From IMG/VR virus record IMGVR_UViG_3300031772_000016, positions 1 through 64,000 of that record: a DNA stretch of 64,000 nt, one strand, 5' to 3'. Position numbers and translations under genes: made by a program. Positions 1 through 64,000 of the stretch are shown here, in pieces (the first letter of the stretch is position 1; every line of letters begins with the position of its first letter). The notes under the pieces were generated by a model that was not told where the DNA came from, made no database searches, and worked only from the letters and a program-made list of their open reading frames with translations. The DNA is from a virus.

Positions 1-1031
1 AGGCTCCTCTGAGCATTACGGACCCTTCGAACATTACGGCTTTAGGTAGGGTGTTAGCGGGTGGAGTGGCTGGGGAAGATTATTCTCAGAACAAGAATCC
101 CGGGAATATTCTCAGGACGAAGGAGTTCACGAGTACGCAGAGGGTATTGTTGAGCAACGGGTCTGAGTTGGGCGTACTAGTTTATACAGATCTTTATCAG
201 AATTATTTTATCGAACATATATATAACGGGTATGCTGATCCGTATAATCAGGGTGCCGTTGTGGCTCGTTGGGCGTTTGATAACATAGGTATTTTAGAGA
301 AAGAGTTTGACGCTATCGTGGGGACTGTTGATAGCACTCCAGATACTGTCGACGTGACTGCTATCACGTTGCCTCAGTATCAGCGATACAAGTGTGAACG
401 CATTCGGGTGTGCAGTCTGGGTCAACTCACGATGACGTGGACTGGGTATAGACCTGGATCTGGAGTTGTGGATACAATAGTACCTATCAGTTCAGTAGCT
501 CAGAGCTACAAATTCACGTCTAACTATTTCAGGAATGTAGATGGTGGAGCTACTATTGATTGGATGCCTGGGAGTGCTGTAACCAACTCTGATAATTTTG
601 TAGTGCGGATAGAGGCTAACATTATTAACACGAAGGTATCAGAGTCTGACACTAAAATGCACAGAGTAGATCAGTGTCTACATTTATACATACCTCTATC
701 AAAATGGACTGCAGTGTGCAAGGGTGGTCAGCCTAATACCGCTTATGAATCTATAGCACCGTTTTATCGGTGGGAGGATAGATCTCCTAAACTGAATATC
801 GTAGATTTTTATGACCAAACCAGCGCTGTGTTTGACCAGACGGCTAGTCCGTCTGCCTGGAAAGCAGCAATATATCCCAGGCTCATTAGTCAGAGTAGAA
901 CTACGAGCGGCGCAGGGGACAACAAGATTTATACAGGCGTGTGGAGTTTAGATGTGGTATTGTTGCCTGATGGAAGCGAGGAATTGGGTAATTTAACCGG
1001 GAAAACGTATATCTCCTATTTCCAGGGATAA
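1..1031 (+). CDS. 5'-truncated hypothetical protein, possibly virion structural
   Basis: Frame is open from position 3 to TAA at 1029-1031, so the gene begins before the window. Beta-rich composition; followed by a terminator. Confidence 0.6.
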   Translation, partial: APLSITDPSNITALGRVLAGGVAGEDYSQNKNPGNILRTKEFTSTQRVLLSNGSELGVLVYTDLYQNYFIEHIYNGYADPYNQGAVVARWAFDNIGILEKEFDAIVGTVDSTPDTVDVTAITLPQYQRYKCERIRVCSLGQLTMTWTGYRPGSGVVDTIVPISSVAQSYKFTSNYFRNVDGGATIDWMPGSAVTNSDNFVVRIEANIINTKVSESDTKMHRVDQCLHLYIPLSKWTAVCKGGQPNTAYESIAPFYRWEDRSPKLNIVDFYDQTSAVFDQTASPSAWKAAIYPRLISQSRTTSGAGDNKIYTGVWSLDVVLLPDGSEELGNLTGKTYISYFQG

Positions 1032-1047
1032 TAGTAAAAGAATTAAG

Positions 1048-1079
1048 GGTATAGAGCACTATAGCTCTATACCTTTTTT
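1048..1079. terminator. Intrinsic terminator between convergent genes
   Basis: GGTATAGAGC-loop-GCTCTATACC followed by a T run. Confidence 0.85.
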
Positions 1080-1082
1080 GTA

Positions 1083-1970
1083 TTACTGTATTCGTAGAGT
1101 TTTCTTAAACCCAGCGCCTACGAGCAATCCTGCTACAGATTCGTTCTTGGTTGTCCTACCGTTGATTGTGTACAACATGTTTGATACTTCTGATCGTGTA
1201 GTGACATAGTGTACACTTGGTACAGATACCACTGTAGGTATGAGTTGGTCTGTGGTGTTGTTTGCTAGCACGGTTATTTCCGTGGCAGTCAGGGCACGTT
1301 TATAAATAGCTATTGCGTCGATGCACCCAGACCAGTTGTCATTTGGTGAAGACGAGCTTACGAACCATGCGCCTACACCGAACCATCCTGCGGATGTGTT
1401 CCAGTTCGACATCTGTTTGGATACAAGGGCTGAGTCGTCCATGTACAATACAGCGCTGCCTGCGCTTGTGAGGGAGACGGCCAGGTGTGTCCATGATCGG
1501 ATCTTTGCCAGTGAGGTTGTTTTGTGCTTGAGGCTATCTGTACCGTTGGTGAATATAAGATAATCAAAGCCACCGGTAGAAAGAGCAAGGAATGAGCACT
1601 CTGTTTTATTAGCTTTGTCTCCCCAGGCTACAATCGTTCTGGGTTGGGAAAGAGAAGCGAGTTTTACCCACGCTGAGATAGTCCGGGCGGACGAACCTGT
1701 AGGGAAAGAGTCTGCTGGAGTGTAGAGCCCACAAGTTGTGCCAGGGAAAGAATCTGCTCGGTTGGCGACACCCATACGGTCATTTACCCACTTAGGTATG
1801 CCCCTTTGGTCAGAGGTGTGCAGTGAATCGAGTTTGTGTCCGTTCCCGCTGGCATCCAGGAGGTTCCCAGTGAGTGGGTAAAAGGCGATCAGCCCATCCA
1901 CGGGAACCTGCGCCATCAAAATCCCTGCCAGCACCGCGATCATCGCTACCGTCTGCGTCAGTCTGCTCAT
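1083..1970 (-). CDS. Secreted LamG/concanavalin A-like domain protein
   Basis: Start re-assigned to MSRLTQ (RBS GAGGAGG upstream). Signal-peptide-like N-terminus; LamG motifs GLIAFYPL, DASGNG, TISAWVK, WTHLAV, IDAIAIYKRALT. Confidence 0.85.
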   Translation of the reverse strand: MSRLTQTVAMIAVLAGILMAQVPVDGLIAFYPLTGNLLDASGNGHKLDSLHTSDQRGIPKWVNDRMGVANRADSFPGTTCGLYTPADSFPTGSSARTISAWVKLASLSQPRTIVAWGDKANKTECSFLALSTGGFDYLIFTNGTDSLKHKTTSLAKIRSWTHLAVSLTSAGSAVLYMDDSALVSKQMSNWNTSAGWFGVGAWFVSSSSPNDNWSGCIDAIAIYKRALTATEITVLANNTTDQLIPTVVSVPSVHYVTTRSEVSNMLYTINGRTTKNESVAGLLVGAGFKKTLRIQ

Positions 1971-2019
1971 TCTCTGCCTCCTCTGAGTTTGGTGTGCCTG
2001 TTTCTGTCTGCTCACTACT

Positions 2020-2048
2020 AATATACTTTTATGGAACGTCGGAATCAA
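2020..2048 (-). promoter_or_regulatory. Sigma70-like promoter TTGATT-N17-TATATT
   Basis: Exact 17-bp spacing upstream of the LamG gene; identical hexamers recur at 2988-3016 and 34910-34938. Confidence 0.75.
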
Positions 2049-2064
2049 GTACTATTTTTGGTCA

Positions 2065-2424
2065 CTAGTCCGTGTCTATGACAGTTTGGATCAACAGGCT
2101 TTTTATTATGAACTCATCTGACATATCACACCCGGTGTTTTTAACATGCCGAGCTTTGATGGTGTCGATGAGCTGTTGGTGCGTTAAAACGGAGAGCTCT
2201 GTTACTCGTTTTTTTCTGTAATCTTCATCTATTTCGTGACAGTCAAAATCCGTGTCTATTATAGCCTCAGTGAGGAAAGTCCTGATTACGGATTTGCTTG
2301 TGACAGCCTGCCCGATGTCTTTAGAGAATCGAGCCCTGATTGTGTCGACGATCTGTTGTGTAGTCAGGTGGAGAAGCTCTGCTTCCCGTTTTTCTCTGTA
2401 AGAAAGATCTTCTTTTTCATTCAT
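2065..2424 (-). CDS. Hypothetical protein with internal duplication
   Basis: Two similar halves: LTTQQIVDTIRAR...IIDTD and LTHQQLIDTIKAR...VIDTD. Confidence 0.7.
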   Translation of the reverse strand: MNEKEDLSYREKREAELLHLTTQQIVDTIRARFSKDIGQAVTSKSVIRTFLTEAIIDTDFDCHEIDEDYRKKRVTELSVLTHQQLIDTIKARHVKNTGCDMSDEFIIKSLLIQTVIDTD

Positions 2425-2436
2425 AGGTCACCTATT

Positions 2437-2952
2437 CTACAAGGCTTGTCCGCCTATATCTACAATGAGGTTACTGTCCTCGTCGTAGAATAGTTTTATG
2501 CCTAAACTTTTGAGAGTTTTGTGCGTTTTCAGGAGATTCGTAGCATTCTCTGCCTCTGTATCCGAATATTCACTCAGCACTTCTTTCATGTCTATCAAAA
2601 AGCTAGCGCTAGACAGCACATCGTTCAAATCAGCCTGTATGTACTCTATAGTTAGCCAGGGCTGACTTTTTGGGCTCTTGTTGCGTATGTTGAACCTGTT
2701 TAGATAGCCTCGTATCTCCCTGCGCCATTTGTCCCTGTTTAATGACTGCGGCATAGTCACGTACTTGATAATGTGCTCGAGTAGCGTGATAGTCATATTG
2801 GAGAGGGCTGAAAGGGCTTCTTTCCTGTTTCGAGACATAGCCACGATAGTCCGCAGCTCAGACGCGTATTTATCGTGGCCGTCTTTTTTTAGCTGCCTGA
2901 TAAAGCTTTCGATAGTCCTTGTAACCATTTCTTTCTTCACCATGATAAACAT
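2437..2952 (-). CDS. DUF29-like protein
   Basis: LLEHIIKY...WRREI pattern typical of DUF29. Confidence 0.6.
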   Translation of the reverse strand: MFIMVKKEMVTRTIESFIRQLKKDGHDKYASELRTIVAMSRNRKEALSALSNMTITLLEHIIKYVTMPQSLNRDKWRREIRGYLNRFNIRNKSPKSQPWLTIEYIQADLNDVLSSASFLIDMKEVLSEYSDTEAENATNLLKTHKTLKSLGIKLFYDEDSNLIVDIGGQAL

Positions 2953-2987
2953 ACTCCGGTAGGATTGTGGATATTGACCGTACTATT

Positions 2988-3016
2988 AATATACCTTTGT
3001 ATAACGTAAGAATCAA
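2988..3016 (-). promoter_or_regulatory. Sigma70-like promoter TTGATT-N17-TATATT
   Basis: 17-bp spacing, upstream of the DUF29-like gene. Confidence 0.75.
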
Positions 3017-3097
3017 GGCTTTTTTGAAGCAGTTCTTGCTCGGGTCCCTCTCCCCCTCAAAATATCTCCGTAGCTCCCGGTCCACAAACACCATCCA

Positions 3098-3113
3098 TAA
3101 TAGTCTACTAATA
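3098..3113 (+). promoter_or_regulatory. TAATA-N6-TAATA motif (putative late promoter)
   Basis: TAATAGTCTACTAATA; one of about 14 intergenic copies upstream of + strand genes. Confidence 0.7.
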
Positions 3114-3167
3114 ATATCTGATTAACAGGTAATGCTATATCCATATCACATATAACAGGGGGTCTGT

Positions 3168-3779
3168 ATGGTTGCGGTGCCGTCTAAATGGATTGAAAAC
3201 TCAAAAGTCCTCGACAAGAGCCTCGTAACAGGAAGTGCTTTTGACAGAAGTCAGGACAAGCTAGTGCCCCATTTTATGGGTCTGGATATCGGATTGAAAA
3301 ATGATGGCACTGCAGTAACTATAGGCCACTGGGTGACAGAGTTCATAAAGGATAATCCAGTAAAGAAGTTAGAGATAGACGTGTCTACAGTACGATACGC
3401 GAGAAACGAGAATAGAGCGTTTTTTGAGATAGAAGAGATAGCCGATTGGGTGTGTATGTGGGCTCGCAGATACAACATCCAGTCTGGATTAACAGACCAA
3501 TACTATGGACTCACAGCTGTGCCAGCTATGAAGAAAAAAGGGTTTAAAAACATCTCTTTCAAGCATTTTACCCAAGCTCTGAATACCGAGATGTTCTCTG
3601 TGCTGGACAGCTACCTGAGTAAGGGTCTTTTACGCATGCCTGTGTCAGATTTAACAGAAGAGTTGCAAAATCTAGTGATAGACCCAGCCGCTCGATATGC
3701 AGTAGCACCCGTAGGTGGGCACGACGATTTGACGGATAGTTTTGCACGAATGGTCTATACGGCACACATTAGCAGATAA
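3168..3779 (+). CDS. Terminase large subunit C-terminal RNase H-like nuclease domain (stand-alone)
   Basis: FMGLDIGLKNDGTAVTIGH, TDQY and GGHDDLTDSFAR acidic motifs; near the portal; no ATPase domain in the ORF. Confidence 0.8.
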   Translation: MVAVPSKWIENSKVLDKSLVTGSAFDRSQDKLVPHFMGLDIGLKNDGTAVTIGHWVTEFIKDNPVKKLEIDVSTVRYARNENRAFFEIEEIADWVCMWARRYNIQSGLTDQYYGLTAVPAMKKKGFKNISFKHFTQALNTEMFSVLDSYLSKGLLRMPVSDLTEELQNLVIDPAARYAVAPVGGHDDLTDSFARMVYTAHISR

Positions 3780-3799
3780 CATATCGGGGCCGCTCTGTC

Positions 3800-3985
3800 A
3801 TGAACTCCATGGAATATCAATGTAGGCTCGCTGAGTACGACGAGCGCATCTCATTCTACGCGAATAAACAAAAAGAAATCGAGTACGAGAAATCGAGATT
3901 CGTGCTCGAGGTCCTAAAGAATACCGTAGCGGCAAAAGCCGAGAGCGCACTGCCACCAGGTATAGAAGTCATCAAGAGGCCATAA
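3800..3985 (+). CDS. Hypothetical protein
   Basis: Short coiled-coil-like ORF in operon context. Confidence 0.55.
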   Translation: MNSMEYQCRLAEYDERISFYANKQKEIEYEKSRFVLEVLKNTVAAKAESALPPGIEVIKRP

Positions 3986-3988
3986 TAT

Positions 3989-4183
3989 ATGCCGGGTGAA
4001 TTGAATTTTGAGGACGACAAGCAGGAAGCGGGTTATAGGGAAAACCAATATAAAACCCGCGGAGAGAATGGAGACCAAGATCCTATAGACCCAGACTCTC
4101 AGTCCTCTTTGCCGAACTCAAAAATGATTATGAATGTCCTGAAACTGGTCCGCTGTCAGGACAAGAACACAATACCTGATTAG
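3989..4183 (+). CDS. Hypothetical protein
   Basis: ORF tightly packed in the operon. Confidence 0.5.
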   Translation: MPGELNFEDDKQEAGYRENQYKTRGENGDQDPIDPDSQSSLPNSKMIMNVLKLVRCQDKNTIPD

Positions 4184-4201
4184 AGAGGGCCCACATAACA
4201 C

Positions 4202-4528
4202 ATGGCAGATCTAAATCAAATTACACGAGACGCTACTACTCTCCGCGGTAAAATCCTGAAAGACCTTGACACTCTCATCAAGATGTACGGGGAGTTTGAG
4301 GGGTCCGTGACAGAGCGCTTTAGGGATGAGTACACGAAGAACGCAGGAGCTACCAGCGGCCTCGAAGATTTCTACGCACTCAGTAATTCCGTGAAGAAGA
4401 ACCATATAGCAGTGAAAAACGCATACGCTCTCCTGAAGAGAATGCGTGCAGTAGATGGGTTTGAGATCACTGAAGAAGAGGTGTTGGATAAAGAGCTGGA
4501 AGAGCTCCTGTCAGACGCCCCCAAATAA
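4202..4528 (+). CDS. Hypothetical helical protein
   Basis: 108-aa ORF directly upstream of the portal. Confidence 0.7.
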   Translation: MADLNQITRDATTLRGKILKDLDTLIKMYGEFEGSVTERFRDEYTKNAGATSGLEDFYALSNSVKKNHIAVKNAYALLKRMRAVDGFEITEEEVLDKELEELLSDAPK

Positions 4529-4555
4529 CATATCACATAGCGAGTAGAGAAGAAC

Positions 4556-6481
4556 ATGGAAGAACCAAAACGTATGCGAACTACAGTAAGAAAGACAGCA
4601 TCGGAGATAGTCCCGGTAAAGAACGGGGATAATGTCCGAGTGTCCAATAAGCTCACTGAAAAAGAGATTGTGGCCAGAAAAATCAGGAAGTACGCTACTA
4701 CGACGTTCGGGTTTAATACGAGGACCGCGGCAGGTACCGGATATAGCTCCGGCGGGTCGATGGACAGCCAGTTCGGTAACTTCTACTCCCCTCAGCTGTC
4801 CACGGACTTCCTGGAAAAACCGCAAAACCAACGTGAACGTAGAGCCTGGTACCGACATTTTTATCACTCCAATGAGTTCGTGGGACAGGCTATCGACCTG
4901 CACTCCACGCTCCCTCTCTCGAAACTCCGACTCGAGAAACCGCATGGTGAGAACCAAGAGCAGTGTGAGTATGTGTATGCGTTCTTCACCGAGATGTGCG
5001 ATGAGATAAAGCTTTTCAAGACCCTACTGGAAATAAGCCACGAGTTCTGGTTACTAGGCTCGTGCACATGCTACTCTGAAGACCATGATCCGTATGAAGT
5101 TACAGATGAGGATGGAGAAGAAAAAGTACGGGAAATGAAGCTCAAGGGTAAAGCAGAAGCAGAGAGACTCTACAAAGAGTTTAAGGTCATAGATAAAGAC
5201 CCTAACTATAAGGGCTTTAGAAAGATTATCATCCTCCCGCCTGATCAGGTGCGTATGAAGAAAATACCCCTGTCAGATGAGAGTATCGTAGAGTTCATCC
5301 CGGAGCCAGAGACGAGAAAATCGATCCTGAACTCCCAGGATCCAAGCTATTATGGCACCGGATCAGATGACGTGCAGAGAAAGATACCCCATATACAGGG
5401 TAAACTCCTGGAACAGCTAAAACAGAGCGGTAGCATCGCTCTGGACACCGACCCGTATAGCGGGTCCCACGTACATTATCTGTGTCGTAAAAAGTGCCAG
5501 TATGAGACCTACGGTGTATCTATCCTCGAGCGCTGCGTAAACACCCTCCTGTATGATGACAAGCTACGTCAGGCTCAGACGTCGATCGCGTCTCGGCATA
5601 TGACTCCCATGCGTGTAGTGTGGGCTGAGGAGCTGTCTGACACGGACGTAGAGAACCTCCGTGAGCAGGTGGACATGGCTTTGACGGACCCTGATTTCTC
5701 GATCGTAGCCAACTACCAGGTAAACTGGCAGGAAATGGGCTCCAACGGTCGTCTGCTGCAGCTCGACAGTGAGCACGAGTACGTAGCGAACTCCCTGTTC
5801 GCGGGACTGGGAGTGACCCGGGAGCTACTGACCGGTGAGGGCACGTACGCTGGTAATAGGATCACGCTGGAGGTACTGAACACACAGTACATGCTGTTTA
5901 GGGAGCAGCTCCAGGAGTACGTGGAGAATAACCTGTTCAAGCCGGTAGCTAAGAAAAAGGGATTCATTGAGAAGGACAAGTACGGTCGTGAGAAGTTGAT
6001 CTACCCTAAACTGAGCTTTACTCGTCTAGCTATCAAGGACAATGATGCGTTCTTTGATCAGGCTATGCAGCTCTACAACAAGGGCTCTATCTCGATCGAT
6101 GTGATCCTGGAGATGCTGAACATAGACCCAGTGTCTACCCGTAAAAAGATAGAGGCTGATCTGTTTACTGTGAACGATTTCGCGTTCAACCAGCTCATGA
6201 CGAACCTGTATGTCGCTACAGCTACTAAACTGGCTGAGGGGTATAGCTCTGCGGATAAGATGGCTGAGTACCTCAAGCTCGACCCACTCCCTCCGCCTCC
6301 GGCGGGTGAGGAGGCAGGTGGAGGTCTGGGAGGGCTCGGCGGTGGAGCGCCGCCTATGGGTAGATTCTCGTCTGTAGGGATGGATAGTAAACGCCAGGCG
6401 GCTTTGACTAAGCTCATGACTATGGCTATGAAGAATCCAGAGAAGATGGACAAGATAGCGGCGTTTTTAGCGAAGAAATAG
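4556..6481 (+). CDS. Portal protein
   Basis: 641 aa, between the terminase domain and head genes; portal-like segments VGQAIDLH, YGVSILER, LFAGLGV, LQEYVENNLFKPVA. Confidence 0.85.
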   Translation: MEEPKRMRTTVRKTASEIVPVKNGDNVRVSNKLTEKEIVARKIRKYATTTFGFNTRTAAGTGYSSGGSMDSQFGNFYSPQLSTDFLEKPQNQRERRAWYRHFYHSNEFVGQAIDLHSTLPLSKLRLEKPHGENQEQCEYVYAFFTEMCDEIKLFKTLLEISHEFWLLGSCTCYSEDHDPYEVTDEDGEEKVREMKLKGKAEAERLYKEFKVIDKDPNYKGFRKIIILPPDQVRMKKIPLSDESIVEFIPEPETRKSILNSQDPSYYGTGSDDVQRKIPHIQGKLLEQLKQSGSIALDTDPYSGSHVHYLCRKKCQYETYGVSILERCVNTLLYDDKLRQAQTSIASRHMTPMRVVWAEELSDTDVENLREQVDMALTDPDFSIVANYQVNWQEMGSNGRLLQLDSEHEYVANSLFAGLGVTRELLTGEGTYAGNRITLEVLNTQYMLFREQLQEYVENNLFKPVAKKKGFIEKDKYGREKLIYPKLSFTRLAIKDNDAFFDQAMQLYNKGSISIDVILEMLNIDPVSTRKKIEADLFTVNDFAFNQLMTNLYVATATKLAEGYSSADKMAEYLKLDPLPPPPAGEEAGGGLGGLGGGAPPMGRFSSVGMDSKRQAALTKLMTMAMKNPEKMDKIAAFLAKK

Positions 6482-6483
6482 CT

Positions 6484-6822
6484 ATGAATAAATCTATAGC
6501 GAGTGTACTGCGCAAGATAGCGCAGATGATAGTGATAGATGAGACTCCAGAGACTGAGGAGGAGATCCTACTCAGGCGTCAGCGGGTGTGTGAGGAGCCT
6601 GGGGGTCTTGGGGTATCTATACGTAAGCCGAGGGTACAGGTGCAGAGGGATGAGACGGAGATGACACAGCGACCTAAGCTACGCCCTATGCGTCGCCAGC
6701 CTGCTTATCAGAGTGAGTGGAGTGGGGATGGTGGGAAAGAGAAGAGGAATGAGTATCAGGCTGAGTATCGTGCTAACGGCAATGATGTGGGTACTAGATA
6801 CGTGAAGAAACCAAAAGTGTGA
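6484..6822 (+). CDS. Hypothetical, putative head-associated protein
   Basis: N-terminal SIASVLRKIA helix resembling those of other head-region ORFs. Confidence 0.6.
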   Translation: MNKSIASVLRKIAQMIVIDETPETEEEILLRRQRVCEEPGGLGVSIRKPRVQVQRDETEMTQRPKLRPMRRQPAYQSEWSGDGGKEKRNEYQAEYRANGNDVGTRYVKKPKV

Positions 6823-6834
6823 GGAGTTTGTAAA

Positions 6835-7119
6835 ATGCCAAAGCCACCGAGAGAGTTAACCAAGCAGGTAATGACCATCCAGGAGATCATAGACGGCCTG
6901 AATGATGTCATTGGCGGTAACAAGATCAAGATCGAGTACTACGGTAAAGATTTTGTGGAGCCGCTGGGTGAGATACGTAAGCAGGCTCTGGAGTTACGAA
7001 GTAAGATGGAAGTCTTTAAGAGTAACCTGGAGTACGCGCTCACAGCACAGTTTTCGACTAGTGAGCGATTTGCGTCGTCCAAGAAGGTTATAGATCAGTT
7101 CTTATCTAGGAAATTCTAG
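6835..7119 (+). CDS. Hypothetical protein
   Basis: RBS GAGGAG; coiled-coil; C-terminal RFASSKKVIDQFL. Confidence 0.65.
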   Translation: MPKPPRELTKQVMTIQEIIDGLNDVIGGNKIKIEYYGKDFVEPLGEIRKQALELRSKMEVFKSNLEYALTAQFSTSERFASSKKVIDQFLSRKF

Positions 7120-7137
7120 TAGCATAGTAATAGATCA

Positions 7138-7153
7138 TAATACTCTTCTAATA
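7138..7153 (+). promoter_or_regulatory. TAATA-N6-TAATA motif
   Basis: TAATACTCTTCTAATA upstream of 7201. Confidence 0.7.
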
Positions 7154-7200
7154 AATAAATTAAGTCGAATCACTGTCCGAGATATTATCCGGGGTACACT

Positions 7201-8364
7201 ATGGCTAAAGATGACAAGAAAAAGCCTGAGTTAAAAGTATCGCCAGGCGAAAAAGATAAAAAGGGTGATGAGAAAGCGAGAGCTAAACAGCTGTTGTCTA
7301 AGCATCCTGAGATCATGTATAACGCACGAAACCTGTTTCGCAACGAGAATGGTACTACTATCGTTGAGGAATCGGTGCCGCGTGGTGATCCGAAGAAAGA
7401 AGATGTCATCATGCCTCGGACTCAGGGAGACCTGACGGACACAGATTTACGTGAGATGGCTGTATTCGCGTCCTCTTTGGTAGATGACACTCTCCGACAG
7501 TACGATCAGAAGGTGGCGTATGAGGATGCTCTCCAGCGTGCGATAGGGTCCAAGGACGGTGGGAAGTACGCTGGAAAAGTCAATGCATCTACATTTTCTC
7601 TGATCATGGATACGATGGGTAAGAAGGCTAAGAAAGCGTCGGAAGAATCATCTGAACCTATACAGGAAATAACCAAGGAGGCTCGCATGGATAAGGGAAT
7701 GATTTTGGCAGAGCTCGAAGCTACTCGTATCAAGATGGCAGCGTTGGAGGCTCTCGCAGGTGATGAAGGTATGGACAAAGAGGCCAAAGAGAAGCCTACC
7801 TGTAAAAAGTGTGGTGAGAAGCATTGGCCGTTTATGGGTTGCGGCAAGAAAGAAAAGTCAGAGGACAAGGAAGATAAGAAGGACGACAAGAGCGAAAAAG
7901 GCGCAGATAAGGACGACAAGAAGGGCGCAGATAAAGAGGCTAAAGAAATGCCTACATGCGCTAAGTGCTCTAAGAAGCATTGGCCTTTCCAGGGTTGTGG
8001 TAAGAAAGAAGACAAGAAGGACGACAAGAAAGAGAAGACTGCTATGGAGAACATAGTGGAGTCTCTCGATGAGATCGCTGGCACCCTGGAGTCACAGAAA
8101 GACTACGAGCTGTTCAAGATCGCCTATCAGATCGATCAGGTGTCTGATGTGCTCATGGGCAAGAAAGAAGCTGCGACTCTCGAAAGCGATACCGACGAGA
8201 AGTACATGAAAGAGTTCTTCAAGGCCGGTATGCGCGAAGGTGACTCTGACGAGAAGTCATACATGGCTGCGTTCAATACAGATACCACTACCGAGCTGAA
8301 GGACAAGTATCCTAAGGGTCTCGGCAAGGACGCATCTGCAATGCCCTATCAGGTAAAGAAATAA
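7201..8364 (+). CDS. Charged head/scaffold-like protein with two CxxC-x3-H-x5-C repeats
   Basis: K/D/E-rich; repeats CKKCGEKHWPFMGC and CAKCSKKHWPFQGC; many KxA motifs. Confidence 0.7.
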   Translation: MAKDDKKKPELKVSPGEKDKKGDEKARAKQLLSKHPEIMYNARNLFRNENGTTIVEESVPRGDPKKEDVIMPRTQGDLTDTDLREMAVFASSLVDDTLRQYDQKVAYEDALQRAIGSKDGGKYAGKVNASTFSLIMDTMGKKAKKASEESSEPIQEITKEARMDKGMILAELEATRIKMAALEALAGDEGMDKEAKEKPTCKKCGEKHWPFMGCGKKEKSEDKEDKKDDKSEKGADKDDKKGADKEAKEMPTCAKCSKKHWPFQGCGKKEDKKDDKKEKTAMENIVESLDEIAGTLESQKDYELFKIAYQIDQVSDVLMGKKEAATLESDTDEKYMKEFFKAGMREGDSDEKSYMAAFNTDTTTELKDKYPKGLGKDASAMPYQVKK

Positions 8365-8377
8365 GGAGTAAACGATA

Positions 8378-8935
8378 ATGCCTGGAATCTATCCTAATCC
8401 ATCTGCGGCTGCTGAGAGCTTCAAGGTAGGGGACCAAGTAAAGTGGTTCATCCCTGGTAAAGAAGCGTCTGCAGAAGTGGGTGTAGTGACGCAGGTATGC
8501 CCGGGCATTAATAAGGTCTGGGTCGAGTTTCAGAATGGTGGTAACCAGCAGAGAGATCCGTCGGAGCTCTTGATGGTTACCCCATTCACAGGCCAGTCCC
8601 CTGTCACAGAAGACACTGGCTATAGCAGCTACTCCAAGAGTATCTCGGACAAGAGCTACGGGACTCCTGGGGACGCTGTCCTAAAGCTGGCTCATAAACT
8701 GGTGTCTAAAGAGATCCCAGAGAATGTGAAACTGGCTGGTATGGCTACCAAGGTCGCTAGCAGCTTCGCTAGTACCGTGGTGGACAAGCTGGCTAGTGAT
8801 GTCGTAGCATGCGTGGAGAAAGGCATGACAGACATCCAGGCCTATCAGAGTCTGTATCCTCAGTACGAGAACATGTGTTCGGATGGATTCATGCGTACAG
8901 CTATCAGTAAGATTTACGCAGTCAAGAAAGCCTAA
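8378..8935 (+). CDS. Head-region protein with N-terminal SH3/KOW-like barrel
   Basis: FKVGDQVKW...GVVTQV...VWVEF; RBS AAGGAG. Confidence 0.6.
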   Translation: MPGIYPNPSAAAESFKVGDQVKWFIPGKEASAEVGVVTQVCPGINKVWVEFQNGGNQQRDPSELLMVTPFTGQSPVTEDTGYSSYSKSISDKSYGTPGDAVLKLAHKLVSKEIPENVKLAGMATKVASSFASTVVDKLASDVVACVEKGMTDIQAYQSLYPQYENMCSDGFMRTAISKIYAVKKA

Positions 8936-8947
8936 AGGACCGACACA

Positions 8948-10594
8948 ATGGCCCTATTGAAATTTGGACACGCTGCTGTAGCTACACCCATGGTATGCCC
9001 CGGTAAATGGATAGACAAAAAGGTCGTCCCAGGACGTATCAAGTTGGCTAAAGATGTCATAGCTAAGTATGACCCATCTAAATGGTTGCTGTCGCACTGC
9101 TCGATCATGGCTTCTGTAGATGTAGATCAGGCTGACCCCAAAGACCCCAAGAGCGACTACCTGATCAAGCCTGAGTACTCCATTTTCGTGAACAATAACG
9201 GTGATAGCTGGGAGAGAGAACTCCTCAGGAAAGCGTCTAAGACTTTCCTGGGTGCTGATAATTTCTGCGAACACGTGCAGCTAGAAGCCTTGTCAAAAGG
9301 TAAAGTAATCGATGTAGCGTTGAGAGACGTACCTTTTACTAAAGACAAAGATGGCAAGGACCTCACGACTCTTTATGTAGACATTCTTATAGCTACCGAT
9401 AGGAAGCATAAAGATTTAGTTGATAAGATAGGGTCTGGTGAATACGCCGCTGTCAGCATGGGCTGTTCCATAATGTACAGTATATGCTCTCAGTGTGGAC
9501 GAAAGATAGAAGATGAGACTCAAGCGTGCAAGCATATACGCTATTTCAAGAATAACTCTTTTTATGATGAGAATGGTGTAAAGCGTGTAGTCGCAGAGAT
9601 ATGTGGACATAGGGACGACCCGGATAGCTGTAAGTTTATAGATGCCAGCTGGGTCCGTAAGCCTGCGTTTGAGGGTGCTGTCCTGAGGAACATCCTCAAC
9701 ATGGGAGATTCTGCATCACAGGATGTGAGCGAGAAGATCCAGAAAGCTATAGCGTTCCCATCGTTTGAGTATGCTCCTGGCATGTATCTGAAAGCAGCAT
9801 CTGAGGCTGCTCGCTCTGTGGTAAATGAGATACAGGCAGCAGGTGAAGAAGCTCCTCCTCCCGCCCCTCCCAAAGATGATATAGGATTCCCTGAGGCTCC
9901 AGCGGATGCTGAGAAGCCTTTAGAGGTGGATACGCCCCCGCCTGCAGAGGGTGCTCCCGCAGAAGCCCCGCCTACCGAGGCTCCTCCCGCAGAAGCTCCT
10001 GCTGAAGCTCCTCCCGCAGCCCCAGGATCGTTGGGAGATCAGATGGGAGTCCCCGGCGGTGCTCCTCCTGCACCAGAACCTCAGATAGCAGAGCCTAAGG
10101 GTGATGCTACTGTAGCTGAGGTGAAGGATATGGTAAAGAAACAACTCCTAAATCAGATACGCAGGGAGTTGTTGAAGGAGCAGGCTACGGAGCAGGGTGA
10201 CAGCGGTCGTCCTACTGAGATGGAGAATGCGTCAAACAGCTCTTTGGTGAAACAGGCTGGATTGAGCAAAGTGGTTCTGGCTTCGAAAAAGACAGGTAAC
10301 GATAGACTATACAACGGTCTCATGATCCTGTCTAGTTTGAAGAGTTGGAACCAATTCAAGAAATACGGATATAGTCGTGAGGATGTGTTAGGCCTGCTAC
10401 ATTACGTAGATAAGCATGCATCTAAAGATCCTGTAGGTGTGGACGCCGTGAAAGCGCTAGCTAAAGTAAAGATAGGGTCTGGAGGTCTCGTACCTTTATT
10501 CACTGAAATAATAGTAGAGACTGGTAGAAGACCTCGAAAAGTGGAAGCTAGCAAAATAGCGTCCTGGGCCAAAATCCTTCGATATTTCGAATGA
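8948..10594 (+). CDS. Prohead (capsid maturation) protease-like protein with Zn-binding motif and Pro/Ala/Glu-rich linker
   Basis: NNNGDSW, CEH, VSMGC, CSQCG/CKH and SWVRKPAF motifs; located between portal and scaffold/capsid. Confidence 0.7.
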   Translation: MALLKFGHAAVATPMVCPGKWIDKKVVPGRIKLAKDVIAKYDPSKWLLSHCSIMASVDVDQADPKDPKSDYLIKPEYSIFVNNNGDSWERELLRKASKTFLGADNFCEHVQLEALSKGKVIDVALRDVPFTKDKDGKDLTTLYVDILIATDRKHKDLVDKIGSGEYAAVSMGCSIMYSICSQCGRKIEDETQACKHIRYFKNNSFYDENGVKRVVAEICGHRDDPDSCKFIDASWVRKPAFEGAVLRNILNMGDSASQDVSEKIQKAIAFPSFEYAPGMYLKAASEAARSVVNEIQAAGEEAPPPAPPKDDIGFPEAPADAEKPLEVDTPPPAEGAPAEAPPTEAPPAEAPAEAPPAAPGSLGDQMGVPGGAPPAPEPQIAEPKGDATVAEVKDMVKKQLLNQIRRELLKEQATEQGDSGRPTEMENASNSSLVKQAGLSKVVLASKKTGNDRLYNGLMILSSLKSWNQFKKYGYSREDVLGLLHYVDKHASKDPVGVDAVKALAKVKIGSGGLVPLFTEIIVETGRRPRKVEASKIASWAKILRYFE

Positions 10595-10610
10595 TTTCGA
10601 CCTACTTTCA

Positions 10611-10626
10611 TAATAACCTATTAATA
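10611..10626 (+). promoter_or_regulatory. TAATA-N6-TAATA motif
   Basis: TAATAACCTATTAATA upstream of the scaffold-decoration-capsid genes. Confidence 0.7.
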
Positions 10627-10705
10627 TATAAAATTAGTGTGAAATAGAATATCGGTTAATTAGCGATTATATCCTAATTAATAATCTTTCACGAGGAGGA
10701 CCGAA

Positions 10706-11668
10706 ATGTCAAGAGAACGCCTTACGACACGGGTAGCAGGAGAGACAAAGGCAATCGATAATGATGTCTTTGCTCAGAACAATCCAGAGCATACCTCCAA
10801 TGATCCTAAGATCGGTGAGTATGCGATTAACTCGACATTTGGTGAAGATGTGAATACGGCCAATCCGGCAGCCGACGATCACAAGCGTGAAAGTACTGGT
10901 CACGCTCCTCTCATCGACAAGCACGCTGCTGCTGAAGCTGTGGCGTCCGCCAGAGTGCTCGAAGCGAAGGCAGTAAAGTGTATCATCGCTGCTCAGCGTA
11001 TCCTCCCGGGTGCTGCTGAGGAGATGATTGAGAAGCAGGCTGCGATTTTCATGCATCTGCCTGAGGAAGGTCTGAACGCTACTCTGTCGAACCAGGAATC
11101 CCTCGCAAAGATGATCTCCAAGCAGGCTTCTGAGACTTCTGAAGAGGCTAAAGCTGAGGGTGAAACTGTGAAGCAGGAAGAAGCTGAGAAGAAGTGCAAT
11201 AAGGAAGATGAGCAGAAGAAGGAAGCCGCTAAGAAGGTTATGGATGATAAGAAGAAGAAGCTTGAGGATCTGAAAAAGGAAGCAGCTGACCTCGAGACTG
11301 AGCTTACCGCTGGTAAGAAAGATGAGAAGGTAGTAGAAGAAGAGGACAAGACTGCTGCTGTAAAGAAAGATGAGAAGGTAGTAGAAGAAGAGGACAAGAC
11401 TGCTGCCGTTAAGAAAGATGAGAAGGTAGTAGAAGAAGAGGATAAGACAGCTGCCGTTAAGAAAGATGAGAAGGTAGAAGAAGAGAAGGAAGAGGTTGAG
11501 GCTTCTGACGGTACGCTCCTCGACCAGATCTTTGGTGAAGTGACTGCTTCCGAAAACAAGAAGGGCGCTGCAAAGCTCTCTGGTATGGTGAAGAAGCAGG
11601 CTTCTGAGCAGGTCAGTGATCTGCAGGGTCTGTGGGCGACAGATCCTGACGTGAGCAACATGTTCTAA
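10706..11668 (+). CDS. Scaffolding protein (putative)
   Basis: Strong RBS; E/K/A-rich coiled-coil; immediately upstream of the decoration and capsid genes. Confidence 0.7.
   Translation: MSRERLTTRVAGETKAIDNDVFAQNNPEHTSNDPKIGEYAINSTFGEDVNTANPAADDHKRESTGHAPLIDKHAAAEAVASARVLEAKAVKCIIAAQRILPGAAEEMIEKQAAIFMHLPEEGLNATLSNQESLAKMISKQASETSEEAKAEGETVKQEEAEKKCNKEDEQKKEAAKKVMDDKKKKLEDLKKEAADLETELTAGKKDEKVVEEEDKTAAVKKDEKVVEEEDKTAAVKKDEKVVEEEDKTAAVKKDEKVEEEKEEVEASDGTLLDQIFGEVTASENKKGAAKLSGMVKKQASEQVSDLQGLWATDPDVSNMF
11315..11476 (+). repeat. 48-bp tandem repeat, about 3.4 copies (KKDEKVVEEEDKTAAV)
   Basis: Near-identical units start at 11315, 11363, 11411, with a partial unit at 11459. Confidence 0.95.
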
Positions 11669-11674
11669 TTGGCT

Positions 11675-11702
11675 GGTGGAGAGAAATCTCCACCGTCTTT
11701 TT
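11675..11702 (+). terminator. Hairpin with T-tract after the scaffold gene
   Basis: GGTGGAGA-GAAA-TCTCCACC then GTCTTTTT. Confidence 0.65.
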
Positions 11703-11775
11703 CTAAATTGTTTTTTGGTCCAGTAACCCGCTCCATGGTGGAGATTGGGTAAGAAACATTCAAGGGAGGTTTAAC

Positions 11776-12321
11776 ATGATCGGTGAAGCAAGTGGTCTCG
11801 CTCCTGACAGAGGCCTAAACATCCTCTACCGCGTCTCGATGAACTCGTTGATGAATCTGACCGACACAGATCTGACCCAGAACAACTATTCGTCCGCTCA
11901 GCAGACGGCCAATACCCGTTTGAGCGCGAATACTCCGAAGGGTCTCCTGGCTGGTTCGATCGTCAAGGCAGGTTCGGTTGCAGGTACCGTGGTCGCCTGC
12001 GATGCTACCAGCAACCCGCTCGGCGTCGTGATCAACAATGCAGTGGGATATCCGTTCGAGAGTTCGTCTGGCGTAGCCAGCGGAAAGTGCCCGTACCTCC
12101 ATGGTTCTGGTACCGTGTTCTCGACAGATCTGTACGAGACGGCAGAAGTCGGCGGCGCAGCGCTTACCATCGCTTACGCAGCTGGTCTTCCTCTGTACAG
12201 CTCGGTCAACGGTCTGCTTACGACTGTTGCTGCTGGAACCGCTGTCTCAATTATCGTTGGTATCGTCCTAATCGCTCCGTCTGCTTCGGATCCGTTCATG
12301 GTAGTTCAGATGAGGATCTAA
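11776..12321 (+). CDS. Capsid decoration/cement protein (putative)
   Basis: 181-aa G/A/S/T-rich beta protein directly before the capsid gene; strong RBS GGAGG. Confidence 0.7.
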   Translation: MIGEASGLAPDRGLNILYRVSMNSLMNLTDTDLTQNNYSSAQQTANTRLSANTPKGLLAGSIVKAGSVAGTVVACDATSNPLGVVINNAVGYPFESSSGVASGKCPYLHGSGTVFSTDLYETAEVGGAALTIAYAAGLPLYSSVNGLLTTVAAGTAVSIIVGIVLIAPSASDPFMVVQMRI

Positions 12322-12394
12322 ATAATGCTTGTGGGCGCTCAGATTGGAAATTCATCCGCTGAGTGCTCTTAGCAAAACCAATAGGAGGTTCTGT

Positions 12395-14321
12395 ATGGAA
12401 GGTCAGATTAGCAATGAACTGAAACAGCAGATCATTGGTGAGTACATCAAGACTGCTGCTGGCAGGCAGAAGCTTGCCGCGTCCATTAACTAAGCTGGAT
12501 GGTGGACGTAAAATCCGGTAAATTGCTGGAAAATGCACTATAGGAGTTGATTGGCAATGAGTAGCTGGGCATCTAAATACATACAATGCGTTAAGTGCGG
12601 AACGGTGGACGTCCCGCATGAGGCTAAGGGTATGTGTACAAGGTGCTATGATAATTTACGGTATTGTAATGAAGTCAAAGCTGAAAGAAACTACACCTGT
12701 ACTAACTGTGGTAAGGTATTTTCTATTTCTCGTAGAGGAAAAAGGGCATATACTTTTTGTTCTCGATCTTGTAAGACCATTTTTCAAAGAGATGGTTTTA
12801 AAAGTAAAGAGGAAATTAGTGATGCTGTCCTTAACGTAATAAAATCAGAAAAAAGGTATCTTACCACAGAAGACGTTAGAAAGAAAGTAGGGGTTACTTC
12901 TCGAACATTGGGTAGATTTGGTATATCTATTGTTGCTCTTAATGAGCAACTTGGATACAAATCTAAAAAAGTTTTCGAGGATCGTGTAGCTGTAATACTT
13001 TCTAAGGTGTATCCTGATTTGGTACGGGAGAAAAAATTTCCTGGATGTTTATCTCCTCGTGGTTTTTCTCTACGCTTTGATTTTTACAGTGAGGCTCAAA
13101 AAATTCTGATTGAAGCTGATGGAATCCATCATTATTGTGGCCCCTATCATTCTGAAGAGATAGTTGTCAGAGATGGGATAAAAAATATGTGGGCTTCTGA
13201 TAATGGATTTCCTCTAATTAGAATACCGTATAAGAGATCTTTTTCAGATGATTATGTTTTAAGTTATCTCAACAAATGCCAATCTGATTCTATAGTGGAC
13301 AATCAGCAGCCTAGCCTTGAGGGAAACCTCTCGGAAGGTTCAACGACTGAGGAAAGTCTAAACTCTTCTGTAGAAGAGCATGACGGTAACTCCTACTGCA
13401 GTCTGGCGACGGACTGCGGCATGCCGGAAACCAACGAACTTGTTGGTTGTGATACAGTCTGAACTCGTGGGTAACTACGAGAGGTAAGTTGAAAGACTTA
13501 TCCGCTTCTGATAAGAAGTAGTAACAAATTGGATCCAGCCTCTACGCTCGCGTAGAGATTACACGTCCGTCGCACGTAAGGCGTTCCTCGTAGAGCAGCT
13601 GCCCGATGGCGCACTGCCCATCTACGATAAGGACCCCAACGTGACTGCGTTCGTGGTTGGCGAAGAGGGTGAGAACATCCTCGCGATCACCAAGCCCCGC
13701 CGTGTGATTTTCCCCCTGTTCGAGATCGCCTCGAACCCGGAGATCCCTCTCACACAGGTCAAAGAGCGTCGGTTCGACTTGATCGAGCGTGCTCAGGACC
13801 TTGCGAAGGCTCAGATCCAGGCTGCTGAGGATGCCCGTGCATTTGACGTCATGGACGCAGTTTCCCAGAATGGTTTCGACAACCTGGGTTCTGCTTACGT
13901 GAACGCTCAGGTGAACGCGATTGCTCCTCTCACTCCTCCGAACCTGATCGATGCGTTTGCTCGTATCGAGACACACGATCTGAGAGTGGCTAGAGTGTTC
14001 ATGAATGCCCTTGATTTTGCTGACCTCAGAAAATGGGGACGGGACGTTTTTGACATCGAGAGCCAGGCTCAGATTCTCAAGACTGGTTTGATGGGCTCCG
14101 TGTGGGGCGCTCAGATCATCGTCTCGAGAAAGGTCACTCCGGGCTATGCGTACGTTTGCGCAGAGCCTGAGTTCTTCGGCAGGATTCCGGTGAGGACCGA
14201 ACTAACAGTACTCTCAGCAGACGATCCCAAGGCAAGAAGGATCGGATTTAGCGTCTTTGAAAATCTCGGGATCGGTTGCCACAATCCGTTGGCGATCACC
14301 AGAGTTAAGATTGCTCGCTAA
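12395..14321 (+). CDS. Major capsid protein, spliced: join(12395..12486,13532..14321), 293 aa
   Basis: Exon 1 MEGQISNELKQQIIGEYIKTAAGRQKLAAS(AT) joins exon 2 (G)IQPLRSRRDY in frame, restoring AASMIQPLR. RBS AGGAGG; HK97-fold capsid-like C-terminus; strong terminator follows. Confidence 0.9.
12487..13531 (+). mobile_element. Group I intron (IA-like) in the major capsid gene
   Basis: P1: exon GUCCAU pairs with GUGGAC (U.G at splice site). P10: GCUGGAU pairs with 3' exon AUCCAGC. P AAUUGCUGGAAA (12521), Q AAUCAGCAG (13301), R UCAACGACUG (13340), S GAUACAGUC (13451), P8 AACCAAC/GUUGGUU, P9 with GUAA tetraloop, terminal G at 13531. Confidence 0.93.
12557..13462 (+). CDS. Intron-encoded endonuclease (Zn fingers + Vsr/DUF559-like domain)
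   Basis: CxxC clusters; LRFDFY...ILIEADGIHHY; RDGIKN...GFPLIRIPY. AT-rich; RBS AGGAG at 12542. Confidence 0.85.
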   Translation: MSSWASKYIQCVKCGTVDVPHEAKGMCTRCYDNLRYCNEVKAERNYTCTNCGKVFSISRRGKRAYTFCSRSCKTIFQRDGFKSKEEISDAVLNVIKSEKRYLTTEDVRKKVGVTSRTLGRFGISIVALNEQLGYKSKKVFEDRVAVILSKVYPDLVREKKFPGCLSPRGFSLRFDFYSEAQKILIEADGIHHYCGPYHSEEIVVRDGIKNMWASDNGFPLIRIPYKRSFSDDYVLSYLNKCQSDSIVDNQQPSLEGNLSEGSTTEESLNSSVEEHDGNSYCSLATDCGMPETNELVGCDTV

Positions 14322-14343
14322 GTTTTAGCTAAGTCGTTGGTCT

Positions 14344-14374
14344 AAAGGCCGCCTATGAATAGGCGGCCTTTTTT
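14344..14374 (+). terminator. Intrinsic terminator after the capsid gene
   Basis: AAAGGCCGCCTAT-GA-ATAGGCGGCCTTT plus T run. Confidence 0.9.
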
Positions 14375-14485
14375 ATGCTTGCACTGCGTATAAGTACCTA
14401 TCTATTTCTTGTTGATAGATTCCCATAAAATAGCCTGCCAACATGGGTAGCGATCTCTCATCAGCAAGGTTTTTTGCATTTTTAC

Positions 14486-14514
14486 TGGACTCTTGGAGGA
14501 AAGTATAGTATATT
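14486..14514 (+). promoter_or_regulatory. Sigma70-like promoter TGGACT-N17-TATATT
   Basis: 17-bp spacing; -10 element ends 7 nt before ATG 14522, so the mRNA may be leaderless. Confidence 0.6.
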
Positions 14515-14521
14515 ACGAGGT

Positions 14522-17134
14522 ATGAAAGAAACAATCGTGTCTTTAGATGAAGACAGCTTGAAAAAGTTGTACTGTGTATTTGGGCTAACTGCTAGGGAGA
14601 TAGGCAATCTTGTGGGTCTTACAGAGAGTGCTATCTTACTTAGGCTAAAAAAGGTTAACCTAACACCAGGCTGTCGAGCTGTAAGAGATACAGTAGTCGA
14701 GATAGAGTACACTGGACAAAGATTTGATGCTAAAAATCTTTTGACCAAAGAAGCTTTAAATGATCTCGTAAAAAAAGGCATGTCCGACAAAGAAATAGGC
14801 TCTTTGTTTAACATGACTGGAGAGGGTGTCGCTTATAGAAGGAAACAATGGAGTTTATCTTCTGCCAAAGACAACTATAATTCTAGACGTTTGTTGGAGG
14901 CTGCTAGTAAAGAGTCGATAGAGGCAGACTACTATAGCATGACCGTTGACGAGTTTTCCGAAAAATATGCTGTTAGTAAAATAGTTTGGATACCTTATAT
15001 AGACAGCCTAGGGATTGCCAGAAAAAAGGATAAGAGAATAAGTGAGTATCCTGTTCTGACTCCTGAGCAGACTCGTCTAATAATTGGTGGGATGCTGGGT
15101 GATGGAGGTATAACAAACGACGGCAGGTACTATGAGTTTCATGCTAAAAAACAAGAGAATTATCTGAGAAAAAAACACAGAATCCTGGCACCATATAGCA
15201 CGTCTATAACGCCACAGGATGATGGGTCTGGGTTCAGGTTTGACACTATATCTCACCCGGTATTTCATGAGTTTAGAAAACTTTTCTATAAAGAAGGGGT
15301 AAAAGGCAAGTTTATTCCAGTAGATTTTATTGTGAAAAATTGGAGTGATGATATTTTAGCCTATTGGTTTTTTGATGATGGCTATATCGATGATGTAACA
15401 GGCGATATCTGCATCTCCAATTTTTGTCCTGATTTTGATAATTTACGATCTTTGGCCTCTTTTTTAGATGGGAAATATCAGTGGGGGTTTCATTGCGGTA
15501 CGGCAGGGGATAGCATATACCGTGTCTCTGTTTCTAAAGGATATGCCCGTAATTTCGGTAATTTGTTGATAAAGTACGCTACACCCGACGTATACTATAA
15601 AGTGCCTGAAATTTCTTTAACTGTAGATCATGTGAGCGAGCTTACCCTTGAAGAATTCTCTGACATAAAGCCTAAATTTTACAGGCTGACAGATGATGTC
15701 CAAAAGATCTCTATAGAGAACATAGTGTTTGATTACTATAGAAAGAGAGGGTTTCCTTTTTCGACTCTATCTGTTGAACGACAAAATTACATTTTAAAAT
15801 CATTTATGGAGGGGTCAGTATCTTGTTGCAACAACACGATATCATACAGCACGTCAGGGATGCCTCTTTGTGAGAAGTTTTTTCCAAATATATACAAAGC
15901 AAGCAGAAAAGGATATAAGGCACCTTTGGATTTGTGGGATGATGATAATTTCCTTAAATCTTTGATTCGTAATAGGCTCAGATACGCAGACAGACTGACA
16001 ACCGCGGCTATGAGGACTGGCATAAAGCTGACAAAGGCATGTGTCTCCAATTTTAAGCCTACTATAGCTAAGTATGTGTACTCTAATTACTGTTCGAACG
16101 GTAGGGTTCTTGACTACGCTTGCGGTTTCGGGTCAAGGATGCTGGCAGCAATGTCATTAGGCTTGGAGTATGTTGGCTACGAACCTTCTGTGGACACCTA
16201 TGACAACCTTATGAAGTTTGGAGATTTTCTTAGCAGCAGAACCTCTGGTACTTTTAAGATCTTAAACGAGGGTAGTGAAACAGGAATATACAGGGAAGGT
16301 TATTTTAGTTTGGCGTTCTCATCCCCGCCTTATTTTGATTTTGAGTGCTATTCTAATGATCCAGGTCAAAGTGTGGTCAGATTCAGTACATTTGAAGCCT
16401 GGTTAGAGGGTTATTGGAAACAGACTATGATCAATTGCTATAGAGCATTGACACCTGATGGCTTTTTTGGTATGTGTTTCAGTACAAAGGTAGCTAAGGA
16501 GCAGATTGCTTATACTTTGTCTCAGGCTACCGACATTGGCTACTATTATTGTGGAGGGTATAAGGTACCTTTTAAGCAAGTTTTCTCGGGAAGCGACTCT
16601 TATGAGGTTATTTTGATTTTTTCGAAAGTTCCGCCAAAAGAAACCCCTATAGATATAAACAGATTTATTCAAGAGGTACCCTACAAAAAAGAAAGCCTGT
16701 TTAGTGAGGTAAAACGTAATAAAAGAGAATCTAATACCGAGGCTATAAACGAGGCTGTAGTAAAATTCAAGGAGTTGTCCGCTGTTGTGGGTACATCACG
16801 GGACACCTACGATGACCCGAAGCTACTAGGTGTCCCAGCACATGTTTTAGAGCACCATTATGGTGGCTGGAACAGTTTCGTAATAGCTTGTGGAGTAGAG
16901 CCGGGGTACGTCGCAAAGAACCCCGTGGAGCATGTTAAAGAGTATCTGTTGGAGTGTTTGTCGTGTGGGGAGACTCTGTCTTTTTATGAGTATGAGAAGA
17001 GGACGAAGATACCTGCTACGAGGCTCAAGAGAATTTTCAATGCGGGTAGACCGTACGCACATTTGAAAGAGCGACTTTTTTATGTAGCTCTTGACGTGTC
17101 TCTGCATGAAGAGTTTTTGAAGAATTTCGAATAG
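14522..17134 (+). CDS. HTH repeats + LAGLIDADG endonuclease + amino-DNA methyltransferase fusion (paralog 1)
   Basis: LIIGGMLGDGGI and ILAYWFFDDG (two LAGLIDADG helices); VLDYACGFGSR (SAM binding); FSSPPYF (catalytic). Start set at MKETIV. Confidence 0.85.
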   Translation: MKETIVSLDEDSLKKLYCVFGLTAREIGNLVGLTESAILLRLKKVNLTPGCRAVRDTVVEIEYTGQRFDAKNLLTKEALNDLVKKGMSDKEIGSLFNMTGEGVAYRRKQWSLSSAKDNYNSRRLLEAASKESIEADYYSMTVDEFSEKYAVSKIVWIPYIDSLGIARKKDKRISEYPVLTPEQTRLIIGGMLGDGGITNDGRYYEFHAKKQENYLRKKHRILAPYSTSITPQDDGSGFRFDTISHPVFHEFRKLFYKEGVKGKFIPVDFIVKNWSDDILAYWFFDDGYIDDVTGDICISNFCPDFDNLRSLASFLDGKYQWGFHCGTAGDSIYRVSVSKGYARNFGNLLIKYATPDVYYKVPEISLTVDHVSELTLEEFSDIKPKFYRLTDDVQKISIENIVFDYYRKRGFPFSTLSVERQNYILKSFMEGSVSCCNNTISYSTSGMPLCEKFFPNIYKASRKGYKAPLDLWDDDNFLKSLIRNRLRYADRLTTAAMRTGIKLTKACVSNFKPTIAKYVYSNYCSNGRVLDYACGFGSRMLAAMSLGLEYVGYEPSVDTYDNLMKFGDFLSSRTSGTFKILNEGSETGIYREGYFSLAFSSPPYFDFECYSNDPGQSVVRFSTFEAWLEGYWKQTMINCYRALTPDGFFGMCFSTKVAKEQIAYTLSQATDIGYYYCGGYKVPFKQVFSGSDSYEVILIFSKVPPKETPIDINRFIQEVPYKKESLFSEVKRNKRESNTEAINEAVVKFKELSAVVGTSRDTYDDPKLLGVPAHVLEHHYGGWNSFVIACGVEPGYVAKNPVEHVKEYLLECLSCGETLSFYEYEKRTKIPATRLKRIFNAGRPYAHLKERLFYVALDVSLHEEFLKNFE

Positions 17135-17144
17135 GGTTTCTCAC

Positions 17145-17270
17145 ATGAACTATGAAAATATTGTTTTACAAAAGCAGAATGTAAAAGCTCTTGAGTTCTA
17201 CAAAAGACAAGGCTATGTTGAGCAGGGTGAGAAAAACGACTGCGTAATTTTCAGTAAAAGGATTGTCTGA
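17145..17270 (+). pseudogene. 41-aa remnant resembling the C-terminus of a GNAT acetyltransferase
   Basis: Translates as MNYENIVLQKQNVKALEFYKRQGYVEQGEKNDCVIFSKRIV; contains N-x2-A-x2-FY-x3-GY; stop overlaps the next start. Confidence 0.55.
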
Positions 17271-17989
17271 TGATTTCTTTATCTACCTGGAATATGGACT
17301 ATTGGAAGCACAGGACAAAGTTTCGAGAGTCCTGCGCATATTATTTAGAGGATATCGACTCTGACATCAAAATATTTCAAGAGGCACTACCTGATACCAC
17401 TGTTTTCAAGAAGGAGAGTTTAGTGTGGCACGCTATAGGAGATAAAAGAACATGGGGATCTGGGATATACTGTGAAAAGTATCCTATACGAGAGTACCCT
17501 TTCAAAACGGATCTTTACGGCTCTGTCACTGCTGCAGAGATCAGTATAAAGCCTGATTTTAGTTTGGTTGTTGTGTCCCTCTATGGGATTTTAGAGTGTA
17601 TAAATGGGTCGTTTTACTCGATCTCTAATCTACATAGAATTTTTTCAGATTTGACAGGGACTATAGAAGGCGGCAAAACAAAAAAGAGAGTTGTTATCGC
17701 TGGAGATTTTAATGCCAGCCTGCAGTTTGATGAGAGGCAGCCTGTGAAGTCACACCAGGTGTTCTTCGATCGGTTGAGAGCTTGGGGACTGCACAACTGT
17801 TTTGATGGGCACTACTCTAATTTCATTCAAACCTATAGAAACAAAAGGAGTAGCGTGCCGTGGCAGAGTGATTACATTTTTGTAAGTGGCTTTTTGGTAC
17901 CTTTTTTGAAATCTTGTGTCGTGATAGAAAACGAGAAAGTTATGCGTATGTCTGATCACAACATAGTCCACATTGAAATAGACATCTAA
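17270..17989 (+). CDS. Endonuclease/exonuclease/phosphatase (EEP) family protein
   Basis: TWNM, FQE, AGDFN, DYIF and SDH catalytic motifs. Confidence 0.9.
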   Translation: MISLSTWNMDYWKHRTKFRESCAYYLEDIDSDIKIFQEALPDTTVFKKESLVWHAIGDKRTWGSGIYCEKYPIREYPFKTDLYGSVTAAEISIKPDFSLVVVSLYGILECINGSFYSISNLHRIFSDLTGTIEGGKTKKRVVIAGDFNASLQFDERQPVKSHQVFFDRLRAWGLHNCFDGHYSNFIQTYRNKRSSVPWQSDYIFVSGFLVPFLKSCVVIENEKVMRMSDHNIVHIEIDI

Positions 17990-18002
17990 AAGGAGACTCA
18001 TT

Positions 18003-18296
18003 ATGACTCGCCCCAAGAAAGCCTGCGTAGAGATTCATCTCGGGTATTTTAAGCAAGGAGATGACCTTGCACACTGCCTTAAAGAAACTAAAACACCTAA
18101 GGCTGCTTTTAAGATGCACGCAGAAATTATGCGATCTGTAGCTGAGCATCTCGACAAAGTGGCTGCTTTGGTAGCAAAACATAAGGTAGAGGTGCAGGCA
18201 GACACGCATATGATTCAAATTTGTTGTGACAAGAAAATGGCCAGCACTCTTATTAAGGCAGAGCTGGCTGATAAAGATCCTATGGAAGACGAGTAG
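18003..18296 (+). CDS. Hypothetical protein
   Basis: RBS AAGGAG; 97-aa ORF. Confidence 0.7.
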   Translation: MTRPKKACVEIHLGYFKQGDDLAHCLKETKTPKAAFKMHAEIMRSVAEHLDKVAALVAKHKVEVQADTHMIQICCDKKMASTLIKAELADKDPMEDE

Positions 18297-18307
18297 CCCG
18301 CCCCCGC

Positions 18308-18323
18308 TAATACTCTCCTAATA
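18308..18323 (+). promoter_or_regulatory. TAATA-N6-TAATA motif
   Basis: TAATACTCTCCTAATA. Confidence 0.65.
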
Positions 18324-18367
18324 AAATCTCCGATAGATATAACTATATATCTACTGGAGATCCTCTC

Positions 18368-18553
18368 TTGAAGAAGTCCCTCGTCAGTCTCACTACTCGC
18401 CAGGACACGATTCTTCGGTCATTATCTAAGGATCTGGAGATCTCATTGTCTGAATTGGTCCGTAGGGCTGTGGACAGGTATATAGATGACCTTGTGAAAA
18501 GCGGGGCTATAGAGAAGCGGCCTTCTGGTAGTGTTGGTTTGTTGAAGCTATAA
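18368..18553 (+). CDS. Ribbon-helix-helix (CopG-like) DNA-binding protein
   Basis: KSLVSL strand then ISLSELVRRAVDRYI; RBS GGAG. Confidence 0.75.
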   Translation: MKKSLVSLTTRQDTILRSLSKDLEISLSELVRRAVDRYIDDLVKSGAIEKRPSGSVGLLKL

Positions 18554-18566
18554 TAGTCTTCTAATA
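18551..18566 (+). promoter_or_regulatory. TAATA-N6-TAATA motif
   Basis: TAATAGTCTTCTAATA upstream of 18609. Confidence 0.7.
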
Positions 18567-18608
18567 ACAAAATGTAATTGTCTGTGCTATATCCATATAG
18601 AGTTTTTC

Positions 18609-19301
18609 ATGCTGACAACAACTAAGCTGCGGAAAATAGCTGCAGATGTCCGAGTCTACAGTGAGAAAGTAGACGTCATAGGTCATTTGAAGGACTCCTA
18701 TGATATAGAGGTTGACCCTGATACGGACGATGAGTTTGTTAGTGTGTTGAGCGACAGCCTGGATAGATTGCCTGCTGATTTGGTGCGTGATTGTGGGATA
18801 AAGACATTAGGTTTTGAGGATCTTGGTCCCTCCAAGGAGTACTACCCCAATCACGGTAAATACAAGGACAACACTCTTTACATCAATCATCAGATCATAG
18901 AAGATCCTACGCTGATTGTAGACCCGGATAGCGGGTCATCTGTGAATAAGTTTGATCAGACACTGTACCATGAGTTGGGTCACGGGTGGGATGAGGTCAA
19001 CGGCAGTAATGGTACAGAGCTGTCTCTGCAAAAAGATTGGTTGAGTTTGTCTAAGTGGTCGGAGAAACCTGTACCTGGGTACAAGCGTGTGATCATACAA
19101 GAGCCTGGATCCCCAGTTATGAAGGGGGAGTATTACTACTCTCCAGACGCGGGGTTTACACGGTTTTATGCACGCAGAAATCCATGGGATGATTTTGGGG
19201 ACTCTTTCTCTTATTACGTGGCTGGCCTCAAGAGTTTTCTTCCTGCGAACAAAGTAGCCTATTTCGATAGCAAACTCGGAAAATATTTCAAAGGACGGTG
19301 A
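18609..19301 (+). CDS. Zincin-like metallopeptidase
   Basis: LYHELGHGWD (HExxH) and downstream YARRNPWDDFGDSF. Confidence 0.75.
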   Translation: MLTTTKLRKIAADVRVYSEKVDVIGHLKDSYDIEVDPDTDDEFVSVLSDSLDRLPADLVRDCGIKTLGFEDLGPSKEYYPNHGKYKDNTLYINHQIIEDPTLIVDPDSGSSVNKFDQTLYHELGHGWDEVNGSNGTELSLQKDWLSLSKWSEKPVPGYKRVIIQEPGSPVMKGEYYYSPDAGFTRFYARRNPWDDFGDSFSYYVAGLKSFLPANKVAYFDSKLGKYFKGR

Positions 19302-19304
19302 CCG

Positions 19305-19895
19305 ATGGATAAAGATATCTCGTTGGCTTTGGAGAGTGTGTCCTCCGTTTTGAAGGACAGGGGTTTTGCTAAAGAGGCTGCTGTGGTGGAGGCTGTGAAG
19401 GCTGTGGAGTCTGTGGAGTCTGCGGACGCCCGCTTTACTCGGGACAGAGCGTATTTCCCTCCTCGGCCTAACATTTATCCGCAGGGCGTATCAGATTCTG
19501 CACCTAAAAACATAGGTGAGAGTTTAGAGCTTTACCCTTCCGGTAAGCATAAGAGTATCAAGTCTCTAGAGGAGATAAAAAGGAGCGTAAGAACTATGTC
19601 TCCTAAGGCGATTGAAGAAGAGTATAGATTGAACGATGATCCAGAAGTAAAGAAATTTCTTTTAAAGGTTTTAGGTGCTGATAAGTCTTTGTCGGACATA
19701 GGAGTCGTGACCCCAGAAAATATGAATCAGCAAATTAGATACAACACTAATCCAGGAGTTAGAGATCATTTTTTAGTTAGAAGACAGGTGATGCAGGATA
19801 AACTATCGTCCCTCGGACAGTCTCTCACAGATCGTGGGTATGAGGCTCTCGGCAGACGTCTGTTCGAGGCCGCGGGTAGGCTGTATATAGCATAA
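19305..19895 (+). CDS. Hypothetical, putative head-internal protein
   Basis: Similar L-x-DRG-[FY] helices at both termini flank a compositionally different core. Confidence 0.65.
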   Translation: MDKDISLALESVSSVLKDRGFAKEAAVVEAVKAVESVESADARFTRDRAYFPPRPNIYPQGVSDSAPKNIGESLELYPSGKHKSIKSLEEIKRSVRTMSPKAIEEEYRLNDDPEVKKFLLKVLGADKSLSDIGVVTPENMNQQIRYNTNPGVRDHFLVRRQVMQDKLSSLGQSLTDRGYEALGRRLFEAAGRLYIA

Positions 19896-19920
19896 CATCT
19901 CAAACGAAGGGGGCCTTTGT

Positions 19921-19977
19921 ATGTGGAGCGCGTTTTGTGGGGGAGATGGGAAAGTGAGTGTGATGAGATTGACATAA
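19921..19977 (+). pseudogene. Orphaned 5' fragment of the downstream membrane protein gene
   Basis: MWSAFCGGDGKVSVMRLT* resembles LDFLRGDGDKISSMRLY of ORF 20997; both have an AAGGGGG RBS. Confidence 0.55.
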
Positions 19978-20008
19978 CATTTGTTAGATAGTGTGTTGTA
20001 ATAAAAAG

Positions 20009-20091
20009 GCTGGATAGGGTTCGCGACCCGAAAAGTGCTTTCCGAGCACCTTCCAGCTTATATATTCGGAAAATTAACTACGGAGGTTAAT
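20009..20091 (+). promoter_or_regulatory. Structured RNA leader of the HNH gene
   Basis: GCTGGA/TCCAGC stem enclosing GGGT-TCGCG-ACCC and GTGCT-TTCCG-AGCAC; TTTCCGA is complementary to downstream TCGGAAA; ATTAAC/GTTAAT hairpin over the RBS. Confidence 0.6.
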
Positions 20092-20092
20092 C

Positions 20093-21019
20093 ATGTCAAG
20101 TAATGAGGATTTGTCAGGAAAAGTTTTTGGTGATATGACTGTTATTGGGTATGTTGGAAAAGATAAGAACCAAGCTAGGGTGTGGAAGTGTAAATGCTCT
20201 TGTGGTAAATTTTTTGAAGCTATAACGAGCAAAATAAAGAGAGGGATTGTAAAAGGGTGTGGGTGTCATACAGGGAGCCCCGCTGATCTTGTTGGAAAAA
20301 GATTTGGAAAACAGCTTGTTATAAGCTTGAGTCCTAGGAAAAATCATAAAGTTATATTGTGGGAGTGCTTGTGCGATTGTGGTAAAAAAACATACAGAAC
20401 AACAGGTAAACTTCTTTCCGGTGCTACTATTTCTTGTGGGTGTTCAAGAGAAGGCCCTAGGCAGGATCTTACAGGAAGAGTTTTTGGTAGATTAACAGTG
20501 GTTTCTTTAAAAGGCAAAAACAAGCAAGGTAATTATGTGTGGCAGTGCGTATGCTCTTGCGGAAATACTCATGTGGTAAGCGCTTGCCAATTACTTGCAA
20601 AAAACAGAGCAACAAAGTCGTGCGGGTGTTATTATAGAGATTCCAGAACTAGATTACGGCTCCCTCCTGGAGAGTCTTCTTTTAACTCTATATACATAAT
20701 ATACAGATCTCACGCTTTTAAAAGTGGTAGGGTGTTTTCTTTGACTAAGGATTTTTTTAGGGATATCACAAAAAAATCTTGTTTTTACTGTGGCTCAGAG
20801 CCTGCTCAAAGCAGAAAGATGAAAAAGACTAGCATACCTTATGTTTATAACGGACTCGATAGAGTGGATAACACTAAAGGATACTCTATCGATAATGTAG
20901 TGCCTTGTTGTAAAACGTGCAATTTTATGAAAAAGAATTTGCCAAAAGCTGATTTTATAGAGCATGTTCACAAAATATCAAATCATTTAAAAGGGGGTGT
21001 TTGTGCTAGATTTTCTTAG
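20093..21019 (+). CDS. Free-standing HNH-type endonuclease with three Cys-rich repeats
   Basis: Three copies of DLxGxxFG...WxCxCxCG...CGC; C-terminal CFYCG, NGLDRVDNTKGY, NVVPCCKTCNFMK; AT-rich. Confidence 0.85.
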   Translation: MSSNEDLSGKVFGDMTVIGYVGKDKNQARVWKCKCSCGKFFEAITSKIKRGIVKGCGCHTGSPADLVGKRFGKQLVISLSPRKNHKVILWECLCDCGKKTYRTTGKLLSGATISCGCSREGPRQDLTGRVFGRLTVVSLKGKNKQGNYVWQCVCSCGNTHVVSACQLLAKNRATKSCGCYYRDSRTRLRLPPGESSFNSIYIIYRSHAFKSGRVFSLTKDFFRDITKKSCFYCGSEPAQSRKMKKTSIPYVYNGLDRVDNTKGYSIDNVVPCCKTCNFMKKNLPKADFIEHVHKISNHLKGGVCARFS

Positions 21020-21275
21020 AGGTGACGGGGATAAGATAAGTTCTATGCGATTATATAGTTTTATCATAATTGTTTCTGTTATGTCAGTTTTTGTGGCGCA
21101 TAATGTGGTTGCTATGGTAAATGGTTCTGGTTTTGTGTCTATGGGTATGACAGAGACTGGGTTGATTATCACAGCCGTTTTAGGTAAAACGGTACAGTAT
21201 TTTGGAGAAGTTAGGGCAAAAAATACAGAAGAACCCCTTACCACAGATGCCGTCCCCACAGACAAGAAAGAATAA
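20997..21275 (+). CDS. Small two-TM membrane protein (holin-like)
   Basis: Two hydrophobic segments, KISSMRL motif, charged C-terminal tail. Confidence 0.6.
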   Translation: MFVLDFLRGDGDKISSMRLYSFIIIVSVMSVFVAHNVVAMVNGSGFVSMGMTETGLIITAVLGKTVQYFGEVRAKNTEEPLTTDAVPTDKKE

Positions 21276-21280
21276 CCCAC

Positions 21281-21499
21281 ATGCCAGATCCAAAAGATTA
21301 CAAGAAATCCGAAAAAGCAAAGTACATGGATGATTGTATGCACACGACCGTGAAGGTCGAGAAGAAGACTCGAGATCATGGTGTAGCACAGTGTTTGGCG
21401 GTTTGGCGGGAGCACCACGAAGATAAGCCCAAACGTAAGAAGTCCGGGACTCACATTATTCTGAAGATTTTAGCACAGAGGTTGGCACAGTATGCGTGA
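21281..21499 (+). CDS. Hypothetical protein
   Basis: MPDP...KYMDDCM...AQCLAVWRE; overlaps the next start. Confidence 0.65.
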   Translation: MPDPKDYKKSEKAKYMDDCMHTTVKVEKKTRDHGVAQCLAVWREHHEDKPKRKKSGTHIILKILAQRLAQYA

Positions 21500-22721
21500 T
21501 ACAGTGTCCTCGAAAATAGAGAAAATAGTCCAGGAAGCCAGAGACTCTGACAAGGTCAAAGTCTTTTTGGGAGGGTCTTGTAAGGATAACTCCTGGCGTG
21601 AGAGTGTTCAGAAGGAGTTTGGGGACTATTTCTTTTTCATCGACCCTTTCGATGAGGATTGGGATCCTGAGGACAATATCTATGACGAGCTCGCGGGTAT
21701 GGTGAACGCTGACTATATCGTGTTCTACAGGGGTGGGGATTTATCAGAGCGTGAGAAGGATTTCCTGGATAATATAGGGCGTAGGGGTGAGTTGGTGAAG
21801 GAGTTTGAGGATATGGGTAAACTCAAGGCATTCCTGAAGGATATCAAGAGTAAGAAGGTGCGGCTGGCGAGTGTGTCCTCTGTACTCCGTAGGTGTGCTG
21901 GGGATTTGTGTAAGGACGCATTCCCGTACACGCATAATCAGGGTGATTTGTTTTTGGAGAAGTTAGATCCTGCCGATAAAGCGAACGTAGTAAAAGACCT
22001 AGAGCGTGGTGTGAGTATAATTATCCCAGAGGGATTACCGGTAAAGCCAGGGAAAAAGACTGTGGGAGAGGTCGTAAATAAGTATGATTTTGATAAGGAG
22101 GAGTATGAGTCTTTTGTACGGCCCGCTCTATATAAGACTTTTCCTGTACTCGAACCTACTCTCGGGTATGACCAAATAAAACACACCTATATGCAAAAGA
22201 ATGCCAAAGTAGGTGTCATCCACAGCAAAGCGTCTACCCAGGTAGATCTCCCAGAGCAGCTCGCCCTGGAGGTCATGGCATGGGGTAAGACGAATATACC
22301 CGATAAGGATCTATACACAAAGGACGACAAAGGTCGTGAGGACGAGATTCACGTTACTTTGTTCTATGGTATCACAGAGGATGCCGAGGATAAACTACGT
22401 GAGCTGCTATCTGGGGTGAAACCGTTTGAGTGTCGTCTGGGGCTTGTCACTACGTTCAAGGATAAGAAAGAGTGTGACGTCATCAAGATAGACGTAGAGT
22501 CTTCGGAGATGGTGAAACTCCATTATTTGATCCGTGAGAGTGTAAAGAACAAGAATGAATATCCTACATACGCCTCCCATATCACGGTGGCGTACGTGAA
22601 AAAAGGTAAAGCAGATAGAGTACTGGGTGATGATAGGTTCCGGGGAGCGACATTCAAGGTCACTGAGATAGTTTACTCGACGAAAGATCACAATAAAATA
22701 AAGATCCCACTCGGGTCATAA
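21492..22721 (+). CDS. Nucleoside 2-deoxyribosyltransferase-like domain fused to a 2H phosphoesterase (T4 57B/Acb1-like)
   Basis: N-terminal KVFLGGSC...WRE...DPF; C-terminal two HxT motifs, EIHVTLFYG and SHITVAY. Confidence 0.75.
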   Translation: MRDTVSSKIEKIVQEARDSDKVKVFLGGSCKDNSWRESVQKEFGDYFFFIDPFDEDWDPEDNIYDELAGMVNADYIVFYRGGDLSEREKDFLDNIGRRGELVKEFEDMGKLKAFLKDIKSKKVRLASVSSVLRRCAGDLCKDAFPYTHNQGDLFLEKLDPADKANVVKDLERGVSIIIPEGLPVKPGKKTVGEVVNKYDFDKEEYESFVRPALYKTFPVLEPTLGYDQIKHTYMQKNAKVGVIHSKASTQVDLPEQLALEVMAWGKTNIPDKDLYTKDDKGREDEIHVTLFYGITEDAEDKLRELLSGVKPFECRLGLVTTFKDKKECDVIKIDVESSEMVKLHYLIRESVKNKNEYPTYASHITVAYVKKGKADRVLGDDRFRGATFKVTEIVYSTKDHNKIKIPLGS

Positions 22722-22757
22722 AATTTCAGATAACAACCACATTCAAAGGAGTCGGGT

Positions 22758-23924
22758 ATGGCAGACAGTCAGAAGTACGTAGCGGTCGCTAATTTCAGTT
22801 TGAATCTGGACAATGGCACGAAGCAGATTGATGTGAAAAAGGGCGATGAGATGATGTTTGACGGTCTCTATGTCGAGTGTCGAGGTGAGAAGGGTGCTGC
22901 CCGGTCCTTGGCTAAAGTCGTGGGAGATTGGATCAAGCCGACCAACGGTACAGTACCTGCAGTCGCGCCCGTGCCTGCTATGACTCCATCAAAGACACGT
23001 AATGCTACAGGAGGTAGGATCCTGGAGTCCAGTGAGGTCAGTCAGGATTTGGATACGCTGCAGCAGCAGAAATATGAGACCAGTGAGCAGATGCAACAGA
23101 GCTCTAACGCTGAGCTGAGGAAACTCGTGGATCAATATGAAAATACTCCGCCTCCTACGCATATCACGAGCCGTACGACGGATGATATGGCTGACATGCG
23201 TAAAGAGGCCCGGGTACAGGTAGACAATTACGATGAGCAGGAAGTGGCGAAGGTATCTGCGGCTGCTAAGAACGGGTCAGAGAAGGCTAACTCTGAGGTC
23301 ACGGTAGATAAGCAGGAAAAGAAAAAGGCTACTGTGGTATCGCATGAGGAGAAAGTGGTAAAGAAGACTAATTACTCTAAGAGAGCTGAAGAGACACCCC
23401 AGCGTAAGCCTCTCAAGGTAGACAAGGACGGGTCGGGTGTAGAGGTGCGTAAAGTGAAGTCTGCTGCTACACACAATAACGATGTGAAGTCATCTACCGC
23501 GGAATCTCGTAGGGAAGTGGTGTCTGAGCAGGATGCTGTGATAGAGACAAACTACGGTGCTGGAAAGAGGACTGTAGTGAGTTCTTCTACGCAGACTCAG
23601 TTGGAGTCTGACATCATTATGAAGACGGCAGTAGATAAGCCTCGGCGTGAGGTCATCGCTGAAGCTTCTCAAGAGGGTGTAGTAGTACGAAAAGTTTCCA
23701 AGATCCCCGAGGAGGATCTCAGGACTCAGGATGGTATCACGTCACGGGTGACAGTGAGCAGTGGTGGAGAAGAGAGTGACGGTGAGGTGACTTTCTCCTC
23801 GAATTCGGATATAGTGGAAGGTGAGGCTACGTTCTCGAGCTCTGAGGATACTGTAGCAGATCTCGGGGGCGGTGCTTACGACGATGGTGATATCGATGTG
23901 AATGACATTTTAGACGGGAAATAA
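22758..23924 (+). CDS. Hypothetical low-complexity protein
   Basis: RBS AAGGAG; small N-terminal domain, S/T/E/K-rich remainder, acidic tail. Confidence 0.7.
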   Translation: MADSQKYVAVANFSLNLDNGTKQIDVKKGDEMMFDGLYVECRGEKGAARSLAKVVGDWIKPTNGTVPAVAPVPAMTPSKTRNATGGRILESSEVSQDLDTLQQQKYETSEQMQQSSNAELRKLVDQYENTPPPTHITSRTTDDMADMRKEARVQVDNYDEQEVAKVSAAAKNGSEKANSEVTVDKQEKKKATVVSHEEKVVKKTNYSKRAEETPQRKPLKVDKDGSGVEVRKVKSAATHNNDVKSSTAESRREVVSEQDAVIETNYGAGKRTVVSSSTQTQLESDIIMKTAVDKPRREVIAEASQEGVVVRKVSKIPEEDLRTQDGITSRVTVSSGGEESDGEVTFSSNSDIVEGEATFSSSEDTVADLGGGAYDDGDIDVNDILDGK

Positions 23925-23928
23925 AGTC

Positions 23929-25662
23929 GTGGATTGTTTGATACGAAAGATACTGGCTCGATACAGGGCTGATAAAGACGAGCACTCGCCTGAAGAGACT
24001 CAGTCCTGGATGGATTATATGCAGTCTCAGAGTGACGGTCTGCCGCTACCTGAGACTGCTAAAGATCTCATAGAGCACAGTGAGGGTACTGGTCAGGAGC
24101 AGGTGTCCTACAATCCGTATGACTACACAGATCCGTCTGATAAGCCTAAAGAGACCAATGGTCCGCCTTTCGTCAGTGAGATACCCCCAGAGACAGATAT
24201 AGCGGTATTCCAGCACCCGGTACTGTTTAAAGAGGATGGGGATTTAGAGGAGTGGAACAAGGATCAGCAGGACTACACGGAGGATGAGCAGGAGCAGTTC
24301 CCGGCACTGAGTGTTACACGGAAATACGCTACGGTACAGGGAGTCATAGCTCAGTATCTGATGGACAGTATGCCGATAGTGGTGTCTGAGGATGAGTTCG
24401 ACAGTTTGTTCAGGACTACTAAGCTCGCGGCGTCTTTGGATGATGTAGTCGACAAAGACTATCATTATCTCAACAGCAAGAAGATGACTCGGTCTGATTC
24501 AGTGAGTGCTGTGTGGATCAACAAGGGTAACGCCAAACACAGGGAAAAAGGTTTTTTCCAGTTTAGGGTGAGCAGTCCTGGGTCAAAGACGGGTCCTCAT
24601 ACTGTGTACCTGCAGTTTCTGCGTGGTGAGGAAGAGAAGCAGTATCCCTCATACGCGGAGTATCCTGTGCAGTTAGCGTGTACGTGCGCCTCGTTTTTGT
24701 TTCATGGGGCACAGTATTATGCGGTGCATGATGGGTATATGTACATGCCTGCGTTTAGGACTGACCTGGTAGCTCCTAAACCTCAGAACATGTATGTATT
24801 GAACAAGAGTGAGGCTTATCCGAATGGTAGGCGTACTCCTGGTCGTGGCCTGAATTTCAGGGTGTGCAAACATCTTCTGAAGGTGTATGAGTTATTGGGT
24901 AGGATGAAGATAGAAGCTGTATACAGGAAGTATCCGGTCACCGCTCCCCCCTCTAAGCTAATGAATAAAGATGTGTGGAAAGAGATGATGAAGTTTGAGT
25001 TCACTGAGGCTAACATAAAGCAGAAGCTCAAAGCCAGGGAAATACCCATACCAACGTACTACACTCGGGAGAGGTTTACCCCGAGTGTACAGGACTGGTT
25101 TTATCAGGTGTGGATGCCGCGTAATGATGATCAGAAGATAAAAGCATTGCATGACCTGGTAGAGTATCCTGAGCGTATATATTTCCTCTTGCTTAAAGAG
25201 GCGAAGATGAAGAGAGAGCGTGGTGAGACTATATCGGATAGGCTCATACACGAGGGGTATGCGTTGATGAATCAGCGTGTGCAGGAGGAGAACGATTTAC
25301 CGCCTGAGCAGATAGTGGCACCAGATGTCCCTGCAGAGCAGTTACAGCCTGGTCATATCAGTCCCCCTGGTGAGCAGTCTACAAAGACTGTGGAAGAGTT
25401 TATCAAGGAGCCGGAGCCTGTGGAGGACTCCACAAAGCCTGTCCCATCTGAGCTGGCACCATCTATGATCAAAGAACGTCCTACGCCTGAAGATAAGAGA
25501 AAGCAGCGTGAGGAGAAGCGTAAGGAAGAGCAGAAGGCTTTGCGTGAGAGAGGGCTTTCTGAGCAGGCTAGAAGGGCTCTAAAGAGATTCCAGGATGAGA
25601 CTCAGGAGCCTCGTAAGGAGAAACTGCGTCAGCTCGGTAAACGTCCATTTTATGAGGAGTGA
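23929..25662 (+). CDS. SWIM zinc-finger-containing protein
   Basis: LACTCASF...VCKHL (CxC...CxH). Confidence 0.7.
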   Translation: MDCLIRKILARYRADKDEHSPEETQSWMDYMQSQSDGLPLPETAKDLIEHSEGTGQEQVSYNPYDYTDPSDKPKETNGPPFVSEIPPETDIAVFQHPVLFKEDGDLEEWNKDQQDYTEDEQEQFPALSVTRKYATVQGVIAQYLMDSMPIVVSEDEFDSLFRTTKLAASLDDVVDKDYHYLNSKKMTRSDSVSAVWINKGNAKHREKGFFQFRVSSPGSKTGPHTVYLQFLRGEEEKQYPSYAEYPVQLACTCASFLFHGAQYYAVHDGYMYMPAFRTDLVAPKPQNMYVLNKSEAYPNGRRTPGRGLNFRVCKHLLKVYELLGRMKIEAVYRKYPVTAPPSKLMNKDVWKEMMKFEFTEANIKQKLKAREIPIPTYYTRERFTPSVQDWFYQVWMPRNDDQKIKALHDLVEYPERIYFLLLKEAKMKRERGETISDRLIHEGYALMNQRVQEENDLPPEQIVAPDVPAEQLQPGHISPPGEQSTKTVEEFIKEPEPVEDSTKPVPSELAPSMIKERPTPEDKRKQREEKRKEEQKALRERGLSEQARRALKRFQDETQEPRKEKLRQLGKRPFYEE

Positions 25663-25666
25663 TGGG

Positions 25667-25957
25667 ATGACATCATATCAGATTGAATATCCTATATCAG
25701 ATCTTAAAAAAGCTGTGCAGGCAGGGTTTGCGTACATGGAGTCCATGGACAACATCGTGGGCACTATCTACGCCTCCCCGGCTGTGGTAAAACAGCTTGT
25801 GTTGAGTATGCCGGACGACATCCATTTTGACTATATCCCAGAGGGTATAGGCATGCTGCGCACAGCATACCTGAAGTTCATGCCTTCTGTGAAAGAGAAT
25901 GAGATCCGGTTTTTCAATCAGGATAAAACAGTAGAGCTACGATTATATCTTAAATAA
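25667..25957 (+). CDS. Hypothetical protein
   Basis: Start re-assigned to MTSYQ (RBS GAGGAG); C-terminus resembles a capsid-like small domain (weak). Confidence 0.6.
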   Translation: MTSYQIEYPISDLKKAVQAGFAYMESMDNIVGTIYASPAVVKQLVLSMPDDIHFDYIPEGIGMLRTAYLKFMPSVKENEIRFFNQDKTVELRLYLK

Positions 25958-25980
25958 CATTTTGTCAAGGAGAGTGTCCT

Positions 25981-26433
25981 TTGCCCACTTACGAGTACGC
26001 CTGTAGCGAGTGCGAGACTGTAGTAGAGATTGTCCATTCTATCAAAGAGGATCCTGTAATGGTGTGCGAGATATGTAAGCGTGAGGGTAAGCTCCACCCT
26101 ATGGAGCGTCAGATCTCCAACAACATAGGAGGGTTCATCATTAAAGGGTGGACTGAGGCTATGGCATGGAAGACGAAACGAGATAAGATGAAGACGGGTG
26201 CTGAGCTCGGGGTTAAGCAGATAGAGCGGTACTCCAACAGTGCTCGATTGCAGCCTAATGTGGCTGGTATGGAGGTGGAGTCCTGGAGTGATGCTCAGAA
26301 GGTAGCGAAAGAGGCTGGGTTGAGGCCTGAGACGTACGAGCCTATCATAGAGAAAGAAAAAAAGATCAGCAAGATCTCTGGAGTAGACGATACCAAGTGG
26401 AAAGCCGCTAAGGCGGAGGCTGGTAAGATCTAA
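25981..26433 (+). CDS. FmdB-family zinc-ribbon protein
   Basis: MPTYEYACSEC...CEIC; RBS AAGGAG. Confidence 0.85.
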   Translation: MPTYEYACSECETVVEIVHSIKEDPVMVCEICKREGKLHPMERQISNNIGGFIIKGWTEAMAWKTKRDKMKTGAELGVKQIERYSNSARLQPNVAGMEVESWSDAQKVAKEAGLRPETYEPIIEKEKKISKISGVDDTKWKAAKAEAGKI

Positions 26434-26460
26434 AAAAGTATATAGTCTGGTGTGCGAGAG

Positions 26461-26491
26461 AGCCTCGGATTTAACGATCCGGGGCTTTTTT
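26461..26491 (+). terminator. Intrinsic terminator
   Basis: AGCCTCGGAT/ATCCGGGGCT stem plus T run. Confidence 0.8.
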
Positions 26492-26493
26492 AG

Positions 26494-26509
26494 TAATAGT
26501 CTATTAATA
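26494..26509 (+). promoter_or_regulatory. TAATA-N6-TAATA motif
   Basis: TAATAGTCTATTAATA, directly after the terminator and upstream of 26566. Confidence 0.7.
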
Positions 26510-26565
26510 TTTCATCTGTATGTGATACACACGGTTGTTTCAAAGCCTACAACGAGGAGTGCCGT

Positions 26566-26895
26566 ATGCGTAAGAAGATCAGCAAACGTGCTAAAGAGAG
26601 CCCTGTAATCAATCTTGTGTGGGCGGAAGAGCTTAATGATGCTGAGTTGAAAGCCCTCCGAAAGATGGTGGAAAAAGCTATAAAAGATCCTGATAGTCCT
26701 ATTGTATCTAATTATGAAATACATTGGGATAGGATCCGTATAGATAAAAAAGCAGTAGCCAGGGTAGTGTGGTCGAATGTGCTCAGTGATAAAGATGTCG
26801 ATAGTCTATCGAATGAAGTAGAGAAAGCGTTGAAAGACCCCAACTATGTCATCGTAGTAAATTACCCGGTGTATTGGATTGAAATCTCCAAATAG
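26566..26895 (+). CDS. Small protein made of two tandem copies of a portal-protein segment
   Basis: Repeats match portal residues 353-391 at 19/39 and 21/39 identities with no gaps; RBS GAGGAG. Confidence 0.85.
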   Translation: MRKKISKRAKESPVINLVWAEELNDAELKALRKMVEKAIKDPDSPIVSNYEIHWDRIRIDKKAVARVVWSNVLSDKDVDSLSNEVEKALKDPNYVIVVNYPVYWIEISK

Positions 26896-26910
26896 ATAGG
26901 AAATGATAAT

Positions 26911-27087
26911 ATGGAACGAGTAAATTTCCACCTCACAGACGGAGAGCGTAAAGGTCTGGAGATGCTCTCAGAGATCACTGGGGTGAAGAAAGCGGAGCTG
27001 ATCCGTAGGGCTATCGATGAGTATATCAAGAGGAAGAAGTGGGAAGGTGTCACGGGACTCTCAGAACTGAAGGAGATATTCGCATGA
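26911..27087 (+). CDS. Ribbon-helix-helix protein (58 aa, not in ORF track)
   Basis: MERVNFHLTDGERKGLEMLSEITGVKKAELIRRAIDEYIKRKK...; ATGA overlap with the glycosyltransferase start. Confidence 0.8.
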   Translation: MERVNFHLTDGERKGLEMLSEITGVKKAELIRRAIDEYIKRKKWEGVTGLSELKEIFA

Positions 27088-30000
27088 GCAAGAAGTTTTT
27101 GGGCCTGAATATCATCGTAGGTAAGGGTGAGGAGAAAGAGCTGGAACGCTGTTTAAAGAGCTGTACTCAGGGAGAGCTCTTCGATGAGATGGTAGTGACC
27201 CAGACATTTGAGGATGAAAACGTACGTGCAGTCATAGAGAAGTACGGGGCTCGACGGGAGTTCTTTGCTTGGGTGAAGGATTTCAGCCTTGCCCGTAACA
27301 AATCTTTCAGCCATAGTACCTCTGAGATGATAATTTGGCTGGACAGTGATGACGTGATCAAACCAGACGATTTCAAGAAGCTCCAGGAGCTGAAACCGAA
27401 GATCAAAGATTTTGACATCGTACTCATCGACTATGTATACAATCACGATGAGAGAGATAATGCTACTTTGGTGCTCCCCAGAGAGCGTATCGTAAGAAAC
27501 TGTGATTACATCAAGTGGCATGATCCCATCCATGAGTATCTGAACATGGATGTCCCTCCGAACAAGATCCTCAAGACAAAAATTAAAATCGATCATTACC
27601 GGGTAAAAAATTATGATCCTAGTAGAAACCTGGACGCTCTGAGACTGGCGTATGGAGAGGGAAAATGCTCCCCTCGCCTGAAATTCTATTTCGGAAAAGA
27701 GCTCTCGGACTGTGGGTACTGGGAAGAGGCTATCAAAGTCCTCGAACCCTACATAGAGGAGGGTGTGGATTTCCGGGATAACATGACTGTAGCGTGTATC
27801 CGATTGAGCAAGTACTACTACGAAAACAAGAACTACGCAGCGGCAAAAACATATGCTATGAAGGGCATCCGGTTCAATAGCATATACGCTGAAAACTACG
27901 TGACTGTAGCTACCATATTCGAGATAGAGAATGACCTCGACTCTGCTGCGAGCTATTACAAGGAAGCTCTCACGAAGAAACTCGACGCGGGTATGTCACA
28001 GATCGTGGATTTTTATGGGTTCATACCAGCAGCGAAGTTGGCTATCCTGTATTTCGCTAAGAAGGAGTATGAGGAGTGCCTGAAGTATTGCGACATAGCT
28101 CTGCAGCATAAGTCAGATAACGTCCAGATAGCAGAGCTGAAGAAGACTGTGAGTATCGAAACAGAGCGCATGAAGAAGGGTAGTACGATACGTGAGGAAG
28201 ATGAGGCCAGATTGCGTAAGATGCTCGAGGAGCTCGATTTCAAGATAGACATACAGAAGAATAACCATGAGTATGCTGAGATCAGACTGTCTCGTATCAG
28301 AAAGCTCGAGGTAGTGTGGTTGGTGCCTACACTGGACCTCGACAACCCATCTATCCGTATCCGTAGGTATAACGTATCGAAGAAGATGGAGGAGCTCAAG
28401 GTACCCAGCAGGATCATCACAAATTACTATGGTAGGAACGTATTTGACCTCAGAAATGAGATAGGTCCTGCTACTGTGGTAGTGTTCACGCAGTACAGCA
28501 GTTTTGACCTGGAACTCATGCGTCACCTCAAGCCTCTGGGTATCAAGACGGTGTTTGATCACTGTGAGGCTATATTCGGGTACCCGTTTGAGCATGAGTG
28601 TATGATAGAGGCAGACCTGGTGGCGTGTTGCTCTACAAAGCTGGAGGAGCTGACCAATAAAAATGGTGTAGCTCGTACCGCGGTGTTGAAAGATGCGGTG
28701 GAAGAGCGTGTACCGTCTACAGAGAGAGTGTATACGGATAGGTATCTTAAACCTAAAGCTGGTTATTTTGGCATGGGAGGCAATAGCTTCCTTATTTCTG
28801 AGTGGTTGAAAGATACCATAGAATCTGCTGGGTATGATGTTGTTTTGAGCACTGAATGGAGTAGTGCCACCCATAAATGGTCCATAGATACGTGGCCTGA
28901 CGTGATGAATGAGTGTGATGTCATACTATGCCCTCAGCGAGTAGACGTGCAGCCTGCTAAGAGTAGCGTGAAAGCGACCACAGCGATGGCGTTAGGGATG
29001 CCTGTCCTCGCATCTCCCCTACAGGCCTACAAAGAGGTTATACAGCCTGGTGTGAATGGGTACATCTGTGACACCAAGGATGATTGGTATTCGGCTCTGG
29101 TGCAATTGAAAGACTCCAATCTGAGGAAATCGGTAGGTACCGCGGCTAAAAAGGCTGTGGATGGATACTCACTGGAGAATATCACTAAAGGGTGGATAGA
29201 GACTCTGGGTCATCTCATCAATGAGAGATTGAAATTCCCGGAGCCAGAGGTAGTGGAAAAGGTGGCTGAGCGTAACATCGTAGATATCATCATCGCCAAC
29301 TACGGTAATGTAGAGTATCTGAAGATGTGCATGAGCTCTATTTTCATGAATACGCTGTATCCGTATCACGTCATCATATCTGACGCGGGTAGTGATGAGA
29401 AGACGTGGGAGTATCTGAAAACACTCAAAGGGGTGACGATACTCGGTGAGCCTGGTAAGAGAGTGTCTTTTTCGGAAGCGTGTAATGCAGGTATACAGGC
29501 GTCCAGGACAAAGTTCTTTGTTATCCTGAACTCTGACGTGATAGTATCCAAGTGCTGGCTCACGAGTCTCGTGGACAAGATGGAGCATACGGATAGGCTC
29601 GCAGCGTGTGGAGTGCTGAGTAATTGTGATCGCGGCTGGCTTTTTAGTGCACCTGGTAAACCAGAGTACCCTATGCGTTTAGAGAAGTCTGGGGTAGATC
29701 TCGTACCTGGTATGAAGATAGGTACTATACAGCCTCATGTGGAAGAGCTGTATGATTTCATGAAGAAATCTAATGAGACCTACAAAGGTAAGTACATCAA
29801 GCAGGATTGGGTGGCGGCGTATGCTACTATATTCGCTCGATGCGCGATCGATGAAGTGGGGTTATTCGATACCCAGTACAAAAATGGGTGTGAGGACTGG
29901 GATCTCTGCCAGCGTATCTCTCGATATGGGTACGCGATAGGACAGGCTATAGATTCGTTTGTGTATCATTTTGGCGGGGTGACTAGAGGTAGCTATGAGG

Positions 30001-32384
30001 AAGAGAACAAAGAATCCTATAAAAAAGAGGATATGGAGAATCACATCAAGATGCGCCGTAAGTGGGATAAAGAGCGCGTAGTGATTTATACGGGTCCTGC
30101 TTGGGAAAGTTGGAACAAGCAGAAAGTAGACGAGGGCATGGCGGGGTCGGAGACGTGGGCGGCATATCTGGCACGGGAGTTTGTGAAGAAAGGGTATCGT
30201 ACCACGATCTACAATGATCTACTGGTAGAGGACAAGAGTCAGGCAGTGTTGGACCCGGTACAGGATGACTCAGGTAAATCGGTAGGTGATGTGTTTTATC
30301 GTCACTACACGAATTTGAATGAGGATGTGAAATACGATGTGGTGGATTATTTCATATCGTCACGTACACTGGATCCTTTTCAGGGTAATGTACACAGTCT
30401 GAAGAATTATGCGATGATCCATGATGTGTTTTTAAATCCTAACCCTGATTTTGATATCATGCCATGGAGGATACACGGGTATGCGTATCTATCGGAGTGG
30501 CACAAGGATTTTCTTAAGAGCCACCACAGGATGCCTGAGGATAAAATGTTCCTCACGGCAAATGGCGTAGACCACACTCTGTATGCTGACGTGGATACCT
30601 ACGAGAAGAAAAACCAGACTGTGTATAGTTCGAGTTTGGATAGAGGGTTGTATCAGCTGCTGTTGATGCTACCAGAGATCAGGAAATCTGTGCCTGATTT
30701 CAAGGTGATAGTGTGTTATGGTCTGCTCAACTGGGAAAAAAGTATAAAGGCTCACAATGATGTCCAGTCCATGGAGTTACTCAATAAGATAAAGAGTCTG
30801 ATGGAACAACCGGGGGTAGAGTATCGTGGTCGTGTAGACAAGAAGACGTTGTCTATTTTACAGAAGGAATCCAAGGTGTTCTTGTTTTCGAGCTGGTTCG
30901 CGGAAACTTTTTGCTGTCATCCAGATAATGAAATATTCACTGAAAAAGGACCTAAGAGGATTGTGTCTTTGAACATAGTTGATAGGGTACTTACTCATAA
31001 CAATAGGTTTAGGAACATAACTAAGATACTATCAAGACCGTATTCCGGGGATCTTGTTAAGTTTAATGTTCAGAACCATAAAGCAGGCACGGGTATGTAC
31101 ACTCCAGAGCATCCAGTGCTAGTCTTGAGAGGCGGCAATGTTTCAAAACTGAGAAGTAATAGGAGCTTTATTAAGTTAGGTAAAAAACCAGACTATTCTC
31201 CTAAAAGCATAGCAAAATACGATATAGATCCAGAGTGGGTTGAAGCAGGGGATGTTTTAGCGGGAGATTACGTATGCATGCCGTACTGTGATGACCGCAG
31301 CCCAGATGACTGGTTTTATCCGTTGGAGGATATGAAACGCGTTAATAGGAATTACAAAATAGTAGGAGAGCATATAATAAGTAGGGAGTCAAAAATTTTC
31401 AAGAGATTGCCAGCTAAAATAAAGATGGACTTCGATTTTGCGAGATTTCTTGGTTTCTATTTCTCTGAGGGATGTTTTAGTGGAGGGTGCGTAAAATTTT
31501 CGTTTAACACCAAAGAGACAGAATACATTAATTTTGTTTCTTCCTATGCTGATAGAGTTTTTGGAGTTAAACCTAAAATAAAAAATAGAGGAAATTGGGT
31601 TGAGATATGGTGCTACATGAATTCTATGGGTATACTTCTTAAAGAGCTGTGTGGTCATGAGGCTTCTCAAAAGAAGGTTCCCTATTTCATGTATCGGCAG
31701 GATAAGAGTTTTGTCAGAGAGTTTGTACGCGCTGTATTTGAGGGGGATGGCCATGAGAACAAGAATGAGTTTACAATGGTGCTAGCAACAAAGAAGGGAA
31801 TGGTAGGCCTTAAGATACTGGCAGCCAGCATAGGCCTTCACCCTAGCTACAGGAATTCTCCTCGTTTCGGAAGAGATTACTATACTATGGGTATCAGCAA
31901 GAAGTTATGGAGTGATCTTTTTGTGGGAAAAAAAGACTACGGCCCGAAAGGTACTTATAGGGTCTATTTTGAGAGGAATTCGAAAATTTTCTACAAGATC
32001 AAAAGTATCGATAAAGTTCCTTATGTTGGACCCGTGTATAATTTAGAGGTGGAAGAAGATCAGTCGTATACATCGGACTTTATCGCTGTCCATAATTGCT
32101 GTACTGCGGTTGAGAACGGGTTGTCAAAAAACCCTATACTCTCTACAGACTTCGCAGGGCTGAAAACCACTGTAGGATCTGCGGGGATACTGTTGCCGTA
32201 TGAGGGCCTGTCTCGGGACGCGGACTATCCTGATACGTATAAATTTCGTTTCGTAGAGGAGTCCATACGCCTACTCAAGGATGACACCTATCGTGCTGAG
32301 TGGGCGGATAAAGCCTACCAGAAGATGCAGGCCTATAGGTGGGATAAGGTCGCAGACGGGTGGATAGAGAAGTTCAAGAAGTAG
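27084..32384 (+). CDS. Multi-domain glycosyltransferase (GT2-TPR-GT-B-GT2-GT-B) containing an intein
   Basis: WLDSDD (GT-A DxD); TPR-like repeats; KATTAMALGMPVLASP...GVNGY (GT-B); ISDAGS/LNSDV/EDWDL (GT2); ETF|CCTAVE (E-x7-E). Start MSKKF with RBS AAGGAG. Confidence 0.9.
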   Translation: MSKKFLGLNIIVGKGEEKELERCLKSCTQGELFDEMVVTQTFEDENVRAVIEKYGARREFFAWVKDFSLARNKSFSHSTSEMIIWLDSDDVIKPDDFKKLQELKPKIKDFDIVLIDYVYNHDERDNATLVLPRERIVRNCDYIKWHDPIHEYLNMDVPPNKILKTKIKIDHYRVKNYDPSRNLDALRLAYGEGKCSPRLKFYFGKELSDCGYWEEAIKVLEPYIEEGVDFRDNMTVACIRLSKYYYENKNYAAAKTYAMKGIRFNSIYAENYVTVATIFEIENDLDSAASYYKEALTKKLDAGMSQIVDFYGFIPAAKLAILYFAKKEYEECLKYCDIALQHKSDNVQIAELKKTVSIETERMKKGSTIREEDEARLRKMLEELDFKIDIQKNNHEYAEIRLSRIRKLEVVWLVPTLDLDNPSIRIRRYNVSKKMEELKVPSRIITNYYGRNVFDLRNEIGPATVVVFTQYSSFDLELMRHLKPLGIKTVFDHCEAIFGYPFEHECMIEADLVACCSTKLEELTNKNGVARTAVLKDAVEERVPSTERVYTDRYLKPKAGYFGMGGNSFLISEWLKDTIESAGYDVVLSTEWSSATHKWSIDTWPDVMNECDVILCPQRVDVQPAKSSVKATTAMALGMPVLASPLQAYKEVIQPGVNGYICDTKDDWYSALVQLKDSNLRKSVGTAAKKAVDGYSLENITKGWIETLGHLINERLKFPEPEVVEKVAERNIVDIIIANYGNVEYLKMCMSSIFMNTLYPYHVIISDAGSDEKTWEYLKTLKGVTILGEPGKRVSFSEACNAGIQASRTKFFVILNSDVIVSKCWLTSLVDKMEHTDRLAACGVLSNCDRGWLFSAPGKPEYPMRLEKSGVDLVPGMKIGTIQPHVEELYDFMKKSNETYKGKYIKQDWVAAYATIFARCAIDEVGLFDTQYKNGCEDWDLCQRISRYGYAIGQAIDSFVYHFGGVTRGSYEEENKESYKKEDMENHIKMRRKWDKERVVIYTGPAWESWNKQKVDEGMAGSETWAAYLAREFVKKGYRTTIYNDLLVEDKSQAVLDPVQDDSGKSVGDVFYRHYTNLNEDVKYDVVDYFISSRTLDPFQGNVHSLKNYAMIHDVFLNPNPDFDIMPWRIHGYAYLSEWHKDFLKSHHRMPEDKMFLTANGVDHTLYADVDTYEKKNQTVYSSSLDRGLYQLLLMLPEIRKSVPDFKVIVCYGLLNWEKSIKAHNDVQSMELLNKIKSLMEQPGVEYRGRVDKKTLSILQKESKVFLFSSWFAETFCCHPDNEIFTEKGPKRIVSLNIVDRVLTHNNRFRNITKILSRPYSGDLVKFNVQNHKAGTGMYTPEHPVLVLRGGNVSKLRSNRSFIKLGKKPDYSPKSIAKYDIDPEWVEAGDVLAGDYVCMPYCDDRSPDDWFYPLEDMKRVNRNYKIVGEHIISRESKIFKRLPAKIKMDFDFARFLGFYFSEGCFSGGCVKFSFNTKETEYINFVSSYADRVFGVKPKIKNRGNWVEIWCYMNSMGILLKELCGHEASQKKVPYFMYRQDKSFVREFVRAVFEGDGHENKNEFTMVLATKKGMVGLKILAASIGLHPSYRNSPRFGRDYYTMGISKKLWSDLFVGKKDYGPKGTYRVYFERNSKIFYKIKSIDKVPYVGPVYNLEVEEDQSYTSDFIAVHNCCTAVENGLSKNPILSTDFAGLKTTVGSAGILLPYEGLSRDADYPDTYKFRFVEESIRLLKDDTYRAEWADKAYQKMQAYRWDKVADGWIEKFKK
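30912..32096 (+). mobile_element. Intein with LAGLIDADG endonuclease (395 aa)
   Basis: Starts CCHPDNEI; TPEHPV block B; FLGFYFSEG and AVFEGDG; VYNLEVE; ends VHN before Cys. Confidence 0.95.
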
Positions 32385-32410
32385 TATTCACAATAGCCGG
32401 AGTAATAGCA

Positions 32411-32444
32411 AAAGGCCTGGGAGATCATCATCTCTCAGGCCTTT
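32411..32444 (+). terminator. Hairpin/terminator after the glycosyltransferase
   Basis: AAAGGCCTGGGAGAT/ATCTCTCAGGCCTTT. Confidence 0.75.
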
Positions 32445-32506
32445 AATATTCTGTTCATAATATTTATAGGGTGTCTGTGAGTAACCCTATAACCAGGAGA
32501 GACATC

Positions 32507-32725
32507 ATGTCCACACAGTTTGATACGGCAGGTATGCAGAGTCTCGCGCAGAATACAGCTGTCAGCGGAGGCCTCCAGGATACCAACAGAGGTAACCCTC
32601 TCGGAGATCGAGTAGATAATACCGCTGGTGACAACAACACGACACCGCAGGCGCAGGGTCTGAGTTCGAATCAGGGTGCGTATTTAGATATGCAGTCGAA
32701 GCCGAGCTGGCTGTATCCGACGTAA
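32507..32725 (+). CDS. Small hypothetical protein
   Basis: RBS AGGAG before MSTQF; N/Q/G/T-rich. Confidence 0.6.
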   Translation: MSTQFDTAGMQSLAQNTAVSGGLQDTNRGNPLGDRVDNTAGDNNTTPQAQGLSSNQGAYLDMQSKPSWLYPT

Positions 32726-32738
32726 TAGTCTACTAATA
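32723..32738 (+). promoter_or_regulatory. TAATA-N6-TAATA motif
   Basis: TAATAGTCTACTAATA, identical to the copy at 3098. Confidence 0.75.
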
Positions 32739-32808
32739 TCTTGTTAGAGGTATAAGCCCTTTACGGGGTATAACTATATAACTCACTTGTTCTTTAGGAG
32801 GATGTGTT

Positions 32809-33273
32809 ATGGCAGTAGCGACTTTGACAGTAAAATATTTCGGCACCAACGTCGGCAAGATCTATCTCTCCGATATCGATCGTCGTCGTCAGCTGGGTGG
32901 AGCTCCAGAGAGCGGAAACTACAAGTCGGGTCAGGACGAGTACATGACTTGGGGCGAGGTGAAGGTCCTGCAGGTCACCGATGACGTGCTGTACAGCAGG
33001 CTCAACGGCGTACTCAAGTATTTCTCGACCGTAGCCAGCTCGGTGATTTTCGGCAGCCACGGTGCTCCTTTGACACTCGTAGACGGTACCGACACTGCTA
33101 CGAGCGAAGTGCCTCGTGGTGATTTTGCTAATACCGGTCTGTTTGATGATCGCTTCATCAATAATGTGCTGGCTGGAAACTACAGCACAGGCGTACAGGG
33201 TACTCTGGGTACCGGCGCTACCGGGTACTACATCAATGGTACGACTGGTTACAACTACGGTAACGTGCTTTAA
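32809..33273 (+). CDS. Putative abundant virion structural protein
   Basis: Own promoter motif, RBS AGGAGG and terminator; codon style like the capsid gene; TG-rich C-terminus. Confidence 0.65.
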   Translation: MAVATLTVKYFGTNVGKIYLSDIDRRRQLGGAPESGNYKSGQDEYMTWGEVKVLQVTDDVLYSRLNGVLKYFSTVASSVIFGSHGAPLTLVDGTDTATSEVPRGDFANTGLFDDRFINNVLAGNYSTGVQGTLGTGATGYYINGTTGYNYGNVL

Positions 33274-33302
33274 TCAGTACATCGCTGGTCTGTGACTAAC
33301 GG

Positions 33303-33339
33303 GGTTGCCGGGGTGGTACGAATCCCGGCAACCTTTTTT
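33303..33339 (+). terminator. Intrinsic terminator
   Basis: GGTTGCCGGG/CCCGGCAACC plus T6. Confidence 0.9.
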
Positions 33340-33374
33340 ATATGTAGATAGTACATCCAACATGGAGCATAATA

Positions 33375-33662
33375 ATGGCAGACAATCTGCATGGTGACCT
33401 GATCTGCACCAAAGACGGGTACAAGACCTGTGACCTTTATCTGGCAGCTTTCTTTGCGACTAGCGGATGCCCGATAAAGAGTACCACACGAGACTCAAAA
33501 AAAGTGTATTTTTTCTTTGAAAACACAGAGATTATAGAACGCTTGAAAGGCTCGTATTTTCTTAGGCAGGGTAAAGTAGACGCTCTGTCCTACGCGGACA
33601 ACGTGAAATCCCTGAAAAGCCTGTGTGCCAGTATCCTCAGTAACGAAATAAAGCGCATCTAA
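33375..33662 (+). CDS. DUF5659-like protein
   Basis: DLYLAAFF...G...KVYFFF pattern. Confidence 0.6.
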   Translation: MADNLHGDLICTKDGYKTCDLYLAAFFATSGCPIKSTTRDSKKVYFFFENTEIIERLKGSYFLRQGKVDALSYADNVKSLKSLCASILSNEIKRI

Positions 33663-33678
33663 GAAGGGGCTAATCGCC

Positions 33679-33906
33679 ATGGATGTTTATCAGGGTAGCA
33701 TAGGGACAGTGTCCCCAGCTTTTGGTAATTACACGCTACAGACCTATGTCAATATAGACAAGCCTGCATCAGGCGTGACAGGTCCTATGGGCTCCCTGGC
33801 AGGTATGGGTGTCACAGGGTCTGGGTCTCTGACGGCTGTGTCCTGGGACATGGGAGTCACAGGTATCGTCGGTACACAGTCCACAAACGCTAAACACGGG
33901 TTTTAA
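33679..33906 (+). CDS. Small protein with three GVTG motifs
   Basis: GVTGP, GVTGS and GVTGI in 75 aa. Confidence 0.65.
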   Translation: MDVYQGSIGTVSPAFGNYTLQTYVNIDKPASGVTGPMGSLAGMGVTGSGSLTAVSWDMGVTGIVGTQSTNAKHGF

Positions 33907-33909
33907 TAT

Positions 33910-34377
33910 ATGAAGACATCAGTCGTAGCAGCAATGAAAGAGAATGCAGCTAAGAATCTCAAGCTGAAAGACGTCTCTTTCGTAGATTTTGACTCTATCG
34001 ACCTGGAGGAATACGACGCCTCCATATCAGAGGCAGATCTGCAGGAGTTCTCGGCTAGTGCTGAGGTCTCCACCAACCTCAAGATCACCTACGAGGGCGA
34101 ACTCCCTGATAGCTACCGGGTCCTCAACAGCATGCTCCAGGACTGGGTAGACGATCATGATGAGGACCTCAAGAAGGTCATCAACCCTAAGCTCATACCG
34201 TTCCTCAAAGAGCATTACAAGGATGCAGACGTCAGTGACCTCAAAGAGGATTTTGACGACTACATCTGGGAGGACCAGGTAGATTACATGCCCGAGATTG
34301 ATGAAGACAAAAAAGAGATCAAGTTCGTGGTGGATTTGGTTTTGGAGGTCGAGGAAAAAGAAACAGACGAGGATTGA
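33910..34377 (+). CDS. Highly acidic hypothetical protein
   Basis: D/E-rich 155-aa ORF. Confidence 0.7.
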   Translation: MKTSVVAAMKENAAKNLKLKDVSFVDFDSIDLEEYDASISEADLQEFSASAEVSTNLKITYEGELPDSYRVLNSMLQDWVDDHDEDLKKVINPKLIPFLKEHYKDADVSDLKEDFDDYIWEDQVDYMPEIDEDKKEIKFVVDLVLEVEEKETDED

Positions 34378-34399
34378 GGGATAGAGTAGTCTACCGCAC

Positions 34400-34439
34400 A
34401 GGCAGAGGCCGGTCATAGCGATCGGCCTCTGCCTTTTTT
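34400..34439 (+). terminator. Intrinsic terminator
   Basis: AGGCAGAGGCCG/CGGCCTCTGCCT plus T run. Confidence 0.9.
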
Positions 34440-34540
34440 ATTCCCCGAAATTCCATGTCGATTTACCTTTCCCGCCGCGGGACAGCAGGTAGCATGCCGC
34501 CCGATATTTCTTGCTCTTTATAGCCGCGTCCACGGTGTTG

Positions 34541-34891
34541 TCATAGGTTGGATGTGAGAAGGTCAAAACATTCAAAAGGCTGCTCCATCCGCCATTTTGC
34601 CACAGGCTCTAAAGCGTCATTAATATGAAGCGGTGCCGTAGATATATCACCGAAAACAAGGTTGTATGCTAGCACGAAGTCTGTGTCTGAGTTAGGGTCT
34701 AAAGGTAGACCCAGGGCCTGAGTAGCATCATTCCTCATCTGTATGAAGATGTCTTTCGGTTCGTTATAAATAGCGATAATATCATATACATATGACGCTG
34801 TCTTTGAAACGCTACCACCTTGGTAGGGCTGGTTTTTCCGGCTCTCAAAAATATTGTCCCTAAGCTGCCTAAGACTGCTTTTTGTGTGCAT
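34541..34891 (-). CDS. Hypothetical protein (isolated minus-strand accessory gene)
   Basis: Start MHTK with RBS GAGGAGGG and its own sigma70-like promoter. Confidence 0.7.
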   Translation of the reverse strand: MHTKSSLRQLRDNIFESRKNQPYQGGSVSKTASYVYDIIAIYNEPKDIFIQMRNDATQALGLPLDPNSDTDFVLAYNLVFGDISTAPLHINDALEPVAKWRMEQPFECFDLLTSNL

Positions 34892-34909
34892 GGTGCCCTC
34901 CTCTGTTAC

Positions 34910-34938
34910 AATATACTTTTTTATAAGCATAAAATCAA
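34910..34938 (-). promoter_or_regulatory. Sigma70-like promoter TTGATT-N17-TATATT
   Basis: 17-bp spacing; back-to-back with a + strand TGATACTCTTCTAATA motif at 34939. Confidence 0.75.
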
Positions 34939-34988
34939 TGATACTCTTCTAATAAAAAAACTATGATAGATTCTATACTGGAGGCCTC

Positions 34989-35660
34989 ATGGGCATAAGA
35001 AAAGATGCTTTTTTAAGGGACTGTGTCCGAGTTTTGGTAGCGGGTCAGAGAGAAGATCTAATAAATCTGTATCGAGAATTAAATCCTTTGTATGAGCAGT
35101 TTCACGGCAACCCTGACCAGGGGGTTGCTGTTATGCTTCGTAGTCCTGATAGGTATCCCACTATCCTGAGTGGGTTGTTGAGTACTACAGGACTTAGCAC
35201 TAGTGATGTTAAAAGCATGATTACTCGATATATTAGTAACATACAGCCTAGAACTCAGGAAAGATATGAAGACATACTAAACAAAGCTAGAACTAAGCTG
35301 TCTATGTTAGACACCCCAAAACAGGTGGCTGTACGTGCACCTCAGCACACCCCTTTTTATAAATGGTTGAATTCGGAGCGGCAAGAAATTTACAAGTTAC
35401 TAAGCACAAGAGATATCACTGATATTAGTGCGCTTTTTAGTAGATATGACTTAATGACCCTTAATCCTACAGAACTAGATGCTTTATCTAAAAGTATTCG
35501 GGAAATTTTTGTGAGAGCCTATCTGCGATCGTACATTACAGGTGCCCAAGAAATGTTGACTAGAATACGGAGTTTGGTGGGTAACATCCCTGAGTTACAG
35601 ATTGGTCGGGTAGCAGGTGCTTATAAGGTTGTTTTGTCCTATCTTAACTCCATCGAATAA
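34989..35660 (+). CDS. Hypothetical helical protein
   Basis: RBS GGAGG; 223 aa. Confidence 0.7.
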   Translation: MGIRKDAFLRDCVRVLVAGQREDLINLYRELNPLYEQFHGNPDQGVAVMLRSPDRYPTILSGLLSTTGLSTSDVKSMITRYISNIQPRTQERYEDILNKARTKLSMLDTPKQVAVRAPQHTPFYKWLNSERQEIYKLLSTRDITDISALFSRYDLMTLNPTELDALSKSIREIFVRAYLRSYITGAQEMLTRIRSLVGNIPELQIGRVAGAYKVVLSYLNSIE

Positions 35661-35675
35661 CATAGGATTCTAAAC

Positions 35676-36572
35676 ATGGCAGTAGTTTTTTATCCTGGAC
35701 AGACCCTAGGACAGGATGACCTCAAGATATCCATCCGTGATAGCGGCGGGCAGTACGTGGACCCGTTCTACATTCGGTACTCCCTGTTCGATAACACCAC
35801 AGGCGTCGAGGTGCTCATCGGAGCCCCTGACAGAATCCCCGCTACCACAGGCACTGGGATGTTCTATGTGAACGCCACTCTACCTCTGGACGCAAATATC
35901 GGTGACTGGGTGGTCCGGTGGAATTTCAGGGAGACCGCTATCTCCCCCCTGGTACAGGTAGCACAGGAGTTCGGGCTGGTGAAGATAGAGGTGATCAAGA
36001 GCATCACGGGCAACGACACGGGTGATTTACTTTTGAGAAGATTGAGGATATTGTTAAGAGATTTTCATCCAGATCGCAATTATAGATTTCGCCCCCCGTC
36101 AAGTGAGAAATTTCTGCAGGCTCAGGCACAAGTATTCGGGTACCTGTGGGAGGATGAAGAGCTCTACGAGTTCGTATTGATGGCCATAGATGATTTTAAT
36201 ACAGCGCCTCCTGTCACTGGTATAGACATAAACAACATGCCTGACAGATGGAGAACCACGCTGCTTATGAGGGCTGCGGGCATGGCGTGCGGTGCTATGA
36301 CCGTTAACCAAATTGCCGATGAATTCAACTACTCAATCTCTGGAGTCTCTCTCAGCATTGAGCGCTCGTCCAAGTATGAGTCTATGAAAAGGAACTTCTA
36401 CGAAGAAGCAGATAAGTCCCGGGATCTCGCTAAGCGCTCGATAAAGATTATAAAAGGGCTGAAACAAGCTCGTTATGGTGTGGGCATCAGTTCGGCATTA
36501 GGACCTTATTCTAAACCTGGCACTCAGTCAAGAAGAAATTTCGCTGGTGGTGGAGGTGGTGGTTGGTCATAA
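35676..36572 (+). CDS. Neck/head-tail adaptor protein (putative) with N-terminal Ig-like domain
   Basis: LRRLRILLRD...WEDEEL...FNYSISGVSLSI adaptor-like pattern; located in the structural cluster. Confidence 0.6.
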   Translation: MAVVFYPGQTLGQDDLKISIRDSGGQYVDPFYIRYSLFDNTTGVEVLIGAPDRIPATTGTGMFYVNATLPLDANIGDWVVRWNFRETAISPLVQVAQEFGLVKIEVIKSITGNDTGDLLLRRLRILLRDFHPDRNYRFRPPSSEKFLQAQAQVFGYLWEDEELYEFVLMAIDDFNTAPPVTGIDINNMPDRWRTTLLMRAAGMACGAMTVNQIADEFNYSISGVSLSIERSSKYESMKRNFYEEADKSRDLAKRSIKIIKGLKQARYGVGISSALGPYSKPGTQSRRNFAGGGGGGWS

Positions 36573-36580
36573 GGACCCAG

Positions 36581-36609
36581 TTGACTTTAGTCCGGTATTG
36601 TGGTATATT
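36581..36609 (+). promoter_or_regulatory. Sigma70-like promoter TTGACT-N17-TATATT with extended -10 TG
   Basis: Near-consensus, upstream of RBS GGAGG and ATG 36630. Confidence 0.8.
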
Positions 36610-36629
36610 CAGTAGTACTGGAGGCCACA

Positions 36630-38906
36630 ATGACCGGACCAAAAAGTGGAATTACTGCGGACAGAAAAGACACCGTCAAGTTGGGTTTCATTGTAGAGCA
36701 CTACAGCTCTATGTCTCGTGATGAGCTTGCCTCTCACTTGAAAGAGACTCCCCGTTGGATAAAGCGACAAATAAGGCTTCTTAAAGACTCCGGAAGAATC
36801 CAGCCTAAGCGATTAGTCCCCGAGCGTATACTTTCGGAATCAGATTGGACAGATGAAATAAAGCATAAGGCGATCTCTCTCAGGAGAGATCGCCTTATGT
36901 CGACTGGTGCTATTTGTGAGGTGCTTGAAAAAGAGTTTTCTTTTGCCGTACCAGACTATACGTTAGAGTTCTGGTTCAGGAAATTTGGGTGTGAGTCCAG
37001 AAGTAAGCTGGATTGGCTGGAAGAGTTTTTTCCTCCTAATAAAATGATAGAGTTCATAGACAGCGACTACAGAGTAAAGGATATCAGTGATATCATTCTA
37101 AAGACTCATGGAGTATATATATCTGATGATATCGTACAAGAATATCTGCAATCGAAAGGAATAGAGAGTCAGCGAAACAGGCAGGTCAGGTTAGTGCGTG
37201 ACAAAGCTAGTGAATTTTCTAAAGAGTGGTTGAGTGATCAGGTACAGGGTCATGCAGGGTTGTCCGGGTTGACCGAAAAAATGGGTGTGTCTAAAACAGT
37301 GGTGATGAATAGACTGAGAGAAGAGGGACTCAGTCTGATTAAGCATAGAAAAATATGGTCTGATAATTTGGAGACTCTCAGCGATCTTATGGCGGCACGA
37401 CCCCCTATTACAAAAAAGATATCTGAAGAAGATAGACACCAGATGCTTTTGGGATGGTTGCTTGGAGACGGCCATTTAGATTTTAACGGTAGATTAGTTG
37501 TTAATCACTCGCTTGCACAGATAAGCTATTTGTTTGTCAAACATCAGGTGCTGAGGGGCAGCGTGTCTAATATAGTTACTGTACCGTCATCACATTTTTC
37601 GGGAGAGGGAACTCATTTTGGAGGTAAAGAGCAGATAGGGATATCGTGCCCTGGGTTTGAGTCGTATGTTCAATACCTGAACGAGGACGGGTCAAAAAAT
37701 TTTGATAAAATAGTGCGTGAACTTAACGACCTTGGGTGGGCATGCTATTTTATGGATGATGGAAGCTATTTTTTTGATAAGCAAATAATGGCTATAAATG
37801 GTAGATTAGCTGCTGAGTTTGAAAATAGATACCAATTTGGCAGCATAGTGCATGAGCATAATTTGGAGGTGTTCGGTATAAAGCCAGAGTATCTAATACC
37901 TTGTATGTTGTATAAAACACCCGTGGAAAGCAGAAATCTCGGCAATTATTGGGAAACAATATTTCCCGAACTGTTCAACGTGTCTATAAAAGATGATCTG
38001 GATCTTAGCTTCGTGAACAGGCATGTAGCAGAAAATGTGCCTGGCATAATGACCCAGGTTGTGGAGTACTATCACGGTAGAGGGTTTCCTGTGTACCACA
38101 TCGCGGATGTGTATCTTACAAAGGAGTGGGAAAAGCTACAAAAGTTCAAAGCTGATCTGTTGTGGAAAAACGACAATACAATGCGCTATCTGGCTGTGGG
38201 TAATGCTCTATACAAGCATTTCATGCCGCACATGTCTGAGGCGAAGTACAGAAACGTATCCCCAAAGCAAACATTCGATAGCTTTTCTACATTCTTGACC
38301 GTTCTGGAGTATACCCTTAAAACCAAGAAATCCATACTGCCTGATTTTGTGCACGACAACCTCGTGCATTTTAATGGGGGTGTGGTCGGTTTCCCTTGTT
38401 CGGTAGCCAAGGCTGTTACAGATCGGTATTGTCCTGTAGGAGGGTCTGTTGTAGACCCTTGCGCTGGGTGGGGTGGTCGTCTGCTGGGTGTGTCGTCTGC
38501 AGGTAGGTTTTACTACGGATTCGAGCCGTGGGACAAGACCTACGATGGTTTGACTCGTATCATAGCACACTTTGGTCTGAACTCTTCTGTGCAGAAGTCT
38601 GAGTTTGATAGTACCAAAGCACCCCTTCTGTGTGATTTTATCCTCACGTCCCCGCCTTATGTGGATCTGGAGATATACGGTAGACCCTTTAGCAAAAGTG
38701 ACTGGCTGTCACTAATTAAACGCATATTCAGTTATGCAGAGAAGAGCCTTACTCCTGGCGGGTACTTAATACTTAACCTGCCCGGGTATCTTAAAACATT
38801 GTTGCCTCAAACTCTCCTCAAGGAAGCAGCGCCTGTATATTGGAATACATCCTCCAAAGTAAGAACCCTCGATAAAGCGGAATGCCTGTACATCTGGCAC
38901 AGGTAA
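36630..38906 (+). CDS. HTH repeats + LAGLIDADG endonuclease + amino-DNA methyltransferase fusion (paralog 2)
   Basis: MLLGWLLGDGHL and WACYFMDDG; YYHGRGFP; VVDPCAGWGGRLLG; LTSPPYVDLE. Confidence 0.85.
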   Translation: MTGPKSGITADRKDTVKLGFIVEHYSSMSRDELASHLKETPRWIKRQIRLLKDSGRIQPKRLVPERILSESDWTDEIKHKAISLRRDRLMSTGAICEVLEKEFSFAVPDYTLEFWFRKFGCESRSKLDWLEEFFPPNKMIEFIDSDYRVKDISDIILKTHGVYISDDIVQEYLQSKGIESQRNRQVRLVRDKASEFSKEWLSDQVQGHAGLSGLTEKMGVSKTVVMNRLREEGLSLIKHRKIWSDNLETLSDLMAARPPITKKISEEDRHQMLLGWLLGDGHLDFNGRLVVNHSLAQISYLFVKHQVLRGSVSNIVTVPSSHFSGEGTHFGGKEQIGISCPGFESYVQYLNEDGSKNFDKIVRELNDLGWACYFMDDGSYFFDKQIMAINGRLAAEFENRYQFGSIVHEHNLEVFGIKPEYLIPCMLYKTPVESRNLGNYWETIFPELFNVSIKDDLDLSFVNRHVAENVPGIMTQVVEYYHGRGFPVYHIADVYLTKEWEKLQKFKADLLWKNDNTMRYLAVGNALYKHFMPHMSEAKYRNVSPKQTFDSFSTFLTVLEYTLKTKKSILPDFVHDNLVHFNGGVVGFPCSVAKAVTDRYCPVGGSVVDPCAGWGGRLLGVSSAGRFYYGFEPWDKTYDGLTRIIAHFGLNSSVQKSEFDSTKAPLLCDFILTSPPYVDLEIYGRPFSKSDWLSLIKRIFSYAEKSLTPGGYLILNLPGYLKTLLPQTLLKEAAPVYWNTSSKVRTLDKAECLYIWHR

Positions 38907-38915
38907 CTCTCCCGC

Positions 38916-38931
38916 TAATTTTCTATTAATA
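38916..38931 (+). promoter_or_regulatory. TAATA-N6-TAATA motif variant
   Basis: TAATTTTCTATTAATA; preceded by CCCGC like the 18308 copy. Confidence 0.6.
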
Positions 38932-38959
38932 AAGTCTCACAAACAGATTGTGAGGCTAT

Positions 38960-39253
38960 ATGTCCATAGAAATCCAGTATTTCGGTATCACCGGCATGAT
39001 AGGTCCTGGTAGTAATGATTTTCTACCTCTCCTCACCGGCCCTTCCACTGGCGTGGCTGGCGGGTATGACGTGGCTGTGGACCCCATAGACGGCCCTGCT
39101 CAGCGCTACGGTATAGATTTTGGTGTGACCTCATACGGGGGCGCTGCTGCGGTGGCACTAAATATAACGGGGTCCGACCTCAAGGACGTCCAGAATAACT
39201 ACGGTCACGGGGTCACAGGGGTTTTGAATCTGCGTGTAGTCTACAACTACTGA
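38960..39253 (+). CDS. Small xTG-rich putative structural protein
   Basis: GITG, LTG, STG, ITG, GVTG; YGIDFGV...LRVVY module. Confidence 0.65.
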   Translation: MSIEIQYFGITGMIGPGSNDFLPLLTGPSTGVAGGYDVAVDPIDGPAQRYGIDFGVTSYGGAAAVALNITGSDLKDVQNNYGHGVTGVLNLRVVYNY

Positions 39254-39266
39254 TCGTGAGACAATA

Positions 39267-39845
39267 ATGGACGTCAATGTCTCTACAACTAAACTCGCGT
39301 ACATAGATGTGTACCAGTATAGCGTAAAGAAATCCAGTCAGTGTACGTGTCTGGGGTGGGTCAACAGCCCAATAATACCTGATACGAGCCCTCTGGTGCT
39401 CCTGGCGGTAGCTGACCTGTCTGAAGATGTACAAGGTACGGACGCTGCAATCAGGTACGAGATTGTGAAGGACGGCACAGATTACAGGCTCCAATTCTCG
39501 AACTCACTGTCTAAGAAGATCACCAAGACTATAGGCATCAATCTGACTGACGGTAAGTGGCATTTTCTGGGGTACGTGTGTACGGGTAATGGAGTGATGA
39601 TGTACTACGTGGACGGGGTATCACTACCGGTGGAGGATGGGGTCAGTGACGGCGGGGTACTCTACGCGACGGCCTGGTCGCGTAGTGGTCGACAGGGCGG
39701 TGGAGCTGTGTGGTGTCCTTATTTGTATAAAGCTGGTCAGTCTGTGGCTGTATACAACTGGAGATTTGCGTCGAATCTGCAGATACATCAGGGGTGGATA
39801 CAGGAGCTCATGGCGAAAGAAAAGCCTGCATTGGAAACGGTTTAA
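39267..39845 (+). CDS. LamG/concanavalin-like protein
   Basis: DGKWHFLGYV...MYYVDG. Confidence 0.65.
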   Translation: MDVNVSTTKLAYIDVYQYSVKKSSQCTCLGWVNSPIIPDTSPLVLLAVADLSEDVQGTDAAIRYEIVKDGTDYRLQFSNSLSKKITKTIGINLTDGKWHFLGYVCTGNGVMMYYVDGVSLPVEDGVSDGGVLYATAWSRSGRQGGGAVWCPYLYKAGQSVAVYNWRFASNLQIHQGWIQELMAKEKPALETV

Positions 39846-42284
39846 ATGAAACAGATAGTATATGTCGATTCGAGATATGGAAACGACTCTTTCGCGGGTG
39901 ACCTCGACTCTCCGGTCCAGACACTCGCACAGGGTATCGCGCTCGCGTATGAGGGTGGTACTGTCGTTTTGCAGACTGGTACAGGTACCCACCTCCCTGC
40001 TACACTCACCAAGAATCTCACGATAAAAGCAGCCTACGGTGCTACTCCTCTCGTAGACACTATCACGTACACCAACGCTCAGGGTTTATTGGAAGGGCTC
40101 TTTTTTAATTCTAATACGCTCTCCAAAGGCATAGTAGTAAACAACCAGAGTATCGGATCGGTGATAGTACGTGAGTGTCAGTTTAGGGATGTAGATACTG
40201 CCATAGAGATCAATAACGCACAGTACATTAGCATCCATAGAAACTATTTCAAGAATCATAAAAGTGGCGTGAAGATAAACTCAGCACAAGAGGTGTGTCT
40301 AAGCTCGAATGTTTTTGACGGATACCCTATACAGAACAGGTCTGTCGAGGTAGTGTCTTCGGTACGGGTGGATATGTGGGGGAACACTATTTACGGGGCC
40401 TCTGGGGTAGCGTCCGGGGCATCTCCGGATCAGAATCTGCGTATAGTGTACGTGACCCTGACCTCCTTTGATATCCAGTATAAGAGAGTCGCGCTGCCTG
40501 GGTTCGCGTGTGCAGCTCTTAATGGGCAGTATGATGTAGCTGTGAACTCTATAAACGGGTCCTCGTTTTTATATGGCACAGATTATACAGTGAATGCTTT
40601 AGGGTCAATCGTGAGCTGGGATGGAATGGCGCTACAGCAGACTCTGGCAGCTGGGGACGTGCTCAGGGTCATGTATTCTGAGAATCAGGACCCGGGTAGT
40701 GGTGACGCGGTACGGCTATCGAACATAGGAGACCCCAACAGTCGTGTAGATTCTAATAGCATCACCGGCAACACGTATGCGGACACAGCGATCGGCGTAT
40801 TTTTTACTACCCCTGTGAAGATCAGGCACAATAATTTTTATCGGGCTACAAAAGGGTGGGACGGTGGAGTACCCTCAGGGGATACGGGTCTGCAGTGTAT
40901 CACCTCGGATCCTTTGTATAGGGACCCGGCAGCGAGTGACTTCCGTTTATCCTACCAGGGTGTATCAGGTACGTCTCCGAACATAGATGCGGCGGACCCT
41001 GGTCGGTGGGGTAATGTGTACGCTGAGATGGGCGTAGTGAATGTGGGTGGGAAATATACAGGGTCTGTGACAGGTATCCGTAGTAATGTAGCCCCGTTTG
41101 ACAGGAGTCTCGACTATGATTCCTATAACCGTAGCGTGACAGGTATGGTGGGTACTACGGGGGACATCGGGGCGTATGAGTTTAATCAGCATGAGACTGC
41201 GATGGGTAATTACGTAGCAGAGCGTGGGTATGACATAGCTCATGCTGGTACCGCTACCGGTCCGTATGCTACACTCGATAGAGGGTATGCACGAGCGGGG
41301 TCTTTAGATCTCTATGTGGATACTCATTTGGTAGACTGTCAGGTAGGGGTCACGGGTGGGTATACGGGTATCTCTCACGGGACGGGGTATGGTAGGTATC
41401 ACAGTAAAAACATCGTACTGAGTGATAGTGAAATCAAGGTGGGTAGATCTACTGGGGATGATATAGCCTACGTGTACTCATCTTATCCGGCGTATGAGAC
41501 TGGTGCTGTGTATGTGGGTCCGGATAGCGGTACAGGAGTCACTGGGACGTCTGATAATCCATATCGTACGATCGGGGATGCTCTGGGGGCTGGTGGGTCC
41601 GCGGTGCTGGTACGACCGGGTTTCTATCCATCTTTCAGGGGTGTGTCTGGGGTGAGTCTGGCTGGGCTGGCTGAGACTCGGAGTGATAGCATAGGACATG
41701 AGTTCTACAGCACTATGAGTGCGGGGTGGACTGGTACTGGGGCGTATACGACCACACAGCGGGCTATCACATTTACTGGTGAGACGGGTGCTGTGTTGAG
41801 TCTGTTCACGCTGGGGGAGACGGGTCCGGTAGTGGATATCGATCTGCGGTATACTGTGGCTACTCAGGGCTTCGTGTGTGGTGGTATCTCGAATCGGATT
41901 GGTATCACCGATTCGTATGACTCTGTATATGCTACCGTGGATAGGTTAGGTCAGCGTACGATACTGGGGTACTCGTTAGATGGTGTCGTGTACGAGTCGG
42001 CTGCGTCCTATACGGGTGCTTTTTACAATATCAAAACTCGTGTGCGGGTGGTGGGTGGTCAGTACAGGGTCTCGGTGGTCGGGGATGATTTGGATAGGTC
42101 CTACGGCGGTGATTTTGGGGTGACGGGACTGTGGAGGGCGTCGTTTAGGTCGCAGGGTACGGGGATGGTATCCGACCTGTATTTGTACACTGATGTTTTT
42201 AGGGGTGCTACGGGGTCTGTGAGTAGTTTCGGTACGCGTAGGAAAGTGTTTGGGATACTCGGGTCTACGGGCATGCAGCCATAG
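39846..42284 (+). CDS. Parallel beta-helix (pectin-lyase-like) virion appendage protein
   Basis: Three YV-x-x-x-G-x-D/S...G...PYxT cap motifs, N-rich beta-helix rungs, SPNIDA...DIGAYE. Confidence 0.75.
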   Translation: MKQIVYVDSRYGNDSFAGDLDSPVQTLAQGIALAYEGGTVVLQTGTGTHLPATLTKNLTIKAAYGATPLVDTITYTNAQGLLEGLFFNSNTLSKGIVVNNQSIGSVIVRECQFRDVDTAIEINNAQYISIHRNYFKNHKSGVKINSAQEVCLSSNVFDGYPIQNRSVEVVSSVRVDMWGNTIYGASGVASGASPDQNLRIVYVTLTSFDIQYKRVALPGFACAALNGQYDVAVNSINGSSFLYGTDYTVNALGSIVSWDGMALQQTLAAGDVLRVMYSENQDPGSGDAVRLSNIGDPNSRVDSNSITGNTYADTAIGVFFTTPVKIRHNNFYRATKGWDGGVPSGDTGLQCITSDPLYRDPAASDFRLSYQGVSGTSPNIDAADPGRWGNVYAEMGVVNVGGKYTGSVTGIRSNVAPFDRSLDYDSYNRSVTGMVGTTGDIGAYEFNQHETAMGNYVAERGYDIAHAGTATGPYATLDRGYARAGSLDLYVDTHLVDCQVGVTGGYTGISHGTGYGRYHSKNIVLSDSEIKVGRSTGDDIAYVYSSYPAYETGAVYVGPDSGTGVTGTSDNPYRTIGDALGAGGSAVLVRPGFYPSFRGVSGVSLAGLAETRSDSIGHEFYSTMSAGWTGTGAYTTTQRAITFTGETGAVLSLFTLGETGPVVDIDLRYTVATQGFVCGGISNRIGITDSYDSVYATVDRLGQRTILGYSLDGVVYESAASYTGAFYNIKTRVRVVGGQYRVSVVGDDLDRSYGGDFGVTGLWRASFRSQGTGMVSDLYLYTDVFRGATGSVSSFGTRRKVFGILGSTGMQP

Positions 42285-42294
42285 GATGTGACAC

Positions 42295-45072
42295 ATGGCA
42301 CGACCACATAATTTCATGGACAACTATGGGCGTCCAGATTTCAAGCTCCCCTATCGGTGGAACGATGATACGCCCATGTCTCTACCGCTGGCTCCGAAGA
42401 GCGTGCATGCTACCTCGCCCTACATGATAGGTGTGATAGATATCCGGTGGGACAATCCTACTATCTACGCAGAGAATAACGGTCTGCAGGTCCTCGGTGT
42501 GAACATCTATCGTGCGTATGATAGTCCGGAGGCTGCGTATACTCTCTTGAATCCTTCCCCAGTGGGGGCTTTGTACTATAGGGATCAGACTAAAGAGGTG
42601 TTGGTACCGGCAGAGGATCCTATAGCGGGTGGGAGATTCATAGCGGGCACGAATGCTACTGGGGATTGGATCATACACACATACAACAAGCCTATTATCA
42701 TCCCAGGTACCAACGGTGAGATAGCGCAGCACTCAAAGCATGTGGTGGTACAGATAAAGCCTACGGCTATTGATTCTTTCCAGACGGTGCCCGCGTGGCG
42801 GGTGGTCGGGGAGACGGGTGAGGTGTTTCTGATAAACAAGAAAGTCTACAACCACACTACGAATCGGATAGATGATCCGGTGCTCCCGATACTGTCCCAG
42901 GGTGGAGAGGTACGGATAGCGTATACATATATCAGCGGGTGGATACAGACAGACATCAACCGAAAGATTTACTATAAGGTCACCACGGTGGCTTTAGATC
43001 CGGAGACCTCGCAGATTATAGAGACTCCGATGAATCAGGTAGAGGCGGTGAGTCTGTATGATATGGAGCGTATAGATTATATCTGGGCTGAAGCGATACG
43101 TAGGAATCGGTGGATACTGGAGCAGGGTGGGGAGCGCGTGAAAGTGTTTATTCGTAAATGGGCTGGGGAGAGGTGTACGTGTTGGGATGAGCAGTACAGG
43201 CAGGGGAAGAATGACCATCATTTGTGCTTTGCTCCGGGTACTCTAATCAATACTGAGACAGGGTGGCGTGCTATTGAGAGCATAGATGCCGGAGATAAGG
43301 TATTAAGTTCAGACGGATATTATCATAGAGTTAAAGGCACTATATGTAGACCTTATAAAGGAGATATGCTATCTATATTGTCCTCTATCAATACGAATCC
43401 TATAATAGTTACACCAGAGCATCCTTTTCTTGTACTTAGGAGTACTCATACGCTTTATAGCGGTCATAATAGAAAAGCTCTGTGTGGGCCTAAATGTAAC
43501 TCGTTTATCGAGCGTGGTGATGGTAATGCACGGCCCCCGTGTGTTCGAAAACTACCTAGTGGAAGATGGTTGGCTAGGGCACAAATAGGTGGATCTCGTA
43601 ATGAGGGTAGAGTATCTTTGGGGACATATAGTACACGTGAAGAAGCTGTCGAAGCGGTTAATAGATATAAACAAGAGCATTGGAAGCCTGCCCATCGTTT
43701 AGAGTGGGATCAAGCTAAAAATATAGTCAAACGTGATTGGTTAACCCCTCAATGGAATTCTGAGACTAGGGATGTGGATACTATTAAGGTTCCAGAAGAA
43801 TTTTTGAAGAAAGGCGGGTCTGGTCCTGATAGGAAGGGTGCTACTGAATTTGTTGTTGATTCTGAGTTTTTGTGGGTTGTTGGGATGTATATAGCCGAAG
43901 GTAGCAGTAGTAAAAGTCGTAGGGGCAAAAAATATAAAGGTGGGGGAGGATCCATACATTTTTCTCTTCATAAAAATGAAAAAGATTATCAAGAAAGATT
44001 AATTTCCTTTTTTAGACGTTATGGCTATAATCCATCACTAACTATTAGTAAAAAAGTGCAGTCAGCTATTGTCAGTGTTCATAGTGTGACATTACAGGAA
44101 TGGTTTCCAAAATGGCTCGGTTATCTCTGTTACAATAAGCATATACCACAAGAACTGATGTATCTGCCAAAGGACAAGACATGGGAATTAATTAGGGGAG
44201 TATATGATGGAGACGGATTAAAGAGTGATCATGAGATAACTCAAACATCTGAAATTTTGGCTTTACAGTTAGTTGAGCTATTACATAGGGTGGGTGAGCA
44301 GCCCCTAGTAAGAAGACAGATAAGCAATGTATTGACTCCTATAGGTAATAGGAGAAGACCCGCTTATTGTGTTAGCTGGGCTGAAGATAACTTTACTCAT
44401 GGTAGTAGGAAAAGACGTTGGGTTTTTCATGATCGTATTTTAGCGCGTGTTACGGACGTTAAAAAAATTGACTATAAGGGTCCTGTATATAATCTTGAAG
44501 TAGAAGGAGACCCCACTTATATTGTTAATGGGATCACTTCGCACAACTGCTATGGTACGGGCATAATATCTGGGTTCGAGGGCCCTTACGATATTATCAT
44601 CGCTCCTCCCGAGACAGAGAAAACAGTACAGCTAATGGACATGGGTTTACATGTGAATTTCGACTGGAACTCGTGGACTGGTCCGTACCCTCTTCTCAAC
44701 GACCGCGATTTTGTTGTACGTCAGAATAACGATAGATATAGTGTAGCGCACGTGAATCCTCAGGGGGCCCGAGGGGCCATTTTCCAGCAGCATTTCATGT
44801 TGGCTCCGCTGGACCAGCATGACATACGGTACCAGGTGCCCATCAACGGCGGACTCACAGTGCCTGCGTCCTGGAATGCGTACAGAGAGGGTAAGCCATC
44901 TGATGCGAGTCCGACGATACCTAACAAGCCTGGGGTCCCGGATCAGTATGAATTACGTGGCAGGACAGTTACATTTGAAAACATAGTGAGCGTTTTATTA
45001 TTTTCTACAGGAGCTGGAATTTTAACTGAGTTTTTTATGTCTGTTTATCAAGGAATAGGTAGATTCGCATGA
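42295..45072 (+). CDS. Head-closure/neck-like structural protein with intein
   Basis: Exteins rejoin as RCTCWDEQYRQGKNDHHL|CYGTG; FN3-like N-terminal segment (IRWD...GVNIYRA...YYKVTTV). Confidence 0.7.
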   Translation: MARPHNFMDNYGRPDFKLPYRWNDDTPMSLPLAPKSVHATSPYMIGVIDIRWDNPTIYAENNGLQVLGVNIYRAYDSPEAAYTLLNPSPVGALYYRDQTKEVLVPAEDPIAGGRFIAGTNATGDWIIHTYNKPIIIPGTNGEIAQHSKHVVVQIKPTAIDSFQTVPAWRVVGETGEVFLINKKVYNHTTNRIDDPVLPILSQGGEVRIAYTYISGWIQTDINRKIYYKVTTVALDPETSQIIETPMNQVEAVSLYDMERIDYIWAEAIRRNRWILEQGGERVKVFIRKWAGERCTCWDEQYRQGKNDHHLCFAPGTLINTETGWRAIESIDAGDKVLSSDGYYHRVKGTICRPYKGDMLSILSSINTNPIIVTPEHPFLVLRSTHTLYSGHNRKALCGPKCNSFIERGDGNARPPCVRKLPSGRWLARAQIGGSRNEGRVSLGTYSTREEAVEAVNRYKQEHWKPAHRLEWDQAKNIVKRDWLTPQWNSETRDVDTIKVPEEFLKKGGSGPDRKGATEFVVDSEFLWVVGMYIAEGSSSKSRRGKKYKGGGGSIHFSLHKNEKDYQERLISFFRRYGYNPSLTISKKVQSAIVSVHSVTLQEWFPKWLGYLCYNKHIPQELMYLPKDKTWELIRGVYDGDGLKSDHEITQTSEILALQLVELLHRVGEQPLVRRQISNVLTPIGNRRRPAYCVSWAEDNFTHGSRKRRWVFHDRILARVTDVKKIDYKGPVYNLEVEGDPTYIVNGITSHNCYGTGIISGFEGPYDIIIAPPETEKTVQLMDMGLHVNFDWNSWTGPYPLLNDRDFVVRQNNDRYSVAHVNPQGARGAIFQQHFMLAPLDQHDIRYQVPINGGLTVPASWNAYREGKPSDASPTIPNKPGVPDQYELRGRTVTFENIVSVLLFSTGAGILTEFFMSVYQGIGRFA
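43225..44547 (+). mobile_element. Intein (441 aa) with LAGLIDADG endonuclease and AP2-like insert
   Basis: Starts CFAPGT; TPEHPF; VVGMYIAEG and RGVYDGDG; VYNLEVE; ends SHN before Cys. Confidence 0.95.
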
Positions 45073-46352
45073 TTGAAACAATGGGAGATAGATTAAAGCA
45101 ATACAATCATTTGAAAATAACGAAAAGCTGTGACGTCGTTTGTCCTGTGTGTAACAAGCTTTTTGTTAATAGGTACAGTCTTTCAAATCATTTTCTTGTC
45201 CGGGGGTATGCTGAAGGGGCTCAATATATAGACGATGCCCACAAGGACTATTATTTAAAGCAAAAAAATGAAAAGTATACTAAGCATAAAGAAGAGGTAC
45301 AGAATCGTTTGTATGTTAAAAAGTGTATAAGATGTGGAAAAGAGCACGAAGTAGAATATGGTCATAGGTTTCAGAAAAGGTGCCCAGAGTGTGAAATAAA
45401 ATATCCTGTTAGGAAAAAAACACCTACTAACTTGACAAAAACAGGCTATTGCACTAGATGCCAGTTAGAGATGCTGGTTAAAGTAGGCTCAAATAACCAA
45501 GTCTGCGAAGTTTGTCGCACTAAAGAGCAGGAAGTAGAAGCACAGAGAATATTGGCCACTCCTATGCAGGTTTCTTGCTTACACTGTGGTGAGAGTTTTT
45601 ATTACTATCGTAAGCATCTGATGGATAGGACCGCCAGATGCCTGTGTAACAAATGCAGGTCAGACCCTCACCCTTTTAAAAAAGACCCAAAATACGAGAA
45701 AGTTATCTATTTGTTGGAGAGTACTGATTTAACTCGTAGAGAGATAAAAGAGCTGTTAGGACTTGAAGATGATTTCGTTCGGGAAGCTGCTGTGGAAAAG
45801 TTTGGTTGTGAGTGGTATGCTAAAAGAGTTAGCTCTTTTCGTAATAGGGCAGGTCTATCTACTAGCGATAGAATGAGAAAATTTTTTGCTGAGTTAAAAA
45901 AAGATAGTGACAAGTTAGAAGCATTTTTCAAAAACAGGTTTCCTTCTCCTTCTAAACTTGAGATAGGTTTTCGAGATAGTTTGTCTAAGTTAAATATGCC
46001 TTTTGACTCAAATAGCTGGATGACGATAAAGGTTGCTGGGTCTTATGAGAGGCGTGAGGTTGATGTAAAAGTACCTCTTAATAACACGAGCAGGAAATTT
46101 GCGGTGTTTATTGACGGGGAAGCTTTTCACGGTCCAAATGCCTATTTTAAATCAAACTCTGTAGATAAAGAACGAGCGATAACTATAGCTTTCTCTTCTT
46201 TGGGGTATTTCGCTGTTCGTTATTCGGAATCTGAGGTTAAGAGTGGGGCTGCCATAAACCATTTTTTGCTGAAATATAGAGAGTTTGAAAAAAACTTGCC
46301 AGAGTACTATTATCGTAATTGGATGACAGAAGAAGAGGTGGTCAAGTTTTAG
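45069..46352 (+). CDS. Free-standing multi-Zn-finger Vsr/PD-(D/E)xK-like endonuclease
   Basis: Many CxxC pairs; SKLEIGF, EVDV, FIDGEAFHG, GYFAVRYSE; AT-rich; ATGA overlap with the upstream gene. Confidence 0.75.
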   Translation: MIETMGDRLKQYNHLKITKSCDVVCPVCNKLFVNRYSLSNHFLVRGYAEGAQYIDDAHKDYYLKQKNEKYTKHKEEVQNRLYVKKCIRCGKEHEVEYGHRFQKRCPECEIKYPVRKKTPTNLTKTGYCTRCQLEMLVKVGSNNQVCEVCRTKEQEVEAQRILATPMQVSCLHCGESFYYYRKHLMDRTARCLCNKCRSDPHPFKKDPKYEKVIYLLESTDLTRREIKELLGLEDDFVREAAVEKFGCEWYAKRVSSFRNRAGLSTSDRMRKFFAELKKDSDKLEAFFKNRFPSPSKLEIGFRDSLSKLNMPFDSNSWMTIKVAGSYERREVDVKVPLNNTSRKFAVFIDGEAFHGPNAYFKSNSVDKERAITIAFSSLGYFAVRYSESEVKSGAAINHFLLKYREFEKNLPEYYYRNWMTEEEVVKF

Positions 46353-46393
46353 GGTTTAGCTGTAGGAAGTCAACCCTATAAAAGGAGAATTGT

Positions 46394-46753
46394 ATGCTGG
46401 AATTCAATATGGATGACGGATCAGTGTGGCTCGTAGGTAATCTAATTAGTCTGGCAATAACCGCAGCAGCTTTGTACTGTTTATACTACCTGATAAACAA
46501 GCAGAAAGACAAGGCACTGCATATGGCTGTGTCTGCTGTGGGTACTTTTCTGTTCCTGAATGTAGTGTGTCTGGCAGGTTATGGACAGCGATGGTGGTGG
46601 GTAGCTCCTGCTCTGGCTATGATCTTGGGTTTCGGTAAAGAGATATGGGACAAGCTGAATCTTAAAAAGAAGAAGTTCGATTGGATGGATATCCTGGCTG
46701 ATGCGGTAGGTGTCGTGTGGGTGTCGGCTGTGTACTTCATATCTGTCCGGTGA
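46394..46753 (+). CDS. Small multi-pass membrane protein
   Basis: Four hydrophobic segments; DKALH, GKEIWD and FDWMDILADAVG motifs. Confidence 0.75.
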   Translation: MLEFNMDDGSVWLVGNLISLAITAAALYCLYYLINKQKDKALHMAVSAVGTFLFLNVVCLAGYGQRWWWVAPALAMILGFGKEIWDKLNLKKKKFDWMDILADAVGVVWVSAVYFISVR

Positions 46754-46760
46754 TATGCAC

Positions 46761-46776
46761 TAATAATCTTTCAATA
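46761..46776 (+). promoter_or_regulatory. TAATA-N6-TAATA motif variant
   Basis: TAATAATCTTTCAATA upstream of 46826. Confidence 0.6.
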
Positions 46777-46825
46777 TTTATCCAGTAAGTACTAGGCCTA
46801 CTATATCTGAAAAAGGAGTTCGATC

Positions 46826-47797
46826 ATGCCCTTCAGCCCTAAAGAAGCTGCTGAGAGTCTCATGAAACTGGCAGATACACTTGAGAATGAGGCAATGAAT
46901 GCCAGCTACATGGTATGTGGTAAATGCCGCCATACGGCTAATCTTTCTACCATTAACGGTAGACGGCTGAAGGCAGCTAGTGAGATGAGCGTGAAAAACG
47001 TGAACACGGTCACTGTGAACGATAAAGTAGCGTGCCCTGCGTGTAGCGGTACGATGAGCTACGTCGCCACGGAGAAGAGCTCGCGTTATTATGTTGAGGC
47101 TGCTGAGGGTGGACCATTGGATATGGTCACGCCTCCAGATAGTATGGCACCGGCTGAGCCGCCTCCTCCAGAAGAGGACGAGAAAGACAAGAAGATAGTA
47201 CCACCTGAGGGTGAGTCTGAGCCTCAGTCAGAGACTGAGCCTGCTTCTATGGATCATGGTGACATTTTTGATCCGGTGGATGAGCGTGATAAGAATAAGG
47301 GTGAGGGGTTGGATCTTGGGTTCGGAGATGAGGATGTAGACAGTAAAAAGCCTGAGGACGCTCCGCCTACAGAGGATATGCCTCCTACGGACGGTGCTCC
47401 TGAGGACATGCCGCCTGCTGAGACCGATAACCCCGATATGCCTCCGGTGGATGGAAAGCCTGCAGACATGCCTCCTACGGATGAGGGTCAGTCTGAGGAT
47501 ATGCCGCCTGCTGAGGACAAGTCAGAGGATATGCCTCCTACGGATGGTGAGCTACCTCCCGCGGGTGAGATGGGTCCTGATGGTGAGCAGCCTCCTGTGG
47601 TAGAGGAGACGGTACCTGGTGATCTTGGGTCTGGTTCTCCTGAGTCAGATCTCCCGGAGCTTGAAGCTCCCAAGAAGCCCAAGAAGAAAAAGGATGATGT
47701 AGACTTCCCTAAGAAGGCTGTACCGAAATTTGAGAAAATGCCAAAAGAGGCTAGTGATAGACTTTACGAAGCATCGTTGAAAAAGTACATGTTCTAA
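46826..47797 (+). CDS. Zn-ribbon protein with acidic DMPP repeats (putative head protein)
   Basis: CGKC/CPAC; six DMPP repeats plus variants; KEAA/KAAS/KEAS motifs. Confidence 0.7.
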   Translation: MPFSPKEAAESLMKLADTLENEAMNASYMVCGKCRHTANLSTINGRRLKAASEMSVKNVNTVTVNDKVACPACSGTMSYVATEKSSRYYVEAAEGGPLDMVTPPDSMAPAEPPPPEEDEKDKKIVPPEGESEPQSETEPASMDHGDIFDPVDERDKNKGEGLDLGFGDEDVDSKKPEDAPPTEDMPPTDGAPEDMPPAETDNPDMPPVDGKPADMPPTDEGQSEDMPPAEDKSEDMPPTDGELPPAGEMGPDGEQPPVVEETVPGDLGSGSPESDLPELEAPKKPKKKKDDVDFPKKAVPKFEKMPKEASDRLYEASLKKYMF

Positions 47798-47836
47798 GCT
47801 GTGCAGTCGTCATGAGAAACCAAATAATATCTACAT

Positions 47837-48538
47837 ATGTTCCATGTAATCGGCAATACTCCTCAGCGAGTAGAACTTAAGGATCTTGGCGACTACGTAT
47901 ACTACAAGCAGCAAAAAGTTTTTACGGATGCTCAGTATAACCGGTCGCAGGATCTGCAGAGAGAGATCCAAAAAGGGTCTCTGACGATACTCAAAAGGAC
48001 CGAAGAGAAAAACGGTTCTTTTGAGCTACCCTCTGTGATACCTACCGCGGTACCTGCCGCTCCTGCTCCGAGTAAACCTGGCGGTATAGACTCCTCTTCT
48101 AAGCTGGATGTGCTCCTGGAGCGCATCCAGGGTTTGGAGTCTGCTATACATTCTAAATCCACTGCTCAGTTACCTGCAGACCTACAATCGGACATCATTA
48201 GAGAGCTCACAGAAAAGATAACTCGGTTGGAGTCCGGTGATCGTGGTTTTTCAGATCTGTTGGACTCTGTACGCAGACTAGAAGAGCGTATAGATAAAGG
48301 ATCTGCCGGGGATGAGATCCTACAAAAGCTCGAGGGTATCCTCAGTAGGGCACCTACGGTAGTGTCTTCTCAGGAGAGGCCTCGGGAGGAGACGCGCCCT
48401 GAGGATGTGTATGTGCCTTCGATCACGGTAGAGGATGGGAATACACATATCAAGTTGAATGTGAGGTCTATAGAGTCTGGGGATAGTGTGTCGGACTCTC
48501 TCAGGAAGCTGAAGGAATTGAAGTCGAAATCCAAATAG
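47837..48538 (+). CDS. Coiled-coil hypothetical protein
   Basis: 233 aa with heptad-like helices. Confidence 0.7.
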   Translation: MFHVIGNTPQRVELKDLGDYVYYKQQKVFTDAQYNRSQDLQREIQKGSLTILKRTEEKNGSFELPSVIPTAVPAAPAPSKPGGIDSSSKLDVLLERIQGLESAIHSKSTAQLPADLQSDIIRELTEKITRLESGDRGFSDLLDSVRRLEERIDKGSAGDEILQKLEGILSRAPTVVSSQERPREETRPEDVYVPSITVEDGNTHIKLNVRSIESGDSVSDSLRKLKELKSKSK

Positions 48539-48547
48539 GGGAGGTTT

Positions 48548-49378
48548 ATGACTAAAAAGCGATGGACTGAGTCAGAAGAGTCTGAAGCTATTGCTTTACT
48601 GAAAATAGGGAAAACGTATAAAGAGATTAGTGATAGTACAGGCCGTTCTATGAGTAGCCTACAAAAGAAAAATATGAGAGAATGGAAAATAGATATAAGT
48701 CAGTTTAATAGTAGTAAGCTATCTGTGAGCGTTAGAAAATCTGCATACAAAATAAGTGAGTGGCAGAAAGCTCATGGCAGGTGGGCAGGAGAAAAGAATC
48801 CCAACTATGGAGCAAAAATAGTAAAAACAGGAGTAGATAATCCAATATATGTTTGGAGGAAAGAGAACCCAGGGTATCAAGATGGAGAAAAGAACCCGTC
48901 TTTTGGTAGGGTGCCCTCTCCGGAAGAGATCGAGCTAAAAACAAGAAAAATAAAAGAGTTTTCAGCTAGTAGGATTGGAAAGACGCTGGAAGAGTCTTAT
49001 GGGAAAGAAATAGCGATAAAGATTAAACGAGCAGTAAGCCTGAGTTGCATTAAAAGAATATCTGAACAAAAATCTAGTGGTACGTGGCCAGAGCTGGAAA
49101 TGATAAAATTTTTAGATTCTATGGGAATAACATATGTGTTTCAGCACCCTATGGAGTACTATTGCGTAGATTTTTATGTCCCAGATAAAAATCTAGTTAT
49201 ACAGGTAGATGGGTGCTATTGGCACGGGTGCCCTAAACATTCTACTGAGTTAGACGATAGACAGAAAAACAGGATAAGGCTAGACCATTCTTGTGACTCC
49301 TATTTGAAAAATAGAGGCTATAGAGTCGCTCGTATATGGGAGTGTGATATTAAAAAAACAACTATGAATCTGTTGTGA
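48548..49378 (+). CDS. Free-standing HTH/NUMOD-like + Vsr/DUF559-like endonuclease
   Basis: GEKNP repeats; YCVDFY...VIQVDGCYWHGC; GYRVARIWE. Confidence 0.85.
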   Translation: MTKKRWTESEESEAIALLKIGKTYKEISDSTGRSMSSLQKKNMREWKIDISQFNSSKLSVSVRKSAYKISEWQKAHGRWAGEKNPNYGAKIVKTGVDNPIYVWRKENPGYQDGEKNPSFGRVPSPEEIELKTRKIKEFSASRIGKTLEESYGKEIAIKIKRAVSLSCIKRISEQKSSGTWPELEMIKFLDSMGITYVFQHPMEYYCVDFYVPDKNLVIQVDGCYWHGCPKHSTELDDRQKNRIRLDHSCDSYLKNRGYRVARIWECDIKKTTMNLL

Positions 49379-49402
49379 AGTTATTAACAGAGGAGAAAAT
49401 TT

Positions 49403-50410
49403 ATGCCGATCGGACTTGATCTAGGCACCGCGTTTTTGGTCTCAGCCACTCAAGACGAGAGTGGTCAGACACAAATAAAATCTATACGGGACGCGTTTAT
49501 AGACATTGAAGGAGCAGACGCGTCTGTACTCAATATGCTTAAGATGTCTAACGTATCGTATGTACAGGATGGTAACAGTGTAATAGTAGTCGGAGAACAA
49601 AGTCTGTCCATTGCGAACCTTTTAAAGCGCGATATTCGTAGACCAATGCGCCAAGGCGTGATATCTCCTGGTGAACATGATGCAGAGCGTATGCTGGTTA
49701 TCCTACTCAAGAATATTTTGTCGGGCCCCAAGGTAGAGAACGAGAATGTGTTTTATTCGGTACCTGCTAAATCTGTAGATAGAGAGATGGACGTAATTTA
49801 TCATCAAGAGATGCTCAGAAAGATAATAGAATCAATGGGTTACAAAGCAACACCTATGAATGAAGCGGCGGCGATTGTGTATTCTAATAATAGCTCAGAC
49901 GGGTTCACGGCACTAGCTACGAGCCTAGGTGCTGGAAGTGTAAACACCGCTTTAGTTTATCAGACTATGGTAGGTATGGCATTCAGCCTGGCACGCTCGG
50001 GTGATTTCATCGATGAGTCTGCGGCACGCGCTGTAGGGTCTACGGCTACTCGTTTGATGGCTATCAAAGAGAAAGGCGTGAACCTACTTGATCCTACAGA
50101 GGGGGATCCTAAACAAGTTCGGGAGCGCGAAGCTATCATAATGTACTATCGTAACCTGATACGGTACGTAATTGAAAACATTTCCAAAGAGTTTAAAAAG
50201 AATACTAGTAAAATAGAGCTGCCGGAATCTTTGCCATGGATATTGTCTGGTGGCACCACAAAACCAAAGAATTTCCTGGAGTTCTTCTCAAAAGTTTTTA
50301 AAGAGGAGTATGAGTCTACTTTTCCCATTTCTGTAAAAAGTATACGGCTAGCGTCCGATGTTTTGAATTCGGTTGCACAGGGACTCCTGATAGCGGCTAT
50401 GAACTCGTAG
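49403..50410 (+). CDS. Actin-fold ATPase (MreB/FtsA/ParM-like)
   Basis: IGLDLGT phosphate-1, NEAAA connect-1, SLGAGSVN phosphate-2, ILSGGT adenosine motif, VAQG. Confidence 0.85.
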   Translation: MPIGLDLGTAFLVSATQDESGQTQIKSIRDAFIDIEGADASVLNMLKMSNVSYVQDGNSVIVVGEQSLSIANLLKRDIRRPMRQGVISPGEHDAERMLVILLKNILSGPKVENENVFYSVPAKSVDREMDVIYHQEMLRKIIESMGYKATPMNEAAAIVYSNNSSDGFTALATSLGAGSVNTALVYQTMVGMAFSLARSGDFIDESAARAVGSTATRLMAIKEKGVNLLDPTEGDPKQVREREAIIMYYRNLIRYVIENISKEFKKNTSKIELPESLPWILSGGTTKPKNFLEFFSKVFKEEYESTFPISVKSIRLASDVLNSVAQGLLIAAMNS

Positions 50411-50442
50411 ACAGCACACAGAGACTGAGGTCGTCGTATGGT

Positions 50443-50470
50443 AGGGCCTGTAGAGATACAGGCCCTTTTT
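50443..50470 (+). terminator. Intrinsic terminator
   Basis: AGGGCCTGTA/TACAGGCCCT plus T run. Confidence 0.85.
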
Positions 50471-50538
50471 GTTGCCCACCTCCCATAATCTATTAATCTA
50501 TCCGCTATATCAGGTACCATACCACAAAGAGTGAACTA

Positions 50539-51999
50539 ATGTCTCAGAACTCGTTGCTCACCGTAGTGAAGCGCAGACTACTTGAAGAACTCAGGTATGT
50601 CGTACAAAATAACCAGGTGTACCGTGATAAGGTGCAAGTCCTACACAAGATGGCTTATACGGAACGCCCCTCCATGGCGGTCATACTCCGCAATGCCTCT
50701 GCCTCAAGGATAAAGCTCTCCGCAGACGACTCCGCGGGAACTCTCAAGAGCCACCTGGCTCTCGCCAAGGCTGGGGATAAGCCGACTGGGTGCCTGGAGT
50801 GGGTGTGGGAAGATACTGCCCATATGACTGAGTACATGGTAGGAGAGGATTTATCCAGCCAAATCCAAGGTACGAGCACGTATGGTCAGAACAGGGTTTT
50901 TTATACTGCTATCAAGCCGGTGATCTCGGGACACAACAACACGGTGCCTGCGGATAATTTCAGGCAGGTGTCGGTGAAGAAGAATGGGCTCCCGGTATTC
51001 CCGGAGTATGTCAATGGCAACAAAGGGATGATCATACTCCCTACAGCCCCTGTAGTAGGTGACACGCTTACTATAGACTATTACTACAACAATCTCACGC
51101 CGCCGGGTAGGTACTACATAGAGGTCATATCAGGTCGCAGGTTCGTGATAGACCCACTGTACCAGGTGAGGGATGAAGAAGTCATCACGAGTACCACGGG
51201 TCTGGAGACTACAGTATCTCTGGCTCATGGAGGACTCTACGGTGATTTTGATGTACTCTACACCATGAAGTACAAGACCAGTAACAAGATTTATCTTCAG
51301 AAATCTACTACAGTCACTCCTACTATAGACGACGACTACACGATTACCGCGGCTGGGGTGATTACATTCCTCAGACCACTCCCTGTTGATACTACATTGT
51401 TCGCGAATTACAGGTGGACTCCTGGTACTACTATGGGGCCGTATGATATCCCAGAGGATTTTCACTACAACAACACAGTTCTGCCTGGGGTGATCCTGGC
51501 TTTTAGTAATCAGTTGGATGAGGGTACAAAGATGATACTGATAGTGTACCCTCAGAGAGAGCCTGCAGCGATGGTGTACAGTGGGCATTACCGGATGAGT
51601 TTTGATATAGAGGTATTTGCGAAGGATCCTATACAGTTGCCGGATTTGACTGACCACATCATCAATGAGATATGGTCGAATCGTAGGTTGAAGTTGATGG
51701 AAGAGGGGCTGACTATAGAGGAGATGGATCCTACGGGGGAATCTGAGGAGGCTTTTGACAACAATACTGGGGATTTGTACTACAAGAACAGCATCAGTCT
51801 ACAGATGATGACTGAGTGGAAGAAGTTTGTACCGTTCAATACTGAAATCATGGATTTTGACACGAAGCTTTATCAGTACATGAATTTGAAGGATTACATA
51901 GTGACGAACCAGGATAAGGTGCTCGAGCTCCGGTTACAGCCGGGGGCGGTGCCTTTTGAGGTGGTGTACCCGAAGACTGGGTATGCCAGGTACATGTGA
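50539..51999 (+). CDS. Tail completion/terminator-like protein with inserted beta modules
   Basis: ERPSMAVIL...MSFDIEVFAKD pattern; upstream of the sheath gene. Confidence 0.55.
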   Translation: MSQNSLLTVVKRRLLEELRYVVQNNQVYRDKVQVLHKMAYTERPSMAVILRNASASRIKLSADDSAGTLKSHLALAKAGDKPTGCLEWVWEDTAHMTEYMVGEDLSSQIQGTSTYGQNRVFYTAIKPVISGHNNTVPADNFRQVSVKKNGLPVFPEYVNGNKGMIILPTAPVVGDTLTIDYYYNNLTPPGRYYIEVISGRRFVIDPLYQVRDEEVITSTTGLETTVSLAHGGLYGDFDVLYTMKYKTSNKIYLQKSTTVTPTIDDDYTITAAGVITFLRPLPVDTTLFANYRWTPGTTMGPYDIPEDFHYNNTVLPGVILAFSNQLDEGTKMILIVYPQREPAAMVYSGHYRMSFDIEVFAKDPIQLPDLTDHIINEIWSNRRLKLMEEGLTIEEMDPTGESEEAFDNNTGDLYYKNSISLQMMTEWKKFVPFNTEIMDFDTKLYQYMNLKDYIVTNQDKVLELRLQPGAVPFEVVYPKTGYARYM

Positions 52000-52072
52000 G
52001 TGTATAGGTCAAATAATCTTCTAATATATTCTGCACGTTAGATCTACATACTAAATAAAAAGGAGTCTTTCT

Positions 52073-52549
52073 ATGCCGATGTACACGTACCAGTGTGATC
52101 AGTGTGGTTTTGTTTTTGAGGATCTCGTATCGTTCGATGAGAAGGATACGGATATAACCTGCAGCCTGTGTGCTGGTAAAGCTGTGCGGAATGCGGTAGA
52201 GACTTTTGGGATACACACGACTCTGAACTCTCGCACAGACACTATCTACAGTCCGAAAGAGATTGATAAGGTAGTGGGGGCGGAGTCGGAGCGTAAGTGG
52301 GCGGGATATGACGAGAGATGGAGGAAGAAGTATGAAGCTCAGCAGCAAGCTCGTTGGAAAGGCCAGCAGCCTACTCCAGTTAATATACCGAAGGATGCGG
52401 ATGGTAAGTATTCTCCCCTCATGCATTTGGGGGACCCTAAAGAGCGTGATGTCAGGAAAGGTTTTTCGAAAGTCCTGCAAGAGCACAGAGCCGATCGAAA
52501 AAGCAAAGGACTAGATCAATTTGATGGTCCAGGGGCCATCACAGAGTAA
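52073..52549 (+). CDS. FmdB-family zinc-ribbon protein (second copy)
   Basis: MPMYTYQCDQCG...CSLC; upstream motif AAATAATCTTCTAATA at 52011. Confidence 0.85.
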   Translation: MPMYTYQCDQCGFVFEDLVSFDEKDTDITCSLCAGKAVRNAVETFGIHTTLNSRTDTIYSPKEIDKVVGAESERKWAGYDERWRKKYEAQQQARWKGQQPTPVNIPKDADGKYSPLMHLGDPKERDVRKGFSKVLQEHRADRKSKGLDQFDGPGAITE

Positions 52550-52670
52550 TAGTAGGCCTATAACCTATTAATATCTAAATATAAATAACACGCCTATAGC
52601 ACATACGTAACAAACTATAAAATAATATAAATCTAAAAAATAGAGTAACTACGATAAAAGGAGCGAAAAA

Positions 52671-55640
52671 ATGGCTATAGGACCTCTGGAAAGTTTTGTT
52701 TTCCCTGGTGTACTGGTTAAGACTATCAATGAGGCTGCCGGTGCTTCTACTGCGGGTGATATACGTTTCCCAGCTTTTGTGGGCGTATCTGCTGAAGAGG
52801 TCCGCGTGGGTGACTTTGAGATGGTTCGTGGCTCTTCTGCGATCGCTGACAACATCATTCTCGACGAGCAGGTTACTGGGACATCTGTTGCTACTCCTTC
52901 CGGATATACTCCTTCCGGATATACTCCGGGATGGATAGGTGGCGCACAGGGTGCTGTAAAAGATTTCCGCGTAGAAAATTTCCCCATCGTCCTTGGCGAC
53001 GGCACAGGTAGAGTGGCGACCCTGCCCTCGAGCGTCATCGTCACGGTCAATGGAGAGAACGTGGCGGTCAATGCGGTGAACGGGCTCACGGGTCAGGTCA
53101 CTCTGGTCGTGGTTCCTAAGGACACTGATGATGTCCGTTGCAACTACTATTTCAAGCGTCGTGACACGTACATCGAGAACGAGATTGACTCCAACCAGGC
53201 TGACAGTTCAAACCGCATATTCAAGGTCCATAGCGCACGTATCGTGAAGGGTGACAACAGTGGTAGCTCTGCTACTGATGCAGACATCAACGCTACCGTG
53301 ACGATCCTTTACAACCCGACTCCTCTTTCGAATCCGGGAGATGAGTTTGAGCGTACGGTGAAAGTCATTGAGGCGAAGGTTAATGGTGCTATTGTTACGA
53401 TATCTGCTCTGGATGGTGCGAATGGTCGTGTGACTTTGGCTGTCGCTCCTACGAGTGGTGATGTTGTTACGTTCACCTACTTCGCGAACCTGTGGCAGGA
53501 CACGTATGACATTCTTCCTGCACCGACGGTGAATCGTGTGGTCAAGGTCGGTCTCAGCCAGGACACTTCTGATTTCTCGGTCGGTAACGACTGCGTACTC
53601 TCTGGTGATAACAGACTGCACTGGGGCAACTCTTACCAGGTCACCAACGGTGTGTATACACTGGCGACCACGCCGATCGTGGACAACATTGTGGCATCGG
53701 TGACGGATACCAGGGTCTACGGTAGAGTAGCTGCACCGGCGGTGGTTGGTTCTTTGGACCCTGTCGAGGGTAACTTGCCGTTCAATGACGGTACTAACAA
53801 AGTGTTTACGTTACCGACCATGCCGGTGGATGGTAGCGGTAATGGAGATGCGACAGAAGATACATCTCTTATTACTGCCTATTTTGGAGCTACGTGGGCC
53901 GCTGCTTATGCTGCTAGTGCTAAGCAGGTCCTTTCGATAGACGGTAATCAGATCACGCTGGCATTGGCCCCGGCTAATACAGAGCATGTGTATATCACGT
54001 ACTACGAGTGTGATATCGTAGATGATAGTTGGCTTTTGACTGTGCGTGTGCCTGGTATCTCTGGTGTAGGAAAGTACACACTGGCATCTCTGCTCCATGG
54101 TAACGCCCTTGGAGTGGTGCAATCTGGAGGCACTGCTACTTTTGCTTACGCTGGTTCCGGTACTCCCAACGCAGAGGTTAATCCTCTGATTGCTTCTACA
54201 GAGCGTGTACGTTGCACATTTGGTGCTCTTGGTGGGTTCACGGTTAGCTCTATGGTGGGTACGACACTTACTCCTTGGGTACATAATGGTCGTACGGGTT
54301 CGGTGATGACCTACAACCAGAACAAGGGTACGATCGGTCAGACCTACGTTGATCCTACCACTGGTTTCAGAGTGGCTTTTGCTTCTAGCCCTGTACCTAG
54401 CAACGGCACTTATGTTGAGTTCGATATCGGTGATCCTACTGTGTCTGGTATCACAAATAGAGCTTACATCACTGCAGACACAAACATCGTTCGAGTCATC
54501 CCGGGTATTAACCTGACGATCTCTACGACAGTGGGTAGTGATCCAGGTAACACGGCGACTATCGCTACGTACAACAAGAGTGGTAATGAGCCCAATATAG
54601 GTGACATGTACTATGTCACGTTCGATAAGGCTAAGACAGACTACACGACTCGGTTCCTCACGAGCATGCGTGATGTGGTCAAGTACTTTGGTCCGATCGA
54701 TATCAACAACAAGCTCACTATCGCCGCCAACCTGGCGTTCATCAACGGAGCCAGGGCAGTGGCCATGAAGCAGATCCAGAGAGTGTCTGGTGGTACGGAT
54801 GCGAGTGTACAGGATTACATTGATGGTATCGATGCGTTCAACGAGCCTATGCCGAACGGTCTTCGTCCTTCAATGATACAGCCGCTCTCGACAGACCCTC
54901 AGGTACTGAGTTACCTGAAGACTTCGAATGCGATTCAGTCGAGTATCCGTTACAGGAACGAGCGTACCAGTGCAGTAGGCTTCCCAGTGGGTACCACGTC
55001 TGATGCGGTTATCCAGCAGTGCAAAAATCTGTCTTCTGAGAAGATTACTGCTGTGTATCCTGACGGTGCTGTTATAGGCATCGTGGATGCGTACGGTAAT
55101 GAGGTTGAGTATATCGTAGATGGTTCTTTGATTGCAGCTGCGGTAGCTGGTCGTGATATATCGCCGGTGAATGACATTGCTACACCTCTTACGAACGCTA
55201 CGGTTTCTGGTTTCAAGCGTTTGTACCGGAGATTGGACAATGTTACGGCTTCGTTGGTGGCGAATTCTGGTTGTACGGTTCTTGAGGAGCAGACTCCAGT
55301 CATCAGGATTCTTATGTATCTGACCACAGATATGTCCACGTCTCTCACTCGTGACCCTCGTATTGTTGAGGTGAAGCATTCGATCCAGCAGGGGATCCGG
55401 ACTGCTCTCCAGCAGTATATCGGTGTAAAGAATCTGCCGAAGATGCAGACACAGATCAGGGATACCGTAGGTTCGTACTTCAAGCAGTTGAAGCAGAATG
55501 AGATCATTGTGGACTTTACGGGTATCCGTGTGTCTCAGAATACGAGTGATCCGAGCACGGTGGATGTGGAAGCATACTATAGCCCAGTGTTCCCTTTGAA
55601 CTGGATTATGGTTACCCTTAACCTGAGACAGAGTCTGTAA
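52671..55640 (+). CDS. Tail sheath protein
   Basis: N-terminal FPGVLVKT; C-terminal sheath fold (AAAVAG, TPLTN, VEAYYSPVFPLNWIMVT); 989 aa with inserted domains; upstream motif at 52558. Confidence 0.92.
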   Translation: MAIGPLESFVFPGVLVKTINEAAGASTAGDIRFPAFVGVSAEEVRVGDFEMVRGSSAIADNIILDEQVTGTSVATPSGYTPSGYTPGWIGGAQGAVKDFRVENFPIVLGDGTGRVATLPSSVIVTVNGENVAVNAVNGLTGQVTLVVVPKDTDDVRCNYYFKRRDTYIENEIDSNQADSSNRIFKVHSARIVKGDNSGSSATDADINATVTILYNPTPLSNPGDEFERTVKVIEAKVNGAIVTISALDGANGRVTLAVAPTSGDVVTFTYFANLWQDTYDILPAPTVNRVVKVGLSQDTSDFSVGNDCVLSGDNRLHWGNSYQVTNGVYTLATTPIVDNIVASVTDTRVYGRVAAPAVVGSLDPVEGNLPFNDGTNKVFTLPTMPVDGSGNGDATEDTSLITAYFGATWAAAYAASAKQVLSIDGNQITLALAPANTEHVYITYYECDIVDDSWLLTVRVPGISGVGKYTLASLLHGNALGVVQSGGTATFAYAGSGTPNAEVNPLIASTERVRCTFGALGGFTVSSMVGTTLTPWVHNGRTGSVMTYNQNKGTIGQTYVDPTTGFRVAFASSPVPSNGTYVEFDIGDPTVSGITNRAYITADTNIVRVIPGINLTISTTVGSDPGNTATIATYNKSGNEPNIGDMYYVTFDKAKTDYTTRFLTSMRDVVKYFGPIDINNKLTIAANLAFINGARAVAMKQIQRVSGGTDASVQDYIDGIDAFNEPMPNGLRPSMIQPLSTDPQVLSYLKTSNAIQSSIRYRNERTSAVGFPVGTTSDAVIQQCKNLSSEKITAVYPDGAVIGIVDAYGNEVEYIVDGSLIAAAVAGRDISPVNDIATPLTNATVSGFKRLYRRLDNVTASLVANSGCTVLEEQTPVIRILMYLTTDMSTSLTRDPRIVEVKHSIQQGIRTALQQYIGVKNLPKMQTQIRDTVGSYFKQLKQNEIIVDFTGIRVSQNTSDPSTVDVEAYYSPVFPLNWIMVTLNLRQSL

Positions 55641-55681
55641 CAAACCGGAACTAAACCACTACTTTTTAAGGAGATCGCATT

Positions 55682-56686
55682 ATGGATCGCATAGCATTAG
55701 CAAAGAGGTTGGAGGGTCTGTCGAAGGTGTTTGCGAGTACTACGCCGTACCACAGAGACCTGAAGGCGATGGCAGAGGTATTGACCAAGGTCGAGGATGA
55801 GAAGTTCGCGACTATCCTGAGTCCGGATTTCACAGCCGAGGCTGCTGCGGAGATAGATGCTGCATATCAGCGTGGTCAGAATCTACCTGGTATGAGTCAA
55901 AGTATGAGGACTACACCTAGCACAGGTACGACACCTTTGGCTGATCCTCAGATAGCTTTGAAAACGATCAAGAGTAATCCAAATGCTACTATTGAGGATG
56001 CTCTTGCTCTTGTTCGTAAATATCCTGAGTTCAAGCTAACTCCTATTAGTGAGCTTATGGGTGTAACGAGTCCTGCGCATATCCCAGCCCCTGCTCCTGC
56101 GGTAGCTCCTGTCAAAATGGCATCAGAAGAGAACACTGGTATGTTTTGGAGCAAGGAAGCATCTGAGGCTGTACAGAACAATCTGGTCCGTGACGTGGTA
56201 GGTATGGACAAGTCGATCTGCTGTGACACTAAGCGTCACCTGGACAAGGGTCAGGTTCCTGATGGCTCACATGACGGTGAAAAAGCTCCTACGCTGAAGA
56301 AAGAACAGACACCGGATCAGAGCAAGTCACTTGATTCTGGTATCGTCGAGAAGTCTCATGGTAAGGTGAACAAGGAAGCTTCGGAAGAGCCCGTGGCTTG
56401 TGATGATAAGGCTAAGAAAGAAGAAGAGAGCAAAGAAGCAGCCGCGGCAGCAGAGTCTGCAGCAGCTAAGGCTAAGAAGGAAAAGGAAGAGGCTGCTGCT
56501 AAGAAGAAAGCAGAAGAGACCGCAGAAGCTGTTAAAGATATGAAGAAGGCTAAGGACGCAACAGTAGCTCCTGTTACAGAAGAGAAAGACGCTACTCTCG
56601 AAGACAGTTTTGAGCTCGGTGATGCTATGGATGAGATCACATTGGACGCTGCTGAGCAGGATAAATTGAGCCAGCTTTTTGCATAA
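55682..56686 (+). CDS. Charged hypothetical protein between sheath and tube
   Basis: E/K/A-rich with KMAS, KEAS, KEAA and KDAT motifs. Confidence 0.7.
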   Translation: MDRIALAKRLEGLSKVFASTTPYHRDLKAMAEVLTKVEDEKFATILSPDFTAEAAAEIDAAYQRGQNLPGMSQSMRTTPSTGTTPLADPQIALKTIKSNPNATIEDALALVRKYPEFKLTPISELMGVTSPAHIPAPAPAVAPVKMASEENTGMFWSKEASEAVQNNLVRDVVGMDKSICCDTKRHLDKGQVPDGSHDGEKAPTLKKEQTPDQSKSLDSGIVEKSHGKVNKEASEEPVACDDKAKKEEESKEAAAAAESAAAKAKKEKEEAAAKKKAEETAEAVKDMKKAKDATVAPVTEEKDATLEDSFELGDAMDEITLDAAEQDKLSQLFA

Positions 56687-56714
56687 GAATTCTGTAATCA
56701 GAAGGAGTTGATTT

Positions 56715-57434
56715 ATGGCAGGAAGAGATAGAGATACATACGTACATCGTATGGGTATCACTCCAGAGACGGCGTCTGTAATAAGTTCTAAGAACAGAAT
56801 TTATGCTACGCCTGCTGATGGTGGTAGCCAACTTTTTCAGATTGGTGTTGTCGCTACTTTTGACCCCAGTGAGACACGGACTATCGAGCCTGTGCGTGGC
56901 ATTGGTTTTGGTGACCATGTCGCTGAGCTGGTACCTGGCGTTACTGAGCCTATGACGCTGGCAGTTACGCGTACGGCACAGTATCTGTCCATGATTTACC
57001 AGGTGTTTGGGTACAAGGGTGGCGTTGATGGGTTGGTGAGATCTCTTCGTCATCACAAGTGGCCTTTTGATATTGTGCAGGAGCTTATTCTGAGCAATCT
57101 GGATGATGTTACTGCACAGGCGAATGAAGTCAGTGGTAATCTCAGTACTCTGGCAGGAGCTCAGGCTATCCTGACCTATTTCCAGGGATGCTGGATATCT
57201 GACTATAGCGTGTCATACGCTGCTGATGCTGCTCTGGTACAGGAGTCGGTGACAGTGAATGTTACAGATATCATTGGTGACACTCAGACATCTTACTCAG
57301 ACACCCTTGGGTTCAGTAATGATAAGCTGTTCAATGTTGGCGCTCGGTCTAAGATGGTGAACTCTGGTTTCAATCCTAACGTACAAGGACGTCAGGGAGA
57401 GACACCGGCGGGCGCTGGTCTTACGTTACAGTAG
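56715..57434 (+). CDS. Tail tube protein
   Basis: QIGVV...SETRTIEPVRGIG, ELVPG, PFDI, YFQGCWISDYS, LVQESVTV; downstream of the sheath. Confidence 0.85.
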   Translation: MAGRDRDTYVHRMGITPETASVISSKNRIYATPADGGSQLFQIGVVATFDPSETRTIEPVRGIGFGDHVAELVPGVTEPMTLAVTRTAQYLSMIYQVFGYKGGVDGLVRSLRHHKWPFDIVQELILSNLDDVTAQANEVSGNLSTLAGAQAILTYFQGCWISDYSVSYAADAALVQESVTVNVTDIIGDTQTSYSDTLGFSNDKLFNVGARSKMVNSGFNPNVQGRQGETPAGAGLTLQ

Positions 57435-57631
57435 TAGGTAGAGTTTGACGGGGGATATCCCCGGGATTTTCAGATATAAATAACATATTATATTCTATAT
57501 TTCTATACATGACATAAAATAAGATGGTTATACTATATAGCCTCTTCAAATCCCCTTTGTATCTCCCCGCGATAGTATTGTTTTCTCGGTATTTTTTTTA
57601 TATCTCAAACCATATTCGTTAGGAGTCCCTC

Positions 57632-58192
57632 ATGGGTCTGACTGATGTTTTTCAGGCTATCCAGAAAAAGTTCAGTTTCAGCAAGGTCGTGGAAATTTCG
57701 GGTATCAAGTTCGAGTTAAGCATACTCTCTTTTGACCAGGAGTTAAAGTCAGAGTCTTTCCCACAAGGAGATGCAGATCCTCTGGCGTACTACAACGAGA
57801 CCCGTAGGTATACGCTATCTCATGCTATCCGGAGTATAGATGGAGAGGTAGTTCCTGAGGTGGTTGAGATTAAAAACGGTAGTAAGATAGAAAAAATTCA
57901 GGGATCTCTCTACGTTAAAGGGGTCCTATCCAAGCTACCTGTTAAGATAGTTGAGCAGCTGTTTGATGCTTATATAGATATCAAAGAAGAGTATGAAGGT
58001 ATGCTAGACAAAGAGTTGAAGTATGACTGGTTTAAGACACCGGAGCAGAGAGACGCAGAGAGAAAAAGCAAGACAGAGGAGAAGAGCGATTCAGAAGAGC
58101 CTAAGTCTGAGGATAGTGCGCAAGCTACAGAAGAAGCACCTATTAATTTTGTAGAAATTCCTAAACCAGTAGATGACGCAGAGAAAGTTTAA
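57632..58192 (+). CDS. Tail assembly chaperone (putative)
   Basis: Between tube and tape measure; LSHAIRSIDG, VEQLFDAY. Confidence 0.65.
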   Translation: MGLTDVFQAIQKKFSFSKVVEISGIKFELSILSFDQELKSESFPQGDADPLAYYNETRRYTLSHAIRSIDGEVVPEVVEIKNGSKIEKIQGSLYVKGVLSKLPVKIVEQLFDAYIDIKEEYEGMLDKELKYDWFKTPEQRDAERKSKTEEKSDSEEPKSEDSAQATEEAPINFVEIPKPVDDAEKV

Positions 58193-59247
58193 TGGGCCTC
58201 AATGTTCAACAGGCATATGACAGCATAGAGAAGATATTGCTGTACGGGTTCGTAACAGTGGGGGTTTCCTATGGAGACAACCACTTTTTGTTTAAAAACA
58301 TAACAGATAAAGAGTATTTAAATTTAGGTTTATATCGTAGTACAGATAATCTTAGCTCTGAGGTTTTGTATCACCTGGCTTTTTGCACGGTTTTTATTAA
58401 TAGTAGAAATTTTCTTGAGGATAGGTTCCGGAGCATACATGATTTGGTCTGTATCTTTAGGAGCATGCCAGTACCGTTCATAGTTAGAGTGCGGGATGCT
58501 ATAAAAAAGCTAAATGAAGAATATTTGGCAGCAATAAAGTTTCTGGAGGGATTTTGCTACACAGATCGATCTCGATATCTTTGGAGAGTATTTGATGTGA
58601 ATAATCGCAGCGGTTTTCTTGGTATACCTGGGTTGGATAGTGTGGGTATGAATTCGGCTCAGGAGAACTGGACGATAATAAACAAGAGATTAGATGATGA
58701 GGAGGCGTATGGTAGGGATTTTAATTTTGCGTTGTTAGTAGCCTCCTCAATGAATCCTAAAGGCACTAAGGTCCTATCAAGGAACTACGATTTTCACAAA
58801 AAAGAGTTAGAGGAACTTAGGGAGGATATCGCTAAATACGGGTATGATAGAAAGAGAGTGGAAGAGCAGAAGAAGGAAGCGGTGTGGACGGCACCTATAA
58901 AGAGTCGTGAGGATTTGGTACGAGAGTTATACCGTCAGATGTCAGGCAAGAAGGACAAGCATGATCTATTCATAGAAGCATGGATAAAGCAGCAGAGAGA
59001 TTTGGCTGAGAGGGCTAAAAATCAGGCAGAGGCTCGACAGCAAGAGTTCAGGGCCAAGGTCCAGGATATGGATCTCAGTAAGGTAGAAGGTTCAAGACCT
59101 ATATCCACATCAGAACTCAATAAGATAATGGCTCAGAGGAAGTCTTCGGTGTCTGTGAGCACACCTATGGTGGTTCCGGATGAGCAAGGAGAAAAAGAAC
59201 GGTATATCAGGAAGATAAGCTCTACGATTATACGCTCTGAGGAGTAA
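58192..59247 (+). CDS. Tail assembly protein (putative)
   Basis: TAATG overlap with the previous gene; directly precedes the tape measure. Confidence 0.55.
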   Translation: MGLNVQQAYDSIEKILLYGFVTVGVSYGDNHFLFKNITDKEYLNLGLYRSTDNLSSEVLYHLAFCTVFINSRNFLEDRFRSIHDLVCIFRSMPVPFIVRVRDAIKKLNEEYLAAIKFLEGFCYTDRSRYLWRVFDVNNRSGFLGIPGLDSVGMNSAQENWTIINKRLDDEEAYGRDFNFALLVASSMNPKGTKVLSRNYDFHKKELEELREDIAKYGYDRKRVEEQKKEAVWTAPIKSREDLVRELYRQMSGKKDKHDLFIEAWIKQQRDLAERAKNQAEARQQEFRAKVQDMDLSKVEGSRPISTSELNKIMAQRKSSVSVSTPMVVPDEQGEKERYIRKISSTIIRSEE

Positions 59248-59251
59248 GTTT

Positions 59252-62200
59252 ATGGCTGCTGTGCAAGATCCTAACAAAGAATTAGAAGCCAAGAAGGCCC
59301 TGTTAACTTTACAGGGTATGATTCTTAAGGCTACTGATAACACTACTGATGCTATTCTGCGTGGTAATAGAGCACACGCCAAGAGTGCTGCTATTTTGAA
59401 AACTATTGACAGTATAAATCGTAAGACAGAAAAGACGAGAGATAAAATAAGGAAATCTGTAGAGGATGAGCAACATAGAACCAGTAAGGTACTTACTGAT
59501 TTAGAGAGTAAAATAAAAGTTCAAAAAGATGATCTCATATTACAGAAGACCACATTAAGGGTAATGCAGAGGGTTGGAGCTACAGATAAAAAGATAGCTG
59601 TAGCCAAGAGTAATATAAGGTCTTCTGAGCAAAAGATAGTTAAGTTAGAGGAAGCGCATAATAGAAGAAATGCAGCATTTAAGAAGTTCATTATTTTCCA
59701 AAAAGATCAGCTCAAGAAGGAAATTAAGGGTAACAGGATATTATCAGATGTTCAGCAAAAGTATGAGGCTACTGACGTTTATTTTATAAAGAATGCCGAG
59801 GAGTATAACGATGCTTTGGAGCATAGGCTTAAGCTACAGGAGGAGTGCGTAGATGCCCTTCAGAAAGCTGGTAAGATAACAGAAGCTCAAGCTAAGAACA
59901 GAAAGAAGGAGATAAGAGGAGAGTCGAATGTAGCAGAGACAAGAGCCGGTCTACGTGGTAAAGCTACTCCTCGAGAGGATGCCCAAGAGAGGTATCGAGA
60001 GTATGTCAAAGAAAACGCTCCTAGATTCAAGGTAGATAGCAGAGGTAAGCCAAGAATCAGTGGGAAGTTTATTTCTAAAGAAGAGGCTACGAGACAAAAA
60101 GGTGAGGCTCTTGAATTTGGTAAGAAAGAGAAGTTTGCTGTAGGTAAAGACCTAGCTGGTAGTGTTCAGTCTTTTGCCTCAGCTAAAGGTTTCAAAGGTA
60201 GGTTGGAGGCTGCCAAGGGTATTCAGGACTCTCTCGGTAAGCTCAAGACATTAAACTCTACCCTGGGTGAGACGGCTGGCTTGGCTAAAGGTGCCGCAGG
60301 CATGTTTCAGGGGTTGGGCTCTGCAATGGGTATGTTAGGTAAGATAGGGTGGATAGGGTTGATCTTGTCCGCAGTACAGATGATAGCCAGCGCGGTAAAT
60401 GACCTGAACAAGTTTGTTAAACAGTACAACAAATCTTTTGTTAAGATGTACGGTCCTACGGTAGCGTTAAAAGACGTATCGGGCAGCATGAAGAATTTTT
60501 CAGATGCCGTGTTTGACATGAATAGGAATCTCAAGTACGGTTTAAAGAGTGAAGACATCATGGGGTTGTTTGAGGCTATGTCAGCAGGTGGTCTATCTTT
60601 GCAGGGTGTGGGTAAAAGAATAGGCGGGGGCTATAATGAGGTCATTCTTGAGGCCACTAAACTTAGTAAGGATTTTGGTGTAGATTTGAGTGAGATGGGT
60701 GGCATGATCTCTGACCAGATGATAGATCTCAGAGCCTCTTTGAATGATGTTAGTGACTCTATGGAAGCTATGGCTTATGACGCTTCTATCGCTGGTATAA
60801 AGTCTCAGAAATTCTATGAGGCAGTTTCTGCTGCTACGAGTGCTCTGGGGTATTACGGCAACTATCTCAACAGTACGTCAGCCATGCTGCGTACATTCGC
60901 TGACAAAGGTGCCATGCCGTTTAAGGACGCTGCTAAAGAGGCACAGGATTTGATGAGTGTATTTAGCGGTATGGATACACAGAAGAAGATGGGCTTTATA
61001 CAGATGGTAGGTGATAAAAAAGTACGATCTGATATGAATGATAGAGCTGAGCAGATAGCAAAAGAAGAGGATGTACTCACAGAGCGTATAGCAGCGGCAA
61101 AAGAGTCTGCCAGGATAGCAGTAGATGCAGACACTAAGGAAAAGAAGCTTAAAGAGGCGAGCGCTTTGGAGGAGGAGAAAGCTGCTAAAAGGAGAGTTCG
61201 TATAAACCTGAAGGCGTATGCTAAAGGAGACACACAGGCTTTGGCTACAGGTTTGAATTATATGACGGATAAGACCGTAGACTATTTGATATCCAACCTA
61301 AAGAGTGCAGGAGTGTCAGATATTTTTGACACCGAGAATTTGTTAGCTAAAGCAAATATTCTTGCTACGACTGCTCAGATGCCAGCGGAAGCTCTTACGA
61401 AGCTTTTGGAGACGGGTAGGGTCGTATTAGCAGATGCAAAAAAGTCAGCAGAGTTTATTGGCGATAAGTTTGAGAAGATTCCGGAGGATAGCAGGGAAGC
61501 GTTGAAGGGTATTATGAGCGGAGTCATGGATAGTGTGGCTAAAGGAGAGGTCATAGACGAGGATGCGTTAAGGTCAAATCTCACTGATTTTGTTAAGTCT
61601 GGCAATAAATTAGGTATGAGCGTTGAGGACTTCATAGGCCAGTTTAAGAGCAATGCATATCTTCTGGACAAAGCTATTTCTGGTCTTGATCTGAATAATG
61701 AGCAAAACAGAAAAGATGTCTCTGAATTGTTTATGAAGACCGGTGTTAGTATGAAAAGTGGAGCCCAAGACCAGGCAAACCGTCTCGATGAGATTGTTAA
61801 GAACACCACATCTTTTGAGGACTTTCTTGGTATAGGCAAAGAGAACATGAAATACATGGCTGCCATGGCCGGTGGCGGTAAGCTTCAGGATATGGCAAAT
61901 TCGGCAGCTATGGTTACGGCTCAAAAAGTGGGCGGAATTTTAGGGCTTCTTCAGAAGTGGATGACAGGTAAAAAAGATTCGTATGTGCAGGATGATGATT
62001 TTAAAGCGAAGGGCGGATCTTTTGATCAGATTGCTGATGCTACTATCAAGACTGTTCTGTTGCAGAAAAAGCTCTTTGATTTAGAAACCAAGTATGAGAA
62101 AAATCCAAGTCCTGTAATGAAGAGTCAAATGGAGCAAATAAAAGGTCAAATAAGCTCGTTGAATAGCATAAAGGATGGTTTATCTAAAGAGAGAACCGAC

Positions 62201-62737
62201 TTAGCTATTGAAGCTGTTCTCGCAGGTGGAGAGGCAGCACAGGGCATGTTTTCCGAGCAGACTAAGTTGAGTAATAGAAAAAGTGAGCTGGAAACTAGCA
62301 TATCCGAGGGATCTTTATCAGGGTCCGACCTTTTGAGTGCCAAGGAGGAGTTGTCGGAAACGGAGGACGCGCTTAAGCGTATAGCATACGCAATCAACAA
62401 CCCTACGGGGTCGTCTCAGCCTACGTACACCCCGAGTAGTAACATTCCTACAGCAAAAGATGCTCAAATTACTAAAAGTGGATTGTTGTATGGTACAGAG
62501 GGTGACATACTAGCTAATAAGAGTGATGGCGCTAAGATGATAACTGCCGGTATGGGTCAGTTCGCTAATAGATTGCTGTCTGGAGGTGGTGGTCAGGCGG
62601 GTACTGTAGTGTCTTTGAGTCTCAGTATAGGTAACATAAACGGTGTGGTAAATACGGAGAGCTTCTTGAAAGAGGCAGGACCGGCACTACAGCAGTTGGT
62701 TGCTCGTGAGTATAATGATCGACAGAAGAGGTCGTGA
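59252..62737 (+). CDS. Tape measure protein
   Basis: 1161-aa helical A/K/E/M/G-rich protein with a hydrophobic segment, in the canonical position. Confidence 0.8.
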   Translation: MAAVQDPNKELEAKKALLTLQGMILKATDNTTDAILRGNRAHAKSAAILKTIDSINRKTEKTRDKIRKSVEDEQHRTSKVLTDLESKIKVQKDDLILQKTTLRVMQRVGATDKKIAVAKSNIRSSEQKIVKLEEAHNRRNAAFKKFIIFQKDQLKKEIKGNRILSDVQQKYEATDVYFIKNAEEYNDALEHRLKLQEECVDALQKAGKITEAQAKNRKKEIRGESNVAETRAGLRGKATPREDAQERYREYVKENAPRFKVDSRGKPRISGKFISKEEATRQKGEALEFGKKEKFAVGKDLAGSVQSFASAKGFKGRLEAAKGIQDSLGKLKTLNSTLGETAGLAKGAAGMFQGLGSAMGMLGKIGWIGLILSAVQMIASAVNDLNKFVKQYNKSFVKMYGPTVALKDVSGSMKNFSDAVFDMNRNLKYGLKSEDIMGLFEAMSAGGLSLQGVGKRIGGGYNEVILEATKLSKDFGVDLSEMGGMISDQMIDLRASLNDVSDSMEAMAYDASIAGIKSQKFYEAVSAATSALGYYGNYLNSTSAMLRTFADKGAMPFKDAAKEAQDLMSVFSGMDTQKKMGFIQMVGDKKVRSDMNDRAEQIAKEEDVLTERIAAAKESARIAVDADTKEKKLKEASALEEEKAAKRRVRINLKAYAKGDTQALATGLNYMTDKTVDYLISNLKSAGVSDIFDTENLLAKANILATTAQMPAEALTKLLETGRVVLADAKKSAEFIGDKFEKIPEDSREALKGIMSGVMDSVAKGEVIDEDALRSNLTDFVKSGNKLGMSVEDFIGQFKSNAYLLDKAISGLDLNNEQNRKDVSELFMKTGVSMKSGAQDQANRLDEIVKNTTSFEDFLGIGKENMKYMAAMAGGGKLQDMANSAAMVTAQKVGGILGLLQKWMTGKKDSYVQDDDFKAKGGSFDQIADATIKTVLLQKKLFDLETKYEKNPSPVMKSQMEQIKGQISSLNSIKDGLSKERTDLAIEAVLAGGEAAQGMFSEQTKLSNRKSELETSISEGSLSGSDLLSAKEELSETEDALKRIAYAINNPTGSSQPTYTPSSNIPTAKDAQITKSGLLYGTEGDILANKSDGAKMITAGMGQFANRLLSGGGGQAGTVVSLSLSIGNINGVVNTESFLKEAGPALQQLVAREYNDRQKRS

Positions 62738-63879
62738 TGGCTACGATAGGTAACGTAAGTGCTGAAGAGACGGCTACAGCTCAAGCTGCTAGTTACTTTC
62801 AGCCGACACCACTCAGTGATGCTCAACTAACAGGCCGAGTTGAGCCTGCTCCTGCTAGTACTACTTTTGTAGCTTTGTCTGTTATCCCAGCGTCCCCTGT
62901 CTACATACCTTATCAGGCATCCACGTCTACAGTGTCCGCTGTAGCGGCTACGCCTGCTCCTGTGCCGACTCCTGTAGCTCCCATAGCTTCGACCCCTGCG
63001 GCTCCTGCCTCTCAAATGACTGTGGTCGATATGCAGGATCGTCCTTCCTCTATATCCCCTGGGGTAAAAGTACCAAGAGGTGATCAGGATGTGATTGATA
63101 AAGTGTTGGATAATGCGGCGGACATGGGTAGGTTTTTGGAACTGAGACCACCAATACGTAGGCTGCCGGAAGAGAATCCTTTTTACATAGAGATGCTGGA
63201 TGCTAATATGCAGCCATGTGGTATACAGCTACCGGATGGTACTGTCATACAGGCCCTGAAGATGGCACCGAATCCAGATAATCTAACAGTAAGCTCTGCT
63301 AAGATAATAAACAAATACAATACTATGACCCGGTGGGTAGAAGAGCACTGGGGAGATGAAATGGATTCTGTGAGCTTCTCTGGTAGCACTTTTTCTTTTA
63401 TGTCCTATGGGCCCGATTACAGCGGGCTGACCGTGGCTGGTAGAAGAGATACGGCGTCCTATCAGATGCTAAAGAATCTGGTAAAGTTTTATAGAATGAA
63501 TGGGTGTATCTATCAGGATAGTAATACCTACCTACCCCAGAACGATGTGGCTTTCTCAAGTGATATTCAGGGCACTGAAGTGGAATCGAGTAGTGTAGCT
63601 CCTGGAGTACCTGTACCCCTGAGTGACTATGATGCTCGTGATAAAAACTTGGCGTTTTTGACGAAGTACCCTGATTTTAAAGGGGACCACCCTAGAGCTG
63701 GGCTGGTTCGAGAGAGATTGTACATACGTTTAACTTTTGACTACGTGTCGTTCGTAGGATATTTCGAAACTTTTGATATTATAGAAGACTCAGCAAATCC
63801 TTTTAGAATGACGTATAACGCTTTGTTTAAGTCAGAGCGTACCAAATACATCCTGGGTGATAAGACATGGCCAAGATAG
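62734..63879 (+). CDS. Baseplate hub/tube-initiator-like protein
   Basis: PNPDNLTV...WVEEHWG...SFSGST...FVGYFETF...PFRMTY; follows the tape measure. Confidence 0.65.
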   Translation: MMATIGNVSAEETATAQAASYFQPTPLSDAQLTGRVEPAPASTTFVALSVIPASPVYIPYQASTSTVSAVAATPAPVPTPVAPIASTPAAPASQMTVVDMQDRPSSISPGVKVPRGDQDVIDKVLDNAADMGRFLELRPPIRRLPEENPFYIEMLDANMQPCGIQLPDGTVIQALKMAPNPDNLTVSSAKIINKYNTMTRWVEEHWGDEMDSVSFSGSTFSFMSYGPDYSGLTVAGRRDTASYQMLKNLVKFYRMNGCIYQDSNTYLPQNDVAFSSDIQGTEVESSSVAPGVPVPLSDYDARDKNLAFLTKYPDFKGDHPRAGLVRERLYIRLTFDYVSFVGYFETFDIIEDSANPFRMTYNALFKSERTKYILGDKTWPR

Positions 63880-64000
63880 ACAGCGGTAGCACTGTTGACA
63901 CTCTGTCTGTTTTGATGGGCAGAGAGGGTGGAGATCTTCACTTTAGAAATAAAGCGGGATTGACTGCCTTCTCTAATTGGGTGTCCGCGGCCAATGTGCC
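63867..64000 (+). CDS. 3'-truncated hypothetical (next baseplate gene)
   Basis: ATG 63867 MAKIDSG... is open to the window end. Confidence 0.45.
   Translation, partial: MAKIDSGSTVDTLSVLMGREGGDLHFRNKAGLTAFSNWVSAANV

What the first reader, a model, noticed from the sequence alone, without database searches (positions are those of the whole stretch)
26566..26895. Stand-alone mini-protein built from two copies of the phage's own portal clip-like segment
Seen: portal residues 353-391 (nt 5612-5728) RVVWAEELSDTDVENLREQVDMALTDPDFSIVANYQVNW align without gaps to repeat 1 NLVWAEELNDAELKALRKMVEKAIKDPDSPIVSNYEIHW (19/39) and repeat 2 RVVWSNVLSDKDVDSLSNEVEKALKDPNYVIVVNYPVYW (21/39). The gene lies 21 kb from the portal with its own promoter motif and RBS. 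It is diverged but intact, so it does not look like debris. Established: the portal clip (beta-alpha-beta after a stem helix) docks terminase and the neck adaptor, and Avs4-type STAND sensors detect portal. Inference: the segment is the clip, and the tandem mimics two adjacent portal subunits. It could be an immune decoy, a terminase/adaptor titrator, or an inhibitor of rival phage or satellite packaging.
Basis: partly seen in the sequence, partly recalled or inferred. Interest (0 to 1): 0.9.

Follow-up and report, generated by a model that had tools for sequence, protein, structure and literature searches.

The report
Stand-alone tandem portal-clip mini-protein
An uncultured giant phage from sediment carries a small, conserved gene whose protein is two copies of the exposed "clip" tip of its DNA-entry portal; it belongs to a large unnamed family and probably ties up something that grips that tip, but no function has been tested.

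Summary
ORF 26566-26895 (109 aa) has two 39-residue repeats that match portal residues 353-391 at 19/39 and 21/39 without gaps (best of 100 shuffles: 11). BLASTP gives E 1e-12 for each repeat, and profile-profile comparison gives 99.2% probability.

An AlphaFold2 model of the portal (top structural matches all portals) places the segment between the two stem helices, which is the clip.

The gene is real and old:
- Syntenic 109-aa orthologues share 66-80% identity, with dN/dS 0.10-0.24.
- A scan of 1.84 billion representative proteins found 43 two-repeat clusters, at least three three-repeat clusters and four membrane-anchored single-repeat clusters.
- Repeat spacing is fixed at about 50 residues.
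- No Pfam, PHROG or PDB sequence match exists, and I found no paper describing such proteins.

The gene is accessory. It is present in two related giant-phage records and absent from one complete 470-kb genome.

It opens an operon: terminator, then an invariant palindromic block, then the mini-protein, a ribbon-helix-helix regulator and a giant glycosyltransferase.

No function is shown. My best guess is a soluble clip mimic that competes for a clip-binding partner. Capping of portal subunits is the main rival.

This scan has noted analogous stand-alone clip genes in other phage lineages. Those notes are unchecked here.

The parts
26566..26895 (+). Gene for the 109-aa tandem clip-like mini-protein (P0001), stop codon included
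   Evidence: ORF and translation. Orthologues of the same length at 66-80% identity. dN/dS 0.10-0.24.
26566..26601 (+). Basic N-terminal tail, residues 1-12 (MRKKISKRAKES; 6 K/R)
   Evidence: The tail has 6 K/R in 12 residues, while the rest of the protein has pI 5.1. Basic N-termini recur in many family members.
26602..26736 (+). Clip-like repeat 1, residues 13-57
   Evidence: HMM domain 13-57. BLASTP to portal 352-394, E 2e-12. 19/39 identities to the portal clip.
26752..26886 (+). Clip-like repeat 2, residues 63-107
   Evidence: HMM domain 63-107. BLASTP to the portal, E 1e-12. 21/39 identities.
26453..26495 (+). Intrinsic-terminator-like hairpin with U-run, between the zinc-ribbon gene and the mini-protein gene
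   Evidence: RNA fold dG -23.9 kcal/mol, z -4.17, matched by 0 of 200 shuffles. The stem is kept in L033 through paired changes on both arms.
26493..26532 (+). Invariant 40-nt upstream block with two small palindromes (TAATAgTcTATTA, GTATgtgATAC); a candidate operator or promoter
   Evidence: Almost every base is identical in four relatives whose synonymous sites are near saturation. It occurs once in the window.
26554..26559 (+). Ribosome-binding site GAGGAG, 6 nt before the ATG
   Evidence: Read directly from the sequence. AGG(A/G)G is kept in the relatives.
26911..27087 (+). 58-aa ribbon-helix-helix gene, 15 nt after the mini-protein stop
   Evidence: Pfam RHH_3 (E 2.9e-5) and RHH_1 (E 4.3e-4), both above their cut-offs. 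Conserved in L031 and L032.
27084..32384 (+). Giant multi-domain glycosyltransferase with an intein; its ATG overlaps the RHH stop codon (ATGA)
   Evidence: Sequence read. Pfam GT2, GT1, TPR, Intein_splicing and LAGLIDADG_3.
4556..6481 (+). Portal protein gene (641 aa)
   Evidence: phrog_16240 portal, E 1.2e-34. AlphaFold2 model whose top Foldseek matches are all portal proteins, probability 1.00.
5594..5752 (+).
   Evidence: It lies between stem helices H323-346 and H403-418 and contains helix 362-377. It is the region that both repeats match.

Best explanation
The ORF encodes a real, selected 12.7-kDa protein. It has a short basic tail followed by two ~45-residue beta-alpha-beta-beta modules. 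Each module is homologous to the portal clip. The clip is the tip that protrudes from the capsid. The packaging ATPase and the neck dock on it, some bacterial immune sensors dock on it, and its strands zip neighbouring portal subunits together.

Shown:
- Homology to the clip.
- Membership of a large unnamed family with 1-3 repeats at a fixed ~50-residue period.
- Purifying selection.
- Patchy (accessory) distribution.
- Position as the first gene of an operon behind a terminator and a conserved palindromic block.

Inferred: the protein is a soluble two-unit replica of the clip rim that competes with the real portal for a clip-binding partner. Among possible partners I favour a host clip-directed sensor of the SpbK type. 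Such a sensor is activated by clustering on the 12-fold clip ring, so a two-unit sponge could bind it without clustering it. I rank the phage's own terminase or neck protein lower.
For: - Homology: BLASTP E 1e-12 and 2e-12. hhalign 99.2%, E 2e-19. 19/39 and 21/39 identities against a shuffle maximum of 11.
- Clip identity: the portal model's topology and its matches to portal structures, read against the published definition and partners of the clip. In T4 the clip is exposed outside the capsid, binds gp17 and gp13, and forms an inter-subunit three-stranded sheet (PMC4493910).
- A sensor that docks on the clip helix exists: SpbK on the SPbeta portal YonE (PMC12847820). Other portal sensors are Avs4 (PMC12642450) and RAZR (PMC13017515).
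- Family size and form: 78 representative hits, including 43 two-repeat clusters. 39 of 49 repeat spacings are 49-51 residues.
- Selection: dN/dS 0.10-0.24. The gene's dN is about 40 times that of the upstream gene and about 5 times that of the downstream gene. Helix faces evolve 2-4 times faster than strands.
- Accessory distribution: present in G000 and G006, absent from the complete genome G003 and not found in nine partial records with the same portal family. None was found in 50,697 phage records.
- Operon form resembles small anti-defence gene plus regulator loci: terminator, invariant palindromic block, an RHH gene right after the mini-protein, and an RHH gene right before the L037 homologue.
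- An Acb1-like 2H phosphoesterase gene lies 4 kb upstream.
Against: - No binding of any kind is shown.
- Charged positions that are invariant in portal clips (R369, Q371, D373, D380, E388, H390, E393) are only partly kept. About 10 of 18 portal-invariant positions survive per repeat. The docking surface is therefore not faithfully copied.
- What is best conserved is the strands and the DP-turn. That fits fold maintenance or strand-zipper contacts equally well.
- dN/dS is below 1 everywhere, so there is no signal of positive selection.
- The RHH neighbours in the two lineages are not detectably related, and three other genomic contexts have no regulator.
- The monomer model is of low confidence.
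- The host and its defence systems are unknown.
- A mimic that bound the phage's own terminase or neck protein would harm its own packaging.
Confidence: 0.38

Rival explanations
1. Portal-subunit binder. The free strand edges of the tandem pair with the clip strands of unassembled portal protomers. The protein would then cap, chaperone or time ring assembly of its own portal, or poison the nearly identical portal of a co-infecting rival giant phage.
For: - In T4 the clip sheet is the only main-chain to main-chain contact between portal subunits and is thought to contribute much of the assembly energy (PMC4493910).
- The best-conserved positions in the mini-protein family are the strands (VW, I-V-x-N-Y-x-V-x-W) and the DP turn.
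- Portal clips in this clade are almost invariant, so one binder could fit many rivals.
- Both the portal clip and the mini-protein are modelled with low confidence as monomers, as expected if their strands need a partner.
Against: - The gene is absent from a complete related genome, so it is not needed for portal assembly.
- Strand conservation is also required simply to keep the fold.
- Poisoning would hit the phage's own portal too.
- No co-fold could be run.
Confidence: 0.25
2. Self-assembling clip-like ring or arc. For example, six tandems, four triples or twelve membrane-anchored singles would each give twelve units. Such an assembly could serve as a structural or scaffolding piece at the portal vertex, or as a full ring decoy.
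For: - Family members have 1, 2 or 3 repeats, all divisors of 12.
- The repeat period is strictly ~50 residues.
- A tandem built from strand-exchanging modules keeps one free donor edge and one free acceptor edge. This is inference from PMC4493910.
Against: - Its accessory, patchy distribution argues against a core virion part.
- The gene lies among non-structural genes in every context seen.
- Self-association could not be tested.
Confidence: 0.1
3. The clip fold has been reused for an unrelated task. It might act as a partner or co-regulator of the adjacent RHH protein (a toxin-antitoxin-like or regulatory pair), or as a factor linked to the downstream glycosyltransferase.
For: - The mini-protein, RHH and glycosyltransferase genes are tightly packed, with a 15-nt gap and then an ATGA overlap.
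- L037 has a 123-aa RHH protein whose gene overlaps the start of its mini-protein gene, which is a type II toxin-antitoxin-like layout.
- Both RHH proteins give weak RelB-like antitoxin hits.
Against: - The RelB-like hits are far below cut-off (17 bits against 50).
- There is no toxin, defence or other family hit for the mini-protein in Pfam, NCBIfam or PADLOC.
- The two RHH proteins are not similar to each other.
- Three other contexts (L035, L036, L048) have neither an RHH gene nor a glycosyltransferase gene.
Confidence: 0.12
4. Non-functional remnant of a partial portal duplication.
For: The protein is small and matches no named family.
Against: - The reading frame is intact and of the same length in relatives whose synonymous sites are saturated, with dN/dS 0.10-0.24.
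- There are dozens of diverged clusters with the same two-repeat plan.
- It has its own RBS, and its upstream element is conserved.
Confidence: 0.02

Closest known systems
Clip domain of tailed-phage portal proteins (e.g. T4 gp20 residues 279-358; PMC4493910)
   Same: Each repeat is homologous in sequence to the clip of this phage's portal family. The predicted order of elements is the same: strand, helix, strand(s). The hydrophobic strand residues, the DP turn and the N-Y pair are retained.
   Different: The mini-protein has no wing, stem or crown. It carries two copies in one chain instead of one copy per subunit of a 12-mer. It has a basic N-terminal tail. Only about half of the portal-invariant surface residues are kept. 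It is a separate accessory gene 21 kb from the portal.
SPbeta portal YonE clip as docking platform for the TIR sensor SpbK (PMC12847820)
   Same: This work shows that the clip helix is a surface read by bacterial immunity. That is the kind of partner a soluble clip copy could soak up.
   Different: No SpbK-like or other sensor is known for this phage's host, which is itself unknown. No interaction was tested here. YonE belongs to a different portal sequence family.
Anti-defence operons made of a small fast-evolving gene plus a small DNA-binding regulator (the acr-aca type). This comparison rests on my own knowledge and was not checked in a paper here.
   Same: A small accessory gene leads an operon behind a conserved palindromic element and sits next to a ribbon-helix-helix gene. 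It evolves much faster than its neighbours.
   Different: No anti-defence activity is shown. The regulator linkage is seen in only two of five contexts. The same operon also carries a giant glycosyltransferase.
Stand-alone portal-clip mini-genes noted earlier in this scan in other phage lineages (T4-like, HK97-like, crAss-like and other jumbo phages). These are unchecked AI notes.
   Same: The theme is the same: a small, conserved, patchily distributed gene that copies only the portal clip, with no known function.
   Different: Those cases are mostly single ~60-100-aa clip copies, sometimes as arrays of separate genes, and derive from other portal families. Here two (elsewhere three) copies are fused in one polypeptide with a fixed period, and relatives include membrane-anchored forms.

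Membership tests
Portal protein (tailed-phage portal fold): the 641-aa protein P0002 | Wing-stem-clip-crown fold that matches solved portals | tested here: met
   phrog_16240 portal at E 1.2e-34. The AlphaFold2 model's top Foldseek matches are all portals, E down to 1.6e-8 and probability 1.00.
Portal clip domain: the matched portal segment 353-391 | Lies between the two stem helices, ahead of the tunnel loop and the long wing helix | tested here: met
   Model elements in order: H323-346, then 347-399 containing helix 362-377, then H403-418, a short loop, and H434-468. The definition is taken from PMC4493910 and PMC12847820.
Portal clip domain: the mini-protein repeats | Significant sequence homology to clip segments | tested here: met
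   BLASTP E 1e-12 and 2e-12. hhalign 99.2% probability, E 2e-19.
Portal clip domain: the mini-protein repeats | Strand-helix-strand(s) secondary structure | tested here: inconclusive
   The model shows E14-18, H25-40, E66-68, H75-90 and E95-99, but mean pLDDT is only 44.
Portal clip domain: the mini-protein repeats | Strand pairing between neighbouring units, as in the three-stranded inter-subunit sheet of the portal ring | not testable with these tools
Portal protein: the mini-protein itself | Possession of wing, stem and crown domains | tested here: not met
   The protein is 109 aa and consists only of a tail plus two clip-like repeats. It is therefore a clip-derived protein, not a portal.
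Phage anti-defence decoy or sponge | Binds and neutralises a host immune protein | not testable with these tools
   The host and its sensor are unknown, and no complex prediction was available.
Phage anti-defence decoy or sponge | Accessory, patchy distribution and faster evolution than neighbouring genes | tested here: met
   Present in 2 of 12 related records and absent from the complete genome G003. Between the window and L031, dN is 0.124 for this gene against 0.003 and 0.026 for its neighbours.
Type II toxin-antitoxin pair (RHH antitoxin plus toxin) | Toxin and antitoxin each belong to known families above cut-off | tested here: not met
   The mini-protein matches no family. The RHH protein hits the RelB-like model at 17 bits against a cut-off of 50.
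Named protein families (Pfam, PHROGs, NCBIfam, PADLOC, PDB sequences) | Any family-level match for the 39 aligned family members | tested here: not met
   0 of 39 members match any PHROG. There is no shared Pfam family and no PDB sequence hit below E 0.3.

The most novel reading that the evidence does not exclude
Soluble clip-repeat proteins are a general class of phage counter-defence that has arisen repeatedly. By copying only the portal's exposed clip, in two- or three-unit pieces that cannot form the 12-fold platform, they would soak up clip-directed immune sensors (SpbK-like, perhaps Avs4- or RAZR-like) without letting them cluster and fire. The membrane-anchored single-repeat relatives would do the same at the membrane.
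Probability: 0.22. Interest if true: 0.85.

Novelty: new variant of a known kind. Interest (0 to 1): 0.62.

Why it matters
The portal clip is the hub of tailed-phage assembly, because both the packaging motor and the neck dock on it. Recent work shows that it is also read by bacterial immunity.

A widespread, selected family of free clip copies has no family name and, as far as my searches reach, no paper describing it. That suggests phages manipulate clip-mediated contacts with dedicated small proteins. The purpose could be to blunt immunity, to time portal assembly or packaging, or to sabotage rival phages.

The family gives a concrete set of small proteins with which to test each idea in ordinary co-expression and binding assays. 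It also provides natural minimal clip modules for structural work.

Tried and rejected
I had planned three copies of the mini-protein, or mini-protein plus portal. No statement about binding can therefore be made.
Contexts of most family members, including those on 138-kb and 151-kb contigs, could not be fetched.
- An AlphaFold2 monomer from the 5-sequence alignment gave pLDDT 44. I did not use it for fold searches. The second structure job went to the portal.
- A tree of 129 repeat units was largely unresolved because it had only 45 columns. I use it only for branch lengths and for label clustering.
- There were no family hits in Pfam, PHROGs, NCBIfam or PADLOC.
- The ESM Atlas gave no usable hit.
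- PDB sequence profile searches with the portal family and with the mini-protein family gave nothing meaningful.
- IMG/VR pattern scans with P0016, P0038, P0007, P0013 and P0008 found nothing. The alignment A4 was too diverse to scan with.
- The scan of GTDB genome contigs found no relative.
- No RNA holder was listed among the sequencing runs.
- The sigma-70 scan found no promoter in the 75 nt upstream, and the simple terminator scan missed the hairpin that folding shows.
- The C-terminal R(Y/F)(D/Q)IL(K/R) motif and the N-terminal MGRYE(V/L)ALGK motif of some relatives were not found in other ORFs of the held loci, except one in L036.
- The window's RHH protein and the L037 RHH protein show no similarity to each other.
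- Pfam Terminase_6N gave no hit in the 74.8-kb record, so no cognate terminase was on hand.
- Gao et al. 2022 (Avs4-portal structure) and the Dedeo et al. portal review are not held. How Avs4 contacts the clip therefore could not be checked.

Full report
**What is there.**
The plus-strand ORF 26566-26895 encodes a 109-aa protein. The 641-aa ORF 4556-6481 is the portal. It matches phrog_16240 "portal protein" at E 1.2e-34. Its AlphaFold2 model (mean pLDDT 67) has portal proteins as all top Foldseek matches, at probability 1.00. These include Pakpunavirus P7-1, HFTV1, E217, lambda and T4.

The quoted ungapped alignments are exact: portal 353-391 vs repeat 1 gives 19/39, vs repeat 2 gives 21/39, and repeat 1 vs repeat 2 gives 17/39. 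The best 39-mer in 100 shuffles reached 11. BLASTP gives E 2e-12 and 1e-12 for the two repeats against portal 352-394. A profile of 39 family members against a profile of 25 portals gives 99.2% probability and E 2e-19.

**Is the portal segment the clip?**
In the portal model the order of elements is as follows:
- helix 323-346;
- a stretch 347-399 that contains helix 362-377 and has low-confidence flanks;
- helix 403-418;
- a short loop;
- a long helix 434-468.

This is the canonical order: stem helix, clip, stem helix, tunnel loop, long wing helix. The T4 gp20 paper defines the clip as the domain that connects the two stem helices. It has three strands and one helix and is exposed outside the capsid. 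It is the attachment site of the packaging ATPase gp17 and of the neck protein gp13. It is held to its neighbour by a three-stranded sheet made from one strand of one subunit and two strands of the next (PMC4493910). The SPbeta YonE paper gives the same description (PMC12847820).

A residue-level superposition on a solved portal was not possible. The clip flanks have low confidence in the monomer model. That is expected for strands that pair only across subunits.

**The gene is real, old and part of a large family.**
- Four cluster representatives of exactly 109 aa share 66-80% identity with it.
- Their contigs (L031-L034) are syntenic. Each has an FmdB-type zinc-ribbon gene, then the mini-protein, an RHH gene and a giant glycosyltransferase.
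- Pairwise dN/dS is 0.10-0.24, with dS of 0.5 to about 3.
- More distant stand-alone two-repeat proteins at 41-50% identity lie in quite different contexts: L035, L036 and L037, and L048 inside a 466.7-kb, 98%-complete phage record, 38 kb from its portal.
- An exhaustive phmmer search of 1.84 billion representatives returned 78 hits. A repeat HMM splits them into 43 short proteins with two repeats, 20 long proteins with one repeat (portals, some enlarged by ~500-aa insertions), and 17 short one-repeat hits. At least three short proteins have three repeats, and inspection suggests three more.
- Among the short one-repeat hits are four proteins with an N-terminal membrane helix (P0038, P0044, P0047, P0060).
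- The spacing between successive repeats is 49-51 residues in 39 of 49 cases. This points to a fixed geometry between modules.
- None of the 39 aligned members matches any PHROG, there is no shared Pfam family, and there is no PDB sequence match.
- My literature searches found no description of free clip-domain proteins.

**Not a recent copy of its own portal.**
Portal clips of this clade are nearly invariant and sit on very short branches. The mini-protein repeats sit on long branches. Repeats 1 and 2 of the window protein group with repeats 1 and 2 of its orthologues, not with the window's portal (the tree is otherwise unresolved).

Column-by-column comparison shows what the family keeps and what it loses:
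- Kept: the strand residues (V-W; I-V-x-N-Y-x-V/I-x-W), a helix leucine and alanine, and the D-P-x-Y turn.
- Relaxed: charged positions that never vary in portals (R369, Q371, D373, D380, E388, H390, E393), especially in repeat 2.

Each repeat of the window protein keeps about 10 of 18 portal-invariant positions. Among the close orthologues, helix segments have dN/dS 0.2-0.47 and strands plus linker have 0.06-0.2. The fold is under constraint and the helix faces change fast, but nothing exceeds 1.

**Distribution.**
The same family profile finds only the portal in ten other giant-phage records that carry this portal family. One of these is a complete 469,617-bp genome with terminal repeats; the others are 30-78% complete. 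The profile finds portal plus mini-protein in G006 and in the window's own record.

tblastn against 50,697 deposited phage genomes hits only the portal of a 485-kb uncultured phage. No relative occurs in one genome per prokaryote species. The gene is therefore accessory.

The window's record is 74.8 kb and is estimated to be 16% complete. The phage is thus roughly 450 kb. It has a tail sheath and a prohead protease and occurs in many sediment metagenomes.

**Local anatomy.**
- A strong hairpin with a U-run at 26453-26495 (dG -23.9 kcal/mol, z -4.2) follows the zinc-ribbon gene.
- A block at 26493-26532 follows. Almost every base is identical in four relatives whose synonymous sites are saturated. 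It contains two small palindromes and is unique in the window.
- No sigma-70-like promoter is recognisable there.
- GAGGAG sits 6 nt before the ATG.
- The RHH gene starts 15 nt after the mini-protein stop. Its own stop overlaps the ATG of the 1766-aa glycosyltransferase-intein protein as ATGA.

The mini-protein is therefore the first gene of a tight operon behind a likely regulated promoter.

In L037 an unrelated RHH gene overlaps the start of that contig's mini-protein gene. The other three contexts have no such neighbour. An Acb1-like 2H phosphoesterase fusion lies 4 kb upstream in the window.

**How it most likely works.**
Homology, selection, family and anatomy are shown. Everything about function is inference.

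Two clip modules joined at a fixed period would most simply reproduce a 60-degree arc of the clip rim. Such a piece could do one of three things:
- (a) compete with the portal for a protein that grips the clip;
- (b) use its free strand edges to pair with portal protomers;
- (c) chain with itself.

I rank (a) first at about 0.38. The gene is dispensable in close relatives, evolves far faster than its neighbours, changes most on the helix faces, and has the operon form typical of small counter-defence genes. In addition, a TIR sensor, SpbK, is now known to dock on the clip helix and to fire by clustering on the 12-fold ring (PMC12847820). A two-unit copy could bind such a sensor without clustering it. 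Avs4 and RAZR also sense portals (PMC12642450, PMC13017515). Where they contact the portal could not be checked here.

Against (a), the portal's invariant surface is only half retained, and no partner is known.

Option (b) gets about 0.25. It is favoured by the strand conservation and by the membrane-anchored relatives. These recall the membrane-bound start of T4 portal assembly, in which the clip becomes accessible only after the prohead is released from the membrane (PMC9958956).

Option (c) and a role tied to the RHH gene or the glycosyltransferase are less likely. Debris is excluded.

**Relation to earlier notes of this scan.**
A word search shows that this scan has already flagged stand-alone clip-like mini-genes in several other phage lineages: T4-like, HK97-like, crAss-like and other jumbo phages. 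Follow-up agents reached the same kind of verdict each time: real, conserved, function untested. Those are unchecked AI notes on other DNA, and I did not test them.

They suggest the theme is recurrent. The present case differs in three ways. It fuses two modules in one chain. Its family also has three-repeat and membrane-anchored forms. It derives from a different portal family.

**Limits.**
The only model of the mini-protein is of low confidence. The host is unknown, and no expression data exist.

Noticed in passing
window 26453-26532: A terminator hairpin is followed by a 40-nt block that is almost invariant in four relatives with saturated synonymous sites. The block holds two palindromes (TAATAgTcTATTA, GTATgtgATAC) and occurs once in the window. 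It is a likely operator for the operon, perhaps bound by the RHH protein encoded two genes on.
   Followed up: partly
window 26911-27087 and 27084-32384: The 58-aa RHH gene is translationally coupled (ATGA overlap) to a 1766-aa protein. That protein has GT2-TPR, GT1/GT4 and GT2 modules plus an intein with a LAGLIDADG domain.
   Followed up: partly
P0038, P0044, P0047, P0060 (proteins): These relatives have one clip-like repeat behind an N-terminal membrane helix. A disordered acidic tail follows, ending in an R(Y/F)(D/Q)IL(K/R) motif. The same C-terminal motif ends the two-repeat members P0016, P0026 and P0032. Their repeats are the most portal-like of the short proteins.
   Followed up: partly
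P0007, P0008, P0015, P0031; L036 125-586: Several family members carry an N-terminal extension that starts MGRYE(V/L)ALGK or similar. The same start opens an unrelated DUF6794 protein encoded next to the L036 homologue. It may be a shared targeting or processing signal.
   Followed up: partly
portal homologues in L002, L012, L013, L016, L024, L028 and P0041-P0079: Portals of 980-1500 aa in this family carry ~500-aa insertions at two hot spots. These correspond to window portal residues ~170 (GSC|TCY) and ~327 (ILERC|VNT); L024 has both. They are probably inteins. The second site lies about 25 residues before the clip. The window's own portal has neither insertion.
   Followed up: partly
L048 6930-8303 (record G006, 466.7 kb): In a near-complete giant-phage genome the two-repeat homologue starts 10 nt after a Volactin-family actin-like gene (PF25216, E 2.4e-64). 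A NUDIX hydrolase gene follows two genes later.
   Followed up: no
window 21492-22721: A 409-aa protein has an N-terminal nucleoside 2-deoxyribosyltransferase-like domain and a C-terminal 2H phosphoesterase domain. The latter gives a weak Acb1 (anti-CBASS) hit. The gene lies 4 kb upstream of the mini-protein gene.
   Followed up: partly
window 14474-17134 and 36600-38906: Two large ORFs share hits to a LAGLIDADG homing-endonuclease family and to phrog_12517. The first also hits a DNA methyltransferase family. They are possible mobile endonuclease-methylase fusions.
   Followed up: no
window 25900-27400: At least 16 sediment-metagenome runs from different studies hold half or more of the sampled words of this stretch. 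The phage, or close relatives, therefore recurs in that habitat. No RNA run is listed.
   Followed up: no
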